Source: Pyrodictiaceae archaeon (GTDB lineage Archaea > Thermoproteota > Thermoprotei_A > Sulfolobales > Pyrodictiaceae). Taken from it: a stretch of 64,000 nt of DNA. A program made the position numbers and the translations under genes. The notes under the pieces were generated by a model that made no database searches, was not told the DNA's origin, and saw nothing but the letters and a program-made list of their open reading frames with translations. Numbering within the stretch: the stretch's first letter is position 1; every line of letters starts with the position of its first letter. This document shows, one piece after another, positions 1 through 64,000 of this stretch. Location of the stretch: assembly GCA_027036135.1 (NCBI GenBank), contig JALVSY010000007.1, positions 260,880-324,879 of the forward strand, written 5' to 3'.

Positions 1-493
1 GCTTAGGCTGGAGCTTCGGAGACTCCACAAAGAGCTAGGTGTGAGCGTTATACATGTGACGCATGACCAGGACGAGGCACTGAGCTTGGCAACGAGGCTA
101 GTAATCCTTTGGAGCGGCGAAATAGTTGAAGAGGGGGCACCGGAAGAGCTTTACCATAGGCCTCGGAGGACCCTTACCGCTAAGTTTCTTGGGCTTAATG
201 TTGTTGATGGAGCCGTTTTCGGCAAGCCTGGAACTAGGGCTGTCTTCTCCCCTGAGGCTGTAAGGATATCTCGGCAAGGAGGGCTCGAAGCAATCGTTGA
301 GGAAATAGTGCGCGAACGTGGAAGAGTTATTGTCTATGCAAAGCTATTGGGAACAAATGAGCCTATACGTATATATATTCATCCGCGAGAAGCTAGTAGT
401 ATTAAAGTCGGAAAAATATTCCTAGAGGTTAGTACAGAGGGCCTCCACTTCCTTCCAACCATATTGGCATCGTCCTTAACTGGTTCAGCATAA
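1..493 (+). CDS. ABC transporter ATP-binding subunit with TOBE-like C-terminus (5' truncated by window edge)
   Basis: Frame is open from position 2 (LRLELRRLHKELGVSVIHVTHDQDEA). The H-switch motif HVTHD is typical of MalK/CysA/ModC-type ATPases. Confidence 0.85.
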   Translation, partial: LRLELRRLHKELGVSVIHVTHDQDEALSLATRLVILWSGEIVEEGAPEELYHRPRRTLTAKFLGLNVVDGAVFGKPGTRAVFSPEAVRISRQGGLEAIVEEIVRERGRVIVYAKLLGTNEPIRIYIHPREASSIKVGKIFLEVSTEGLHFLPTILASSLTGSA

Positions 494-526
494 ATACTGA
501 ATCCCTTTGTCGATGCCAATAACTAG

Positions 527-1360
527 GTGGAGCCGGGATTGAGGAAGCAAGCATGGATAATTATCATCAGTGTAGTCGTTGTTTCAGCAATTATTATAAC
601 GTACCTCGCAGCAAGAAGCGCAAACCATAAGGAGGGTCAAGTACCGCTACTAGTTAACGGGTTCTGTTACGGATTTGGAGAACTCTTTAACTGTAAGGCT
701 GATATAGTACTAAATAAGCCGATAATCTTGAGCAGCATCGAATTACGGTTGGGTAGTCAAGAGACAAGTATCACGCTACCAGTGCCACTCATGTTCGAGA
801 AAAGCTTCTCGATAACGTATACGGTTACGCCAAGCAAAGCAACACTAACTATCCATAAAACAGCCCCGCCAAGCATAATCACGTTTGTAGTTAATCCGCT
901 ATACCCGAGCAAGGACATGTGTAAACTAAGCCTCATGAAGAAGCAGGACGCGAATCTTACCTCTGGCACTGCTTTCCCATACGAGGATCATCTAGAGCCG
1001 GGTGAGGACTATGCATATATAGCCCAAGTAGTTCTGGCGCCCTCGCATATTGACAGCGCAGAATCTCTCGTAAGTATTGATGTAAAGGCGTTCCTTCTCC
1101 AAGACACGCTTGCATGGGAGTTCTACGAGGCTCTGCCAGCATCTCTTCTCCCGAGATCAATACTTATTCCGCTAGGCGGCATTCCATCACGAGGCGCATA
1201 TTATACTAAGCTAATAATACTCTATAGCAAAATAGCGAAGGACGCGCCAAGCGCAATACCCATAGAGCTGCGCTTGTATAGAGCCAGTGTTGTCCACCTA
1301 GTGCTTAGGCTAAGGAGCGGCGAGACCCTTGACGCTGTTTTGCCCATTTATTGCCACTAG
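527..1360 (+). CDS. hypothetical membrane-anchored protein
   Basis: 277-aa ORF with an N-terminal hydrophobic helix (IIIISVVVVSAIIITYL); no recognised motif. Confidence 0.6.
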   Translation: MEPGLRKQAWIIIISVVVVSAIIITYLAARSANHKEGQVPLLVNGFCYGFGELFNCKADIVLNKPIILSSIELRLGSQETSITLPVPLMFEKSFSITYTVTPSKATLTIHKTAPPSIITFVVNPLYPSKDMCKLSLMKKQDANLTSGTAFPYEDHLEPGEDYAYIAQVVLAPSHIDSAESLVSIDVKAFLLQDTLAWEFYEALPASLLPRSILIPLGGIPSRGAYYTKLIILYSKIAKDAPSAIPIELRLYRASVVHLVLRLRSGETLDAVLPIYCH

Positions 1361-2113
1361 TTTATCAACCAGCTTTTCAAGCCTCTTACCAAGCCGTGGA
1401 CCGAGGTACTTATCGCCAACTAGGCAGGATACTAGGCCTAGAGCTATACCTGCAACTATGTCTACGAAGTAGTGGTTAAGCGTATACATAGTTGAAAAAG
1501 CCATAAGCGTGACCCAGGTAACTGGCACAATGGGTTCTTTTCTGAGCCTATAGTAATAGTATGCGAATATCGTGGCCATTGTGAGATGCATGCTAGGCAT
1601 AGCCGCGTAGGGGTTAGGGTCTATGCGTACACCGGTTATAAACTCCAATGCCTCTAGCAGGAAGTTTGGTGGACGTTGTACCCCAGGCAAAGCTATCCAG
1701 GGAGGAGCGCACGGCCACACAACGTACACAGTCACTGCAACAACGCTGGCCAAGAGAAAGGCTGCTAATAAGTCTTCGAAGAGCCTCTTGCTCCTTAGGA
1801 GGAGATAAACGGCAAAGAGGAAGAAGTAGAGAGGGTGAAGAGCATATACAACGCCAGCTATTGTGCCAAGTACTATGCTCCTATGCGAGGCTAACACGAG
1901 GGTCAATGGTGTACCAAATAGCTTCTTACTGATATCGAGAACGACACCATAGTACACAAGGCCACGAAAATGGATAACTATTGCACGGGCATACTCGTAG
2001 GCCTCATAGGCTATGAGGAACGGGAGGAAATAGAGAGTGTAGCGGGCAACTACGCGCAGAACCGTATTCTGAGTATAACCATTATCTTGTCGAACCTGCT
2101 CGCTCAAGTACAC
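1310..2113 (-). CDS. PAP2-superfamily membrane phosphatase/phosphotransferase (AUR1/IPC-synthase-like)
   Basis: Multi-TM protein with motifs WPCAPPW, AAMPSMH and NHYFVDIVAG. Confidence 0.8.
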   Translation of the reverse strand: MYLSEQVRQDNGYTQNTVLRVVARYTLYFLPFLIAYEAYEYARAIVIHFRGLVYYGVVLDISKKLFGTPLTLVLASHRSIVLGTIAGVVYALHPLYFFLFAVYLLLRSKRLFEDLLAAFLLASVVAVTVYVVWPCAPPWIALPGVQRPPNFLLEALEFITGVRIDPNPYAAMPSMHLTMATIFAYYYYRLRKEPIVPVTWVTLMAFSTMYTLNHYFVDIVAGIALGLVSCLVGDKYLGPRLGKRLEKLVDKLVAINGQNSVKGLAAP

Positions 2114-2258
2114 AAATCACCCTTTGCCGCGACATGGAAGCGGCTAAGCAATGAAGTATTTTATACCCATCTCCCCGGGTAAGCCGTCTAGAGGCCCGAG
2201 GCCACATCTATACCTTATCCCGCACAGCCACATATCATGCAGGAATGACTAGCAAGGA

Positions 2259-3317
2259 CTAGTTGTCTCCGAGATCCGATAAGTCCAGGTACCTCTGTAC
2301 CTTTCTCCATCGAGGACCTAGTAGTTTCCTAAGGAGCTCTAGGCTTAGTTCTCCCTGAGACCTAGCCTTCATGATCTTGTTTGCTGTTGTTGGGCCTATT
2401 CCTGGTACACGTACGAGCTCCCTACGACTAGCTGTTGTGGGGTCTACCGGGAACCATTCCGGATGCAATTGGGCAAGGTATTCCTTGAGCCGGGTGCGTA
2501 AGGGTGGCAGGAAGCCGTGCTCAGTGAGAGCGGGCTCTATGTCGCGTAGCGTGAAGGAGTAATCCCTTATGAGTACAAGGGCCTCATATAACTGATGCGC
2601 TCTCCACAATGGCGTTGCCCTTCTCTTCTCCGCTAACGGCGTGCCCGGTACCGGGGTATAGGGGCTGAAATGGATTATTCCTACGCCCCGCGCTACTAGT
2701 GTCTCTACTAGTCTCAGAACCTCCTCGTCGCTCTCACCGCTCGCTCCCAGGACTAGTTGCGTATCTACTCTCCTAGAATCCCTCGCTATTCTCGCAGCGT
2801 AGAGGAGCTTTGAGTATATATCTAGGCTCCAGCTTCCCTTACTTGGAGCTATTTCCTGGAAAGCTGAGGGCGATGGCGCCTCTAGGTTTATCCCGACGCG
2901 GGTAGCCAGCTCTAGGGCTCTCCTAATGAGGCCTGGGGGTGTGCCCGGCATGAGGCGTAGGTGTATGTAGCCCTTGTACCCGGCTCTCCGTAGCTGCTCA
3001 GCCACCTCTATGATATCGCTGCTTACTCTCTCCGGATCCCCGTAGAGGGCGCTGCTAAGGAAGAGCCCCCTTACCAGCCCCTCTCTGTAGGCTTGTAGGG
3101 AGACTCTTACTAGTCTATCAGGGCGCCAAGCTGTTCTTCTCACCTTGCAGAAGTAGGCAAAGGGGCAATAGCGACAATCCATTCTACATCCGCTGCTCAG
3201 CAGCGTCTTGAATATTGGGCCACCGGTGCTCCTATACACTGGGATCTCTATTCTCTCGAAACCCTCAGCGCCCTGTATCAGTATGCTTGGTTCGCGCCAC
3301 TTCCATTGCCAAGCCAT
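2259..3317 (-). CDS. radical SAM protein with C-terminal helix-hairpin-helix (putative DNA modification/repair radical SAM family)
   Basis: CRMDCRYC (CX3CX2C), GLFLSS, GYIHLRLMPG, INLEAP, and HhH motif LVRVPGIGPTTA. Confidence 0.85.
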   Translation of the reverse strand: MAWQWKWREPSILIQGAEGFERIEIPVYRSTGGPIFKTLLSSGCRMDCRYCPFAYFCKVRRTAWRPDRLVRVSLQAYREGLVRGLFLSSALYGDPERVSSDIIEVAEQLRRAGYKGYIHLRLMPGTPPGLIRRALELATRVGINLEAPSPSAFQEIAPSKGSWSLDIYSKLLYAARIARDSRRVDTQLVLGASGESDEEVLRLVETLVARGVGIIHFSPYTPVPGTPLAEKRRATPLWRAHQLYEALVLIRDYSFTLRDIEPALTEHGFLPPLRTRLKEYLAQLHPEWFPVDPTTASRRELVRVPGIGPTTANKIMKARSQGELSLELLRKLLGPRWRKVQRYLDLSDLGDN

Positions 3318-3365
3318 AGCTCTTGTAACCTATGTGTCTCCCGGAGAGAAAGAATGTAGAAGATA

Positions 3366-4025
3366 TTACCTTGTAAGTTCTTCTAGTACCGTCCCTATAG
3401 CTGCCTCTAGCCCTGTGAACGAGAACAAGGTGTACTTGACGCGTAGCTCGCGCGGCCACTTAGCAGCCTTGCTACGTGCCTCCTCCCATAGGGATAGGTG
3501 GCGGCGTGGGAGGAAGACTACTACGTCGCTTATCCACTTGCTTAGCCTCGTCATAGCGTCTGAGAGAAGGGTGGTCACCCTTTCTTTCAGCTCGGGGCTT
3601 GATAAGACGATGCTCGGGGGCACTTCGTAGCAGCAAGCAGGGTATTCTTCGGCTCTATCATAGGGCACCAATATCAGTAGATCGCTGAAATAGTACCACT
3701 CTATCCCTCTGGGAGCGTTATCCCTCCATAGACCCAGTCTTCGCAGAACCCCCCGGGTCTTACGGGATGTCGGGCTTCTCGTGTAGGGCTTCACGTTGCT
3801 ACACGGAGTCACTAGGGCTATCCCTGAGCGCGGCACGTGGCTTGTGAGTAGCCAGTTCCACCACTCCCTGACCACTGGGTGGCTGAATGCCTTCTCGCCC
3901 ACGAGGCCCGGGTCGAGGCCATTGTGGTGCCGTGGCACGAGTGTTCCGTCACCGTTCTTCCTTATGCTGAACCGGCTAGGCTTAAGCTCCTTACTAGCTG
4001 GTTTTGGCAGGATTTCTATGCTCAC
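3366..4025 (-). CDS. stand-alone DUF5591/ArcS-like domain protein
   Basis: PCSNVKPYTRSPT matches the PCSxxKPYxxS signature of archaeosine synthase (ArcS)-related domains; LVP...EEYPACCYEVPP is also typical. Confidence 0.7.
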   Translation of the reverse strand: MSIEILPKPASKELKPSRFSIRKNGDGTLVPRHHNGLDPGLVGEKAFSHPVVREWWNWLLTSHVPRSGIALVTPCSNVKPYTRSPTSRKTRGVLRRLGLWRDNAPRGIEWYYFSDLLILVPYDRAEEYPACCYEVPPSIVLSSPELKERVTTLLSDAMTRLSKWISDVVVFLPRRHLSLWEEARSKAAKWPRELRVKYTLFSFTGLEAAIGTVLEELTR

Positions 4026-4169
4026 TGCTTCTCCGCCCAGCGAGCGGTATTACCAGATAAGGTCTCGCCTAATAAAAGGATTGAGGCTCCAAGGGGACTC
4101 ATGCATAAGTGTAGGAAGAAGCGGGAGAATGATGCTAAAGCGATATCAGAGAATAGAGAAAAACAATAC

Positions 4170-4760
4170 TCAGTAAGTACCTATACTGAACACAGTCTCC
4201 TCGGGGGCTAGCGCTGAGCGCTGCTCGTTCAACGAGAGGAACCCAAAGCTCGCCAACACGGCGCCGAGCAGTGCCAATGCCTTGGCTATGGCTTCTGTCC
4301 CGCCGATCTTCTGTATAACGTTGTGAGCTGCAGCGTTTGCCCAGGAGACTCCTCCCCAGTCGATCACTGTCCCTGAGGCCGTGTTAGCAGCACTATTTAT
4401 GCTACCAGCACCAGCTACAGCGAGTAGCCAGGAGACAGCCAGCAGCATCGCCGCGGCCTTGAGGGCCGTGTTGTTTGCCTCTGAGCCTAGCATCCAGATA
4501 GCGACAACGCCTAGCGCGAAGTAGAGCAGGAGAAGTATTCCACCAGCACCCTGTAGACCAGAGAGGCTGGCGACATAGGTGCCGCTCAGTATTCCTGCTA
4601 CTCCTAGGAGGCCTATCAAGCCAATCATGCTTAGATGACCCTTACCTGTCTCAGAGCCATAGGAGAGCCAGCCAGCTGCTGTTATTACTGCTGAGCCAGG
4701 GCCCGCGAAGGGGGCTGATAAGTAGCCTATGCTTAGGAGTAGTTTACCATATCTCTGCAA
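4170..4760 (-). CDS. hypothetical multi-pass membrane protein
   Basis: 196 aa with about five Gly/Ala/Leu-rich hydrophobic segments. Confidence 0.65.
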   Translation of the reverse strand: MQRYGKLLLSIGYLSAPFAGPGSAVITAAGWLSYGSETGKGHLSMIGLIGLLGVAGILSGTYVASLSGLQGAGGILLLLYFALGVVAIWMLGSEANNTALKAAAMLLAVSWLLAVAGAGSINSAANTASGTVIDWGGVSWANAAAHNVIQKIGGTEAIAKALALLGAVLASFGFLSLNEQRSALAPEETVFSIGTY

Positions 4761-4937
4761 ACCACGCTCCCCAGAGCCTATGTATAGCTGTTCATGATGA
4801 GCCTAGTGGCTTAGGAGGCAGTAACACCGTAGGCCGTAGAACCTAGGCCATCGGAGGGAAAAGGAACGATGCAGAAGAAAAAGGAGACCGAGCCCTTACT
4901 AGGGAAAAGAGACTATAGCATCCTAGACCTCGGTCTA

Positions 4938-6080
4938 TCAACCCGTCTGCCTTGCACGTGCTGCATGCAGCCAGCAGGCAACGTAGTGACCTGGCTCAGC
5001 CTCAACAAGTGGCGGCTCCTCGTTATCACACTTATCCCTTATAGCTGGTGTCTGGTCATAGGCTACGCAGCGTGGACGGAACCTGCACCCCTTGGGTAGG
5101 AATACTGCGCTCGTTACCTCGCCTTTTATTGGCACATTTCTTATCCTTAGCCTATTCCTTGGATCAGGCTCGGGCACCGCTGCCATGAGTGCGCGGGTGT
5201 AGGGGTGCAGGGGCTTAGCTATCACCGTGTCTGTTGGCCCCATCTCAACTATTCTGCCGAGATACATTACTGCTATACGGTCGCAGACGTGGCGCGCGAG
5301 CGCTAGGTCGTGTGTAATGAATAGCTGGGCTAGGCCATGCTTCTCCTTTAGCTCGAAGAGGATCTCAAGTATCTCCGCGCGTATAGAGACATCAAGCATC
5401 GAGACAGGCTCATCCGCTACAAGAAACCGGGGGTTCAGCAGCAGAGCCCTAGCTATCACAACTCTTTGTCTCTGGCCACCGCTAAGCTGGTGGGGATAGC
5501 GGTCAACGAACTCCTCGGGAGGCGTGAGCTTTACCGTCTCGAGTGCCCTTGCTATGATCTCTGCGCGCTCCTCCGGGGTAGACCCAATCCCGTGGATGAT
5601 TAGTGGCTCCTCAAGTATGTCCCCTATCTTCATTCTCGGGTTAAGGCTGCCGAAGGGGTCCTGGAAGACTATCTGGAGCTCGCGGCGCAGAGGCTTCATA
5701 GCCTTATCCGGCACCTTGTATAGATCAACCACTCCCTCCTCAACAACAGCACGTGGCGCTAGCCGCGATACCTCCTCAAAGGCCTCCTTGCTCGGCCGGA
5801 AGTAGACATGGCCACCGTATATGTTATCCCTCTCCACTAAGCGTAATAGCGCTCTACCAGTAGTTGTCTTGCCACAGCCGCTCTCACCCACTAGGCAGAA
5901 AATCTCAGCCTCATGAACCTCGAAGCTAACACCATCAACTGCATGGACATAAAGCTGGGGCTTGCCTCGAAGAGCGTCAATAAAGCTCCTCCTAACAGGA
6001 AACCAAACCCTTAGCTCATCTGCACGTATGACGCCATTACTGCTCAGTACATGATTTTCCTTGCTCATTTCTAGGCTCAC
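4938..6080 (-). CDS. oligopeptide/dipeptide ABC transporter ATP-binding protein (OppF/DppF type)
   Basis: Walker A GESGCGKT, LSGGQRQR, ADEPVSMLD, HPYT and the C-terminal GCRF...C...VACW motif. Confidence 0.93.
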   Translation of the reverse strand: MSLEMSKENHVLSSNGVIRADELRVWFPVRRSFIDALRGKPQLYVHAVDGVSFEVHEAEIFCLVGESGCGKTTTGRALLRLVERDNIYGGHVYFRPSKEAFEEVSRLAPRAVVEEGVVDLYKVPDKAMKPLRRELQIVFQDPFGSLNPRMKIGDILEEPLIIHGIGSTPEERAEIIARALETVKLTPPEEFVDRYPHQLSGGQRQRVVIARALLLNPRFLVADEPVSMLDVSIRAEILEILFELKEKHGLAQLFITHDLALARHVCDRIAVMYLGRIVEMGPTDTVIAKPLHPYTRALMAAVPEPDPRNRLRIRNVPIKGEVTSAVFLPKGCRFRPRCVAYDQTPAIRDKCDNEEPPLVEAEPGHYVACWLHAARARQTG

Positions 6081-7606
6081 CTCCTGCGAAGCCTGGGCTC
6101 AACCACTGTCTCGAGGGCTAGGCCTAGGAACACGAATGCGACCGAGGTTATGCCTATTAGTAGGCCTGGCGGCAGGATCCACCACCAAATAGCATAGCTG
6201 CCACCACTTCTGACATAAGCCTCGGCATCACTCAGTATGGCACCCCATGTGGGTAAACCGCTTCTTATACCCAGTATGTCTAGGCCAGCTTCTGTCAGTA
6301 TTGCCGCTGGCACCGAGAACACCAGGTTGGCGAACACGTATGGCAATATCTGAGGCACTATGTGGCGGAACATTATCCTCCTATCACTGGCACCGATAGC
6401 ACGGGCAGCTTCTACGTATGGCTCTGACTTAATGCTCAAAACCATCGATCTAACAATAATCGTTAACCCTCCCCATGAGACCAAAACAAGGACACCGATA
6501 ATTATGAACAGTCTTGCCCATGGACTAATATTCCATTCCTGGACGATGACACCGACAAGCACCAGTATAGGCAGTAGCGGGATATTGCCAAGAACATCTA
6601 CTGTACGCTGAATGAGTTCATCAACCCAGCCGCCGTAGTACCCGCTTATAACACCCATTACCATACCTATTAGCGCCGCTGTTACCGCGCCAAAGAACCC
6701 TATTGCAAGTGCTGCAGGGAAGCCGAAGAGCAAGCCGAGCCACAGATCATGGCCAACATCATCGGTGCCCATGAGGCCGTACGCAGAGCCCTTTACAACC
6801 ATCTTGACTCTCCATATGCCGGATTTATGGCTAATTACTGCTTTCTGCATAGCAGCTGGATCAACACCGCTATAAACCAGTATTAGGTCTATCTTATATG
6901 TTCCCAGCAATGGTTCTATTTTAGAGCCCACCAGCTTACCGAACAGAAGCTTAACAGGCTCTGATTGCGCAACAGTGAGGCTAATATTAAATCTTGGCGC
7001 AAGATAAGCCGCCACTTGATTTGGATTAAGGCTTATAACACCCGCTGCCAGGAGATCCTTAAGTGTCATCGGTGTTGGTATATTAATGATAAGTTTTATG
7101 CCGTCAGGCCTCTCTACAACAATATATGGTATCACAATAGGCTGCGCACCACCCACAAGGGCTGCCTTGCCCCCGATAATTCCAGCTAGTATTCCTTGCG
7201 GAAAAGCAGGATGCCTAAGATTATATCGAAGCGTATAAACTTGATAGAATCCCACCACCGGGACTATACCATCAACCATTTTTCCATTGGTCACTCCTTG
7301 CATCATAGGTCCTAGAGTTTTCTCAACTTGCGGCGCTACCGGCTCTCCAAGGTCAGCTATCCAAGCTGGTGGTGCAACAGTTGGGTTAAATTGCCAATTC
7401 TTTGGGTTATTCCAGAGAGAGACGATATTAGGAGGCATAGTTATCAAAGCGTATATTGATATAGCAATAAGCACCACTATTAAGATAAGCCCTGTTTTAC
7501 CCATAAGGCTCCTCCAGACCTCGCTAAGAATTTCACGAGCTTCTTTGAACCTCTCGGATCTAGCTTTAGCCATTTTCTTTCTTACTTCCTCAGCTCTCGT
7601 ACTCAT
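6077..7606 (-). CDS. oligopeptide ABC transporter permease (OppC/DppC type) with large extracellular insert
   Basis: GLMGTDDVGHD, EAA loop YVEAARAIGAS, WWWILPPG; 4-bp overlap with the ATPase gene. Confidence 0.9.
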   Translation of the reverse strand: MSTRAEEVRKKMAKARSERFKEAREILSEVWRSLMGKTGLILIVVLIAISIYALITMPPNIVSLWNNPKNWQFNPTVAPPAWIADLGEPVAPQVEKTLGPMMQGVTNGKMVDGIVPVVGFYQVYTLRYNLRHPAFPQGILAGIIGGKAALVGGAQPIVIPYIVVERPDGIKLIINIPTPMTLKDLLAAGVISLNPNQVAAYLAPRFNISLTVAQSEPVKLLFGKLVGSKIEPLLGTYKIDLILVYSGVDPAAMQKAVISHKSGIWRVKMVVKGSAYGLMGTDDVGHDLWLGLLFGFPAALAIGFFGAVTAALIGMVMGVISGYYGGWVDELIQRTVDVLGNIPLLPILVLVGVIVQEWNISPWARLFIIIGVLVLVSWGGLTIIVRSMVLSIKSEPYVEAARAIGASDRRIMFRHIVPQILPYVFANLVFSVPAAILTEAGLDILGIRSGLPTWGAILSDAEAYVRSGGSYAIWWWILPPGLLIGITSVAFVFLGLALETVVEPRLRRR

Positions 7607-7672
7607 GTTATATCACCTCGGGAGAGCTACTAGTAACCGAGAGTTTGAAAAAGCAAAGAAAACTGCACAGCA

Positions 7673-8752
7673 TTAGTATCTTACCCTCGGATCCACTAGT
7701 ATATATATAACTTCTAGCAGAAATCTTGCCAAGATATATACAAGTGTTGTTATGTAGACTAGGCCTAGTAGTGTTGGTGCATCACCACTCACTATAGCTG
7801 CATAATAGAGCGAACCCATACCCGGCCAATTAAATACCGATTCCGTTATTATAATCCCGCCAATGGACCCCGCTAGCGCCAGTATAACTATCGTCAGCAC
7901 AGGGCCAAGAATAACTCTTAGTATATAGCGTTTTACAACAAGATCTTCTGGGACACCCTTGGCCTTAGCCACATAAACATAGTCCTCGTTTACAACACGT
8001 ATAGCTATGGCACGTATACCGTAGAGCCAACCACCTAAAATACCTATAACAATTACAGTTACCGGAAGCCAAGAAACCTCTATAATACCCTTAATAGCTG
8101 CTAATGGATTACTAGTAAACTCGTTAATATACTTAATAATTATGTGATAATTTGTCGGAGCAATATGAAGCTCGTAACCAAAGACAAACAAAGCTATAAT
8201 AGCAAGCCACCAGAGGGGGAGTGCATTAGTAAATGCTGCGTAGGCGATAACCGCTTTATCAAGCAAGCTTCCGCGCTTATAAGCTATCAGAGGTGCAAGC
8301 TTTAGTGCTATAGCTGCACAGATAAGCTCCGCTACGGTAAGCATGACAAGTGTCCTAGGTAAAACAGTAAGAATAGCATCCTTTACCGTAAGAGGGAGTT
8401 GCTGACCAACAACATTAGCTACTGCTTGGCTCCTCACATATCCTAAGTCAAGCTTCAATGCACGCCAAGCCATTGGTAGTACACGCTCTTCCCAAGGCTT
8501 ATTAAGCCCATATAGCCGGATAAGCTCCTGCTTCCTCTGCTCAACAAGCTTCTGTATTTCAATAGCTGGTATATTTTGGCGTTGCAGCGACTGCCTATAG
8601 GCTTGCAGCTCTGATCCGATAATAGCACGCAGAACTTGTACATCATATCCCGAAGCTCCGATTATGACAGCCGTTAGTATCATTATTAGTACTAGCGCTA
8701 TGGTTAAAAACAGGGCACGCCTAGCAAGTATTGATGCCGTACGTCCCACCAT
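7673..8752 (-). CDS. oligopeptide ABC transporter permease (OppB/DppB type)
   Basis: AKAKGVPE, ITESVFNWPGMG and C-terminal DPRVRY. Confidence 0.92.
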   Translation of the reverse strand: MVGRTASILARRALFLTIALVLIMILTAVIIGASGYDVQVLRAIIGSELQAYRQSLQRQNIPAIEIQKLVEQRKQELIRLYGLNKPWEERVLPMAWRALKLDLGYVRSQAVANVVGQQLPLTVKDAILTVLPRTLVMLTVAELICAAIALKLAPLIAYKRGSLLDKAVIAYAAFTNALPLWWLAIIALFVFGYELHIAPTNYHIIIKYINEFTSNPLAAIKGIIEVSWLPVTVIVIGILGGWLYGIRAIAIRVVNEDYVYVAKAKGVPEDLVVKRYILRVILGPVLTIVILALAGSIGGIIITESVFNWPGMGSLYYAAIVSGDAPTLLGLVYITTLVYILARFLLEVIYILVDPRVRY

Positions 8753-9080
8753 AACCTAATCCCTCGCATGCTAGTGATTTGGGCTTAGGGGAATGATTCT
8801 TCTCTCTCACAAAACTTCCTTCTCAATATAAATGCTCATGATGTTGCGGATGCTATCTTAAGGGATTAGTCCAAGTTGATAGACAGAGAGGGGGTACAAA
8901 AAGCCTGGCGGAAAAGCATTTAATAAGTAATCATATACGTGTACTAGTGAAGTAGTTAAGGATTTGATGTTTATATAAATTAAACAAAAAGAATAATTAT
9001 TTAAAAAATAGCATAGAAAAATACAATATATTTTCCCGCAAAAACATGAGGGGAATCTTTTATTGTGCTCTTTGCTAATA

Positions 9081-12000
9081 TTAAGCTTTGCGGAATAACA
9101 GCGCTATCACTACTAGTAGCAGTATTAGGTTAATCACGGACACCCATAGAGCAGCATTAGCCTTGCTCTCTGCCGCGCTCGCCTTGCTAGCTATACTGTT
9201 TACATTGTTCTTTGTTGCTAAGTTACTAAGGCTTGTCTGTATGGCGCTTATCTTCTTATCAAGGCTGCTTACTTTGGTATCTACCGTACTTACTTTGTTA
9301 CTTATTGTTGTTACTGCTGTACTTAAAGTCTTTATCTCACTGTTTATCGTGTTAAGCGCTGTCGACGTTGACTGTGCTAGCTGATTAATCGTTGTCGCTA
9401 GCTTAGTTAGTGATTGTGTTAGTGGCGCTAGTGCTTGTGCTACTTGTTGTCCTAGGCGCTTCTGTAATTGCTGCAACTGCGTACTTAGTTGTTTTACTTG
9501 ATTTCCTAGTTTTGATATCTGGGTAGCTTGTGAAGATAACTGTGCACCTAGGCTGTTCATTTGCTTTTGAATACTCTGTATTTGTTTCTTTACTCCAGTT
9601 ATTTCTTTTGTTACAGCAGCTGTTGTCTGTAGTACAACATCTTTTTCGGCTGGTAATGCTACTTGGTCGCTATAAGCTATAATCGCTAGGTCATAGGCAT
9701 AGCGCGGCTTTAGTTTGGCCGTCAAGTTTGCCGGTAACACGATTAAGAAGCCGGTTGGCGACCTCTCTGCTTGACCGACTGCTATTACTTTACCGGTAGC
9801 TGGGTCGCGTAAGACATACTCCACGTGAAGCGGCGGCATACCGGTTACCATGACACTTATTCTCGCTGTCTGCCCTGGCTCAACTATGGGCGTTATCACG
9901 CTTGTTATTGTTGTCGGTACTGGTAGGCCATATACCCATGTTGTTGGGCCGAATGGATATGTGGGATCGCGGAAGGCCTCAAGCTTCAGCATCTGTGCAC
10001 TTGGGCTAAACTCTATCATCTTAAATGGACCATCGCTTATCCAAGCAACTCCATATTTCTTTATATAGTTCTCTATCTTAGCTATCCTACTCTGCCATTC
10101 CTGCTTAGTCATTAAGGTTTCTCCGTTAGGTAGCACGAACCAGCTCTTATAATCATTAAAGTTTATCTCCTTGAGAGCTTTTGCTATTGCCTCTGCATGG
10201 CTCTTGAGCACTAAGTTAATATGCGGTATGTTCTCCTCTTGGCTCCGTATATCGCTTAGCGCGTATGTTTTTTTAACGAAGGCTAGGTAGTCCTCAGCTA
10301 GGATTATCGGTATTGGTACTTGCGGCGCTATTGCTGCTTGGCTAGCGATATAGTTGGGGTCAAAGAACCAGTAGTTTAGATATACTACTAGCTTTTTCTG
10401 CTTTGGCAGGAACTCGAATGCAACAAAGTTGTTGAAGGTCTGTTGTAGCTGTGAGGCTATACTGCTCTCTATGCTGCTCTTTGTCGGGTTGTAGGCTATG
10501 TCTAGTAACTCTGCATAATAACCTACAATATCGGCAAAGGTTATTGTCTCTCCATCATGCCAATGTGTACCTATCAACCGTGATAGATCGAATATGACCT
10601 TACTCGTAGCCTCCGTTCTATTAAGCTTATATGCTGGCACCCATCTATGATGGACAGCGTCCCACCAGACAGCATCCTTTGGTACTGGCAGCTTGCCGGT
10701 AGGTCCTGCTGTCTGGACGGTGTATGTGACTCTGAAGGGCATTGGCTCGCCATTAAATGGGTTATTCCACACCCAGGGATCGAATGTGGCATACATCGGC
10801 TCAACGCTGTAGACGTCGCTAAAGCCGCCTATGGGGTCCCAAATCGAGGCAGCCGTGTATACATGCAGGTTACCGATCTTGACTACCTTCTTGCCAGGAA
10901 TGTACACACCTCTGTAGAAGAACGGATTAGCAAGACCAGCTGCCAGGTCCAGCGTCACTCCTTTTACATCGCTCCTTGTAGCATAGGTATCCATCGTCGC
11001 TGCTACCCATATTCTCACGCTCTGCTCTATGCCTAGTTCTGTACCCTTACGTAAATAGTTAAGCCACTGTTGCTTATTATGCACATAGAGTACTTCGCCG
11101 GGCTTTATTAAGCCTTTCTGAAGCCAAATTAGATAGTCCACATAATTACTTTGCTTAATTTGCTTTGCATTGATCTGTGTCTGTGCTGTTAATAAACTGT
11201 AGAAGTCTATTGTGGCATTTATATAGTTCCAGTAACTTGACTCACTCCATCCAGGCATAAGACCAAACCAAGGTGCCGCAAACTGTGCTAGCTCCCAAGG
11301 ATCCCATTTCTGAAGACCGGTCTTACCCCAGCCTTCTGTGTAGAAGAACCAATCAAAGTCTATTGGATTCGTATAATAGACCTTAGGTATAGCTTCGCTA
11401 AACGTTACCTCTTCTCTTATTACTTGTATGCCTAGCTGTTGCAAGGCTGACGCAAACATGCGGCCAATATATAATCTTTCATCCTCGGTTCTTATGATAC
11501 CTATTACTTGTATGGGCTTGCCATTGTAGTACCATACGCCATTCTTGAGCTGGGCGCCAGCCTTCGTCAATACATTAGTTATAATTGTTTTTGCTAGGCC
11601 TGGATTATAACTAAACTCGTACTGCGCTACTACACTAATTAAATACGGGTATATTGGGTCATCAGGCCCATAGAACGTGTATCTAGTTATCGCTAGACCC
11701 TTATATATGTTTTTAACTATATAGCTTCTATCAACGACATAGTTTAGTGCGTACCGGATTTGGCGGAAGCAGAACGGGTTTATATCGTATTTACTGCTTT
11801 GCCAGAGGACTTTGACATTCGATGGTATAGCGTGGAGGGGTTTTGCGCATAGCTCAGCAATGGTTACACCAGTCTTGTTAAGAGGTACGCCAATAAACGG
11901 CATACTGTTCAACAGAGTTAAGTTAGCATTTTTGGGTATATATATGACCGTTGATACTATTACTGGGTTCACGCCCAGTATCTGTGCTGCTTCCTGCTTG

Positions 12001-12323
12001 CTGACTTTACCAGGTATCTGTACTATCATTACCGGTGCTGGATTCAAGAGTATGTCGACAAGGCCTGTTACTGCGTGATATAGCTTTATTCCAGGCTTTC
12101 CTACTAATTGTTGTACAGCTGCCGGGCTTAAACCGAAAAGGTAAACGTCTATGTCACCGCTTAGCAATGCTTGGGCAGCGTTTTGACGTGATACTGCTTT
12201 CCAGATCATATAGTCTGTTGCGGGGCCTCTCTTCGGCGTCTGCGCGTGTACTGGTAACGCGAAGGAGACTATGGGCGCTACTATGAGTGCGACTACTAGG
12301 AATGCGAATACATAATTTCTCAA
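9081..12323 (-). CDS. family 5 solute-binding protein with C-terminal coiled-coil stalk and TM anchor
   Basis: Signal peptide; SBP5-like segments (NPFCFRQIRYALNYVVDR, WHDGETITFAD, GPFK); Q/S/T-rich heptad region and a hydrophobic C-terminal tail; heads the Opp operon. Confidence 0.88.
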   Translation of the reverse strand: MRNYVFAFLVVALIVAPIVSFALPVHAQTPKRGPATDYMIWKAVSRQNAAQALLSGDIDVYLFGLSPAAVQQLVGKPGIKLYHAVTGLVDILLNPAPVMIVQIPGKVSKQEAAQILGVNPVIVSTVIYIPKNANLTLLNSMPFIGVPLNKTGVTIAELCAKPLHAIPSNVKVLWQSSKYDINPFCFRQIRYALNYVVDRSYIVKNIYKGLAITRYTFYGPDDPIYPYLISVVAQYEFSYNPGLAKTIITNVLTKAGAQLKNGVWYYNGKPIQVIGIIRTEDERLYIGRMFASALQQLGIQVIREEVTFSEAIPKVYYTNPIDFDWFFYTEGWGKTGLQKWDPWELAQFAAPWFGLMPGWSESSYWNYINATIDFYSLLTAQTQINAKQIKQSNYVDYLIWLQKGLIKPGEVLYVHNKQQWLNYLRKGTELGIEQSVRIWVAATMDTYATRSDVKGVTLDLAAGLANPFFYRGVYIPGKKVVKIGNLHVYTAASIWDPIGGFSDVYSVEPMYATFDPWVWNNPFNGEPMPFRVTYTVQTAGPTGKLPVPKDAVWWDAVHHRWVPAYKLNRTEATSKVIFDLSRLIGTHWHDGETITFADIVGYYAELLDIAYNPTKSSIESSIASQLQQTFNNFVAFEFLPKQKKLVVYLNYWFFDPNYIASQAAIAPQVPIPIILAEDYLAFVKKTYALSDIRSQEENIPHINLVLKSHAEAIAKALKEINFNDYKSWFVLPNGETLMTKQEWQSRIAKIENYIKKYGVAWISDGPFKMIEFSPSAQMLKLEAFRDPTYPFGPTTWVYGLPVPTTITSVITPIVEPGQTARISVMVTGMPPLHVEYVLRDPATGKVIAVGQAERSPTGFLIVLPANLTAKLKPRYAYDLAIIAYSDQVALPAEKDVVLQTTAAVTKEITGVKKQIQSIQKQMNSLGAQLSSQATQISKLGNQVKQLSTQLQQLQKRLGQQVAQALAPLTQSLTKLATTINQLAQSTSTALNTINSEIKTLSTAVTTISNKVSTVDTKVSSLDKKISAIQTSLSNLATKNNVNSIASKASAAESKANAALWVSVINLILLLVVIALLFRKA

Positions 12324-12388
12324 CGTGCTCCCCCTCTACGTGTGTTTTCTTACCTTACCTCAAGCAAAAAGTAGGATTCCCTTGCCTC

Positions 12389-12403
12389 TTTAAAAAGCTT
12401 TCC
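12389..12403 (-). promoter_or_regulatory. BRE/TATA promoter of the peptide-binding protein operon
   Basis: Minus strand reads GGAAAGC-TTTTTAAA about 65 nt upstream of the start; GGGGAG RBS precedes the TTG start. Confidence 0.55.
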
Positions 12404-12533
12404 TTAGCGTTAGCACTGGCTCACATAATCTGCTTCTACACCTTTGTATCCTCAATAACTATTTTGTGTCCTTAAAGCTAAGCATACGTTATTTAACATA
12501 TTTTGGCGATTAATCCAAGCGCTCATGAACATT

Positions 12534-13367
12534 CTAATGTCGCGCCCGTAGCACAAGTACGATTAGTGCTTCGAGAAGAAGGCCACTCAGAATAAATATC
12601 AGTGATAGATTAATATACTCTTGCTCAGTGCCTACACCGGGACAAGAATACTTGTTAATCAGTACTTGCTTTACTTTAAATAGCGCTTCTGTTCTAGTAA
12701 ACTTTAGCTGTCCAGCATATATATTATATCGACATTTAATTATATAGACATTATGCCCAGGTGAATCAGTATTAATGCTTATTAATCTACAGCCTTTAGG
12801 AGCGATGTATTGCTCTAGCTTGACCCCTTCTACGCTTAGGATTGCTTTTCTCGAGGAAAGCCCGACATAAAGTATCGCTCTGAGACCCGGGTAGCTCCAT
12901 GTAAAAATTAATACAGAGCCGTGCTCACCTGCACTCTTCACCATTGTTGCCGGAATAGTCTCATTGGTAGCTAGTTTGATAAGAATATTGACTAGTATTC
13001 CTCGCCCTATATTTACTTCCTTGAGGTATTTGCTCTCCAGCGCACTCATAGGTACATCTAGCGAGTTCAGCATTGTACCGCATCTGGTTAAGCTACATGG
13101 AGAATATAATATTAAGAATCCCTTAGCTCCAAGCGAGCTATTAAACTCACTTAATAAGAGCGATAACCTGGTATAGGGTACTAAACAAGTCTTTAGACTT
13201 GTTGCCTTAAGCCTATAAAGGAGCGGATGCATAGAAGGCACTATAATTAGCAGAAGCCCGGTTATCAGAACAAGCAAGTAAATTGGTTTTAATGCTATTT
13301 TTCTTTTATAAAAATTTCTTCGACTCATTGCTCTCCCTCCTAGCGGCATTGGCCTTGCTGAAAGCAC
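12534..13367 (-). CDS. hypothetical membrane protein (start probably ATG at 13328)
   Basis: N- and C-terminal TM helices; GGAGGG RBS-like sequence precedes the internal Met (MSRRNF). Confidence 0.6.
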   Translation of the reverse strand: MLSARPMPLGGRAMSRRNFYKRKIALKPIYLLVLITGLLLIIVPSMHPLLYRLKATSLKTCLVPYTRLSLLLSEFNSSLGAKGFLILYSPCSLTRCGTMLNSLDVPMSALESKYLKEVNIGRGILVNILIKLATNETIPATMVKSAGEHGSVLIFTWSYPGLRAILYVGLSSRKAILSVEGVKLEQYIAPKGCRLISINTDSPGHNVYIIKCRYNIYAGQLKFTRTEALFKVKQVLINKYSCPGVGTEQEYINLSLIFILSGLLLEALIVLVLRARH

Positions 13368-13516
13368 TACTCAGCATATAGCTATAGCTTAAGCATATCA
13401 AATTTAAACTAATAGAAAGCCACATGGCTTGCAACAGCTTTGCTTCTAACTTATACGAGCATAAAGAGTTTAAGGAAGGGAACCAGGTGAATCAAATATT
13501 CCCGAGTGAATAGCTA

Positions 13517-14041
13517 ATGCGCCATAGTAGCTCGCTTAGTAGCTACTTTATAAAAATTGGATTACTATTATTACTTGGCGCACTATTCTCGTCATTTGCT
13601 GCACTCTATACAATTACTAGCACCAAGCATTCAGTTACGAAAATAGCTACAAAAAAACCTTATTATTCGATAATAGTACTTAACTTGCTCAATACCACTA
13701 AAAAGAAGCAATTCGACAATGTAGCTAATATAGATGTAACAGTAGTAAATAAAGGATCCTCGAGACTACTGATCCTTACAGCACCATACACTAATCTTTC
13801 AATTACATTACAACCTGGCAAAAACATTACACTCACAGGACTCTCGCCTCTGGATGATCTCGTTATACAAGCCTTAAACAGCTCTGCCATAAATGTGTCT
13901 CTAGAGGCAACAGCTCATCTCGAGTATAGACCTTATCTAGTACTAGGACTACTAGGGTTGGTTCTCTTCCTCGCTGGCTCTATATTGCTCTCAGTAGGCA
14001 TAATAATAAGGTTTAGTGGAGTCGAAGAAGCCTTCACCTAG
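13517..14041 (+). CDS. hypothetical membrane protein with two TM helices flanking a beta-rich extracellular domain
   Basis: Hydrophobic termini and several NxT/S sequons. Confidence 0.65.
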   Translation: MRHSSSLSSYFIKIGLLLLLGALFSSFAALYTITSTKHSVTKIATKKPYYSIIVLNLLNTTKKKQFDNVANIDVTVVNKGSSRLLILTAPYTNLSITLQPGKNITLTGLSPLDDLVIQALNSSAINVSLEATAHLEYRPYLVLGLLGLVLFLAGSILLSVGIIIRFSGVEEAFT

Positions 14042-14121
14042 GAGATGATACTATATATTCAAATATGATTTTGTTAAAAAGCGATCGGCTCCGGCCATGC
14101 TGTATAGCACCATGTAGATGG

Positions 14122-14547
14122 TTAGAAGCGTGGTCGTCTACGATACGGGTTTCTCCCCATTCCTCTGCGAGGAGGACGATACCCCTCAGGCGCCTTGGGG
14201 GTTTCCTCGGGGACCTCGTCGGGCTGGGGAACCTCTTGGTCCTCTACGTGCTCTATATTGCTCTTGCCGCCTACGTTGAGGACTACTTGGCCCCGATACG
14301 CGGTTGTCCATGCACCATGTATCTCTACTGCCTCTCCCTGCTTGAGGCTGCCAGCTGCATGGCCCCAGAGGGTTAGGCGGGTGCGGCCAGTCTCATCCCC
14401 GACTATTGCCTCGCTTATCGTGCGAGGACCTTTACGTGTATTTATTACGCGTGGCTCCTGGGCCTCAATTACCCGGACTTTTACGCTCACGTTGTCCATT
14501 CCGGGTTGGAGCTCGGAGATTTTTGTTTCTTTTACGTCTTTTTCCAT
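14122..14547 (-). CDS. ssb: crenarchaeal single-stranded DNA-binding protein
   Basis: Single OB fold (TISEAIVGDETGRTRLTLWG, GAWTTAYRGQVVLNVG) plus an acidic/Arg-rich tail, as in Sulfolobus SSB. Confidence 0.92.
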   Translation of the reverse strand: MEKDVKETKISELQPGMDNVSVKVRVIEAQEPRVINTRKGPRTISEAIVGDETGRTRLTLWGHAAGSLKQGEAVEIHGAWTTAYRGQVVLNVGGKSNIEHVEDQEVPQPDEVPEETPKAPEGYRPPRRGMGRNPYRRRPRF

Positions 14548-14675
14548 TCGGACATTACACCATTCTACGCGATTCGGCTAAACATGTAAAGCTGGGCCTC
14601 TGCTCCCCTTATATCTCTTTGGGTACACATAGCGCAACTACGCTATAGACCCCGTCAGTGATAATGCACTAAGAA

Positions 14676-14855
14676 GGGGCTGTGAAGAGGCTGGCCTGTA
14701 CTCGAAGGGGGGGTTCCCCGGATGTAGAAGCCTGGGGGTTAGGGCTGAGCCGTTTACCTGGGAGCGGTACCTTAACGACCACTCCCAGGCTCATCATGGC
14801 ACGGCTCGGGGCAGGCTACGGCGGTTCAATCGCCCTCGCGTACCCCGAGCCCACC
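14676..14855. ncRNA. structured GC-rich element upstream of the TnpB-like gene (candidate omega/guide RNA scaffold; contains a C/D-like module)
   Basis: Stems CCTGGGAG/CTCCCAGG, GGCTCGGGG/CCCCGAGCC, GGCG/CGCC and GAGCCGT/ACGGCTC. Plus-strand boxes GTGAAGA, TCGA, ATGTAGA and CTGA closed by GGC/GCC. Confidence 0.55.
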
Positions 14856-14922
14856 AGTTTGTTTTACCGCCAGTAAAACTTATAGAGTTTCACTTGGGTA
14901 TATCCCCATATGGATTCTCACT

Positions 14923-16017
14923 ATGAGCTACATCACTATTATCGCTGGTTTCAGCGCTTCCGGTGAGAATGCTAAGCTACTGCTCTCTACAGCTTGGCTA
15001 TTCAAGATTGCAACTCATAGAGTACTTGGCTATGCCAAGTCGATGCCCGTCTTACCAGCCTCTAAGATTGCTTGGAAGAACACGTTCAGAAGAGTAGCAT
15101 ACGATGTTATCCCCAATCGCAGATATGCTGACTCAGTAGTAGTCCTAGTCATGGCTATCTACGAATCGTGTAGACGGTTAGGCATAGACTTCAAAGAAGT
15201 AGAGCTAGGAAACTGGCCCATGTTCCAGCAGAGTGAGAAAGAATATCCACCAAGAAACATCACTGTAAAGAGTATTGATGAGGCGTGGATAACAGTACTC
15301 AGCTACACTGGTGAAAGCAAGAGGATAAAGCTAAGAGTAGACACGTCAAAGGCTTATAGGAGATTGCTGGAGGCAATACTGGAGGAGAAACAAGCATACA
15401 ACCCAAGAATATACATCAAATCATGGAATATTAGGAATGGAGTACTCTACGTTAAAGGAGAACTACAAATAGCAATACCACTAGAATTCTACTACAAACA
15501 CATGACACGGTTTAAGAAAAACCTTGGCAAGCTCTATGGCGGTGTAGACGTTAACACAGATAGACTCAACCTAGCAATAGTTGATGAAAAAGGAAAGTTA
15601 AGGGACACCAAGACCTTCTGGTTCGAGGAGGCATCCAGAAAAAGGATATTCCAGGCATAGAGCTAGAAGCATTATAAGTATGTAAAATACATGAGATGCT
15701 GAAGTATGCATATCATCATGGAGTAAAGGCATTGTTTCTAGAAAACTCTGAGACTACAGGAAGGCTTAGACTTCTATGGATAAGGAGAGGCAAGAGACTT
15801 CATAGTAACTATAACTGGAAAGTATCGACATTCAGAAGCTCAATAATAGAGATGATAGCGATAAAAAGCCCCGCTGTACTCGATGAAGGTAAGTTATGTA
15901 AACCCTAAGGGGACAACGCACTCAAAGGAACATGACGAATTAATGAAAATGTATAAGCTAGATAGGCATACAACATCAGCCTATCTCATAGCCCTAAAAG
16001 GACTTAAACTATCCTAA
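14923..16017 (+). pseudogene. tnpB: TnpB-like (IS200/IS605-related) RuvC nuclease, zinc-finger-less, three +1 frameshifts
   Basis: RuvC-I GVDVNTDRLNLAIVD and RuvC-II LFLEN. After a shift at the A-run near 15864 the frame reads VNPKGTTHSKEHDELMKMYKLDRHTTSAYLIALKGLKLS* (RuvC-III DRH). Other shifts lie near 15640 and 15682. No tnpA is present. Confidence 0.8.
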
Positions 16018-16041
16018 AAGGCTCTGCCATAGTTACTGCTT

Positions 16042-16452
16042 TTATCTTTCCTCAACTATTTTCTTAACGGTGATCATGTAGGGGGCTAGCTCGCCGAGTC
16101 TCCACTCCATACGCTCTCCTGTCGCGGCAGAGAAAGAGACAACCACTGTATCATCATCACCGAACTCTGCCAATACTTGACGGCAAGCACCACAAGGTGG
16201 CAGGGGCTCAGGCGTGGATGAGACAATTACTACCTTGCGTATTTTGCGGCGTCCTGCGGTAATCATTGCTGCTACTGCTGCGCGCTCTGCACATATGGTT
16301 AGCCCGAGGCTAGCGTTCTCAACGTTTACGCCCAGGTGGACTGAGCCGTCCTCGGCCTCTATTGCTGCTGCTACACGTATACCACTATAAGGAGCATAGG
16401 CGTTGCCGAGAATGCTTAGAGCCTTTTCTTTTAACTCCTCAACGCTGGGCAC
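16042..16452 (-). CDS. cdd: cytidine deaminase
   Basis: NAYAPYS, GVNVENAS, CAER and PCGACRQ zinc motifs. Confidence 0.95.
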   Translation of the reverse strand: MPSVEELKEKALSILGNAYAPYSGIRVAAAIEAEDGSVHLGVNVENASLGLTICAERAAVAAMITAGRRKIRKVVIVSSTPEPLPPCGACRQVLAEFGDDDTVVVSFSAATGERMEWRLGELAPYMITVKKIVEER

Positions 16453-16613
16453 GGGTCAGCACCAGGCCAGGAGTTTCAACGCTCCCCGGGTCTGTTTCTC
16501 GGACTCGCGTAGGGTATAGGGTTTTTGAGTACCTGGCCTTCCCGCCACTGGCCGGGACCAGAGGTCTGGAACGAGAAACAAGAATAGACCATGTACCGTG
16601 GTGGCGCACTGGC

Positions 16614-18059
16614 ATGGTTGATGACGCGGAACGCGTTATTATAGGCTTGGAGGTACATATCCAGATAAACTCTCTTGAGTCGAAGCTGTTCTGTAGCTGT
16701 AGCAGCGACTATCATGGAGCCGGGCCTAATACTCGTATTTGTCCTGTATGCTTAGGGCTTCCCGGCTCATTACCGGTTACCAACGAGAAGGCTGTCCATA
16801 AAGCGATCCAGCTCTGCCTGGCTATTGGTGGGCGCGTTGCCCCGGTGCTCCGCTTTGATAGGAAGCATTACTTTTACCCCGACTTGCCGAAGAACTACCA
16901 GATAACGCAGTACCTTGAGCCTATTTGCCGTGGAGGTAGCGTGGAGATAGAGACAAGGAAGGGAGCCAAGAGGATAAGGATTAGGAGGATAAATATCGAG
17001 GAGGATCCTGGGAGAATAGTTTATCCCGGTGGCTCGCCCCACAGCAGCCCATATGCGCTTGTTGATTATAATCGGAGCGGTGTAGCGCTCCTAGAGATAG
17101 TCACTGAGCCCGACATGGAGTCACCAGACGAGGCCGTGGCTTTCCTCGAAAAGCTCCGCAGTATCGTGGAGCACCTAGGGATATGTGATTGCGGACTAGA
17201 GGGGGCCATGCGGGCTGATGCCAACATAAGCATTGAGGGCGGTGAACGAGTAGAGGTAAAGAACATCACCGGGTTCACGGAGGTGAAGAAGGCACTAGCC
17301 TACGAGATTACTAGGCAACGGGACCTCCTTGCCAAGGGGCAGCGTCCTCGCCGAGAGACTCGGCACTGGGACGCCGTGCGCCGAGTCACTCTCCCCGCGC
17401 GCACCAAGGAGACCGAGGAGGATTATAGGTACATGCCGGAGCCTAATCTACCCCCAGCGCCTATCCCCAGAGAGCTTGTTGAGAAGCTTAGGGAGACATT
17501 ACCGGAGTTGCCGGATGCACGCATGAAGAGGCTCGTAGAGCAGTATGGCCTCCGTAGAGAGGTCGCTAAGGTGCTTGTGTCTCGTAAAGTGCTTGCCGAT
17601 TTCTTCGAGGACGCTGCAAGGATCTATAGCGGGGATGCGCGTAGACTAGCAAATTACCTTGTCAATGACTTGCTTAACTGGCTTAAGGATGAGGAGCTTC
17701 GGCCTCTCTATAGGCGTGTTCGCCCGGAGCACGTTGCGAAGGTGATGAGGCTACTGGATAGCGGGGTAATTAGTATTCGCCAGGCCAAGGAGCTTGCGGA
17801 GCACCTAGTAAAGAGGGGTGTTGACCCCGAGAAGCTCGTAGAGGAGCTCGGGTTTAGGAGAATAGCTGACCCCGAGAGGCTCAGAGAAGTGGTACGAAAG
17901 GTGCTGAAGGAGAACCCTAAGGCTGTGCGTGATGCGCTGAAAAACCCTAAGGCGATTAACTTCCTCGTGGGAATGGTTATGAGGGAGACGCGTGGGAGAG
18001 CTGACCCCGTCGTTGCGAGAAGACTTGTTGAGGAGGAGCTTGAGAAAATGAAGAGCTAG
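16614..18059 (+). CDS. gatB: Asp-tRNA(Asn)/Glu-tRNA(Gln) amidotransferase subunit B
   Basis: IGLEVH, KLFC, RKHYFYPDLPKNYQITQ, DYNRSG, DYRYMPEP. Start reassigned to ATG 16614 because the longer ORF overlaps cdd. Confidence 0.95.
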   Translation: MVDDAERVIIGLEVHIQINSLESKLFCSCSSDYHGAGPNTRICPVCLGLPGSLPVTNEKAVHKAIQLCLAIGGRVAPVLRFDRKHYFYPDLPKNYQITQYLEPICRGGSVEIETRKGAKRIRIRRINIEEDPGRIVYPGGSPHSSPYALVDYNRSGVALLEIVTEPDMESPDEAVAFLEKLRSIVEHLGICDCGLEGAMRADANISIEGGERVEVKNITGFTEVKKALAYEITRQRDLLAKGQRPRRETRHWDAVRRVTLPARTKETEEDYRYMPEPNLPPAPIPRELVEKLRETLPELPDARMKRLVEQYGLRREVAKVLVSRKVLADFFEDAARIYSGDARRLANYLVNDLLNWLKDEELRPLYRRVRPEHVAKVMRLLDSGVISIRQAKELAEHLVKRGVDPEKLVEELGFRRIADPERLREVVRKVLKENPKAVRDALKNPKAINFLVGMVMRETRGRADPVVARRLVEEELEKMKS

Positions 18060-18505
18060 TGCCCGAGCCTGACTATCTCTACCTCGATGCTCTTTGCGTA
18101 GCGTTCGGCGTCGTAGCTGTACTCGTAGGCCGCTGCCACGGGAACTACTTGTTCTTCTCCAAGCTTCTCGGCCATCTCGCCGGCCTCGTCAACGAGCACA
18201 TCTATGTCCCCTACGTCTACATAGGGCTTCGCGTAGATATAGAACACAAGGCCATCGAACCAGAGAATCACGCGGGCCCAGAGGGTATCAGAGAACCCAT
18301 AGTCCTCTATGACGCGGATAAGCCTAGCACCCTCAAGCCTACCCCCCAGCATGAATGCCGTGGTAACTGTACGCACATGGTCCATGAACCGGTATGGGCT
18401 GAGTGGTGGAGCCGCTGGCTCCTCTTCAACACTTTCCTCGAGGCTCTCCGAGAGGCTTTCAAGAGCCGCGAGCTTCTCTAGGGCTAGGCTCACAGTTCCC
18501 ACCAT
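18056..18505 (-). CDS. hypothetical protein, possibly a degenerate PD-(D/E)XK restriction-endonuclease-like fold
   Basis: Pattern ...YIYAKPYVDVGDID...VVPVAAAY...AERYAKSIEVEIV resembles small archaeal REase-like proteins. Confidence 0.5.
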   Translation of the reverse strand: MVGTVSLALEKLAALESLSESLEESVEEEPAAPPLSPYRFMDHVRTVTTAFMLGGRLEGARLIRVIEDYGFSDTLWARVILWFDGLVFYIYAKPYVDVGDIDVLVDEAGEMAEKLGEEQVVPVAAAYEYSYDAERYAKSIEVEIVRLGH

Positions 18506-18690
18506 ACACTATATTGTGTTGGTAGAGGCGTTTAGCGGGGAGGAGGTCATCTATAGCACTGTATTATGCTATGTATTGGAACTAGACGTCCCCGGGTAGA
18601 AACACCAGGCTAAGCCGTGCTACACTAGTACTACACCAGTATCACTAAGCGCCGAGAAAGCGGGGAGCCGTGCAAAGGACACACGGGAGG

Positions 18691-19827
18691 CTAGGTTGGT
18701 GGGTGCGAGCTGGGCGTTACTGCTGGGAAGTCGATTATCTTTGCCTTGTGTAGCTTTCCTCTGCGCTCAACCATTACGCTCATACCCATTAGGGCGTGAC
18801 GGGCATCTATGTATGCTTGTGCGAGGCTTCTCCGCAAGATAGGGCTATACGCACCGCTTGTCACATAGCCTATCTCAACACCCTCTATGTATATCTTATC
18901 GCCTTGCCTAGGCACTATCCTGGACTTCTTACCTAGACGGAGCCCTACGCGGACACGGTCAGCGCCTCTCCGCAGCGCCTCGCGGAGAGCCCTGCAGCCT
19001 AGACAATTCTCCTTGGGCCCTGGCTGGAAGACCCACCAATACCTAGCCTCCACGGGATTTATTGTCTCATCTATCTCGTGCCCATAGAGGACAAAGCCTA
19101 CCTCCATTCGGAGACTATCACGGGCACCTAGTCCACAGAGCTTGCCGTTGAGCCGTGGTAGTAGCTCTGCCGCCTTCCTGAGAATTTTCTCGCCCTCTCC
19201 CACCTCGGCTATTATCTCGAAGCCATCCTCTCCTGTCCAACCACTCCTCGAGACTATGAGCGCCCTAGCCTTAGCGGCTCCTAGCTCAACATTCCTCAAA
19301 AACCTCATAGCGCTTAGCTCGAGCACATCACTGGGAGCACCCATCATCTTCATGAACTCTACTGATCGGGGCCCCTGGACGGCGAAGAGGACCCAGTCAA
19401 AGGTCTTATCCTCAATTCTCGCTGCTGCTTTGAGGCGGCCTATCCATTCCTCTATGTGGCTTAGTATCTTCTCCCTATTCGCCGCGTTCGGCACTATTAG
19501 CCAGCCATCATTGCCGAGGTTATAGGGCATTATATCGTCGCGGAACCCAGCGTTCTCGTTAAGCATCGCTGTCGGCCCAACCATCATCCCCTCCTCTGAC
19601 GATATATCCCGTGGCACTAGGTAGTCAAGCACACGTGTCGCATCAGCACCGCTTAGAACTAGTCTCCCCATATGGCTTAGATCGAAGAAGCCGAGGCTAT
19701 GTCTAACAGCAAGGTGCTCCTCTATAACACTCCCATAGTTTATTGGGGCCTCCCATCCAGCAAACTCGCCGAACTGCGCCCCCAGCTCCTTGTGCACATC
19801 ATAAAGGGGTATGCGTAGCTTAGCCAT
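18691..19827 (-). CDS. gcvT: glycine cleavage system T protein (aminomethyltransferase)
   Basis: EFAGW, EEHLAVR, FDLSHMG, SRSGWTGEDGFEI, GLGARDSLRMEVG. Start reassigned to ATG 19827 (MAKLRIPL). Confidence 0.95.
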   Translation of the reverse strand: MAKLRIPLYDVHKELGAQFGEFAGWEAPINYGSVIEEHLAVRHSLGFFDLSHMGRLVLSGADATRVLDYLVPRDISSEEGMMVGPTAMLNENAGFRDDIMPYNLGNDGWLIVPNAANREKILSHIEEWIGRLKAAARIEDKTFDWVLFAVQGPRSVEFMKMMGAPSDVLELSAMRFLRNVELGAAKARALIVSRSGWTGEDGFEIIAEVGEGEKILRKAAELLPRLNGKLCGLGARDSLRMEVGFVLYGHEIDETINPVEARYWWVFQPGPKENCLGCRALREALRRGADRVRVGLRLGKKSRIVPRQGDKIYIEGVEIGYVTSGAYSPILRRSLAQAYIDARHALMGMSVMVERRGKLHKAKIIDFPAVTPSSHPPT

Positions 19828-19913
19828 ACGAGTCGTACACCAAGGCTTAGGAGAACCAGTACCAGGGATTGTAAGTGCTTCCCCGCATAGGACCCCGGTT
19901 AGTGAAGGGAGAC

Positions 19914-20006
19914 GGCTCGGGGAGGGGGCCACTTCCTCAACAAGCCACGGCCAGTTACCAAGCCGTGGCCTCAGGCTAGGGGGATCCCCCAGGCTCCCTC
20001 ACAGCC
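19914..20006 (-). ncRNA. C/D box guide sRNA with hairpin insertions
   Basis: C GTGAGGG (20002-19996), D' CTGA (19974-71), 8-bp hairpin, C' TTGAGGA (19940-34), D CCGA (19920-17), terminal GGC/GCC. Guides are antisense to CTAGGGGGA and GGAGGGGGCCAC (recalled crenarchaeal 16S). Confidence 0.75.
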
Positions 20007-20011
20007 ACTTA

Positions 20012-20072
20012 GCACTATGGAGACCCAGGGCCCGTAATTAGTGCAGCGACGAAGACCCCTTGTCTCTGAGAT
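20012..20072 (+). ncRNA. possible C/D box sRNA (degenerate boxes)
   Basis: ATGGAGA (20017), GCGACGA (20046) and CTGA (20066); D' is poor. The D guide CCCTTGTCT is antisense to recalled 16S AGACAAGGG. Confidence 0.35.
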
Positions 20073-20154
20073 AGGGTAGTCTTGCTTTCTTTTCTTCGCG
20101 CTAGGTTATTTACCCTCCTGGGCTAGTGGTTGCGCTGCTTGGTGGTCAGCTTTT

Positions 20155-21318
20155 GTGGCGAGCCAAGAGCCTAGAGTGACTCCATGGGAGGCAGATGCGT
20201 TCGTAGACTATAAGCGCTTGATAGAGATCTTTGGCGCAAAGCCCCTAACTGATAGAGAGGCGTCACTGCTAGAGAGCATTGTCGGCGAGCAACACTTCAT
20301 GATCCGGCGCCGAGTGTTCTACTCTCACCGAGACTTCGACGTATTCCTCGAAGCGTATCATAGAGGAGAGCGAGCAGCACTCTATACTGGCCGGGGACCC
20401 TCGGGGCATACGCATCTAGGCCATATACTTCCATGGATATTTACTAAGTGGCTTCAAGAGAAGCTCGGCATCGACTTGTTCTTCCAGATAACGGATGATG
20501 AGAAGTTCTGGCACGAGGAGCGCTACCGCCTAGAAGACACAAACTCCATGGCTTATGAGAACATACTCGACATAATAGCCGTCGGGTTCGATCCCGATAA
20601 GACACACATACTCATAGACAGCGAGGACATAAGGTTCCTCTACCCAATAGCGGCAAGGGTAGCAAAGAAGATAACATTCTCCGTGCAAAGAGCGGCATTC
20701 GGGTTCACTGACTCAACCAACGTCGGCATGATATTCTACCCGACGCTGCAAATAGCTACGGCGTTCCTACCATCCGAGCTCTATGGAGAGCCAACCTGGG
20801 TCCTAATACCTGCCGGAATAGACCAAGACCCCTATTGGAGAATAGCCCGTGACATAGCGCCCAGCTTCGGCTACCCGAAGCCAGCACAGATACACGGGAA
20901 ACTACTACCCGGGCTAGGGCCCGAGGGGAAAATGTCGTCATCGAGGCCCGAGACAGCTGTGTACACTACCGATCCCCCCGAGGTAGCCGAGAAGAAGATA
21001 ATGAGAGCCTTTACTGGTGGGCAACCAACTCTAGAGCTTCAACGCAAGCTCGGAGGCAACCCAGACAAATGCCCCGTCTTCAAGCTCTACGAGATGATGT
21101 TCGAGCCCGATGACGAGAAGCTCAAGGAAAGGTACTGGAAGTGCAAAACAGGGCAACTGACCTGCGGCGAGTGCAAGCGAGAACTAGCAGAACGAGTAGC
21201 CAAGTTCCTAAAAGAGCACCAAAAAAGGAGAGAGAAAGCCAGGGACCTCGTAGAGAAATTCCTTATCAGGAACAAATTCGAGCCACCACCCGTGAAGTCA
21301 AGGGTAAAGAAGCGATAA
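20155..21318 (+). CDS. trpS: tryptophan--tRNA ligase
   Basis: YTGRGPSGHTHLGH (HIGH-like), IPAGIDQDPYWR and KMSSS. Confidence 0.96.
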   Translation: MASQEPRVTPWEADAFVDYKRLIEIFGAKPLTDREASLLESIVGEQHFMIRRRVFYSHRDFDVFLEAYHRGERAALYTGRGPSGHTHLGHILPWIFTKWLQEKLGIDLFFQITDDEKFWHEERYRLEDTNSMAYENILDIIAVGFDPDKTHILIDSEDIRFLYPIAARVAKKITFSVQRAAFGFTDSTNVGMIFYPTLQIATAFLPSELYGEPTWVLIPAGIDQDPYWRIARDIAPSFGYPKPAQIHGKLLPGLGPEGKMSSSRPETAVYTTDPPEVAEKKIMRAFTGGQPTLELQRKLGGNPDKCPVFKLYEMMFEPDDEKLKERYWKCKTGQLTCGECKRELAERVAKFLKEHQKRREKARDLVEKFLIRNKFEPPPVKSRVKKR

Positions 21319-21399
21319 GCCAATAACCTCCCACCCCTCCCTACCAAAACCTAATAACATGGCAGAGCCTCCCCTGGGAGTCAGAGGGGGCCCCTGGGT

Positions 21400-21517
21400 A
21401 GCCGGGTCGTCTAGCGGCCAAGGATGCGGGGCTTTGGCCGCCCACAAGGGGTACGGGTCTTCCCCCAGGGGCGGAAGAACCCCCGTGACCGGGGTTCGAA
21501 TCCCCGCCCGGCTACCA
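21400..21517 (+). tRNA. tRNA-Gln(TTG) with a 42-nt intron at 37/38 (21438-21479), CCA encoded
   Basis: Acceptor AGCCGGG/CCCGGCT, anticodon stem CGGGG/CCCCG, T arm GGGGTTCGAATCCCC. Strict BHB: CTTT pairs with GAAG, bulges GG^C and AA^C, intron stem CGCCC/GGGCG. Confidence 0.95.
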
Positions 21518-21635
21518 TTCAACCCGGCTCCCAACTCCTCTTCGCCTAGGGGGCTCTCTTCGTTCTCTGTGCTGCGCGGCGCAGCCCTTATCCCCTGCCT
21601 TAGCCGTTGTTCTTGGTTGAGGTTGTTAGGGGCTC

Positions 21636-22526
21636 ATGCCTCGTTACGAGGTTATCGGGCTCCGTCTCCCCGAGATTAGGCCTGGCGACGACCTAGCTGG
21701 ATTGATTATTGAGTCTGCTCGGCGTGAGTGCAGAGGGCTCCACGACGGAGACATCGTCGTCGTTACCTCGAAGCTGGTCATGAAGGCTAAGGGGTACTTG
21801 GTCCGACTTAGTGATGTCAGGCCTTCTCTTGCTGCACACTTGCTTAGCCGGCTTACTGGGAAGAACCCGGTTGAGGTGGAACTCGTTCTTAGGGCGTCGC
21901 GTGACCTAGTAGCGGTTGTTGATGTTCGGCCTCTAGCTAGTGCCCTCGAGAGGCTCTCCAAGGATCCAGTAAAGGCAAGGGAGCTTGTTGAGTCTATCTC
22001 CTCATTGTTCTTTGTCGTTACTCGTCAGGGACTTATAGCTATGGATGGAGGCGTTGATTACTCTAATGTTCCGCCGGGCTATGCTGTCGCGAACATAGTT
22101 GATTTCGACGAGGAGGCCCGCGTACTCCGTGACGAGCTGATCAAGAGAACCGGGAGACGTGTAGCCGTTGTCATCACGGATACCGAGACCAACACGAGTG
22201 GAAAGATTGGCACTGTTGACGTAGCCGTGGGCTCTGCTGGCATCGAGCCCGTGACCTCTGGTTTCGCTAGGAACGATATGTATGGTAGACCGAAGTTTGG
22301 TGGCATAGATATAGTTGTTGACGAGGTTGCCTCAGCTGCTGCACTACTAATGGGGCAGACAAACGAGGGTATACCAGTTGTTATTATCCGTGGACTAAGG
22401 TACAAGGAGTCCAATAAGGGTGTCTCGGACTATGCCCTAGGTTTTCGCGGTCTTGGGCTAAGAGGGTTGCTTAAGAACGCTCTTGCGAGGATTATTTATC
22501 GGCTCCTTTGGAGGCCCAATGCCTAG
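21636..22526 (+). CDS. coenzyme F420-0:L-glutamate ligase (CofE) family protein
   Basis: LPEIRPGDDL, DIVVVTSK, GGVDYSN, VVITDT, DEVASAAALLMGQTNEGIPVVIIRG. Confidence 0.85.
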   Translation: MPRYEVIGLRLPEIRPGDDLAGLIIESARRECRGLHDGDIVVVTSKLVMKAKGYLVRLSDVRPSLAAHLLSRLTGKNPVEVELVLRASRDLVAVVDVRPLASALERLSKDPVKARELVESISSLFFVVTRQGLIAMDGGVDYSNVPPGYAVANIVDFDEEARVLRDELIKRTGRRVAVVITDTETNTSGKIGTVDVAVGSAGIEPVTSGFARNDMYGRPKFGGIDIVVDEVASAAALLMGQTNEGIPVVIIRGLRYKESNKGVSDYALGFRGLGLRGLLKNALARIIYRLLWRPNA

Positions 22527-23229
22527 TTATTAGCTCTGCTATTCCCTCAAGTGTATAGGTACTGGGTACCAAGGGGTTCTTTATGCCGAGTTGTACTAGT
22601 TTTCTCGCTGTCGTAGGCCCTATGGCTACCGGTATGAAGCTTGGCTCTCCATGGTACTTTGAGAAGAATGCCTCTGCTACACTGGGGCTAGTGAACACCA
22701 CGTAGTCAAAGTCATCAGCTACCCTAGCTGCTGTGTCAGCGAGCTTCTCTACCTTCTCTACACGGTACAATGGAACCTCATAATACCTTGTACCACTTCT
22801 TCGAAAAATCTCTACTAGCTCGGGGGTAGCCTTCTCGGAGCGAGCTAAGAGGACGCATCCCGGCTTATGCTTCCTTACGAGCTCTTCTGCGAGCGAGGCA
22901 CCAGTATAGCTCTCTGGGACTAGGCTTGGTTCTAGGCCTAGCTCGGCGCGGAGCCTCTCCGCTGTCCGCGGCCCAACTACTGCTATACGTAGTCCTCCTC
23001 TGGCCGCATTGAGCAGGTGCTCCCTGATGCTTCTCAGCATGTATGGTGCGCGTGGACTCGTGAGTACAAGCCAGTCGCACTCGTCTACTCTCTCCAGTAT
23101 TTCTCTAAGCGCTTTCTGGTTAGGGACCACTCTTAGCACGGGGATAGCGGCTACTATGCCTGCCTCGCTTAAGGGGCCTATCTCTACGGGGTGGGGGCGT
23201 AGTAGGAGTATTAGGGGTTGCTGGGGCAT
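22492..23229 (-). CDS. hemD: uroporphyrinogen-III synthase
   Basis: LVLTSP, VVGPRTA, VFTSPS, AIGPTTA; last gene of the hem cluster. Confidence 0.9.
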   Translation of the reverse strand: MPQQPLILLLRPHPVEIGPLSEAGIVAAIPVLRVVPNQKALREILERVDECDWLVLTSPRAPYMLRSIREHLLNAARGGLRIAVVGPRTAERLRAELGLEPSLVPESYTGASLAEELVRKHKPGCVLLARSEKATPELVEIFRRSGTRYYEVPLYRVEKVEKLADTAARVADDFDYVVFTSPSVAEAFFSKYHGEPSFIPVAIGPTTARKLVQLGIKNPLVPSTYTLEGIAELITRHWASKGADK

Positions 23230-23972
23230 ATTCTATCCCTCAGCTCAACTACTCTACCTACGACTATTACCGCAGGGGGCTTGACGCCCTGCTCTCTTGC
23301 CCTCTCAACTATGCCCCTGAGTCTGCCTACTATTGTTCTCTGACTTGGAAGCGAGGCATTTTCTATAATTGCTACCGGGGTTTCCGGGTCTATGCCGCCG
23401 CTAAGTAGCTCTCTAACTATCTCCCCCAGCCTCCCAACACCCATGAGTATTACTAAGGTGTCAACACTCTTCGCTATGGAGGCGTAGTTTACTCTTCGCT
23501 GCTTCTTCTCAGCAGCCTCCCTACCGGGCACAATGGCGAGGCTCGAGGCTACTAGCCGTGAGGTTGGCGGTATACAGGCGAGCTCCGGTGCCGCTATAGC
23601 GCTCGTAACCCCTGGCACGACTATGCACTTTACTCCCTTCTTGGTGAGGTAGAGGCACTCCTCTTCTCCTCTACCGAAGAGGAAGGGGTCACCACCATGT
23701 ACTCGTACAACTGTTTTGCCCTCGCAGGCTTTCTCTGCAAGTAGCTTGTTTATCTCGTCCTGTGTCAGAGCGTGGTGGCCTGGTCTCTTACCTGCGTAGA
23801 TTAGCTCGGAGCCCGGCTTAGCGCTTCTCTCTATAAACTTTATCGGTGCTAGTCGGTCATATACTATGACATCAGCTTCCCTAATGAGCCTAGCTGCCTT
23901 GATAGTTAGTAGCTCAGGATCCCCAGGCCCTGCTCCAACTATGTAGACAATTCCGTGGCCACAGCTCTCCAC
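23211..23972 (-). CDS. cobA: uroporphyrinogen-III C-methyltransferase
   Basis: VGAGPGDPELLT, GGDPFLFGRGEEE, VPGVTSA. Confidence 0.95.
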   Translation of the reverse strand: MESCGHGIVYIVGAGPGDPELLTIKAARLIREADVIVYDRLAPIKFIERSAKPGSELIYAGKRPGHHALTQDEINKLLAEKACEGKTVVRVHGGDPFLFGRGEEECLYLTKKGVKCIVVPGVTSAIAAPELACIPPTSRLVASSLAIVPGREAAEKKQRRVNYASIAKSVDTLVILMGVGRLGEIVRELLSGGIDPETPVAIIENASLPSQRTIVGRLRGIVERAREQGVKPPAVIVVGRVVELRDRICPSNP

Positions 23973-24063
23973 GAATACCCCCTTCCTCTATTCCCCTTGA
24001 TCACGATAGAGAGGAAACATCACAGGTTCCTTACTGAGAATTAGCGCTAAGCGGCTAGCTGGG

Positions 24064-24984
24064 CTAGGGGTTCTCGAGCTCTATGCCAGCTTTTCTTGCC
24101 TCTTCCCTTAGCTCTAGGGCTGCTAGTATACCAACCGATTCCGGAGTCTCCGGGCTACCTTCCACCTCAATACTTACCTTTTTCGAGCCATCAGTGCTGG
24201 CGATGGCTGCGTAGAGTCTTAGTGCTCCTTTCTCTAGCCAGGCATACCCGCCTAGTGGTACGTGGCAGCCTCCACCTGCTTTGCTTAGAAATGCTCTCTC
24301 TGCTCGTGCTAGTATCATTGTTTCTCGGTGACTAGCTCTCCCTAGTAGCTCTACTAGGTCTATGCGGTTGCCTAGTGTATAGACGCCTATTATGCCCTGG
24401 CTAGGAGCGGGTACTAGGACGTCAAGTGGTATTCTCCAATACTCTATGTCTAGGCCTAGGCGCTGAATAGCTGCCTCAGCGACAATAATTGCATCATACA
24501 TTCCCTGCTGCAGCTTCCGAAGCCTCGTATCAACATTGCCCCGGAGGGGTTTGAAGACAAGATCCCGTCTAACATGCTTGAGCATTGCTACACGGCGAGC
24601 ACTCGAGGAGCCAACTACTGCGCCGCTGGGCAAATCCCATATAGTCTTCGCGCCGCCACGCGCGACTAGTGCGTCGAAAGGAGAGTCGCGTGGCGGCGTC
24701 ATTGCCAGTACGAGGCCAGGGGTTACTTGGCTCGGCACATCCTTTAAGCTATGGACTGCTATATCGGCTTTGCCTTCTAGGACTGCTAGGTTGACCTCTT
24801 TCTCGAAGAGGCCTTTCCCGCCTATCTCTTTGAATGGCTTATCTACGTGTATGTCTCCCCTGGTCTTCACTATGACTAGCTCGTACTCGAGGCCCGGCTC
24901 TACTTTCCTTAACGTGTTTAGCGCGATCTCTGTCTGTGCGAGGCTTAACCTGCTTCCACGCGTCGCTACACGGAGCTTGGTCAT
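24064..24984 (-). CDS. hemC: hydroxymethylbilane synthase (porphobilinogen deaminase)
   Basis: TRGSRLSLAQ, GKGLFEKE, VHSLKD, RGNVDTRL, GGCHVP. Confidence 0.96.
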   Translation of the reverse strand: MTKLRVATRGSRLSLAQTEIALNTLRKVEPGLEYELVIVKTRGDIHVDKPFKEIGGKGLFEKEVNLAVLEGKADIAVHSLKDVPSQVTPGLVLAMTPPRDSPFDALVARGGAKTIWDLPSGAVVGSSSARRVAMLKHVRRDLVFKPLRGNVDTRLRKLQQGMYDAIIVAEAAIQRLGLDIEYWRIPLDVLVPAPSQGIIGVYTLGNRIDLVELLGRASHRETMILARAERAFLSKAGGGCHVPLGGYAWLEKGALRLYAAIASTDGSKKVSIEVEGSPETPESVGILAALELREEARKAGIELENP

Positions 24985-26285
24985 AGTTTTCCTTCCCCGT
25001 GTAGCTTCTTGAAGACTTCTCTTAGAGCACTGATAGTCTCCTCTACTACCTCGCTTGTATGCGCTGCGCTCGTAAACACGGCCTCCATCTGGCTAGGGGC
25101 TATGAATACACCTCTCCTCAATAGCTCCTCGTGGAGAGCTGCATAGGCCTCTTTTCTACTCTTCTGAGCATCCTCCGGCGACAATACCTCGTGCCCTGTG
25201 AAGAATATCTGGAACATGCTCTCGACATGGTTTATTGTTGCTCTCACACCGTATTCTTCTATAAGGCTGCTTAGCTCCTCTACAAGCGCTTTAGCAGCTT
25301 CTCCCGCGATACGATAGGGCTCACCAGTTTCAAGAACCTCTATCGTTGCAAGGCCCGCGGCCATCGTCGCTGGGTGGGCGTTAAAGGTGCCGGCGTTGAA
25401 TACCTTTCCTAGCGGTGTTAGCTCCTTCATTATGTGCTTCTCGGCAACGACTACCCCTATAGGCATGCCGCCGCCAACAATCTTTCCAAGAGTAGTTATA
25501 TCTCCTTTTACCCCGTAGTACTGTTGTGCCCCGCCAAGCGCGAGGCGGAACCCGGTAATTACCTCATCCATTATTAGTAGTGAGCCGTAAGTGGAGGCTA
25601 TTTCGCGCAAGGCTTTCAAGAACTCTCTCTGCGGAGGTATAACTCCAGCGTTACCGACAACAGGCTCAACTATTATAGCTGCTACGTTGTCGCCGTACTT
25701 TCTCATGAGCTTCTCAACACTCCTTGTATCATTGTACCTAGCTACAAGGGTAAGCTTTGCCACGCTATCGGGCACGCCTTTGCTAGAGGGGACACCGTAC
25801 TCGGCCGCAGCACTACCCGCACCTACTAAGACGGCGTCATGGGCGCCGTGGTAGCATCCATTAAACTTGATTATTAGATCGCGGCCCGTGAAGCCCCGAG
25901 CCAGCCTAATAGCAGTCATAGTTGCCTCTGTACCAGTGTTAACAAAACGAACCATGCCGCCGGGATGATAGTACTTCAGTATTTTCTCTGCAAGCTTTAT
26001 CTCAAGCTCATAGGGCGCACCATAGAACCATCCCTTCTCAAGCTGGCGTTGTAATGCTTCATAGACCTTGGGGTGGCGATGACCAAGGAACAAGGGGCCA
26101 TAGCCTAGGACATAGTCTATGAGGCGTTCTCCATCGACTGTATAGATGTAAGCACCCTCGGCTCTCTCAACATAGAATGGGTAAGGCTTGACAGCCGCTC
26201 TAACGGGGCTGTTTACTCCACCTGGGAATAGCTCCTGTGCTTTCCCATATAGCTCCTTGCTTCTAGCACCAGGCATGCGCGGCAA
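24981..26285 (-). CDS. hemL: glutamate-1-semialdehyde 2,1-aminomutase (start may be ATG 26276)
   Basis: PGGVNSPVRA, GCYHGAHD, DEVITGFR, GKIVGGGMP, AGTFN. Confidence 0.96.
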   Translation of the reverse strand: MPRMPGARSKELYGKAQELFPGGVNSPVRAAVKPYPFYVERAEGAYIYTVDGERLIDYVLGYGPLFLGHRHPKVYEALQRQLEKGWFYGAPYELEIKLAEKILKYYHPGGMVRFVNTGTEATMTAIRLARGFTGRDLIIKFNGCYHGAHDAVLVGAGSAAAEYGVPSSKGVPDSVAKLTLVARYNDTRSVEKLMRKYGDNVAAIIVEPVVGNAGVIPPQREFLKALREIASTYGSLLIMDEVITGFRLALGGAQQYYGVKGDITTLGKIVGGGMPIGVVVAEKHIMKELTPLGKVFNAGTFNAHPATMAAGLATIEVLETGEPYRIAGEAAKALVEELSSLIEEYGVRATINHVESMFQIFFTGHEVLSPEDAQKSRKEAYAALHEELLRRGVFIAPSQMEAVFTSAAHTSEVVEETISALREVFKKLHGEGKL

Positions 26286-26382
26286 ACCCCCTCAAGTACG
26301 CCCAGGGACGAGGGAGCAAGCTATAATTGTGCCCCCAAACAAGTACAAAGACCTCTCATATGATATGTCTTTTTATTATCTG

Positions 26383-26460
26383 AGGGGATGTGGTGAGGGT
26401 CACGGGTAAGAGCCCCCGCGCTAATAGGGGCTATGAATTAAAGGCCCGTAGCCGAACCCT
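26383..26460 (+). ncRNA. C/D box guide sRNA candidate, probably tRNA-directed
   Basis: C GTGGTGA (26390), guide GGGTCACGGGT, D' AAGA, GCCCC/GGGGC hairpin, C' ATGAATT, guide AAAGGCCCGTAG, D CCGA (26452), terminal AGGG/CCCT. Confidence 0.55.
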
Positions 26461-26605
26461 CGTTGCCGCATCTCGCCTTGGATATGCTTGTGTTATTCTT
26501 ATCGATGCTTTCTTACAGATGTAATCAAATACTTATATACTAGTGAATGGTAATAAGAAATACGGGGCTAAAGCTCCTCAATAAGTGATAATTAGGTGAG
26601 CAGTG

Positions 26606-26767
26606 ATGCCAGGAGCACGCCCGTGCCCTGTTTGCGGTAAAGGCATGTTTAGGAGGAAAGTGCTGCTAGAGCACATTAAGCACGTGCATGGCTGGTACTT
26701 TAAGGAATTCATAGAGCCTAAGGGGAAGGGAGGAGGCGGTGGCAAGAAGAGGAAGGAGAAGTCCTAG
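26606..26767 (+). CDS. small C2H2 zinc-finger protein (53 aa), absent from the ORF track
   Basis: MPGARPCPVCGKGMFRRKVLLEHIKHVHGWYFKEFIEPKGKGGGGGKKRKEKS*: C-X2-C-X12-H-X4-H. AGGTGAG RBS, CTTATATA TATA-like box near 26533 and T-rich sequence after the stop. Confidence 0.8.
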   Translation: MPGARPCPVCGKGMFRRKVLLEHIKHVHGWYFKEFIEPKGKGGGGGKKRKEKS

Positions 26768-26919
26768 CATCCTTTTCTGCGCTTTTTGTCTCATCTCATA
26801 CAATTCTCATAGATTTTATTATCTAAGTTCTTATCCCCCTGGAACACTTGTCTGCGTTGTTCCCGCAACCCTTAATATAAGAGCTATGCGTCTCATCTTT
26901 CCTACTTGGTTAGGCTCTA

Positions 26920-28224
26920 ATGCCTTCTAGTATTCTTAGTGGCCCCTTTAGCTCTGTTGCTATAGTGGGTGCTTCCCCAAAGACGTGGAAGATAGGGGGC
27001 CTTGTACTAAGGAACCTTATTAGCCGTAGATTCCGTGGACGTATTTACCCTGTTAATCCACGCTACGAGGAGATCATGGGGTATAAGTGCTATCCCAGCC
27101 TAGAGAGCCTGCCCGAGGTTCCAGATATTGTCGCTATAGCTGTGCCGGAAAAGGCTGCGCTCCAGGTTTCACGCGAGGCTGCGAGACTGGGTGTTAAGTT
27201 AGCCGTCGTATTCACGAGCGGTGGGCAAGGATTCACCACGAGTCTTAGAAAGCTTGCTAATGAGGCGGGTACACGGATTATAGGGCCTAATTCAGCCGGA
27301 TTAGTCATTGCCAGAGCTGGGCTTTACTTGACTATAGAGTATAGTGCGCCGCCTGGCTCCGTAGCTGTCGTGTCACAGAGCGGTGCTCTTGGCGGGGTAG
27401 CTATGCATTGGCTTAGTCTCTTGTCCTCGGGGGTCTCGTTCTTCACGAGCATTGGTAATATGAGCGATATTAGTGTCTGTGATACCTTTGAGTACGCGGC
27501 CAAGGATGAGGATACCGAGGCTCTTGTGGCCTATATTGAGTGGATACGTGATGGCCAACGCTATATGAGTGCTCTTCGCACACTAGCTAGCCGTGGGAAG
27601 CCAGTATGTATTGTGAAGGGAGGACGAGGCCCTAGGAGTAGTGAGGCTGTGAGAACGCATACCGGTGGCATAGCTACTAGCTACGAGGTGTTTTCTGCTG
27701 CAACGAGGCAGGCTGGAGGCGTTGTAGTGGATGATATCGCTGCAGCTGTGCTCCTATGTGAGGCGAAGAGGAGGCTGAAGCGTCTTGGGAGAAGAGTTGT
27801 CGTGGTTACTAACTCGGGCGGTCTTGGCGTGCTCGCGGCATCCCAGCTGGAGAATGCTGGCTATACCCTCCCGAGGCTTAGTAACAAGGTACTTAGCGAG
27901 ATAAAGAGGATTAAGCCGGAAGGTGTAGCAGGCGCTAACCCGATAGACTTGCAAGGTGATGCATCAATCACACAGCTCGTTGACGCCGCGCTACTATTAT
28001 CATCAAGCGCTATAGCTGATTTAGTCCTGCTCGGCTATGTGCCTACTAGTGCTGAGACCCCGGAGAAAGTATGCAAGGAGCTCACTAGGCTGGCTAGTGC
28101 GGAGAAGCCAGTCATCGTTCTGGCGGAGGGCTATGGCTCGCTTGAAATAACACGATGCGGCTCTAAGGCTGTGCTAGTTGTCCCAGGCACGGGATTGTTC
28201 TCAGCTATTCTCGGCAAGCTATAG
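26920..28224 (+). CDS. acetate--CoA ligase (ADP-forming) alpha-type subunit / CoA-binding protein
   Basis: AIVGAS, YPVNP, IIGPNS, SQSGALG, HTG (phospho-His), VTNSGG, NPIDL. Confidence 0.85.
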   Translation: MPSSILSGPFSSVAIVGASPKTWKIGGLVLRNLISRRFRGRIYPVNPRYEEIMGYKCYPSLESLPEVPDIVAIAVPEKAALQVSREAARLGVKLAVVFTSGGQGFTTSLRKLANEAGTRIIGPNSAGLVIARAGLYLTIEYSAPPGSVAVVSQSGALGGVAMHWLSLLSSGVSFFTSIGNMSDISVCDTFEYAAKDEDTEALVAYIEWIRDGQRYMSALRTLASRGKPVCIVKGGRGPRSSEAVRTHTGGIATSYEVFSAATRQAGGVVVDDIAAAVLLCEAKRRLKRLGRRVVVVTNSGGLGVLAASQLENAGYTLPRLSNKVLSEIKRIKPEGVAGANPIDLQGDASITQLVDAALLLSSSAIADLVLLGYVPTSAETPEKVCKELTRLASAEKPVIVLAEGYGSLEITRCGSKAVLVVPGTGLFSAILGKL

Positions 28225-29730
28225 TTCTTGGGGACCGAGAGCGCTATGTAGAAGTGCTTTACGCATCTTTTCCAAGATATTAGGCGGAATAGTTGTCATG
28301 AACGGTGCCATGTACTTGTACTTTGCTGCCTCAATTACCGCGTCTCTGTCCCCACCAGCATCCATGTATCCTTTTACGAGGCTTTCTGCGCGCTCTGCTG
28401 GGTTCTTGGTGTTATAGAGTAACGAATAGTATAGTGCGACTGCTATATCGAATGCTTTCTCGGATACCGTTCTTGCCTCCCTGGCTTGCTCGAGGTCAAC
28501 GAGGTATAGGTTCTTCCCGTCGTAGATAAAGTTGCTCGGATTAGTATCCCATAGACTTACTCCGTCGCGGTGTAATGATGCAAGTATTTCCCCAAGAGAA
28601 TAGAATAGGGACTCGGTATCACTCCCTTCCTGCAATATGATAGATAAGTCTTCCCCATCGATATAAGTATAGGCAGCTATTCGGCGCCGCGGATCCACAA
28701 GAATAGGTTTGGGAACATTGTACCCCAGCTCGCTTAGTAGCCTATTGTAATAGTACTCGTTGTTGAGCCTTGCACGAGTGCCGAGAATCGGCTTAGGAAG
28801 CGGGAGTGAGAGTATTACAGCCACTATCCACTTAAATGCAGTTATGTCGCGATACCTCTTCACAACTGCTGGCCGAATACCGTTTACCTCTAGTGTAACA
28901 GCACTACGCACTAGACCAGCTCTCTTTGTCATAGGCTTGTTCTTCTTTATTAACTTGCTCAGCCCGGTTAACGCGTATAACTGCTCATAGAAATCAAGTA
29001 GCTTCGTCGCAACATGGGCAGCGTCGAGCCGGGTAAGTAGCAGGGGGTCCCTTAGCAACGGATGCGGCTTATACGATATACTTTCTATTAGTAGTGACCC
29101 CGGTATAGCTTGTATAATCGAGGGGGAAGCTAGCTCTGTGGCAATACGCGTCATCGTTGCTATTCTTGTTGATATTTTCTTCTCGGCGCTCTTCCTGTCC
29201 TGCAACAAGTGCAATAACGATCCCAGCAGAATAAGCCTAGGAAACTGCTCGAAGCCCTCTTCCCTAAGACAATTATATACCATTCCGTGAAGCCAAGAAT
29301 AGTATTCATTATCTCTAAGATACTCGCTGAACACTATTTTAAACCATGTATAAATTGTTTGGAGCCTCGAGATCCTCGCCACTATGGGATAAATTGCCGA
29401 GACCAATAATCTCTCTGCGTTTCTTTGAAATATTTTCTTCAGACCACTATATTCCTCAACTAGTATTCGTAAATAGTACTCACAAAATAATTTCTCAGCA
29501 AGACTCTTGTCTCCTACTACGTCTAGTGGCTTAAGGAGAACGAATGGTGCTATAGTCTCGCCTAAAGCTGATTCATGTATGTCGCGGTTAAGGGTCTCAG
29601 CGCTTGTACCGAAGACTATTTCCTCGCCTTGCCTCGCTAGGCAATAACGTTCACTTTCTAGAAGCATAATCTCGAATGCATAGCTTCCCACACGGTACCG
29701 TAGACTTAGCAGCGGCTTTGGGCATTCCAC
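28219..29730 (-). CDS. protein kinase-like (RIO/Bud32/Kdo-type) domain fused to a large uncharacterised N-terminal region
   Basis: VVKRY lysine, RLNNEY alpha-C Glu, LHRDGVSLWDTNPSNF catalytic loop, LVDLEQA. Confidence 0.75.
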   Translation of the reverse strand: MECPKPLLSLRYRVGSYAFEIMLLESERYCLARQGEEIVFGTSAETLNRDIHESALGETIAPFVLLKPLDVVGDKSLAEKLFCEYYLRILVEEYSGLKKIFQRNAERLLVSAIYPIVARISRLQTIYTWFKIVFSEYLRDNEYYSWLHGMVYNCLREEGFEQFPRLILLGSLLHLLQDRKSAEKKISTRIATMTRIATELASPSIIQAIPGSLLIESISYKPHPLLRDPLLLTRLDAAHVATKLLDFYEQLYALTGLSKLIKKNKPMTKRAGLVRSAVTLEVNGIRPAVVKRYRDITAFKWIVAVILSLPLPKPILGTRARLNNEYYYNRLLSELGYNVPKPILVDPRRRIAAYTYIDGEDLSIILQEGSDTESLFYSLGEILASLHRDGVSLWDTNPSNFIYDGKNLYLVDLEQAREARTVSEKAFDIAVALYYSLLYNTKNPAERAESLVKGYMDAGGDRDAVIEAAKYKYMAPFMTTIPPNILEKMRKALLHSALGPQEL

Positions 29731-29902
29731 ACTTATTTCCCCTTCTCTATATTGGAGCTACTGGCTTAATTCTGGAGACCCGCTTGTAGAAAATATACTA
29801 GCATCATGTTCGTTATTTTTCCAGTTAAACGAAGTGGTCTAGAGAGGGCTAAATTACTAAAACTTTTACTGAACAGCAACTATAATTGGAGGTAAACAAG
29901 AC

Positions 29903-30352
29903 ATGATACTCCTTAGAAAAAGGAGGGCTATTCCACTCCGAGCTGAGGATGTAATGACCCAACCTCCTGTTACCGTAACGATGGATACTTCTTTGCGCAA
30001 AATATCCGAGATTATGATAGATAAACGAATAGGCAGCGTACTCGTAGTAGATGAGGAGGGAAAGCTTAGAGGTATAGTAACGGAGAGAGATATAGTATTT
30101 GCCTGCTCACAGGGATGGAATGCAGATGAGAGAAAAGCCTGGGAGGTAATGACGGAGAACCCTATTATCGTGAAGAGAGACGAGAATATACTTGAGGTAA
30201 TTAGGAAGATGAGAGACGTTAACGTGAGACACATACCCGTAGTAGATGAGGAAGGCAAACCTGTCGGTGTTATATCGTCGCGTGACGTACTAGACATAAT
30301 ATTGACTATCATGGGGCTTGCATCAGCTATTAAGGAGGCAGCTGGTCTCTGA
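29903..30352 (+). CDS. CBS-domain pair protein
   Basis: DVMT..PVTV, IGSVLVVD..GIVTERD, HIPVVD..GVISSRD. Confidence 0.92.
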   Translation: MILLRKRRAIPLRAEDVMTQPPVTVTMDTSLRKISEIMIDKRIGSVLVVDEEGKLRGIVTERDIVFACSQGWNADERKAWEVMTENPIIVKRDENILEVIRKMRDVNVRHIPVVDEEGKPVGVISSRDVLDIILTIMGLASAIKEAAGL

Positions 30353-31409
30353 GAGCCTTTTCCACATTTTTCCTTGTTTCCTCAAAGTTTTCGAGAGCTT
30401 GGCTCCATATACTGTTGCTGCTCTTAGTGCTATCCTCGCTGTAAGGGTTTTGGAGCCCCAGTAACCCTGCTAGGAAGGCTGGAAGGGCCCTTTCTAACCC
30501 CTCTAGGTACCCGCCCTCAAATACTACGAGGTACTTGGCTCCCAGCTGTCTCAGCTTCATACCTATATGATAATAAGTAGTTGTTGATAAGTTAAGCAAG
30601 CCTAAACCATCATCTCGATATGCGTCAAAACCAGCGTCAATAACGACGTACTCTGGATACCCATAGATGTCTAGTACTAGGTCTAGCGCTTTATCGAAGA
30701 GGGCTATGTATGCATCATCGCCTGCACCTGGCGGAACTAGGATGTTTATTTTCGTGCCCTTAGCCTCTCCCTCGCCTATCTGCCAAGGCCACCCTGTACC
30801 AGGGTATATTGTTGAGGGATCCTGGTGTAGATCAAGGTGTATTATATCAGGGTTATCATACAATATTTCCTGAGTACCATTGCCGTGATGCAGGTCGAAG
30901 TCGATTACAAGGACCTTGCGGGGCCTCGATAGCCTTGCTAAGTGTACCGCTGTCAATGCTGATACATTGAATATGCAGAAGCCGAGTGTCGGTGCACCCA
31001 TTGCGACACCGTATCTACCTGCATGATGACCAGGCGGCCTACCTGGGACAAATACTACGCGGTATTTATTCTCGGCTAGCTCATTTGCACCGTCTAATAC
31101 CGCTTCCGCATAGCGGATGGCTGCCTGGAATGTATACTCGTTCGCATACGTGTCGGGATCGACGAGCCCGCCGCCTTTTTCTGATAGCTCACGTATTCTT
31201 GCCACGTATTCGCAGCTATGTATTTCACATAATCTCTCCTCGGTCCAGGGACTCAGCCTTGGAGAGCAATGGTCGGCTAATGTGTAAAGCCTAGTAGCTT
31301 TCAGTGCGCTTATTACCCTTGTGAGGCGCTGCGGGGACTCCATGTGCGCTCCAGTAGGGTCATCGTGGAGTTTGAAAACATCGTCGTATAGGATGAGCAT
31401 TTCGTGCAT
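30330..31409 (-). CDS. histone deacetylase / acetoin-utilisation (AcuC-like) family deacetylase
   Basis: RPPGHHA, GFCIFN, DFDLHHGNGTQ, DAGFD, EGGY. Confidence 0.93.
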   Translation of the reverse strand: MHEMLILYDDVFKLHDDPTGAHMESPQRLTRVISALKATRLYTLADHCSPRLSPWTEERLCEIHSCEYVARIRELSEKGGGLVDPDTYANEYTFQAAIRYAEAVLDGANELAENKYRVVFVPGRPPGHHAGRYGVAMGAPTLGFCIFNVSALTAVHLARLSRPRKVLVIDFDLHHGNGTQEILYDNPDIIHLDLHQDPSTIYPGTGWPWQIGEGEAKGTKINILVPPGAGDDAYIALFDKALDLVLDIYGYPEYVVIDAGFDAYRDDGLGLLNLSTTTYYHIGMKLRQLGAKYLVVFEGGYLEGLERALPAFLAGLLGLQNPYSEDSTKSSNSIWSQALENFEETRKNVEKALRDQLPP

Positions 31410-31550
31410 CGCGTCTAGCCCCGTATAAAACGGTAGAGCTTCAATGGGTAGAAAAGTGCTTACTATGGGGTTGTGATGAAAATAATTGTGGAAAAGCGTA
31501 GAGTAAATGTTCTTGGCCGACGTTGAGGTAAAAATATTCCGTGCCGAGCG

Positions 31551-33767
31551 CTAGTAGGGTGTTATAAAGTCCTCGGGCTTTGGCGGCTCTGGTGGTAGTC
31601 CTTTCCTCTCCCTGATCTTCCTTATTAAGTCCATCAGCATGTTGTCTGGTACTGGTGCCCATCTGCTGAACTCTGTGCCCCAGAAGGCTCTGCCCTGGGT
31701 AGCGCTTCTTAGCTCAGCTGCTAAGTCGAAGCTCTCCGCCACTGGTATCTCCGCGATAACTCTCATTACCACACCGTGCTCTTTCATGTCTATTATCTTT
31801 CCACGCTTCCTGGATATTACCGCTATTACGTTGCTTAGGTACTCTTGCGGCACGCGTATATCTAGCTTCTGTATCGGCTCTAGAAGCGTTGGCTTCGAGG
31901 TTAGTATGCCAGCGTAGATAGCGTTTCTCACTGCTGGGTAGATCTGGGCTGGTCCTCTGTGCGCTGGGTCCTCATGTATAACTGCATCGTGGAGAATTAC
32001 CTTGATTCCTCTTACTGGCTCCTTTGCTAGTGGGCCCTCCTTCATGGCTAGGCGGAAGCCTTGTATAATTGTGTCCTTGACTTCTCTTAGGTGCTGCACA
32101 CCTGTGGTCTTGTCTATGAATATGTTGAAGTTTTCGTCTATTGCCCATATTCTTTTTGCTTCGTCGTAGTCCCATCCGGCCTTGTCTCTTAGTATCCTGG
32201 CTCTCTCCTGCGGCTCTTGGTCTTCGCTTATTTCGCCGCTTTGTATGAGCTTTATTGTCTCCTCGTTGAGCGGCTCTACGCTTATGTATAGCTTGTTGTG
32301 CTTATTGGGGCTCTTGCCCTCGAATACCTGGCTCTTAGTTCTGATTGTCTCACGGTACACTACTATTGGCGGGCTAGTCTTTACCTCAAGGCCGTAGGTC
32401 TCTTTGAGCCACCACAGCGCTATCTCTATGTGCAGCGGGCCCATACCGCTGAGCAGGTACTCTCCGGTCTCCTGGTTTATCTTGACCTGGAGGCTTGGGT
32501 CCTCTATTGTCAGCTTGTAGAGGGCATCGATTAGCTTCGGTAGATCCTTGGGGTTCTTAGGCTCTATTGCGACTGTTACTACTGGCTCTGATACGAACTG
32601 GAGCCGCTCGAATGGTGGAACTTTGTCCTTGAGGTCAACTGATACTACTGTTTCACCCGTCCTAGCATCCTCAAGGCCTAGTGTTGCCGCTATGTTTCCG
32701 GCAGGGATCTCGTCAACGACCTCGCGGTCAGGGCCCATATAGATGCTTACCTGTAGCACTTTTGCTGTCTTGCGCGCGTTTATTAGCCAGACCTCGTCGC
32801 CCTGCCTAAGTGTTCCGCTGAATATACGCCCAGTTGCTACTAGTCTTCTTATCCTTGGGTCAACCCTCATAAATGACACAGCGTATACGAGTGGGCCGTT
32901 CGGGTCCGCCTCCATCATTGCCTTGCCGACATCGCTGTTGATGTCTCCCTTCCATATCTTCGGTATACGATACCTCTGTGCCTCTCTCGGGTTCGGTATG
33001 AACTTTACTACTGCGTCTAGGAGTACCTCGTGTAGTGGCGCGACCTTTGTTGCGAACTCTTCTACTGCTTCCTTGCCACGGTTATAGGTTTCGATTATGT
33101 CGCTGAACTTCACGCCTTTCTTCTGGGCAGCTGGTATGCTTATGCCCCACTTGTCACGAGCACTACCGAATATCACCATACCACTCGTCGGGTCGAGTTG
33201 CCACTTCTTCTTGAACTCGCCATCAGCATAGATGCTTATAAGATAGTTTATCTCCTTGATTATCTCAACGAACCGCTGCTGTATCTGCTGAGGAGTATAC
33301 TTCAGCTCCTTGATGAGCCTATCAACCTTGTTAATGAAGAGTATCGGCCTTACTCTTTCCTCGAGGCTCTGGCGGAGCACTGTCTCGGTCTGAGGCATAA
33401 CACCTTCAACAGCATCAACTACTAGTATCGCACCATCCATGAGCCTAAGGCTTCTCGTAACATGGCTCGAGAAGTCTACGTGGCCAGGCGTGTCTACGAG
33501 GTTAATCACATAGGGTCTGCCCTGGTACTCGTGATAGAGGCTAATATTAGCAGCCTTTACTGTTATACCACGCTGCTGCTCAACTTTTAGATAGTCTAGG
33601 GCAAGCGCTTCTCCAGCAATACGCTGCGAGATTATACCAGCCGCTGCTAGTAGGCTATCACTAGTAGTTGTCTTACCGTGATCAACGTGTGCAACGATAC
33701 CAATGTTTCTTACCTGTTCTATGTTTCTCATTATCTTTAGGATTTCCTCAACATGCTTGACTCGCAT
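31551..33767 (-). CDS. fusA: translation elongation factor 2
   Basis: [21 protein letters not shown], and diphthamide loop [11 protein letters not shown]. Confidence 0.98.
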
Positions 33768-33965
33768 AGCTTAACCCCTACACCCAGTGTGGGCAAAACC
33801 GAGTCCGGGTTATAAGCACTGGTATTACATGGTGTTCCAATTGAGGGAATAAGAGCCTAGCTGCGATGAATACACGATATCGCTTAATACTATTAAACAC
33901 CTAAACAAATCTAGTGGAGCTAAACATCCTTCTCCGAAACCTTTTACAAGAGAGGTGACGCATCT

Positions 33966-34451
33966 GTGGCGGATATAAAAGAACTCATAACCTATTTCCG
34001 CGAAGAAGCAAAGAGAGAAAGAGAATACTCCAAGCGACTCGAGGAAACAGCTTCAAAATCCCACAATATAATGCTGAAGACCCTAATGAAAGCAGTGTCT
34101 CTCGATTCGCTCAAACATGCGCTAATATATGAAGCCCTTGCTGATCTACTGGAAAATCCGCGGCTTGTCACGGAGCAAGAATCCGAGGAAATAATTAAGG
34201 AAATAGAAAGACACATAGAGGAAGAGAGGGAAGCCATAGAGGAGCTAAACAAGCTGCTTAAGGATGAACGGATAAAGGGCAATTCTGCTGCAGTCTTCCT
34301 AATAGAGCTAATGCTAAGAGACGAGAACTTCCACCACGCGCTACTTAGGAAACTGCACGATGCCGTGGTAAAGCCTCTCGTGTTTAGTGAGTCTGATTAC
34401 TGGGAAGCTGTATGGAGGGATGCTATCTGGCATGGGGCTCCAGGAGGCTAA
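33966..34451 (+). CDS. ferritin-like (rubrerythrin-type) di-iron protein
   Basis: Four-helix pattern with E..., DSLKH, E..., DENFH and C-terminal WHGAPGG. Confidence 0.8.
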   Translation: MADIKELITYFREEAKREREYSKRLEETASKSHNIMLKTLMKAVSLDSLKHALIYEALADLLENPRLVTEQESEEIIKEIERHIEEEREAIEELNKLLKDERIKGNSAAVFLIELMLRDENFHHALLRKLHDAVVKPLVFSESDYWEAVWRDAIWHGAPGG

Positions 34452-34585
34452 ACGTGTAACTCCTTTCTTTTTACCATAGTTCTCCGGCATCGATTAACAC
34501 TAACTAGATAAGAACCAGTTCTTAGTTCACACACGTTTTCTTATCACTATAAGGGGAGTATTAGCAAAAACGTATTAGTCCGGAT

Positions 34586-35095
34586 TTAGAAGAATCTTCG
34601 TCTCCTACCGCGTGGTCTCTGGAGCATTGTTGTTAGCTCTATCTGTGCATCAAGAGCCGCTACCTTTGGCTTGTACTCCTCTATGGCTGCTGCCAATTTC
34701 TCGTAGTATTCTTTATCAAGGATTTTTTCTAGAAACTCCTTACCATCATTAGTTAGGCGTAGTTTCTTGGTCCGAGGATCGGTTTCCGCTAACCCCACAT
34801 ATAATAGAGCGACAACATCCTCGTGTAATTCCTTAGATGTTGGTACATCTCCTATAACATAGAAGTTATAGCCAAGATCTAGGCCTTTCTCTGTCTGGAG
34901 CCAGTATATCAAGTGCGCTAAGCTTCTCTCGTATATACCGCCTTGGTCTTCCATAGCCTTGAGCACCATGAGTAGTTTCCTCTTTCTTTCATCTTTCTCA
35001 ACCTTATCCCTTGTAACTACTGGTCGTGTTACTATGACGAGTTCCTTCTTGGTCCCACTGACTGGTTCTTTTTTCTTTTTATCAGACTTAGCCAT
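34586..35095 (-). CDS. conserved hypothetical winged-helix-like protein with basic termini
   Basis: LGYNF...GDVPTSKELHEDV...LRLTNDGKEFL wing pattern; Lys-rich N-terminus and Arg-rich C-terminus. Confidence 0.7.
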   Translation of the reverse strand: MAKSDKKKKEPVSGTKKELVIVTRPVVTRDKVEKDERKRKLLMVLKAMEDQGGIYERSLAHLIYWLQTEKGLDLGYNFYVIGDVPTSKELHEDVVALLYVGLAETDPRTKKLRLTNDGKEFLEKILDKEYYEKLAAAIEEYKPKVAALDAQIELTTMLQRPRGRRRRFF

Positions 35096-35179
35096 AACGA
35101 GCCCCTCGTTCGCCCGATGATTAGAGAGAGCCCCAGGTAGGGTCTTAGCAATGCCCTTCTATCAAAAAGCTAACGTTAC

Positions 35180-35252
35180 TATCGGGGCGCCAGGCTGTCA
35201 TCATAGTCCCTTTAATCTTGCGCTGTTCAGCCTCTAGTGCAATCCTCATTTC
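35180..35252 (-). ncRNA. C/D box guide sRNA candidate
   Basis: C ATGAGGA (35249-43), 12-nt guide, D' CTGA (35230-27), C' ATGATGA (35204-198), 12-nt guide, D CCGA (35185-82). Confidence 0.65.
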
Positions 35253-35379
35253 GCTGCATTAGATAGAGTAAAGGATTGTGGATGACGACAATTCGTCTCC
35301 CTGCTCATTCGTCGCCGAGGCGGCGGTGTTGCAGGGGCCCTGACCCCCAGTAAATATTATGATACCTTTAATGGCGGGA

Positions 35380-36672
35380 TTATTGCCTAGGTATAAGCTT
35401 TGCTATAAAGAATCCCTGAGTATCGTGGAGATGAGGGAAGAGTCTCTTGACGCGGTTTGAGACGGGGTAGAGAGTATAGCCAGGCGAGCCCGGGATTCCA
35501 GGAGTTTCTAGTGTATCGGAATGCTCCTCAACTATTTCTTCGCCTTCAAAGGGGAGTATACTACATGTTGCATAGACGATTTCCACACCATACCGTATAG
35601 CTAACTGTAGCATTCTTGTCTGTATTTGAGGAAATCGTGCTACCCAATTAATATTCTCTAAGTGAACCTTTATGGCAGGATCCTTTCCCATAGCACCGCT
35701 GCTTGTGCACGGAGCGTCTAGTATTATCTTGTTAGGTTTCCTTGACAGATGGAAGTATATAGAATCGGCGTTTACTAGCTGAATTCTCGAAAGGTCTACT
35801 CCTAGGAGTTTTAGGACTCTCCGCGTTCTCTTTATTCGCTCTCTTGATACATCAATAGCGATTATTGAGGCCTTATTATTCGTTAGTTGCATTATGAGGC
35901 TATCCTTTATGCCGGGTGCCGCAGCCATGTCTAGTACCAGGTCGCCCTCGGAAGGCTCAAGTGCTTCTACCACTAGCGCAGAGGCCTTGTCCTGGAAAAC
36001 TATCTCGCCTCGCCACATCTCTTCCAAGTGATGCAATGGCTCGTTGTAGTCAACTACTTTCAGCATATATGGTAGATCAGGGTCTCTTTTAACTACGACG
36101 CCTTTTTCTAGCAGCCTCTCAGCTATGGTATCAACGTCGGTTCTTAGCGTGTTGACACGTATCCACCATTTTTCCTCGTTTAGCTGTGAGAGAAGCCTCT
36201 CAGCCTCCTCGCGGGATAAAAGCTTAAGAAATACATCAACAAACCATTCAGGAAAGGAGTACTTTATTGCTAATAGCTTAGACTCGTTCTCAATACCATC
36301 TAGTAGCTCGTCAACACTCTCGATTCTTCGCGGAAGAGTTCTCAGGAGACGTCTCCTAAGCCTTTCAACGCCATCGGAGTAGCCTGCCAAGTACTCCTTC
36401 TCCGTACCTCTGAGAACTAGCCATAGCCTAACCATTCTCTTGGCGCTACCACGCTTACCATAAACAACGGCTTCGGCATGACGAAGCATATAGTAATCAA
36501 CTATGACATCGTGCGAGACCCTGTATAGGACTTTGAGCGGTACGTGGTTAGCTGCTTTTCGATACTCTCTTAGGACTTGCTGGAAAGCTCTATCATGGCT
36601 TACATTCTTGTTCATGACCACGTGAAGGGTTTTCGCAGCAAAATCCACTATGTATCGTATAGCCTTGTCCAC
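35380..36672 (-). CDS. RsmB/NOP2 (Fmu/Sun) family RNA m5C methyltransferase
   Basis: IRVNTLR, QDKAS, DMAAAPGIK, DAPCTSSG, YATCS, HDTQGFFIA. Confidence 0.92.
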   Translation of the reverse strand: MDKAIRYIVDFAAKTLHVVMNKNVSHDRAFQQVLREYRKAANHVPLKVLYRVSHDVIVDYYMLRHAEAVVYGKRGSAKRMVRLWLVLRGTEKEYLAGYSDGVERLRRRLLRTLPRRIESVDELLDGIENESKLLAIKYSFPEWFVDVFLKLLSREEAERLLSQLNEEKWWIRVNTLRTDVDTIAERLLEKGVVVKRDPDLPYMLKVVDYNEPLHHLEEMWRGEIVFQDKASALVVEALEPSEGDLVLDMAAAPGIKDSLIMQLTNNKASIIAIDVSRERIKRTRRVLKLLGVDLSRIQLVNADSIYFHLSRKPNKIILDAPCTSSGAMGKDPAIKVHLENINWVARFPQIQTRMLQLAIRYGVEIVYATCSILPFEGEEIVEEHSDTLETPGIPGSPGYTLYPVSNRVKRLFPHLHDTQGFFIAKLIPRQ

Positions 36673-36765
36673 GAGGCGCCAGCCCTTCCCGGTCCATACT
36701 TTCTTTCCAGCAAAGCATAAGGAGAAAAATCCCCTCTTATCTACATTATCTATATGATGATACCA

Positions 36766-36840
36766 TTATTAATGATGATAGGTGGGCTTACCAGAGCTCG
36801 CTAGGTGCAGCGATGAAGAATGTGGCCGTATCTGATAATC
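36766..36840 (+). ncRNA. C/D box guide sRNA
   Basis: C ATGATGA (36772), 13-nt guide, D' CAGA (36792), C' GCGATGA (36810), 15-nt guide, D CTGA (36832), terminal ATTA/TAAT. Confidence 0.8.
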
Positions 36841-36884
36841 TTATAATGGAGTAGTTTATAGCAGAGAGAAACACGAATAATTAT

Positions 36885-37604
36885 TTACTTCTTGAAATAG
36901 TCCAGCAGTGTCCTTTGTCCCTTGTTGCCCGTTATGGGTTTCTTCTCCATGTACCAGAGTGGGGCTATTTGCTTTAGTGTCGACCATGTTCTCCTAATAA
37001 ACCAGGGCGGGTTCGTGGGATTTCTCTTATACAATTGAATTATCCATTCACGGGTAGCGGGGTCGGTTGGATATCCCGAGCCCTTTACCCCGTATAATTT
37101 ACGCAGCCTCTCTATCTCTGTATCACGGATTACTTTTGCAACAATACTTGCTGCACTTACCACCGTATATTTAGAGTCGGCTTTAGGCTCTATTACTAGC
37201 CTTGTACTTCTTAGCCAGGCTAGTCTCGAGTATAGGTAATTTTTGAGCTTACTAGGGGGACCGATAGCGTCTATAACTACAGCCTCGAGGGCGGCCCCGA
37301 GTAGCTCCTTAGCTCTTGTAAGCATATGTATTATTGTCTCGTATTCTAATGTGTTCAAGTTATATGAGTCGATCATACTTGGTGGAATTATTTCATATAT
37401 GATGAAGTGGCTGAGGCTCTCTATAATGCTTTTTAGCTTGCTTCTTTTTCCTCTATCTAGCTCCTTGCTGTCTCTTACACCAGTAATCCTTAGTTGACCA
37501 AGGTTCTCCGCATCAATTGCAACCAAGGCTAGCACCATGGGCCCTATTACTGGTCCTCTTCCGGCCTCATCTATACCAATGAATAGTTTCTTGGATATCT
37601 TCAC
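36885..37604 (-). CDS. rnhB: ribonuclease HII with C-terminal PIP box
   Basis: GIDEAGRGPVIGP, DSK, SAASIVAKV, GSGYPTD, QRTLLDYF. GTG start at 37604 follows GAGGAG. Confidence 0.95.
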   Translation of the reverse strand: MKISKKLFIGIDEAGRGPVIGPMVLALVAIDAENLGQLRITGVRDSKELDRGKRSKLKSIIESLSHFIIYEIIPPSMIDSYNLNTLEYETIIHMLTRAKELLGAALEAVVIDAIGPPSKLKNYLYSRLAWLRSTRLVIEPKADSKYTVVSAASIVAKVIRDTEIERLRKLYGVKGSGYPTDPATREWIIQLYKRNPTNPPWFIRRTWSTLKQIAPLWYMEKKPITGNKGQRTLLDYFKK

Positions 37605-38469
37605 GTTTGCACTCCTCCTCAATGTACTTGTTATAGGCTATACATGCTGTTTCCTCGGGCTGTAACATGGATATATTGCCTAATTTGAGACCAAGGTCGC
37701 TAAGTAATATGCTTAGTAGGGCTTGTGCGTTCTCAGCCTCTGGCCAGCACTGCCTCTCCTCCATAAGTAATTTACACCCAATAACTACTTCGGCATAGTT
37801 ATTACGCGTTATGAGTGCTATGTTCTTCACCGCGCCAGTATTCTCAAAGTCCAGTGCTTCCGCGACTCTAAGTAATGTGAAGCATGTTTTACTTAGTACA
37901 TTCCTTTGAGTAGCGATGAACGTGTATAGTTCCTGTATACATCTTAGCATCTTGGGTCTCGTAGCGCTGAGTTGTATCGCTATGTCGATTCCTATCTCTA
38001 ATACTGTTGATTTATGGGCATCACCGCCCGTAAATGCACTGTTAAGGAATCTTTGTGACTCGTTAACTAAGTCTATACCTGCATTCCGGATATATGATAA
38101 ATGTATAAGAGAGCGGGCATGAAGAGGAGAAGAGAGCTTGTATAAGGAGACCTCATCCAGGCTTGCTCCGAGAAATATTAGTCTATAAGCTTCTTGAAGC
38201 AAGTGAAGTTGATCATATCCTTCCATAACCACTATACCAGTGAAGCTTCTTTCATGTATCCACCTAGTGATACCAAGCAGAGAGAATAGAGTAGGCGAGT
38301 CCGTAATGCTTAGGGGATAGATTTCTGCATCAATTCCTACCTCTTTATAGAGTCTTGCGCGCTCAACTATACGATAATCATCTGATACAAGTAGAACCGT
38401 CTTAGCGTCCTGGTATAAGGGGTCATTCAACGACATTAATTTCTTGAATACTATGTTAGCTATTCGCAT
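37567..38469 (-). CDS. hypothetical protein, likely an inactive DSP-fold plus HD-like helical domain
   Basis: 300-aa ORF overlapping the rnhB start; see findings for motif reasoning. Confidence 0.55.
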   Translation of the reverse strand: MRIANIVFKKLMSLNDPLYQDAKTVLLVSDDYRIVERARLYKEVGIDAEIYPLSITDSPTLFSLLGITRWIHERSFTGIVVMEGYDQLHLLQEAYRLIFLGASLDEVSLYKLSSPLHARSLIHLSYIRNAGIDLVNESQRFLNSAFTGGDAHKSTVLEIGIDIAIQLSATRPKMLRCIQELYTFIATQRNVLSKTCFTLLRVAEALDFENTGAVKNIALITRNNYAEVVIGCKLLMEERQCWPEAENAQALLSILLSDLGLKLGNISMLQPEETACIAYNKYIEEECKREDIQETIHWYR

Positions 38470-38605
38470 TACGAAACACCTAAGGATTCAGTCAAGTATG
38501 CGCTCTTCATCGGCTCTACGCCTAAGCTCCCGGATTCCACATCACGAACCATGCTCTCCATCAAATCGGGTAACCATAGTAGCCTTAATTACGTTGCTCT
38601 CTTAC

Positions 38606-40528
38606 TTAGCGCCCAGCTACCTCCGAGGCACGTTCACTTGCCTCAGCTTTCTCCGGTATACCAGCTGCTATATACGGCATCAATGCCTGCGCAACATCCT
38701 CAAACACAATTACGCCCCTATACCGATAGGAGCGATCAACTACTATCACATAGTCTACTCCATGCGCTACCATTTCTTCTAGGACGCGGATGAAGGGATC
38801 ATTCTCTCTTACTATTGGGGCGTTTATTAAGGAGACCTCTATGACTGCCTGCGATGATCTCATCATGTATCCTAGGTCCAGGCCTACATAGGCCGGGTCT
38901 AGAACACCCACGACACGATTATTGTCATCAACTATTGGTATTATCTTCTGCCCTGTCTGTACCATGATCTTCGCTGCATCCCTTAATGTTGCGTGCCAAT
39001 TCACTGGCGTAAAGCGCTTAACCAGGCTCAGTATAGTTACATTAATTCTCCCTATTTCACCGCTTCTTAGCATTTGCAGAAGAGATTCAGCTGTAAAGAC
39101 TGTCGGCGGTAATGGCTTCTTGAGGGCAGCTGTAGCAAATGTAACTCCACGTGTAGCTATAGCTGATGTTAAAGATGCTATAAGGGCTGGTACTATTAGG
39201 GCAGGTGTGCCAGCTATCTCTGCGACAAAGAAGGCTAGTCCTATTGGAGCCTTATAGGCGGCACCAGCCAAAGAAGCCATTCCTATATATGCATATATAA
39301 CAGCTTGTACCCCTAAATACCGACCTAGAGTTACGCCTACAAATTGTCCAACCATGGCACCTATGAAGAGGCTTGGAGTAAGTAGCCCCCCGCTAAGCCC
39401 GCTCCCAACAGTTAAGCTTGTTGCAATAATTTTCATTATAGCTAGTACAAGTAATATAACCAATAAGTTATAATGCATCCCTATCAATTCTTGTACTTCT
39501 CTTCCATGCGAGAAAGCACTTAATAAATCGCTTAGAAGTTCCTCTCCGGTCCCTAATATGGCGGGAACAAATATACCTATAACACCTACTATACTTGCTC
39601 CTATAATCGGCTTTAAATAGATACTAAGATTTCTTCTCTCTATAATATTGTTGAACCACCTCTTTGCTGTGAAGAAGAACTTTACAAAAACGAAAGCGAA
39701 AAACGCCTCAATTAATCCCAGCACTATATATGAGCCCAGAGCACCAAGACTATATAATGAGATTATATTAGCTATGTGCAATGAAGGAAGCTTATATTCA
39801 GGCCCTAGTATATGAAGAGACAAAGCATACGCTATCGTTGAGGCAAGCAATGCAGGAGGAAGAGCTGCAGCCTCTAGTACGTCCTCGTAGAGAAGCTCCG
39901 TGGCAAATATTGCAGCACCTACCGGGCTCTGAAATATGAATGAAAGAGCCGCAGCAGCGCCTGCTATTAAGGCTATTCTTCTCTCTTCTATACCCAAGTG
40001 TAGCGAAGTTGCTGTAAAAGAACCTACTGAGCCACCTATTTGTATGGCTGGTCCTTCGGGACCAGCACTCCCCCCAGTGCCGAGAACTAAAGCAGACGCA
40101 ATAGTTTTAATTGCTGCTATGCGGCCCCTTAATGTCCCCGCCTTGAAATGATAAGCCTCTATAACACTTTCTGCGCCAGCTCCCTCGGCTTCGGGTTCAA
40201 ACGTATATACTATAAAAGATGATGCAGCAGCACCTATGAGTAGTACTAAAGGAATTAGAAATTTTTTCCTAGAATGGATAGCTATTAGCGAATAATCGGT
40301 GAGAGCCCTATGAAGAAGTATCCCATGAAGCTGCGCACTAAGGGCCACTATGTCTTTAAGCATCCAATAGAATACACCTATCGCGAGCGAAGCAGCAATA
40401 GCTGTAATAGTGCTTATGAAGAGCCAGCGCTCAACATAGCCGAGACGAAGGACTATGCTATTAACTAGGCTCGTGACCCGGCGAAGCAACATACTGTAGC
40501 CGCCTTGGTATCTGCTGTGTCCCCCCAC
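38606..40528 (-). CDS. ClC chloride channel/antiporter with C-terminal CBS domains (start may be ATG 40492)
   Basis: GGSAGPEGP (gating Glu), GLSGGLLTP, multiple TM helices and a CBS pair. Confidence 0.92.
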   Translation of the reverse strand: MGGHSRYQGGYSMLLRRVTSLVNSIVLRLGYVERWLFISTITAIAASLAIGVFYWMLKDIVALSAQLHGILLHRALTDYSLIAIHSRKKFLIPLVLLIGAAASSFIVYTFEPEAEGAGAESVIEAYHFKAGTLRGRIAAIKTIASALVLGTGGSAGPEGPAIQIGGSVGSFTATSLHLGIEERRIALIAGAAAALSFIFQSPVGAAIFATELLYEDVLEAAALPPALLASTIAYALSLHILGPEYKLPSLHIANIISLYSLGALGSYIVLGLIEAFFAFVFVKFFFTAKRWFNNIIERRNLSIYLKPIIGASIVGVIGIFVPAILGTGEELLSDLLSAFSHGREVQELIGMHYNLLVILLVLAIMKIIATSLTVGSGLSGGLLTPSLFIGAMVGQFVGVTLGRYLGVQAVIYAYIGMASLAGAAYKAPIGLAFFVAEIAGTPALIVPALIASLTSAIATRGVTFATAALKKPLPPTVFTAESLLQMLRSGEIGRINVTILSLVKRFTPVNWHATLRDAAKIMVQTGQKIIPIVDDNNRVVGVLDPAYVGLDLGYMMRSSQAVIEVSLINAPIVRENDPFIRVLEEMVAHGVDYVIVVDRSYRYRGVIVFEDVAQALMPYIAAGIPEKAEASERASEVAGR

Positions 40529-40604
40529 TCCACCGTACCCGAGTATAACCGCTAACTAGAAGAAGGAGATAGAATAACTAAACCCTCGTCACGAAGAATG
40601 AGAG

Positions 40605-41198
40605 GTGGCAGCCGCAATGGCGGGGATGATTGATTTAGCGAGACTCCTTTCCGGCCAGGACCTAGAAGAGGCAAGGAAAACCATAGAGGGCGGAGAAGCA
40701 GAGTTCAAGGTATATGCACTTCCCCGCCCCCGTTTGAAGATAAGAACGCCTAAGAAGAGGCTCATGGAGCTAGAAGAGGGCAAGATAGCTAGGCTCGAGT
40801 ACTCCTTGGTTAGGGCAACTATATCAGCTGCCCTTGATGGGAGAAAACCATCATTCAAGGACGTGGCTACACTGGCTGGCGACTACAAGGCAGCTGCTGC
40901 ATACCTAGCATTCCTCTGGAGAACCGGCCTAGTTGTATTCGATAGCCAGGAAGCTGCAATGAACCTTTATATAGCATCAAGTGCTCTGAGCCAGAAAACA
41001 TACGAACATAGAATCTCGAAAGTACTTGGTGCAACATTCAGTATCAACACAGAGAAAGTAGCTAGGCTGCCAAGCGACACCATATACTGTGTGTACCGGG
41101 AAGGAACACTGGGATGTAAGTATATTGTAGCTAGTTGTGCCAGAAGCCAAGCCAAAGCAGAGATAAGAGGAATTACAGATACTCTCTTAAAGAAATAA
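40605..41198 (+). CDS. conserved hypothetical protein (start GTG 40605 or ATG 40617)
   Basis: 197-aa ORF with a GAGAGG RBS-like sequence and genome-like codon usage; possible helix-turn-helix region (PSFKDVATLAGD). Confidence 0.65.
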   Translation: MAAAMAGMIDLARLLSGQDLEEARKTIEGGEAEFKVYALPRPRLKIRTPKKRLMELEEGKIARLEYSLVRATISAALDGRKPSFKDVATLAGDYKAAAAYLAFLWRTGLVVFDSQEAAMNLYIASSALSQKTYEHRISKVLGATFSINTEKVARLPSDTIYCVYREGTLGCKYIVASCARSQAKAEIRGITDTLLKK

Positions 41199-41348
41199 AT
41201 GTAGTGAAGCTATCAAAGCTAATATAAGGTTACGAAATGATTTTTATTCAAACAACGCTACAGTTGCTTTAATTACTCCAACACCCATTGACTGCTACAG
41301 CATATCAAGAACATAGGCTATAATTGTATAAAGAGTGAGGGGGACTAC

Positions 41349-42008
41349 ATGGTGGAACTGGTCTGGTGGGGCCATGCTTGCTTTGAGATAAAATGCTGCA
41401 ACAAGTCATTGCTAATAGACCCACATGATGGAGGAAGCCTCGGCCCCGGATTCCAGCCACCTAGGGCTAAGCCAGATTATATTCTTGTAACCCACGAGCA
41501 CTACGACCATAACGCTGTTGAGTCTGTTCAAAGAGGCAGTACTATTGTTGTGAGGGAGAGAGTCGGAGAGTTCGAGCTAGGTCCTTTTAGGATTAGAGGT
41601 GTAAAGCTACCTCATGACGAGTTTGAGGGCAAGCTTAGAGGCTTTGTTGTAGCTTACCGAGTGGAAGTTGAGGGGCTGAGCATTACGCACTTAAGTGATG
41701 CTGGTAGGCCACCTAGGGAGGATGAATCACAGCTTCTGAGGGCCGACATTGCGCTTGCTCCTGCAGGTAATGTTTATACTATGCATCCCCGCAAAGCACT
41801 TGAAGCAGCCGCTGAGCTAGGTGCACGTGTACTCGTACCTATGCATTACTGGGTTCCTGGAATGCAGCTCCCCCTTGATCCTCTCGAAAACCTGCTAAGA
41901 TATGCTAAGAAATGGAGAGTTGTACGCTACGACTCTAACCAAGTAATGATTTCGAGGGACGAGCTACCCGATACACGTACAATACTTATCCTGTCATTGC
42001 CGCAATGA
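41349..42008 (+). CDS. metallo-beta-lactamase fold hydrolase
   Basis: WWGHACF, LIDPH, THEHYDH, VPMHYW. Confidence 0.9.
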   Translation: MVELVWWGHACFEIKCCNKSLLIDPHDGGSLGPGFQPPRAKPDYILVTHEHYDHNAVESVQRGSTIVVRERVGEFELGPFRIRGVKLPHDEFEGKLRGFVVAYRVEVEGLSITHLSDAGRPPREDESQLLRADIALAPAGNVYTMHPRKALEAAAELGARVLVPMHYWVPGMQLPLDPLENLLRYAKKWRVVRYDSNQVMISRDELPDTRTILILSLPQ

Positions 42009-42769
42009 CACGGGATGATGCAGGAGTGGAGTGCGGCAATCCGGTCCTTGAAGTGAATAACGTTGTTAAGAAGTTTAAAAGAGGACCTACTATCGGGCCT
42101 ATCTCTTTCACTGTTTCGCGTGGCGAGATCTTTGCCCTAATAGGGCCCAATGGTGCGGGAAAGACGACAACTATACGCATGATTACCGGAATATATAGGC
42201 CTGATGCTGGCTACGTCAAGGTATGTGGTTCGGTTGCACAACGAGGATTTGTGGCATATGTTCCGGAGGAGTCAGCTGTTTATCCTAGGCTAACAGGGTA
42301 TGAGCACTTGTATTTCTATGCGAAACTGTACTATAGTGATAAGCGCCGAGTACGCTTGATAGTTGAGCGAGCAGCTAGTATCTCGGGGCTAGGCGATAAC
42401 CTTCGTAGAAAGGTTGGAGAGTACAGTAAGGGTATGAAGCGTCGCCTCTTGGTGGCACTAGCGTTAGCTCTTGATACGCCATTACTCGTACTAGATGAGC
42501 CTACATCTGGGCTCGATGTATATAGCTCTGTTGAGGTTAGGAGGCTTATACTCCGAGCTGCTAGGGATGGTAGGGCTATATTGCTTACGAGTCATAACAT
42601 GTTAGAGGTTGAGAGGCTTGCAACACGCGTAGGCTTCATTGCTAGGGGACAGCTTATAGATATTGGCGAGCCCCATGTACTAATCGAGCGATATGGTGGC
42701 AGGGACCTTGAAGAAGCCTTTGTGAATGCTGTGCAACGTGTGCTCGGTAAAACAATTGCCAAACGGTGA
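42005..42769 (+). CDS. ABC exporter ATP-binding protein (NatA-like)
   Basis: GPNGAGKTT, YSKGMKRR, LDEPTSGLD, SHNMLE. Confidence 0.92.
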   Translation: MTRDDAGVECGNPVLEVNNVVKKFKRGPTIGPISFTVSRGEIFALIGPNGAGKTTTIRMITGIYRPDAGYVKVCGSVAQRGFVAYVPEESAVYPRLTGYEHLYFYAKLYYSDKRRVRLIVERAASISGLGDNLRRKVGEYSKGMKRRLLVALALALDTPLLVLDEPTSGLDVYSSVEVRRLILRAARDGRAILLTSHNMLEVERLATRVGFIARGQLIDIGEPHVLIERYGGRDLEEAFVNAVQRVLGKTIAKR

Positions 42770-43968
42770 TAAGGGCGTTGAGGGCGTCGGTTATTGCGTG
42801 GAAAGAGATACTGGAATTTATAAGGGATAGAAGAAGCATTGCCCTTATGACTATCTCGGCATTTCTCTTTCCCCTATTAGGGCTCGTGATAACCGGGCTT
42901 CAAACTAAGCAAATGGCACGAGTTGCGATAATCGTGTGTGATAACGGAAGCTATGCAGAGAGCTTCTCTAAGAAACTAGTGGCAGCAATACATAGCACAC
43001 CAGGGCTTGTCCCAGTATTAGTTCAAGGCAAGTGCAGTTTTCCAGAAGACATAGTGGCAGCAATAATTATACCGAAAGGGTTCAGTATCAATGCATCCTC
43101 ACTTGACAAGCCCGTTTTCATAAAGTTTTATCGCGTTGTGGGTAAGGCTTCGGCTGACCAGGCTGCTAATGTTCTTAACTCCGTCGCTGCTTCGTTAGCA
43201 CAGAACATCTCTATACAGAGGATAAAAACAATAGCCAAGAGGGCCGGGTTATCGCTAAACCCGAACTATGTACGAAACCCCGTCTATCTCGTAACAGAGA
43301 GTATTAGTAGCAGTGGCGCCCCAGCACCGCCTAGCCTTATTAGGCGAGCTGATGTAGCAAGGTTCTTGGCCTTCTCTGTATTCTTCGTCTTGAACCCAGC
43401 CGCTATAGCTGTGGCTGACGCAATAACACGCGAAAGAGAGAGTGGAACTGGAGAGTTGTTAGCTATCTCGCCTATTACTGGGCTAGACCTTCTTCTGGGA
43501 AAAACTGCTGGCGCCCTAGTAGCAGCATCAATTGCTGGAGGGCTTGACGCGGCAGCGGTTATAGCATACGTCTACATGGTTCTTGGCGGTGTAGACCCGG
43601 GGCTCATACTTGTGCACGTAACTGGTGTTCTGCTAGCTGTCTTGGTAACAGCTGCATTCACCATGTTTATAACACTGGTTGTTCCAGGTCAGAGAGCGGC
43701 CACCCTCGTAGCTAGTCTAATAACGGGGCTTGCAACAATAGTGTTCCTCTCAGCGCTTTTCGTTGATTACAACACGCTGCCAATGCTTGTAAAGAGCATT
43801 TTCTATTCTATTCCCTATACCTACGTGGTCTTAGCGATTAAGGCCTATGCTCTTCAACAAGAATCGCTTGCCATCACTTATCTCGGCGTACTGCTTGCTT
43901 TAACAATAGCAGCCCTTATAGGTGCAGCGAGAGCTTATAAGCCAGAGCGCCTCGTTAAGAGAATATAG
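42766..43968 (+). CDS. ABC-2 type exporter permease (NatB-like)
   Basis: AWKEILEFIRDRR, ERESGTGELLAISP..LLLGK; six TM segments. Confidence 0.88.
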   Translation: MIRALRASVIAWKEILEFIRDRRSIALMTISAFLFPLLGLVITGLQTKQMARVAIIVCDNGSYAESFSKKLVAAIHSTPGLVPVLVQGKCSFPEDIVAAIIIPKGFSINASSLDKPVFIKFYRVVGKASADQAANVLNSVAASLAQNISIQRIKTIAKRAGLSLNPNYVRNPVYLVTESISSSGAPAPPSLIRRADVARFLAFSVFFVLNPAAIAVADAITRERESGTGELLAISPITGLDLLLGKTAGALVAASIAGGLDAAAVIAYVYMVLGGVDPGLILVHVTGVLLAVLVTAAFTMFITLVVPGQRAATLVASLITGLATIVFLSALFVDYNTLPMLVKSIFYSIPYTYVVLAIKAYALQQESLAITYLGVLLALTIAALIGAARAYKPERLVKRI

Positions 43969-44063
43969 GCCTAGTCTCATGGATGATGTTAACCCGATTG
44001 AACCCCCTGCGAGCCCCGCTGGCTATGAGCGAGGAGGCCAGGCTGACCAGCTATTGCCTTACT

Positions 44064-44915
44064 CTACCTTAGTACTACTATTACTTGTTTCCAGCCAGGT
44101 AATAGAGGATTGACCTCCAATAGCTCGTAACCCCCCTCTCGCATATACCTTGCCAACAATGTTAACGTTTCTCTCATATCCGTTAATGGTGGATGTACTT
44201 CAACGATTAGGCCTCTAATGCGGCCAGAACTTAGAAGACCAGTCCTAATACTATGCTCTATAACTTCTCGCTCCTCTCCCTCAATATCGAGCTTAAGTAG
44301 ATCAATACGCGCAATTTTATGAAAACGCATTAATTCTTCAAGCGTTATACAGGGCAGCGTTATCTTATCACTTACGTCCTCTTCCATCTCATCTAGGTAA
44401 AGAGGATTGGTTGAGGATAGGGCCCAGTACCTTGTCAATAATAGCTCGCGTGTACCCGGTTTACCGCACAAGAGCCTAGGCTCAACCCTACTAATATGCT
44501 CTAACTTGTTAGCTAGGAGATTCTCGTAAAGCACCCTACGTGCTAATGGACTTGGCTCAACAGAGATAATTAGCCCTTGTCGCTTCATCTCTAGGCCTGC
44601 TAGTACCGAGAAGAAGCCGAGAAAAGCACCAGCATCAATTATCGTTGCTCCTGGCCTGATTAAATCCGAGACTAGGTCAAGTCTATAATCATCTAGACAG
44701 AATATGTGCAGTAGATTAGCCCAAGCCTCTGGCATCTGGTTACAAGGAATTAATAGAATTGCTCCAAAATGATCTAACCTTATCCTTATATCCATGCCCG
44801 GCCTCTCGAAGCAATACCTTATATGCTTCTTTAAGAGACTAGCTATTCTGGCTCCTAGACATCTCTCAGTTATTGATACGAGCCACGCAATATATTCCTC
44901 GTCACCCATAGCCAT
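44064..44915 (-). CDS. FkbM family SAM-dependent methyltransferase
   Basis: IDAGAFLGFFS, SVEP, LLKLDIEGEE, VEVH. Confidence 0.9.
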   Translation of the reverse strand: MAMGDEEYIAWLVSITERCLGARIASLLKKHIRYCFERPGMDIRIRLDHFGAILLIPCNQMPEAWANLLHIFCLDDYRLDLVSDLIRPGATIIDAGAFLGFFSVLAGLEMKRQGLIISVEPSPLARRVLYENLLANKLEHISRVEPRLLCGKPGTRELLLTRYWALSSTNPLYLDEMEEDVSDKITLPCITLEELMRFHKIARIDLLKLDIEGEEREVIEHSIRTGLLSSGRIRGLIVEVHPPLTDMRETLTLLARYMREGGYELLEVNPLLPGWKQVIVVLR

Positions 44916-44966
44916 TTAGCGCGCACCTAGAATACTCAAGTACGACGTAACTACTTCATACAGTGT

Positions 44967-45032
44967 TGGGGATGAGGCCTGGGGGCTCCACGAGCCCTAA
45001 TGGCTATGAAGAGTAGTCCCATCACCGACCCT
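44967..45032 (+). ncRNA. C/D box guide sRNA
   Basis: C ATGAGGC (44972), guide CTGGGGGCTCC, D' ACGA, GCC/GGC hairpin, C' ATGAAGA (45006), guide GTAGTCCCATCA, D CCGA (45025), terminal GGG/CCC. Confidence 0.7.
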
Positions 45033-45132
45033 TTATTTATCTCCTTTCAATAGGCCTTTGTGGAAAACAAAGCCTTAGTATGCATAGGGGTTCCGAGCCC
45101 CCTATTAGGCTAGCAGAGTTATAGCTTCTATG

Positions 45133-45200
45133 AGGGTGTGATGAGCTGGGTCCTTGCGGTTGCCCTCTGAGTCTTGATGAGGGTTTCGCGCCCTGACCCT
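45133..45200 (+). ncRNA. C/D box guide sRNA
   Basis: C GTGATGA (45138), D' CTGA (45167), C' TTGATGA (45174), D CTGA (45193), terminal AGGG/CCCT. The D guide is antisense to recalled 16S GGCGCGAAACC. Confidence 0.9.
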
Positions 45201-45411
45201 AAGCATCTATGTTGTCTCATATCCGGATTCTACGCATGTAATTATCCCATGAACTATCAATTACTATTCAGCATTTTCATCAAAGAAGAAATCCATTAGC
45301 TGCGCTTACCTCTAAATAATACTAAGGAGCGATAACGCCTATATGGATGGGGAAGAGGGTAATTTTTAACTCTCTGGCCCTATACTTAGCGGTAATTGGA
45401 GTGGTGGGAGT

Positions 45412-46425
45412 ATGCTGTTACCACCTCTGACCTTAGAGGCAAGGGTACCTAGAAGGTTCAAAGAGCTAGCCGCTGCTGCGCAGGGCAAGCTAGGAGGAAT
45501 ATCTGGGCTAATAGAATTCTACAAGGACATGCTAATGGGTGCTGCAGAGCCCGGTCAAGCACCAAAGAAGATAAGCGAGATCGTTGGCGGCATAGTACGT
45601 GTAGAGATGCTTGGCGAGAAATACGTAGCACTTAAGAACTTCAGCATGAATGATCTCCTCTACTACCTACGCATGATGCAGAGTTTTGGACTAGTAAGAG
45701 TCGTCGCCTTCACAGAGGCACCTAGGAGGCTAAACGATGTCGCCCTGCAGCGAACACTACTAGGCGACACTGTGGTTAAGGCCGCTGATAGACCGGAAGC
45801 AGCCGTAATGCTTGGCTTCTACATGGGCGTAGTATTTGACACACCTGCTAGGCATACACTATTCGTAGGAAACGAGGCAGAAAGCATCATAGACATAGCT
45901 CTCGATGAGAGGTTTAAGAAGGCCTATGCGTACAACACAGTGCTAAGTGGACAAGCACTAATGCGGGCATCAGCAGAGCAAATGGTTGCAGGTGGTAGAG
46001 GAAGGCCATGGTATGAGCCGTTCAGTGACCTAAGCGGAATAGTGGCGCTCCTTGGCGCATTACAAGTAGCAAAGATAAGGCCATCTCCCGACAAGATTCT
46101 AGGCATTAGAGTACTAAGTAAGATAAAGAAGCAGGTACTAAAGCTCGTAGACCCGTATGGCGACTACATGCTAGCACGCGGCACGCTAGTCTTAGAGCTA
46201 GACAAGCTGATCAACGAGAGGGAGGAAGACCCAGTAGTAGGCGTCAAGTACGAGAAACTAGGCGTGGGAATGGCCAAGGACATATCATGGTTCAGAGGAA
46301 AGATACCAAGTAGAGCATATACAGCACTAGAGGCAGTAACAAAAGCTGTGAAGGAGAGAAGAGAAGAGATTAAGAAAGAGCTTGAACAGCTCTTCAACCT
46401 GACGTTCGGGTTTAAGAAAGAGTAA
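45412..46425 (+). CDS. hypothetical soluble protein, monocistronic
   Basis: 337-aa ORF with GGTGGGAG RBS, upstream TTTTTAA TATA-like box and a downstream T-tract. Confidence 0.8.
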   Translation: MLLPPLTLEARVPRRFKELAAAAQGKLGGISGLIEFYKDMLMGAAEPGQAPKKISEIVGGIVRVEMLGEKYVALKNFSMNDLLYYLRMMQSFGLVRVVAFTEAPRRLNDVALQRTLLGDTVVKAADRPEAAVMLGFYMGVVFDTPARHTLFVGNEAESIIDIALDERFKKAYAYNTVLSGQALMRASAEQMVAGGRGRPWYEPFSDLSGIVALLGALQVAKIRPSPDKILGIRVLSKIKKQVLKLVDPYGDYMLARGTLVLELDKLINEREEDPVVGVKYEKLGVGMAKDISWFRGKIPSRAYTALEAVTKAVKERREEIKKELEQLFNLTFGFKKE

Positions 46426-46447
46426 TGCATATTCTAAAGCTATAATA

Positions 46448-46456
46448 TTTTTTCTT
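46448..46456 (+). terminator. oligo-T archaeal terminator candidate
   Basis: TTTTTTCTT about 22 nt after the stop of 45412..46425. Confidence 0.4.
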
Positions 46457-46623
46457 AAACAAAAATAGTATTTCTTCATACTTCTATATTATTAGAACAA
46501 AACGCGTTCATGGCTTACTTGTTACGTCTTATATAGCGGGATAATATAAGCATTTCTAGTAAGAACTTAGTGCTCAAAAGTTAATTGTAATACCGCTCTT
46601 ACCTAGAGCGGGGTTCTAGTAGC

Positions 46624-47631
46624 TTGGTTGAGATAGAGACGCCTGCGATAGTGACCGAGACTGGTGCTATACTACTAGGCGAGTTTATATCAGTGGATGG
46701 CCATCATCCTAGGCGCAAGATACGTGTAGTGACACATATTCACGAGGATCATATAAGAGGGCTAGGCAGGAGTATACGTGAGTCTGATTTTATTGCTGCA
46801 ACCCCTCTTACACTTGATTTACTGGATGTGATGGGGCATAAGATTCCGCCTATGAAGCGCTTAGAGATGCCATACAATGTTAGGGTACGGATAGAAGATG
46901 ACATTCTCCGGCTCTTACGTGCAAGACACATCCCGGGCGCTGCCGAGGTACTAGTTGAGCTCGGTAATGGACTTACTGTTGGTTATACAGGTGATTTCAA
47001 GCTGCCCGGTACCGATATCATGCGTGAACTCGATGTCCTCGTTATAGATGCGACCTATGGGTTAGAGGAGCATACGAGGCCCTGGCAAGAGGAAATGGAG
47101 TACCTATTGGCCGACATTGTTCGTGAAGGACTTATGCAGGGCCCAGTTCACCTCTATGCCTATAATGGTAAAGTTGAGGAAGTCATGATTATTCTTAGAA
47201 GATTTGACATAGATGCGCCATTTATCGTTAGTACGCGGACTTATCGCCTGGCTAGGATAATGTGTAAGCATGGATATTGCATCGACAATATATATACCTA
47301 TAGAAGCAAAGCAGCCGAGGAAGCAGCCCGAGAAGGATACTATATCAGGTTTCATCATTACTCGTCCTGGTGGCGTTACGGGAGAAACGGGCAGGGTACC
47401 CACATACTCCTTACGGGATGGGAGCTACGAGAGCCTTATAGAAGACTCTCTCCAAGGGAGTGGATAGTATCGTTTAGTGATCACGCTGATTTCCGGCAAC
47501 TTATTAGCTATGTTGAGGAAGCAAAGCCTAAGATGCTCTTAGTTGACGCGTATAGAGGTGGGCGAGCTGCTTATTTCTTTGCAGACTATGTGTCCAAGAG
47601 ACTGGGTATAAAGGCTGCTGCCATGCCCTAG
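46624..47631 (+). CDS. metallo-beta-lactamase/beta-CASP-like exonuclease
   Basis: THIHEDH, HIPGA, YTGDF, DATYG, FSDHADF. Confidence 0.88.
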   Translation: MVEIETPAIVTETGAILLGEFISVDGHHPRRKIRVVTHIHEDHIRGLGRSIRESDFIAATPLTLDLLDVMGHKIPPMKRLEMPYNVRVRIEDDILRLLRARHIPGAAEVLVELGNGLTVGYTGDFKLPGTDIMRELDVLVIDATYGLEEHTRPWQEEMEYLLADIVREGLMQGPVHLYAYNGKVEEVMIILRRFDIDAPFIVSTRTYRLARIMCKHGYCIDNIYTYRSKAAEEAAREGYYIRFHHYSSWWRYGRNGQGTHILLTGWELREPYRRLSPREWIVSFSDHADFRQLISYVEEAKPKMLLVDAYRGGRAAYFFADYVSKRLGIKAAAMP

Positions 47632-47647
47632 AGGCGGGTGCTAAGAA

Positions 47648-47932
47648 TTGGATGTAGATATTAAGCACCTGGCTTGGCTTGCACGCATAGAGCTCACAGA
47701 GGATGAGGCCCAGAATCTACGTAGGAGGATCGAGGGGGCTATGAGGATTATTAGTAAGCTTCTTGAAGCTGATATCAAGGGGCTTGAGCCTCTTTATCAT
47801 CCACAAGAGGAGGCTAGTTATCTTCGCCCCGACGAGGTAAAGCCTCCGAGAGCGAGTAGGGAGAAAATGCTAGATAATGCCGCTAGGGTGGAGAACGGGT
47901 TTATTGTTGCTCCTCGAACCGTTGAAGACTAG
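47648..47932 (+). CDS. gatC: Asp-tRNA(Asn)/Glu-tRNA(Gln) amidotransferase subunit C
   Basis: HLAWLARIEL, LRPDE, NAARVENGFIVAPR. Confidence 0.9.
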   Translation: MDVDIKHLAWLARIELTEDEAQNLRRRIEGAMRIISKLLEADIKGLEPLYHPQEEASYLRPDEVKPPRASREKMLDNAARVENGFIVAPRTVED

Positions 47933-48752
47933 AACGGCGTAGCTCTTTCACTATTTCTGCGAGCTTCTCGGCCTTGGCTGGATCTATTGGTTTCTTGGTA
48001 TCGTTTCCTATCTTGATTGATGTACCGACTATGAATCCATCAGCTATGTTCCAGTAGGCTCTTATATTGTTGATGCTTATCCCGCTTCCAATGAGAACTG
48101 GCTTAAAGCCTGCGAGCTTCTTGATCGCCGCCACGTATCCCGGGCTTGGGGCCTGCGATGTTGCATGCCCGCTTACTATTATGGCGTCCATGCGTCCTCG
48201 GGATGCACAATCATGTATTACTTCCTCTAGGTTTCTTGCCCCAAGGGGGTCGCTATGTTTTACATCTACGTCGGCTAATACTAGTATATGGCGGTCCATT
48301 TGCTGCCTTATAGTCTCGAGCCGTGAGGCGATGGGATGAAGTATGCCTTCTGGGGCAACTCGGGTCTCGCAGTATGCATTTACTCTGATAAAATGAGCGC
48401 TTGAGGAGTAGGCAATAGCTAGAGCTTGTAGTCCTGCATTTCTTAGTAAGCTTATCCCTACTCTTAGGTTTGAACTCTTGACAACTTCACGGGCTACTAT
48501 ACTCATAGCTGTTAGCGCTACATCGTTTACACGCTCGTTAGGAAACGGGTTGTCCGAGTAATTCTCGAGTATTACGGCGTCAAAGCCGGCGCGCTCTAAC
48601 TTCTCAGCCTCTCGTAGGGCATAGCCAATTAACCTTTCTATCCCGGAGAAACCTTGATGCGAGCCAGGTAGTGGAGGAAGATGAATAACGCCGATGAGGG
48701 GCTTAAAGCCTAGTACAGGTATAATGATTTCCATATGGTATCTCCTCAGCAT
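47901..48752 (-). CDS. BtpA/SgcQ family TIM-barrel protein
   Basis: IGVIHLPPLPGS, ENYSDNPF, ADVDVKH, DGFIVGT. Confidence 0.92.
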   Translation of the reverse strand: MLRRYHMEIIIPVLGFKPLIGVIHLPPLPGSHQGFSGIERLIGYALREAEKLERAGFDAVILENYSDNPFPNERVNDVALTAMSIVAREVVKSSNLRVGISLLRNAGLQALAIAYSSSAHFIRVNAYCETRVAPEGILHPIASRLETIRQQMDRHILVLADVDVKHSDPLGARNLEEVIHDCASRGRMDAIIVSGHATSQAPSPGYVAAIKKLAGFKPVLIGSGISINNIRAYWNIADGFIVGTSIKIGNDTKKPIDPAKAEKLAEIVKELRRSSLQRFEEQQ

Positions 48753-48835
48753 AGTTTCTTGGAGTCAACTTACATTATTTAAACCGAATAACAACTTAGC
48801 AATATAAAGGCCTTGTTGTTAAAAGAGGTCTCGGA

Positions 48836-48908
48836 GTTACATGGGGACTCGCTGTCCCCAATCCGACCCGAGCCAGGGGGTGATGCACCTCCCCCTTTAC
48901 CGACACTA
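48836..48908 (+). ncRNA. possible C/D box sRNA
   Basis: ATGGGGA (48841), CCGA, CCC/GGG hairpin, GTGATGC (48880), 13-nt guide, CCGA (48900); the C box is degenerate. Confidence 0.4.
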
Positions 48909-48915
48909 ACTCCTA

Positions 48916-49335
48916 TCAGCTTTTCTCGATTACTTCTTTTACTATGTTAAGAACTCGTTCCTCTAACCGTGACTCCTGCGTTGCACCCATTATTACATCT
49001 GCTACGTGTCCATTAACGAATATTATGGTAGTTGGGATATTATCAACAGAGTACCTATCAGCGATCTCTGGTGCCTGATCTGTATCAAGGTATACGAATA
49101 TAATGCCTTTCTCGGGGCTAGCTAGCTTGCGAGCAACACGCTTAAACACTGGCGTATAGGCTTTACACGGATTACACCAAGGCGCTGAGAATTCTACAAC
49201 TACCACCTTGTACCTTGAGAGCAATTTGTCGAAGTCGTCCTTCCCTGCATATACTAGGGGATCACCAAGCTCTTTTTCAATTATCTTGATTTTTTCATTA
49301 ACAAGTTCCTTTATACTGTTTATTTCTTGCTGCAC
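48916..49335 (-). CDS. thioredoxin
   Basis: FSAPWCNPCK active site and IPT cis-Pro loop. Confidence 0.92.
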   Translation of the reverse strand: MQQEINSIKELVNEKIKIIEKELGDPLVYAGKDDFDKLLSRYKVVVVEFSAPWCNPCKAYTPVFKRVARKLASPEKGIIFVYLDTDQAPEIADRYSVDNIPTTIIFVNGHVADVIMGATQESRLEERVLNIVKEVIEKS

Positions 49336-49416
49336 CTTTCTCTCCCTAGCCTAGTGTCCTGGGCTGTACTCTTTAATTTGCCTCCTAGTACTAGTTCCTC
49401 ACGGGATAATCGAGCC

Positions 49417-49830
49417 TTGAAAGTGTTCTTCAAGGAATTCACTATAAGCACGTCTGAGCGTTTCCAAGTAATTAATATAACTAGCTATGTAGAGGAAGCC
49501 GTGAAGGAGAGCGGTATAAGGAATGGTATCTGTCTCGTATTCGTACCTCATGCTACTGCTGCCATTATAGCTAATGAGTACGAGCCAAATATTGTATCAG
49601 ATTATATAGAGCTAGTTAGGCAGGTCTTCAAGCCAGATTATGCGTGGAGACATAACCGTATAGATAATAATGCACACGCTCACTTGGCCTCCGCGGTCAT
49701 TGGTCCTTCGAGAATATTCCCAGTGAGAGAAGGAAGAATAGTTAGGGGTACATGGCAAGAAATACTACTCGTAGAGCTGGACGGGCCTAGGCCGCGTAGG
49801 CGAGTAATGGTAGAAGTTATGGGTGAATAA
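49417..49830 (+). CDS. YjbQ/UPF0047 family protein
   Basis: [36 protein letters not shown] start at 49417 preferred over the ORF-track start. Confidence 0.92.
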
Positions 49831-49832
49831 AT

Positions 49833-51020
49833 GTGGCAACCCCTAGTCCTAGACTCTACGTAGCATCTACGGACGATATTAGGAGCGGAAAGGTTACTGA
49901 CATATATTTTGTACGTACAAGGAAGATTCTTCACGAAAAAGGCTTATGCGATGTACGTGTGCGTGCTGAACTGCACGTGTACAGCCTGCCCCATGGATAT
50001 GAATGGGGTGTTTTTGCGGGACTGGAGGAGGCCTTAGCCATACTTAGCGGTAAGGGTGTTAATGTTTACGCTGTACCAGAGGGCACCATATTTAGGCCAA
50101 AGACACCATTAATGATAATTGAGGGCAAATACTGTGACTTCGCTGAACTAGAGACGCCAATCCTAGGCGTGCTTCGCCACGAATCAAGCATAGCTACTAA
50201 GGCAGCAAGAGTGAAGCTGGCTGCCGGCGACAAGGCCGTATTGTTCTTCGGGCTTAGGGCACTGCATCCAGCCATAGCGCCTATGGCTGACCGGGCAGCA
50301 TACATAGGTGGATGCGACTCTGTATCCGGCACTATTTCCGAGAAATTTCTTGGACTCAAGCCACAGGGCACAATGCCCCATGCACTAATAATAGTCTTTG
50401 GTGACCCTGTGGAGGCCTGGAAGGCTTTTGACGAAATAGTTGAGAAGGATGTTGCACGTGTAGCACTAGTTGACACCTTCTACGATGAGAGATACGAGAC
50501 GCTACGAGCCGCTGAGGTATTAGGAAAACGGCTTGCCGCTGTGAGACTTGATACCCCGAGTAGTAGACGAGGAAATATGAGACAAATAGTTGAAGAAGTG
50601 CGATGGACGCTTGACTTACATGGATATAACCATGTAAAAATTATTGTGAGCGGGGGGCTTGACGAGAACAAGATAAGAGAGTTACGAGACGTTGTTGATG
50701 CTTTCGGCGTTGGCACCTCGATAGCGTTTCCACCTAGTATAGATATAAGCATGGACATAGTAGAGGTGGAAAGAGACGGGAAATGGGTACCAATCTCAAA
50801 GCGTGGGAAACTACCTGGTGCGAAAAAGCTCTATCGGTGCAAGCCATTAGAGGATATAATGACACCGTGGAGCCAGGATGAGCCACCACTCTGTAGCGAC
50901 GGTTCTTCAGCAAAACTATTAATGAAGAAATACATGGAGAATGGGAGAATTATAGAAAGGCTTCCTAGCATCAATGAGATAAGAAGCTATGTGCTTGAAC
51001 AGTTAAAGAGCTTGGAGTAA
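49833..51020 (+). CDS. pncB: nicotinate phosphoribosyltransferase
   Basis: [40 protein letters not shown]. Confidence 0.93.
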
Positions 51021-53030
51021 TCTTAGTCCTACTAGGGCACCGAGTTTAATTGCCTCGATGATGGGGCTTATTTTCTGTACTTGCGTTGTCCCTCTACTCA
51101 TAACAACGACATCACAATGTGGAATACTAGTCTGTATTGGATCAATATCGATAGTGTTTCCGGATAATATGTTACGACCACAGAACATGGTACAATGCGC
51201 ACTAGCACACACTACTCTTAAAAGTCTATCATTTAGGCGAGTGACTATAGAACCTCTTCGCGGAAGCTTGATATTAATGCTGCGCACGTTTGTTCCGTCA
51301 CCTACACGAATATTACTATCCCCCGAGAGGCGTAGAACTACATTATTTGCTTCAACAGGAATAAACACATCATTTATACTTATTGGGATAATCCCGCTTT
51401 TTTCGTAGCTGAGGCCGATGAGCAATGAATAGTTCTGAATTCCCATGGGTTTTACTGAAACAAGCTGCGGAACCTCTTTAACTAGCGGTCCCGCTAGCTG
51501 CTCATAGTCTACATTCTGCCTAATTACATGTCCTTGCGGAGTGGCTAGACCGATTATACATTTATTTTCTTTATTAACGTATATTTTAATACTATTATTA
51601 TCTTCCGGCATTAAAATACAAGGTGAATACCTAATAACGCGCGACACATTGCCCTGAATCCTGCATTTAGCAATAACCGTGTCTATATCACTGAATCGTA
51701 ATGGTTTACATATAAGTTGTGCATCAACATGAGTCTTAGACTTAGCTGTAATAGGCACGCATTTGTCGCCGTAGCATAGCTCTAGGTTTTCAAAAATATT
51801 GCCCTTGCATACACCATTATCATTAATAACAAATACAGCCTCCGAGCCAAATACATGACTTGGCTCATAGCTTTTTGTGCCAATGCGTAATGCTATTCTT
51901 TCTTCGCTAACGTCTAGTCCGTTTACATGTATAATGCACTTCCCGCAGTGTGTACCAAGGCAAATAGTATTTTGTCCTGCACTGTATATTAGAGCATTTA
52001 TATCACTAAGAGTGTCGTCAAGGTTTACGGGACCAAACATTTTCTCTATACTCTTGAGCACTATTTTCTCTATATTGCGGAGATCTGCTGGTGCCATTAC
52101 TTTTTTAATATCTATACCGTCTCTCCTTAGAACAGTGATATATATTGGTGAAGAAGCTATAATGGCCGCTACAAAGTACTTTTTATCGTTATTTTCTATA
52201 AATGATAAAATATATGGATTAATTATATTAAAATTATCAGTATAACTAAATGTATCAACAAATATTTTTCCCGCATAAAATGGATAAAATGTACCATTAA
52301 TAGGCTCAAAGTCACAAAGAACTAGGGAAGACCCATGCGCATCACGTATACTTATAATATCGTCACAACTAGCAAGAGGCTCAACACCGCTAGCACGGGA
52401 TAAAGAGAATAATACTTTACTTGACTTACTATATAGCAGGACGGAGCTAGGCCCCCGGGCTAAATCAACACCGAGTGGCTCAATTTCCTCTGTCAACGCT
52501 GCATCAATGAGCCCCGTGCTCGGCGAGAGAATTCTAATATAGTCCTTAAAGACCAGGAGGAGGACACCGTTGCGAAACAATATCCGCCGAGGCTTTTCAC
52601 CAGCTATCCATGTCGACGTAAACCCGCTTAGATCATCTATTATAGCATAGTATTCACGGCCCCTTCTATATATTAAAGCCACTGAGTCAAAGTAATCAAA
52701 TACACTGACCACTTTAACGTTATCAGAGGACTCGCAAAGACAACTATCTCTCCAGCAGAACCTTAAGGATCCACTGAACCTCGAAGACTTGATATAGTAG
52801 ATCGCACTAGGACCTCTAACCCACCATCCATCCTCCCAGCATTTAGGTAACTGCACCACCGACCCATTTAGAGGGATAACTCGTATCACTTTACCCTCAG
52901 ATATTAGTTCAACGAATAATTTGTTCTTATAAAAGAAGACCTTATACAAATTAGTATCATCGTTTACTGCTTCAACTCTGCTGAGCTTAAACGGCAGCTC
53001 AAGCCTCATTACTTTTTGCCTAGTTACCAA
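51003..53030 (-). CDS. large hypothetical beta-rich, Cys-rich protein
   Basis: 675-aa uninterrupted ORF in visibly AT-richer DNA; no recognised motif. Confidence 0.6.
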
Positions 53031-53139
53031 GCACCCCAGAATTGACTAGTAATGGTAGAAGTGTAAGAGAGGACACCGAACCTAAACTATTGTCAAAGAA
53101 GAGAGGAATAGCGGCGGGGGCCCGCGGTTTGCGGGCTCT

Positions 53140-53216
53140 TGGTAGCGGGGGGTGGATTTGAACCACCGACCTCGGGGTTATGAGCCCCGCGGGCTACCAG
53201 GCTACCCTACCCCGCT
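53140..53216 (-). tRNA. initiator tRNA-Met(CAT), CCA encoded
   Basis: AGCGGGG...CGGGG-CTCATAA-CCCCG...GGTTCAAATCC...CCCCGCTACCA; A1-U72 pair and GGG/CCC anticodon stem. Confidence 0.96.
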
Positions 53217-53439
53217 AGGCTACCCCGCCATCCACCATGTACTAAGGAGTACTACATCTAAGGCCTCCTCTATATACCTTACGCCTTGACAGACTATTTA
53301 TCACGGAATTTATAGCGATAGAGACGACGTATTATAGATGGAAATCGTGAGTATTATTAATCATTGCCAATATAATATGAGGCGTATTGGGGGATGACTT
53401 AACCTCCCCGCAGCAAACTGATCATATGGTGCTGAAAGG

Positions 53440-53790
53440 GTGAGCTGGAAGGACCCCCAGACGCGCAAGGATATCGTATACTTATTAACTATGCTTGTAC
53501 CGATTGGCTATACTGTTACATACTCTGTACTAGCAAGGCTTAGTGGTACTTCTCCCAGAGCCGTAGGTACCTATATGCGCCAAAACAGAGACTTGGTAGT
53601 GGTACCTTGTCATCGGGTTGTATCTCTACGAGGACTAGGAGGCTATAGTAAAGGAATAGAATTTAAGGAGCGCCTACTACGCATAGAGAGAGCACTTGAG
53701 AACTCTTCACTTAAACGTATTAGCAGCGTTGAGGAGTTCTGGGAAATAGTTGAAGAGAATGGAGAACCTATAGATGTTGATGATCCCTAA
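53440..53790 (+). CDS. ogt: O6-alkylguanine-DNA alkyltransferase family protein (C-terminal domain only)
   Basis: VPIGYTVTYS, SPRAVG, VPCHRVV, LGGYS. Confidence 0.85.
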   Translation: MSWKDPQTRKDIVYLLTMLVPIGYTVTYSVLARLSGTSPRAVGTYMRQNRDLVVVPCHRVVSLRGLGGYSKGIEFKERLLRIERALENSSLKRISSVEEFWEIVEENGEPIDVDDP

Positions 53791-53799
53791 GTAGCTTTT

Positions 53800-53860
53800 G
53801 TGCTCAGTCCACAGGGAATTCATCACGTGTTTCCTCAGCTAGGTGTTGGCTCAGCACCCG
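53800..53860 (-). ncRNA. C/D box guide sRNA
   Basis: C GTGCTGA (53857-51), guide GCCAACACCTAG, D' CTGA, C' GTGATGA (53826-20), guide ATTCCCTGTGGA, D CTGA (53807-04). The D' guide is antisense to recalled 16S CTAGGTGTTGG. Confidence 0.82.
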
Positions 53861-53921
53861 CAATGATGAAGGCCTTTGGGCCCGAAATATGAGGCTTGCC
53901 TAATGGCGGAGCGCTGAGCAG
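53859..53921 (+). ncRNA. C/D box guide sRNA
   Basis: C ATGATGA (53863), 12-nt guide, D' CCGA (53882), C' ATGAGGC (53889), D CTGA (53914), terminal GC/GC. Confidence 0.7.
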
Positions 53922-54174
53922 CCAGGAGTAATGGGGTCGGTCCTGGCCACTTTATTCATCCCTATACGAGGTCATCTAAAGGGTGCGCTCCTCAACCCCC
54001 TCTTTATCTTACGGGAAAAGGCAAGTTTTTCTTAGTAGCTGGTAGGACTTAAGTATGCTATTCAGTATACTTCTTATGTGCTACCAGGGTGCGCTAGTAA
54101 AAACCGTAGACTGTAGTAAGGGTAAGGGTTGCAGCAGTTATTAGCCCGGCTGTGTTAACACGTGCATCAAAAGA

Positions 54175-55335
54175 GTGGGGGATAAGTGTTTGCAGCAAAT
54201 AAGCCTGAGAACTGTTAGGGGCAAACGCTGGAGATTCCGAATAGATGACTTCCCTGAACCGTATAGAACTCTGTACAAGATCCTAGAGAAGCAAGGCTAC
54301 ATAATAATTGGAAGGCATAGTGCCTATAAGAAGTGCCACTGGACACATGCAGCCATAGTCGAAGAACGCTTTTGCTATAAGTGTAAGTTCTATGGTATTG
54401 CTAGCCACCAGTGTATACAGATGACACCAGCTGCTCTCTGGTGCTGGAATGCATGTCTGCATTGCTGGCGTTTGAGGCCAACTGATACACTTAAATTTGA
54501 TGAAACAAAGCTACCATGGGTAGATGACCCCGAACTCATTGTTGAGGGGAGTATCGAGGCTCACAGAGAATCAGTTATGGGGTATCTTGGCCACCCACGC
54601 CTCGATGACAGAATGCGTAAAAGAATAGAGGAAGCAATGAATCCGCGCCATGCCGCAATCAGTCTTACGGGTGAGCCCGCTCTATATCCGCGCCTAGACG
54701 AACTCATCAAGGAGTACCATAGACGTGGAATAACAACGTTTCTCGTCACGCGGGGAGTAAGACCCGATGTTCTAGCCAACCTAGGAGAGGAGCCAACACA
54801 GCTATATATAAGCATAGAGGCATGGGATAAGGATAGCTATAATAAGTTTAACAGACCGCTAGTACCGCGAGCATGGGAGCTTACCTGGAAAACACTAGAG
54901 CTCTTACCAAGCTTTTCAAGTCCGACAGTGATAAGATTTACTCTTGTAAGGAGCTTCAATATCCACGACCAGGCACTCAAAGCCTGGGCAAAAATGGTAG
55001 AGGTATCCCAGCCAACATATATTGAGCTAAAATCCTATATGTACGTTGGCGCGTCTAGACAAAGGCTCAGAAAGGAGGATATGCTAAAACACTTAGAGGT
55101 ACTACGCATAGCCAAGAAATTCGCAGACATGACTGGATACAAGATAGTCTCCCAACAAATAGAGAGCAGAGTAGTCCTACTATCTAGACTTAATAAACCA
55201 ATCCGCGTCGGCGAAGGATGCCCCAAGGGATGGATTAAGGAGAAAGAACGACTAGAAGCTATGCTCGAGGAGCTTGAGAGACATCCCGAGCTGGAAGGCC
55301 TAGAGTACAAGATGGTTGAAGAAAGTAAGATCTAG
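54175..55335 (+). CDS. taw1: 4-demethylwyosine synthase (radical SAM, tRNA-Phe wyosine pathway)
   Basis: HSAYKKCHWT, CYKCKFYGIASHQCIQMTP, CWNACLHCWR, AISLTGEP. Confidence 0.95.
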   Translation: MGDKCLQQISLRTVRGKRWRFRIDDFPEPYRTLYKILEKQGYIIIGRHSAYKKCHWTHAAIVEERFCYKCKFYGIASHQCIQMTPAALWCWNACLHCWRLRPTDTLKFDETKLPWVDDPELIVEGSIEAHRESVMGYLGHPRLDDRMRKRIEEAMNPRHAAISLTGEPALYPRLDELIKEYHRRGITTFLVTRGVRPDVLANLGEEPTQLYISIEAWDKDSYNKFNRPLVPRAWELTWKTLELLPSFSSPTVIRFTLVRSFNIHDQALKAWAKMVEVSQPTYIELKSYMYVGASRQRLRKEDMLKHLEVLRIAKKFADMTGYKIVSQQIESRVVLLSRLNKPIRVGEGCPKGWIKEKERLEAMLEELERHPELEGLEYKMVEESKI

Positions 55336-56063
55336 GACTCTTCCTTCTTTTTTCTAAGCCCATATCTCTGTATTATCTCATATAGCCTCTTAGCCTTCAT
55401 AGTGTATAGCCTTATCCGGGTACCCTTAGGCTCTATTATCTCCACATAGCCTTTAGCCTCATTTACCTCTACTCTAGTACCCTCCGGCAAAGGAAAGCCA
55501 ATAATCCTCCCAAGTGACCCCTTAAGCAATATACCTTTATCCGTCACAACAAATCCCTTGGGAACCATTGGCACGATGAGTTTATCTCCAACACCACCAC
55601 GTCTCTGTATTAGGAAGCTTACTATTGTCATTAACTCGAAGAGCGAGAGCCATATGATAAACCCGGCAACAGTATTGCTGGGAGCACCAATACTCTTAAG
55701 TAACCCAACAAGGCTCTTGTAATAGTACCTCACGACATAGAATAATGGAAGATAGAGGATTAATACAACAAAGGACATCATTGATACCTTCATCTGCTTA
55801 GAATATAGAGCAAGAAGCTCCTCATCCTCCATCGCCAGCTGGAACGCGTTTTCCTCGCGTAGCAACTGCCTAGCTCTCTCAATATCGGCTCTCGTAACAC
55901 TTGTTTTAACGCCGCCACGTGCACTATATGCACTTAAACCCATCATTAAGCCTAGATAGATTAGGAAGAGAAGCCACACATACCTCGGAAACGCTACGAA
56001 AGCATAAGCGAGTATTACTATGTAGACCTGGCTTATAAGCATCATAGTGCGTCTCGATAACAC
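55332..56063 (-). CDS. conserved crenarchaeal membrane protein (DUF2208-like)
   Basis: ISQV...TM helices, MEDEEL...KQMK, and a C-terminal PH-like segment (VTDKGI...GYVEI...IRLY). Confidence 0.7.
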   Translation of the reverse strand: MLSRRTMMLISQVYIVILAYAFVAFPRYVWLLFLIYLGLMMGLSAYSARGGVKTSVTRADIERARQLLREENAFQLAMEDEELLALYSKQMKVSMMSFVVLILYLPLFYVVRYYYKSLVGLLKSIGAPSNTVAGFIIWLSLFELMTIVSFLIQRRGGVGDKLIVPMVPKGFVVTDKGILLKGSLGRIIGFPLPEGTRVEVNEAKGYVEIIEPKGTRIRLYTMKAKRLYEIIQRYGLRKKKEES

Positions 56064-56135
56064 GCTACTAGACCCCCTAGAAACAGGGCTGTATAAGGCA
56101 CCCTATAAAATTAGACCCACCTGGAACTAGAATAC

Positions 56136-56200
56136 CGCAATGATGAAATAGAGGGGGCAGAGCAGCTATAATGCGATGAAGATCACGGCTGAGCGCTGAT
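56136..56200 (+). ncRNA. C/D box guide sRNA
   Basis: C ATGATGA (56140), D' CAGA (56158), C' GCGATGA (56173), D CTGA (56189; alternative 56196), terminal CGC/GCG. Confidence 0.75.
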
Positions 56201-56362
56201 AAGCCTCGGTGTGGACGAGCACTATCATTGCCCCATGTAGGGGCTGTACTAGGCCTGCGTGTAACCTCATCGGCTCCAAGTAGAGGTTAGCATAGGGTCC
56301 CGGGAATCCTTAAATAAACCGCTACTCGTACTTAACCGGAAACTCTATACATGGGATAACGC

Positions 56363-56470
56363 GCCGCCGTAGCTCAGCGGGCAGAGCACCGGCCTCGTAA
56401 GCACCCCGCTGCTGTCCGCGGGTTCCGAGGGAGCCGGGGGTCCCGGGTTCAAATCCCGGCGGCGGCTCCA
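56363..56470 (+). tRNA. tRNA-Thr(CGT) with a 32-nt intron at 37/38 (56400-56431), CCA encoded
   Basis: Acceptor GCCGCCG/CGGCGGC, anticodon stem CCGGC/GCCGG. BHB: CTCG pairs with CGAG, bulges TA^A and GG^A. Confidence 0.95.
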
Positions 56471-56581
56471 CTGCGGGCCTTCTACCCCATTCCCCATCCC
56501 CTAACACTTTTCATAATTTCATAATAAAGAATTACAACACACTTCTTGAGAAAAACTTTTGCCTAGATGTCTAAGTAATGA

Positions 56582-56649
56582 GGGCTCCGCTACCCCGGAG
56601 AGAGACATCCCCCTCAGGGGTTCCTTTGGCATGACTTTCTTCATTGCCC
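56582..56649 (-). ncRNA. C/D box guide sRNA candidate
   Basis: C ATGAAGA (56644-38), D' CTGA (56617-14), weak C' ATGTCTC, guide TCTCCGGGGTAG, D CGGA (56589-86), terminal GGGC/GCCC. Confidence 0.55.
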
Positions 56650-56732
56650 CTAGTAGCTTCAAGGACTACATGGTCGCGTTTTGCTTCGTTTCAGGTAGTT
56701 TCTCGGTGTACCTGGTGCTATAGTTTTAGCGG

Positions 56733-58145
56733 ATGCCCCTAGGAATAGTAGAGCGAGGAGGACAAAGAGTGATGCTACCCTGGGCACCAAGTGCTAATAA
56801 GAAAGACAGGGAGTATATGCTAAAGACTATTGGTGTTAGCGATGCCTTGGAACTCTATAGCGATGTGCCATCCAAGGCTTTGCTAAGGAAACCGCCCATG
56901 GTTGGTTTTGGAAGGATTCTATCCGAATGGGAGCTCATAAGAATGGTTAACGATATTCTTGACAAGAACAAGTACTTTACTTCACCGCCGCCCTTTCTAG
57001 GCGGGGGCATTTGTTTCCACTACGTACCCGCTGTTATAGATTCGGTGATTTCGCGTAATGAGTTCTATACCGCCTATACTCCTTACCAGCCTGAAATAAA
57101 TCAAGGCCTTCTACAAGCCTTCTTCGAGTATCAGAGTCTCATGGCTGATCTTCTCGAGATGGACGTAGTTAACGTGTCTATGTACGACTGGAGCACGGCG
57201 GCAGCCGAGGCGATGCTTGCTGCTTTGCGAGTTACGCGTAGAAAGAAAGTTCTCGTAGCCAACAATGTTCATCCCGAGCACCTAGAGGTTATTAGGACAT
57301 GGCTACTGGGTAAGAACGTTGAGATAAGAACCATAGGCTTTGATGAGGAGACAGGCACTATCAAGCTAGAAGAGCTAGAGAGAAATATAGACAATGGTAC
57401 CGCTGCAGTTTATATCGAGTCGCCCAACTACTTTGGAGTACTTGAACAAGGGCTAGAAGCTGTAGCGGATATAGCTCATAAGAATGGAGCACTCTTTGTT
57501 GTAGGAGTTGAACCACTGAGTCTCGGTCTTATACGGCCACCCGGGAGCTATGGAGCCGACATAGTTGTTGGTGATGCACAGCCTCTGGGTATTGGGTTAA
57601 ACTACGGCGGACCCTTGCTCGGCATCTATGCTACTAGGTGGGATAGGAAACTCGTAAGACAGATGCCTGGCAGGCTTATCGGCCTAACAAGGACAGTTGA
57701 TGGAGAGGAACAAGGCTTCGTAATGATACTACAGACTAGAGAGCAGCACATACGTAGAGAGAAAGCAACCTCAAACATAACGAGCAACGAGGCATTACTC
57801 GCTGTAGCTGCAGCGGCATTCCTCACACTCCTAGGCGGAAAAGGGCTAAGGGAATTAGCAAGAACTATATGGATCCGAAGCCACTATGCAGCTAAGAAGC
57901 TACGAGGTATCGGTGTAGAAGCACCGTATTTTAGCTCCGAGTTTTTCAAGGAATTTGTTGCGAGGTTCCCCAAGCCATATAGTGAGATACACAAGCACAT
58001 ACGCTCAAAGAGCATAATGGGTGGCCTCTATCTAGGCGATAAGCCACCACTCTATGATAAGCATTCAGCGCTTTTCTGCGTAACGGAGGCACACAGCAAG
58101 AAGGACATTGATCTCCTTGTTACAACCATAGGTGAGGCGCTATGA
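56733..58145 (+). CDS. gcvPA: glycine dehydrogenase (decarboxylating) subunit 1
   Basis: EFYTAYTPYQPEINQG, SMYD, LQTREQHIRREKATSNI. The true start may be near 56769-56772. Confidence 0.95.
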   Translation: MPLGIVERGGQRVMLPWAPSANKKDREYMLKTIGVSDALELYSDVPSKALLRKPPMVGFGRILSEWELIRMVNDILDKNKYFTSPPPFLGGGICFHYVPAVIDSVISRNEFYTAYTPYQPEINQGLLQAFFEYQSLMADLLEMDVVNVSMYDWSTAAAEAMLAALRVTRRKKVLVANNVHPEHLEVIRTWLLGKNVEIRTIGFDEETGTIKLEELERNIDNGTAAVYIESPNYFGVLEQGLEAVADIAHKNGALFVVGVEPLSLGLIRPPGSYGADIVVGDAQPLGIGLNYGGPLLGIYATRWDRKLVRQMPGRLIGLTRTVDGEEQGFVMILQTREQHIRREKATSNITSNEALLAVAAAAFLTLLGGKGLRELARTIWIRSHYAAKKLRGIGVEAPYFSSEFFKEFVARFPKPYSEIHKHIRSKSIMGGLYLGDKPPLYDKHSALFCVTEAHSKKDIDLLVTTIGEAL

Positions 58146-59704
58146 CTGGGCTGAGAAAGGGATGGAGACAAGCCAAGTGGGAGGAACCACTAGTATATGA
58201 TATAGGTGATCCAGAGAGAACTGGCTACATAATACCCTTCAGGGATGAAGAAGAGGAAATGCTTAGAGAACTCGGCTCCGAGCCCGAGGAGGCGCTCAAA
58301 GGAAAAGGATTACTGCGGGAAGAAGCACCGCCGCTACCGGGTATGAGCGAGGTCGAGGTTGTGCGCCATTTTACTCGGTTAAGCCAAATGAGCTACGGAG
58401 TCGATGTTGGCCCTGTCCCGCTCGGCTCATGTACAATGAAGTATAATCCCAAGATTAGCGAGGCTATAGTAAGAGATCCTCGCATAGCTTATCTTCACCC
58501 ATACCAGGACGAGGATACCGTCCAAGGGCTACTAGAGATACTATACCTTCTTGAGAAGTGGCTCGCTGAGCTAACCGGAATGGATAGGTGCAGCCTACAA
58601 CTCCCAGCAGGTGCTGCTGGCGAGCTGACGGGCGCACTAATGATTAAGAAGTATTTTAGCGACCAAGGCGAGAACCGCGACGAGATGCTCATACCTGACT
58701 CGGCACACGGCACTAACCCAGCTAGCGCAGCCATGGCCGGATTCAAGGTAATAAGGATACCATCGACTCAGAGCGGAACAGTTGATCTCAAGGCCGTAGA
58801 AGCTGTACTAGGTCCCCGTGTCGCCGGGATGATGCTAACAAACCCCAATACCCTTGGTATATTCGAGGATAAAATACTAGAGCTGGCCGACATGCTTCAC
58901 TCTAATAACTCGCTACTATACTATGATGGGGCAAACCTCAATGGCATAATGGGGCTGGTAAGGCCAGGCGACATGGGCTTCGACATAGTTCACCTAAACC
59001 TGCATAAGACATTCTCAACACCCCATGGCGGGGGAGGCCCCGGAGCTGGCGTAGTGTGCGCCAAGGAGCCTCTCGTTGATTACCTGCCACGGCCACTAGT
59101 GGAGAAGAAGGGCGACAAATACTACTGGGATTATAGATGCGAAAAATGTATTGGTAGAATGAGGGCCTATTACGGTAATATAGTGCCTCTTGTAAAGGCG
59201 TTCCTCTACATAGCCTCACTAGGCGGAGAAGGGCTAAGAGAAACAGCTATACAGAGCGTGATAAACACGAACTATTTTATAGCCTTAATAAGAGGTGCCA
59301 AAGGCTACGAGCTGCCATATGATCCTACGAGGCCTAGGAAGCACGAGGTCGTTATATCAGCCAGGCCACTAGAGAGGGAGACGGGAGTAAGAGCACTCGA
59401 TGTAGCCAAAGCATTACTGGACGAAGGCCTGCACGCTCCCACGATATACTTCCCGTTAATTGTTGACGAAGCACTCATGATAGAATTTACTGAGTCGGAG
59501 CCCCGCTGCGAAATAGAGAGATACGCTAATGTCTTAAAGAAAATCGCTGAAAAAGCCTACAAGAACCCTGAGGAAGTCAAGAAGACGCCGCGAAACACGG
59601 CAGTAACTAGACTTGACGACGTAGCCGCTAACCATCCTAGAAGCGTTACACCAACATACAGGGTGCTACTCAGGAGGCTCAAAGGCGAGAAGCTAATCCT
59701 CTAG
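58142..59704 (+). CDS. gcvPB: glycine dehydrogenase (decarboxylating) subunit 2
   Basis: PLGSCTMKYNP, SAHGTNPASA, and PLP-lysine motif NLHKTFSTPHGGGGPG. Confidence 0.96.
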   Translation: MTGLRKGWRQAKWEEPLVYDIGDPERTGYIIPFRDEEEEMLRELGSEPEEALKGKGLLREEAPPLPGMSEVEVVRHFTRLSQMSYGVDVGPVPLGSCTMKYNPKISEAIVRDPRIAYLHPYQDEDTVQGLLEILYLLEKWLAELTGMDRCSLQLPAGAAGELTGALMIKKYFSDQGENRDEMLIPDSAHGTNPASAAMAGFKVIRIPSTQSGTVDLKAVEAVLGPRVAGMMLTNPNTLGIFEDKILELADMLHSNNSLLYYDGANLNGIMGLVRPGDMGFDIVHLNLHKTFSTPHGGGGPGAGVVCAKEPLVDYLPRPLVEKKGDKYYWDYRCEKCIGRMRAYYGNIVPLVKAFLYIASLGGEGLRETAIQSVINTNYFIALIRGAKGYELPYDPTRPRKHEVVISARPLERETGVRALDVAKALLDEGLHAPTIYFPLIVDEALMIEFTESEPRCEIERYANVLKKIAEKAYKNPEEVKKTPRNTAVTRLDDVAANHPRSVTPTYRVLLRRLKGEKLIL

Positions 59705-60193
59705 AAGAACTTCTTCACCATATATCGTTTTTACAAGCTTTATTACGTACCTAGAATATTTATCAACAATATCCTTAGGAACCTGGCGTGCCCTCGGGCA
59801 CAAGGGGTCAATGATGACTCCTTCACCAGGAACATATACTAGAGGATACAACCTACACCCTAGAGGCCTATATGGATAAATCTTGCACCTACCAGTACGA
59901 GGATCTAGGAAAACACAATGCCCGTTCACGTTACGTAGCCGGGGTATCCTGTTTTCATCTACTTGGACGAAGTAGCTACGGGGATACCCTAGCTTCTCGA
60001 TACGCTCTATGTCTTCCTTTGTTAGCGGCATCTCAGTGTTATAGCAGCACTTAGCACAATACTTTCCTCCAGGTAGTCTGCAGTCAATATTGACCGAGAA
60101 GTGATCGCTAAAACCTGGTGAAGAGTACCCGCGGTCTTTCTTGCGATAATCTTTTCTCGATCTCCTCTCGTGAAGGTGCACTCTGGGCACCAC
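59693..60193 (-). CDS. YkgJ family Fe-S/zinc cluster protein (start uncertain)
   Basis: CAKCC, CVFLD...CKIYPYRPLGCRLYP. Confidence 0.85.
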   Translation of the reverse strand: MVPRVHLHERRSRKDYRKKDRGYSSPGFSDHFSVNIDCRLPGGKYCAKCCYNTEMPLTKEDIERIEKLGYPRSYFVQVDENRIPRLRNVNGHCVFLDPRTGRCKIYPYRPLGCRLYPLVYVPGEGVIIDPLCPRARQVPKDIVDKYSRYVIKLVKTIYGEEVLLED

Positions 60194-61025
60194 GCTTCAT
60201 TATTTTAAGCCCAGCAGCTATGCTAGCAGCCCGTAGTGCCTCTGATATGTTCTTACCTTCTGCTATATACGAGTTAAGTACGGATATGAAAACGTCGCCT
60301 GCCCCAGTTGTGTCTACGACTCTGCCCTCGGTATAGGCCTCGACAAAGTAGTAGCCTTCTCTAGTAACGAGTACAGCGCCCTGAGCTCCCTTCTTAAGCA
60401 AAATGTAGGTAAGCCTTCCTCTAAGCTTTTGAGCAAGTTCCTCTGGCTCGGATGAACCAAATATGAGGTCTGCTTCTACACGGTTCACAGCAATTAGGTC
60501 TACTAAGTTTGTTACCTCGTTTAACAGTTTACTCCCATACTGCCGGGCTATGCGGCCCCCAGGATCATAGCTAATAAATGATGAACTAATGCTTCTGGTA
60601 GCGCGCTTTACTATCTCGGGTTCACGGCTTGCTATATGTAGAATATCTGCCTCCGTGCTTGCCTCGTCTCCTCTGAGTAATAGATTAGCGCCACGCATGG
60701 TAGCCATTGCCCGCTTACCGTTCTGCGAGACCAGGATAACTACTATGCCCGGTTGCTTATCCCTATGGATAACGACGTGGTCTGTTTTTACTCCACTCTC
60801 TTTTAGCGCCTCTAGGAGAAAGGCTCCAAGCCCCTGTAGCCCCAGGTGTCCCACCAAGTAGGCCTCGTGGCCAAGACGTGCAGCTGCTACTGCATAGTTT
60901 GCCGCCGCGCCGCCGGGCCCCATGTATAGCTCTAGTGCCGTAGCGTCTTCATCGGGTCCCGGTATGTGGTCAACAACTACGTAAATGTCGAGATTAATGT
61001 TGCCTATTGCAACATGCCTCTTCAT
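60108..61025 (-). CDS. PfkB/ribokinase family carbohydrate or nucleoside kinase
   Basis: GGAAANYA, DPG, NRVE, KKGAQG, VDTTGAGD. Confidence 0.92.
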   Translation of the reverse strand: MKRHVAIGNINLDIYVVVDHIPGPDEDATALELYMGPGGAAANYAVAAARLGHEAYLVGHLGLQGLGAFLLEALKESGVKTDHVVIHRDKQPGIVVILVSQNGKRAMATMRGANLLLRGDEASTEADILHIASREPEIVKRATRSISSSFISYDPGGRIARQYGSKLLNEVTNLVDLIAVNRVEADLIFGSSEPEELAQKLRGRLTYILLKKGAQGAVLVTREGYYFVEAYTEGRVVDTTGAGDVFISVLNSYIAEGKNISEALRAASIAAGLKIMKRGAQSAPSREEIEKRLSQERPRVLFTRF

Positions 61026-61126
61026 AGCTACTCACGCATATGTGGTGCGCAGGTACGATGTAGTAAAGTGTTTAGAAATTTATTATTTGTCTGTGACGCG
61101 GCTATTTTAGCCCAGAGGGGCAGGCT

Positions 61127-62851
61127 ATGGCGAAGTGGATTGTAGCGTCTGCATGGCCATATGTTAACAACGTCCCGCATCTAGGTAACCTAATAGGCTC
61201 TATATTATCCGCTGACGTTTTCGCTAGGTACCTTAGGCTAAAGGGTGAGGACGTTATCTTTGTTAGTGGTAGCGATGAGCACGGAACACCTATAGAGATA
61301 GAGGCTATTAAGAGAGGCGTACATCCTAAACAGCTAACCGATCAAGCGCATGAATATATAACAGCTCTCTTCAAGCAGTACGGTATTAGCTTTGACAACT
61401 ATACCCGCACCGAGAGCGACGTGCATAAAGAGTTCGTTAAAGAATTTATGATGAAGCTCTACAATAATGGTTATATCTTTACGCAGGACGATATTCTTCC
61501 CTATTGTCCACGTGACAAGATGTTCTTACCCGACCGCTTTGTTGTCGGAACTTGTCCCTATTGTGGCTACCCTAATGCGCATGGGGACCAATGCGACAAT
61601 TGTGGAAGACTCTTACACCCAACAGAACTAATAAACCCTAGGTGCGCTATATGCGGAGGACCCGTAGAGTTCAGGAAGAGCAAGCACTGGTTCTTCGACC
61701 TGCCAAAGCTACAAGAGAAGCTACTACAATGGCTAGAGAATAGCAATCTTCCACCAAAGGTCAAGAACTATAGCATTAATTGGGTAAAGGAGGGGTTGAA
61801 ACCCCGAAGCGTTACCCGTGACAACAAATGGGGAATACCTGCCCCCTTCCCAGGAGCAGAGGGGAAGACAATATACGTGTGGTTTGATGCCCTCCTAGGC
61901 TACATCTCTGCTACAAAGGAGTATGGGATCAGGATAAATGACCCAGAGCTCTGGAAACGTTATTGGTTCGGCAAAGAGACTAGAACTGTGTACTTCATAG
62001 GCAAGGATAACATACCGTTCCACTCCATAATATTCCCTGCAATGCTTATGGCTAGTGGCGATCCCTATGTACTGCCATGGTTTATATCAGCTACGGAGTA
62101 TCTCCTATTCAAGGGAGAACAATTCTCTAAGAGCAGGCGCTGGGGAATATGGATAGATGAGGCCTTAGAACTACTCCCTGCCGACTACTGGAGATTCGTG
62201 CTCATAAGGATCCGCCCAGAGACAAAGGATACCGACTTTACCTGGAAAGAACTCGTAAAGATAGTTAACAAGGACATGAACGACGATATCGGGAACTTCA
62301 TTCATAGAGTGCTAAGATTCACCGAGACCCGGTTCAATAGCACGGTTCCCGAGCCAGGCGAGTTCGGTGAAATAGACAAGGAGTACAGCGGGTACATAAA
62401 GAGTGCGCCGGGACGCGTCTCGGAGCAAATGGAGTCGTTCCGCCTCAAGCAGGCACTCGAGGAGGTCATAGAGCTTGCTCGTAGAGGGAACCAGTACCTA
62501 AACGCCAAGGCACCATGGGACGCTATAAAGAAGAACCCGAGCGACGCGGCTACAACAATCTATGTCTCCATAAATGCTGTAGCAACGCTCGCAGTCCTAC
62601 TAGCACCCTTCACGCCGAGCAGTGCTGAGAAGCTCTGGAAGATGCTGAACATGCCTGGCAGTGTGCACAAGAAGGGAGTATGGAGAGAGGTGGAAGGAAA
62701 GTTCCTAGTGAGTCCCGGGCACCGTATAGGGAAGCCGGAGCCACTCTTCCACAAGCTGCCAGCAGATTTTGCAGAGAAGGCACCCCAGCTATTAGAGAGC
62801 GCTCGTAAGAGGGTGATGGAGAAGCGGCCACCATTGCTGCGCTGGCAATAA
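61127..62851 (+). CDS. metG: methionine--tRNA ligase (no C-terminal OB dimerisation domain)
   Basis: [19 protein letters not shown], zinc knuckles, [19 protein letters not shown]. Confidence 0.97.
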
Positions 62852-62870
62852 CTGGTAGCGTGGCGAGACA

Positions 62871-63323
62871 ATGAGGAAGCGGCTTATCAGAATACGGGGA
62901 GGCGCATCCTATTTTAATAAATTGCTTGAAGAATATATACAAATGATTTATCGCTATAATTCCGTCATAAGGGAGACAGGTTACTACCTTAAACCAGTGC
63001 ATATAGTGACTAAGCATACAAGTGACGGTAAGAAGACATACATCTATGTGGGCAGGTACTGGTGGCGCATAAAGTACGTGGGTAAGCGAGGGAAAACCTC
63101 AAGAATAAAATGGATGTACATTGGGCGCGTAAAGCCACCCGAGCTAAGGGACTACCCAGACCCACCCCAGCACCCGTTAGTCGGACTAACCGTTGCAATT
63201 GATGGAGACGATCTCCTAGTTGACGAGAAGGCCTTGAGAAAATACCGCTGGGTATTCGAGCCACTACTAAAACAGCAGAGCGATGCCAATAAGAGCCCCA
63301 GTACAGACACAACCAATGGATAG
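62871..63323 (+). CDS. conserved hypothetical basic protein
   Basis: GYYLKPVHIV...YVGRYWW...IKWMYIG, an aromatic/basic beta-rich pattern. Confidence 0.65.
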   Translation: MRKRLIRIRGGASYFNKLLEEYIQMIYRYNSVIRETGYYLKPVHIVTKHTSDGKKTYIYVGRYWWRIKYVGKRGKTSRIKWMYIGRVKPPELRDYPDPPQHPLVGLTVAIDGDDLLVDEKALRKYRWVFEPLLKQQSDANKSPSTDTTNG

Positions 63324-63325
63324 GA

Positions 63326-63397
63326 GGCGTGAGGAACCTTCCCCTCAGCAGAGCGACAAGCGATGAAGATGAGCCATCTTGGCGGCCGCCACCGAGA
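63326..63397 (+). ncRNA. C/D box guide sRNA candidate
   Basis: C GTGAGGA (63329), guide ACCTTCCCCTCAG, D' CAGA (63349), GC/GC mini-hairpin, C' ATGAAGA (63363), D CCGA (63392). Confidence 0.6.
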
Positions 63398-63449
63398 ACA
63401 CGCTATCTCCTCCCACCTAGTTATCTAAGAACGATACTGGTGGACATTG

Positions 63450-64000
63450 TTGACCGAGGTAAGGGTCAGGATACTAGCAGCTGATAGCATGGGAGTACGC
63501 TCCATGGCTACCATAGTTGAGGCCGGCGGCGTGAAAATAGCTATTGATCCAGGTGTTAGTTACGCGCCTCGCCGATATGGGCTGCCTCCTCATCCGCGAG
63601 AGCTTGAGAGGCTCGAGGAGAAGAAAGAACTGATATACAGAGAGCTAATGGATACTGATATAATTGTTATAACCCATTACCACTACGATCACTATTTGTA
63701 CCATGATGATGAAGCCGAGTACTACAAGAACAAGATTCTCTTGATAAAGGATCCACGCCACAGCATAAACGTTAGCCAGAGGATAAGGGCCCATCGTCTT
63801 CTAAAGAAGATGGGTGTTGAGAACATTGCAAAAGATATACATATTCTTGATAACAATGTATACGAGATCGATAAGGGACTCGTAATAAGGGGGTCTCCTC
63901 CCGTCCCACACGGACCCGATGGCTCAAAGCTCGGCTACATAGCCATGGTCCTTATAGAGTGTTGCGGGGAACGAATAGTTCACGCCTCTGATGTTCAGGG
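63450..64000 (+). CDS. UPF0282-type metallo-beta-lactamase fold protein (3' truncated by window edge; not in ORF track)
   Basis: TTG start after GGTGG. Reads MTEVRVRILAADSMGVRSMATIVEAGGVKIAIDPGVSYAPRRYGLPPHP...ITHYHYDH...PVPHG...HASDVQG. Confidence 0.85.
   Translation, partial: MTEVRVRILAADSMGVRSMATIVEAGGVKIAIDPGVSYAPRRYGLPPHPRELERLEEKKELIYRELMDTDIIVITHYHYDHYLYHDDEAEYYKNKILLIKDPRHSINVSQRIRAHRLLKKMGVENIAKDIHILDNNVYEIDKGLVIRGSPPVPHGPDGSKLGYIAMVLIECCGERIVHASDVQ

Follow-up and report, generated by a model that had tools for sequence, protein, structure and literature searches.

We found that the window, by which we mean the whole 64,000-nucleotide stretch of Pyrodictiaceae archaeon DNA analyzed here (contig JALVSY010000007.1, positions 260,880 to 324,879), contains a mobile element of about 1.29 kb with a variant OMEGA layout, in which a zinc-finger-less TnpB-like nuclease appears to be paired with a guide scaffold lying upstream of its gene and antisense to it. 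We consider this explanation probable as a whole, including the reading of the element as a compact, single-gene, IS1341-like mobile element and the guide function predicted for the RNA.

In the proposed system, the TnpB-superfamily RuvC nuclease of the element would have lost its zinc finger, and its partner RNA, a scaffold of about 95-165 nt, would lie on the opposite strand, upstream of the gene and not at its 3' end. A palindromic TATA box common to gene and RNA would fire in both directions, rightward to yield a leaderless or short-leader nuclease mRNA and leftward to yield an RNA that starts with UGGUG, passes through stem A, a k-turn and hairpin 1, reaches the scaffold end ...AACGG at the element boundary, and continues into the host flank, which would serve as a 3' guide. 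The resulting RNP would, on the model of TnpB, recognize and cut the unoccupied site, where a G-run TAM (GGGG on the RNA strand) would be followed by the flank. Compared with a canonical element, the nuclease gene would point the other way with respect to the end that bears the guide RNA. Transcription and its strand, the 3' guide, the use of a TAM, and cleavage are all predictions from sequence; for TAM-adjacent RNA-guided cleavage, which we propose by analogy, the sequence evidence is the conserved C-run flank.

Boundaries of the inserted element

The element occupies positions 14750 to about 16039 in the ssb-cdd site. This site lacks the element in two genomes of the same genus (G001 and G004), as well as in a metagenome contig from run X9, where 14751 is joined to 16045 with CTTG between. 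The element ends are uncertain by about 2 nt, since C residues at either junction fit both sides. Comparing empty and filled ssb-cdd sites, we saw no flanking target duplication. A second empty site, ..TTATGAG|CCCCCTCAGCC.. in genome G104, corresponds to the filled site ..TTATGAG[CCGTTC...TTTCTG]CCCCCTGAGCC.. in genome G074, and in both of these independent empty/filled pairs the insertion adjoins a C-run without duplication. In a third pair (L121 compared with G104), the region is rearranged and a clean junction was not found. A short conserved target and the lack of target duplication are the features expected of IS200/IS605 insertion; the filled copy in the window now has CTTTTA at the target.

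Positions 14676 to 14749 are host sequence, which holds the final five codons of cdd in its uninterrupted form, as revealed by comparison of cdd tails, and a conserved stretch. They are retained without the element in G001 (92% identity), G004 (80%), and the X9 contig. A reading of the window made from the sequence alone, before any database comparison, had expected conservation among homologous loci to drop at about 14676. The drop occurs instead at 14750, because 14676-14749 is host sequence at uninterrupted sites, and the guide proposed in that reading (the reverse complement of 14657-14676) lies 74 nt off the true boundary. If the guide model holds, the guide would be the minus-strand reading of 14730-14749, the host flank beside the scaffold 3' end, as placed by the boundary and the scaffold orientation.

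At the other end, the right terminal motif GTTACTGC (16032-16039) appears in homologs as ..TTTCTGC, ..AACAGC or ..TTACAGC. The flank next to it, CTTTTA at 16039-16044, corresponds to CCCCTC in the empty sites of G001 and G004, to CCCTTG in X9, and to a C-run in other copies of the element; strain X5 also has CTTTTA and not a C-run, although its gene is intact. All 11 copies in genome G074 have their left boundary exactly at CCGTT, and 10 of the 11 terminate on the right with CTGCCCC. More widely, the motif C[AT]GCCC follows the stop codon in 28 of 58 loci (mean 1.7 and maximum 6 in shuffles), and the element ends only about 5-50 nt past the stop codon in homologous loci. Genome G074 also contains nine short derivative copies, which retain both ends and the structured block. 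The insertion polymorphism, together with the 11 copies in this one genome, indicates recent mobility of the family; the window copy is the sole copy in its genome.

A TnpB-like nuclease lacking the zinc finger

The nuclease gene runs from 14923 to 16017 on the plus strand and is split into three frame pieces by single-base indels near 15639, 15683, and 15863. DNA contigs of all four sequencing runs compared have one base fewer at each of these three places, and without the three extra bases an uninterrupted frame of 363 aa results; at the identical site, sibling strains carry the gene intact at 363 aa. The window copy is decayed: besides the three indels, its k-turn stem is mutated and its flank on the putative TAM side is altered. 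Intact homologs number in the hundreds, and isolates with intact copies include a Vulcanisaeta and a Caldivirga.

All intact homologs, which are 363-377 aa long, share the pattern ..NP(K/R)GT(T/S)..17-20 residues without cysteine..D(R/K)H... A C4 zinc finger between RuvC-II and RuvC-III is absent, none of the open frames compared having a cysteine in the stretch from NP.GT to D(R/K)H; since the intact homologs are uniformly cysteine-free there, absence of the Cys4 finger is a trait of the family and not of one decayed copy. Each of the 13 aligned homologs has D209, E273, and D346, which, judging by their motif positions, probably form the catalytic D-E-D triad, with the RuvC-III Asp, in our reading of the alignment, at the usual D-x-H/N-x-A-x-A place.

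The AlphaFold model of the nuclease (pLDDT 88.4) had 47 Foldseek matches in the PDB at E<=0.001. The top match was Cas12k (7n3o, E 6e-12, TMq 0.56), and Cas12f (8j3r, 7wju) and the ISFba1 TnpB (8iaz, E 3.7e-5, TMq 0.53) were also among the top matches, which overall ranged from E 6e-12 to 3.7e-5 and from TMq 0.51 to 0.59. The predicted structure has the TnpB/Cas12f fold, a split RuvC with a WED/REC-like N-terminal part, and places the protein in the TnpB superfamily. The earlier description of a zinc-finger-less TnpB-like nuclease was therefore right as to fold and motifs, given the Foldseek matches and the alignment. Sequence profiles returned less: the Pfam TnpB families (OrfB_IS605 and OrfB_Zn_ribbon) matched neither the window pieces nor an intact homolog, and TIGR01766 scored 13.7 bits with a cut-off of 32. 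Public precomputed domain matches assign PF27229 (SSO2105_N), and a text search for literature naming PF27229 or 'SSO2105' found none.

Cas12f and Cas12k, which match best in structure (E 6e-12 to 1e-8, TMq 0.51-0.59), are similarly small, but the present protein differs from them in having no CRISPR array and no zinc finger, in being encoded in a mobile element, and in sharing 12-13% identity. Loss of the C4 finger in whole TnpB branches has already been published, for example in RIIIr-4, according to excerpts of Altae-Tran et al. (2023, PMC10691335), in which RIIIr-4 is also described as having a rearranged RuvC-III, whereas the present family has the Asp in its usual place.

A conserved, probably antisense RNA ending at the element boundary

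Upstream of the gene, positions 14750-14856, probably on the minus strand, form a conserved structured RNA element, the candidate guide-RNA scaffold (covariance model 80.1 bits, E 4.4e-17). From the sequence alone, a paired block of about 180 nt had been described here; its structure proved genuine, and its length is about 107 nt. On the minus strand, the order is 5'-UGGUG..., stem A, k-turn, hairpin 1, ...AACGG-3', terminating at the element boundary. Stem A (14803-14851, minus strand) pairs GGCTCGGGG at 14803-14811 with CCCCGAGCC at 14843-14851 and encloses an inner hairpin; changes on both sides occur in six of its six pairs, and 94.7% of its alignment cells are paired. The k-turn module (14750-14799, minus strand) comprises a C-stem of CCGT (14750-14753) with ATGG (14796-14799, consensus ACGG), a bulged strand GAU-GA, and hairpin 1, which pairs CCTGGGAG at 14757-14764 with CTCCCAGG at 14782-14789. 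The two helices first noticed in the sequence, CCTGGGAG/CTCCCAGG and GGCTCGGGG/CCCCGAGCC, are real, being the two covarying helices of the conserved element, and the block folds far below shuffles (z -7.31 on the minus strand and -6.16 on the plus strand). The alternative pairing GAGCCGT/ACGGCTC dissolved into the conserved CCGT/ACGG helix plus three chance bases of flank.

Covariation was assessed in an alignment of 78 sequences, in which 93.4% of cells are paired, compared with 72.8 +/- 0.8 for 500 shuffles, none of which attained the observed figure, and at most 52.5% in slid controls, and double changes occur in 13 of the 15 model pairs. The homolog alignment and covariance model that had been suggested as a check supported conservation of the upstream element, if not the place where it stops: among 64 loci whose N-terminus is complete and whose upstream sequence spans at least 250 nt, the RNA lies antisense and no more than 200 nt upstream of the gene in 62, the two exceptions being L089, with no match, and L081, with a second, inverted copy in between. 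The RNA is present in 52 of 151 genomes of the class at up to 16 copies per genome, over 200 copies altogether, with a scaffold length in the family of about 95-165 nt. In every copy examined, the scaffold terminates to the nucleotide at the element boundary; at the sequence level, this is what would be expected of an OMEGA RNA, a conserved structured RNA within the element that ends where a flank-derived guide could begin. A canonical OMEGA scaffold extending over the gene's 3' terminus on the gene strand was not found. The gene stop lies 24 nt from the convergent cdd stop, and the last 141-150 nt of the gene have no excess structure over shuffles (z -0.35 for the window copy and +0.93 and +0.91 for two homologs), both as originally noted.

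Between 14000 and 16500, no Rfam family matched at E<=1. The ending ...GGTTCAATC...CCCACCA raised the suspicion of a tRNA with introns, which we rejected, as ARAGORN found none in 14000-16500 and the T-arm is unpaired. A 5' helix UGGU/RCCG proposed by RNAalifold was also set aside, having no double changes and 89.1% pairing compared with 89.0% in shuffles; the covarying CCGU/ACGG stem is preferred.

A standard k-turn consists of a C-stem, a 3-nt bulge, tandem sheared G·A/A·G pairs, and an NC-stem. In the bulged strand, the G and the A are each present in 73 of 73 copies; on the other strand, A1n is found in 68 of 73 and G2n in 51 of 73, with A in 19. The C-stem has double changes from CG to GC (7) and from UA to CG (5). 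By these column counts and the covarying C-stem, the element carries a k-turn motif at the sequence level. In the C-stem of the window copy an A replaces a G; at this position the consensus base is found in strains X5 and X7 (14797 T>C).

The strand of the RNA is suggested by several features. In 70 of 73 copies the antisense strand gives the more stable fold, the mean difference being 10.6 kcal/mol, and a strand-symmetric helix finder counted 240 G·U against 113 A·C, with 58 sequences leaning to G·U, 10 to A·C, and 5 equal. In stem A, among the 36 of 73 copies registered by pattern, one position is U·G in 31 and two neighboring positions in 21 each. The signal comes only from helix sets wider than the 15 core model pairs, which themselves have none (G·U 31 and A·C 40, or 31 and 25 without the first pair), and folding of the gene strand likewise exceeds that of shuffles (z -6.16, -3.42, and -2.84). 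Part of the energy difference and of the G·U excess is expected of any G-rich strand.

A near-palindromic TATA box, CTTATAG at 14879-14885, is indeed present where it had been pointed out and is a candidate bidirectional promoter; it starts 23 nt past the RNA 5' end. With a loose pattern, a TATA-like hexamer starts 21-25 nt from the RNA 5' end in 64 of 66 homologous loci and 25-29 nt ahead of the start codon in 34 of 58 measured loci. Between the TATA box and the start codon lies a conserved palindrome, GGGTATATCCCC (14896-14907), represented by GGGGATTCCCC or GGGTATATACCC in most of the 66 loci. Taken together, the U·G pairs, the k-turn signature, legible on the antisense strand only, the folding energy, and the fixed spacing point to antisense transcription from the palindromic TATA box. 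A 3' guide would then derive from the left flank, and the C-run on the opposite flank would imply a GGGG-like TAM. Of the two arrangements entertained in the sequence-only reading, these same features favor the divergent scaffold starting at about 14853-14856 with a 3' guide from the flank, although the boundary and the guide had been misplaced.

Alternative explanations and known systems

One alternative, which we think unlikely, is that the antisense RNA is regulatory or structural and not a guide, for instance a promoter-associated L7Ae-binding RNA that controls nuclease expression or copy number. Archaeal k-turn RNAs bind L7Ae, a protein reported, for a species other than the carriers (excerpts of PMC5539422), to regulate translation, and RNA and gene have a common promoter region; binding of L7Ae to the k-turn described here is a plausible prediction from sequence. 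However, a scaffold end that matches the boundary to the nucleotide is required for a read-out guide and not for a regulator, the partner protein has an RNA-guided nuclease fold with an intact catalytic triad, and the opposite flank carries a conserved TAM-like motif.

We regard it as rather improbable that the structured block acts as DNA, a folded single-stranded transposon end recognized by a transposase in the manner of the IS200/IS605 subterminal hairpins, and not as a functional RNA. The block does lie exactly at the element end and is retained in the nine short derivative copies of G074, each strand folds more stably than shuffles, and the wobble bias is absent from the core 15 pairs. 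Against this, the structure is a multi-helix one of 95-165 nt with a k-turn GA invariant in 73 of 73 copies, and known transposon end hairpins require far less than such structure. Tandem U·G positions are conserved, and the spacing of the TATA box is fixed. Furthermore, a Y1 transposase (PF01797) scored over the cut-off in only 1 of 10 carrier genomes (0 of 5, then 1 of 5, with 2 of the second 5 at E<=0.01), in a search that detected its positive controls but that a very divergent transposase could escape. The DNA-end and guide readings are also compatible, as the canonical guide scaffold overlaps the transposon end. The scarcity of Y1 bears on our preferred guide-RNA reading as well, since the IS200/IS605 logic behind the predicted TAM and guide may not apply in its carriers.

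The omega-RNAs of IscB and IsrB are on the gene strand and have the guide at the 5' end. An RNA of this kind, reading in the sense of the gene and taking a 5' guide from the left flank, was the other arrangement suggested from the sequence, and we find it unsupported and very improbable. It would share with IscB and IsrB loci a structured RNA upstream of the nuclease gene (as described for IscB in excerpts of PMC10691335), and the gene strand too beats shuffles in folding. On that strand, however, the conserved U·G pairs turn into C·A mismatches, the GA-rich k-turn strands become UC-rich, and 70 of 73 copies fold less stably; the RNA would need a start site beyond the element, and no promoter within it could furnish a 5' guide. 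The evidence favors the opposite strand and a 3' guide, and the protein fold is that of TnpB/Cas12f and not of IscB.

A dead pseudogene beside chance secondary structure in a GC-rich spacer would fit the three frame breaks and the sole copy in the genome, and the decay of the window copy is real, but for the family this is refuted by sibling strains with an open 363-aa frame at the same site, hundreds of intact homologs, structure that covaries across 78 sequences, and the recent mobility implied by insertion polymorphism and 11 copies in one genome.

The upstream antisense guide scaffold that we favor is best compared with the TnpB/omega-RNA systems of IS200/IS605, especially the tnpB-only IS1341 type. 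Common to both are a compact RuvC nuclease with a TnpB/Cas12f fold and D-E-D residues, a single-gene element inserted without target duplication, short derivatives that retain both ends, a scaffold that ends at one boundary, making a 3' guide from the flank possible, and a short conserved motif on the other flank. In canonical systems, the omega-RNA is placed downstream of tnpB (excerpts of PMC10691335), whereas the RNA here is upstream and antisense, has its own (shared) candidate promoter, and does not overlap the gene 3' end. The present protein also lacks the Cys4 finger and a Pfam TnpB match and falls below the TIGR01766 cut-off, the flank motif is G/C-rich, the RNA has a k-turn, and Y1 was mostly not found in carrier genomes. 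With the archaeal L7Ae-bound k-turn RNAs (C/D box sRNAs, RNase P RNA, and SRP RNA), the RNA has in common the signature of a 4-bp C-stem, a 3-nt bulge, tandem G·A/A·G, and a helix, but it has no C/D guide regions and no Rfam match. In literature on TnpB with k-turns, L7Ae, archaea, divergent transcription, and the host orders, we found no published upstream antisense RNA for TnpB; the supplements of PMC10691335 may already list the finger-less branch.

If the antisense RNA is a guide, the link between nuclease and RNA would be independent of processing of the nuclease mRNA 3' end, and gene and guide end would be invertible, both driven by one bidirectional promoter. The family would then offer a finger-less nuclease of very small size (363-377 aa), having a k-turn scaffold and a G-rich TAM, in hosts growing near 80-100 °C, of interest for thermostable genome-editing tools and for the origin of Cas12 tracrRNA/array layouts. 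With Y1 scarce in carriers of multi-copy, polymorphic elements, the long-standing problem of how tnpB-only elements move becomes directly testable in this family. A more speculative extension, which we put forward as a long shot, is that these are self-sufficient RNA-guided elements whose nuclease and divergent k-turn guide RNA drive retention and spread, including that of gene-less derivatives, in a TnpA-independent OMEGA life cycle of hyperthermophiles, possibly with host L7Ae as a third subunit.

In a distant branch (family f13), whose 54-aa ORF matched no Pfam family, a conserved upstream block of 173-184 nt has a sharp end at the element boundary, and its antisense fold is the more stable in 9 of 10 copies.

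Borders and allelic state of the insertion

The host genes flanking the element in the window, ssb (OB-fold SSB-like protein, 14122-14547, minus strand; PF21473, E 8.9e-8) and cdd (cytidine deaminase, 16042-16452, minus strand; PF00383, E 7.8e-16; followed by a gatB-like ORF at 16362-18059), are adjacent, with the element absent, in two genomes of the same genus (G001 and G004). The G001 empty site reads ..GGGCTGAG|CCCCTCGTCTC.. versus ..GGGCTGAG[CCGTTTACC ... GTTACTG]CTTTTATCTTT.. in the window, and a metagenome contig from sequencing run X9 joins 14751 to 16045 with CTTG between. These empty sites and the X9 junction therefore place the element at 14750 to about 16039. The sequence-only reading had drawn the boundary at 14676, 74 nt from the true border, and by the same borders its proposed guide is 74 nt out of place; of the 180 nt that it called structured, the left 40% (14676-14749) is host DNA and the remainder is conserved element. 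The insertion cost cdd its last five codons (..VEERRGAQP* in G001, ..VEER* in the window).

The TnpB-like gene (14923-16017, plus strand) is broken into three frames, the first encoding 245 aa and the others covering 15696-15908 and 15883-16017. The breaks, at 15639, 15683 and 15863, each consist of one extra base within or next to an A-run. One base fewer is found at each position in all four runs compared (X5, X6, X7 and X9, from three studies), and without the extra bases a 363-aa frame opens with zero internal stops. Three runs that are possibly the source of the window DNA contain 0.99-1.00 of the sampled words of the stretch. The three breaks look like a real decayed allele rather than assembly error: given the restored frame and the empty sites, the window copy would therefore be a decayed allele, with sibling strains carrying an intact gene and others lacking the element.

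The host stretch 14676-14755 is better conserved in G001 and G004 than the adjoining spacer. On the plus strand it roughly resembles a C/D-box sRNA (GGGGC, TGTGAAGA, ..., ATGTAGA, ..., CTGA, GCCCC at the empty site), and the insertion point lies directly after its CTGA-G; on the other strand it overlaps the last codons and 3' region of cdd. An Rfam search of this stretch gave zero matches.

The nuclease family and its distribution

The gene is present once in the window's genome, and none of its pieces matched a Pfam family. Homologs whose frame stays open, over 363-377 aa, occur in 12 of 61 related genomes (G000 counted). An intact homolog, P0001 (79% identity to the first window piece), matched no TnpB Pfam model and scored 13.7 bits on TIGR01766, below the cut-off of 32; a profile search of PDB sequences gave a best E of 0.047, to Cas12f chains. 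The confident AlphaFold model (pLDDT 88.4, pTM 0.74) returned 47 Foldseek matches at E<=0.001, including Cas12k, Cas12f and ISFba1 TnpB (E 6e-12 to 3.7e-5, TMq 0.51-0.59). Across 13 aligned homologs D209, E273, D346 and H348 do not vary, which bears out the initial description of a TnpB-like protein with RuvC D, E and D residues. The description as zinc-finger-less also holds: all homologs printed have the order ..NP(K/R)GT(T/S).., a short cysteine-free stretch, ..GLD(R/K)H..SAY. The protein is a non-canonical member of the TnpB superfamily, for which Altae-Tran et al., 2023 (PMC10691335) already report whole branches without the zinc finger.

At E<=1e-5, 782 relatives are present in public collections; the best 120 of them all carry PF27229 ('SSO2105_N', Pfam 38.1) and are annotated 'hypothetical protein', with three rows as 'IS605 OrfB family transposase'; a profile search of 1.84 billion representatives gave 711 hits at E<=0.001. 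We found no description of an upstream-antisense RNA layout in the searchable literature, with supplements outside the search. The protein family already has its Pfam entry.

Within the class, the protein profile finds 58 of 151 genomes (E<=1e-10) and the RNA model described below 52 of 151, where a single genome can have as many as 16 copies. Of the 36 genomes of family f13, 13 encode the protein and 0 are hit by the RNA model. At the f13 loci (L133-L143), the conserved sequence upstream of the TATA box is another block, 173-184 nt long, ending sharply at the element border, rich in AUGA/UGAA motifs and with a more stable antisense fold in 9 of 10 copies. As f13 shares the layout but has a different upstream block, the layout seems older than the RNA sequence. 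An extra 54-aa ORF, with no Pfam match, lies between the f13 promoter and the nuclease gene and overlaps the nuclease start.

The candidate upstream RNA, its probable strand and its putative promoter

Distant homologs share an upstream plan of CCGTTCACC, a hairpin, GGTTCATCACGG, a long stem with an inner hairpin, and CACCA (in the window, 14750-14856, minus strand). A covariance model built from 11 copies read on the strand opposite the gene was matched 78 times in 89 sources, and 73 of these matches have E<=2e-7. The element lies antisense and within 200 nt of the start codon in 62 of the 64 loci for which the N-terminus is complete and 250 nt or more of upstream sequence is available; the other two are L089, which has no hit, and L081, in which a second, inverted copy intervenes. 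In L081 (1189-1482) and L105 (1114-1392), two RNA elements stand head to head in opposite orientation, about 37 nt apart, upstream of one gene, and may be nested or back-to-back insertions.

In the 78-row alignment, 93.4% of cells pair, compared with 72.8 +/- 0.8 in shuffles (none of 500 is as high) and at most 52.5% in slid registers, and 13 of 15 pairs show both-sided changes. This alignment was fitted to the model and so favours structure, but the slid controls and double changes argue that the structure is real. A competing 5' helix proposed by RNAalifold showed zero covariation and was rejected. The last 141-150 nt of the gene fold like shuffles and the element ends only about 5-50 nt past the stop, leaving no sign of, and as first noted little room for, a canonical 3' scaffold.

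One negative and four positive results bear on the strand; the positive ones point to a putative RNA antisense to the gene. The 15 core pairs have no wobble bias (G·U 31, A·C 40). A helix finder scoring G·T and A·C alike gave 240 G·U against 113 A·C, with 58 sequences leaning to G·U and 10 the opposite way. In 70 of 73 copies the whole element folds more stably as the antisense strand (mean gain 10.6 kcal/mol, part of which is expected from any G-rich strand). At the inner part of the long stem, where GUUCC pairs with GGGGC, 36 copies could be registered: U·G occupies one position in 31 of them and each of two neighbouring positions in 21, pairs that the gene strand would turn into two or three C·A mismatches in a row. 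Finally, a standard k-turn appears only in the antisense reading: C-stem CCGU/ACGG, bulge GAU, then G·A and A·G, with G and A invariant (73/73), A1n in 68/73 and G2n in 51/73, and two independent compensatory changes in the C-stem (CG to GC in 7 rows, UA to CG in 5). Of the two options initially offered, these comparisons favour the divergent scaffold with a 3' guide from the flank; a sense-strand RNA with a 5' guide is less likely.

In 64 of 66 loci, a hexamer resembling a TATA box, in many cases the palindrome CTTATAAG, begins 21-25 nt beyond the first conserved base of the RNA. It lies 25-29 nt from the start codon in 34 of 58 measured loci; a second group, to which the window copy belongs, has 39-43 nt. 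The pattern is loose, and its matches nevertheless cluster at only two offsets. Since the spacings in both directions fit archaeal TATA-to-start distances, they suggest a single bidirectional promoter, from which an mRNA with a short leader or none would run in one direction and the RNA in the opposite one. Between TATA box and start codon, most loci (L028-L107) keep a palindrome (GGGTATATCCCC at 14896-14907 in the window, GGGGATTCCCC or GGGTATATACCC elsewhere) that could be an operator or a 5'-leader hairpin.

Element ends, mobility and proposed architecture

The complete genome G074 has 11 copies (L120-L130): two full-length with open 371-aa frames, and nine of about 330 bp that represent one internal-deletion derivative, in which the RNA, the promoter and five codons are joined to roughly the final 100 nt of the gene and the right end. 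A Y1 transposase (PF01797) was over cut-off in only one of 10 carrier genomes, each with a completeness of 96% or more and with positive controls detected, and was not found in G074. The left border is exactly CCGTT in 11 of 11 G074 copies, and the right end is ..TTTCTGCCCC in 10 of 11, followed by divergence. A second empty site (G104 compared with copy L125; ..TTATGAG|CCCCCTCAGCC..) confirms the borders and has a C-run right beside the insertion point. Downstream of the stop, 28 of 58 loci carry C[AT]GCCC, versus a mean of 1.7 in shuffles; in other subgroups ..AACCC(T) occurs a few bases later. On the RNA strand this places a G-run immediately 5' of the element and variable flank immediately 3' of the scaffold, the same TAM-and-guide geometry as in TnpB elements.

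We lean, with some confidence, towards an element of OMEGA type whose guide-RNA end and nuclease gene point in opposite directions, away from a common promoter that would drive both, with a k-turn in the putative scaffold and a G-rich candidate TAM. The original observation was real and had this architecture among its two options, with boundary and guide misplaced. The structured block, which abuts the left border, could instead be a structure of the DNA end, and the predicted antisense transcript could be a regulatory RNA; we consider both less likely than a guide RNA.

The window copy departs from the common right flank, having CTTTTA at 16039-16044 where the empty sites have CCCCTC (G001, G004) and CCCTTG (X9). 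The C-run has apparently been replaced there by transitions. CTTTTA supplies the present stop codon of cdd, and strain X5, with an intact nuclease gene, is identical to the window at this flank.
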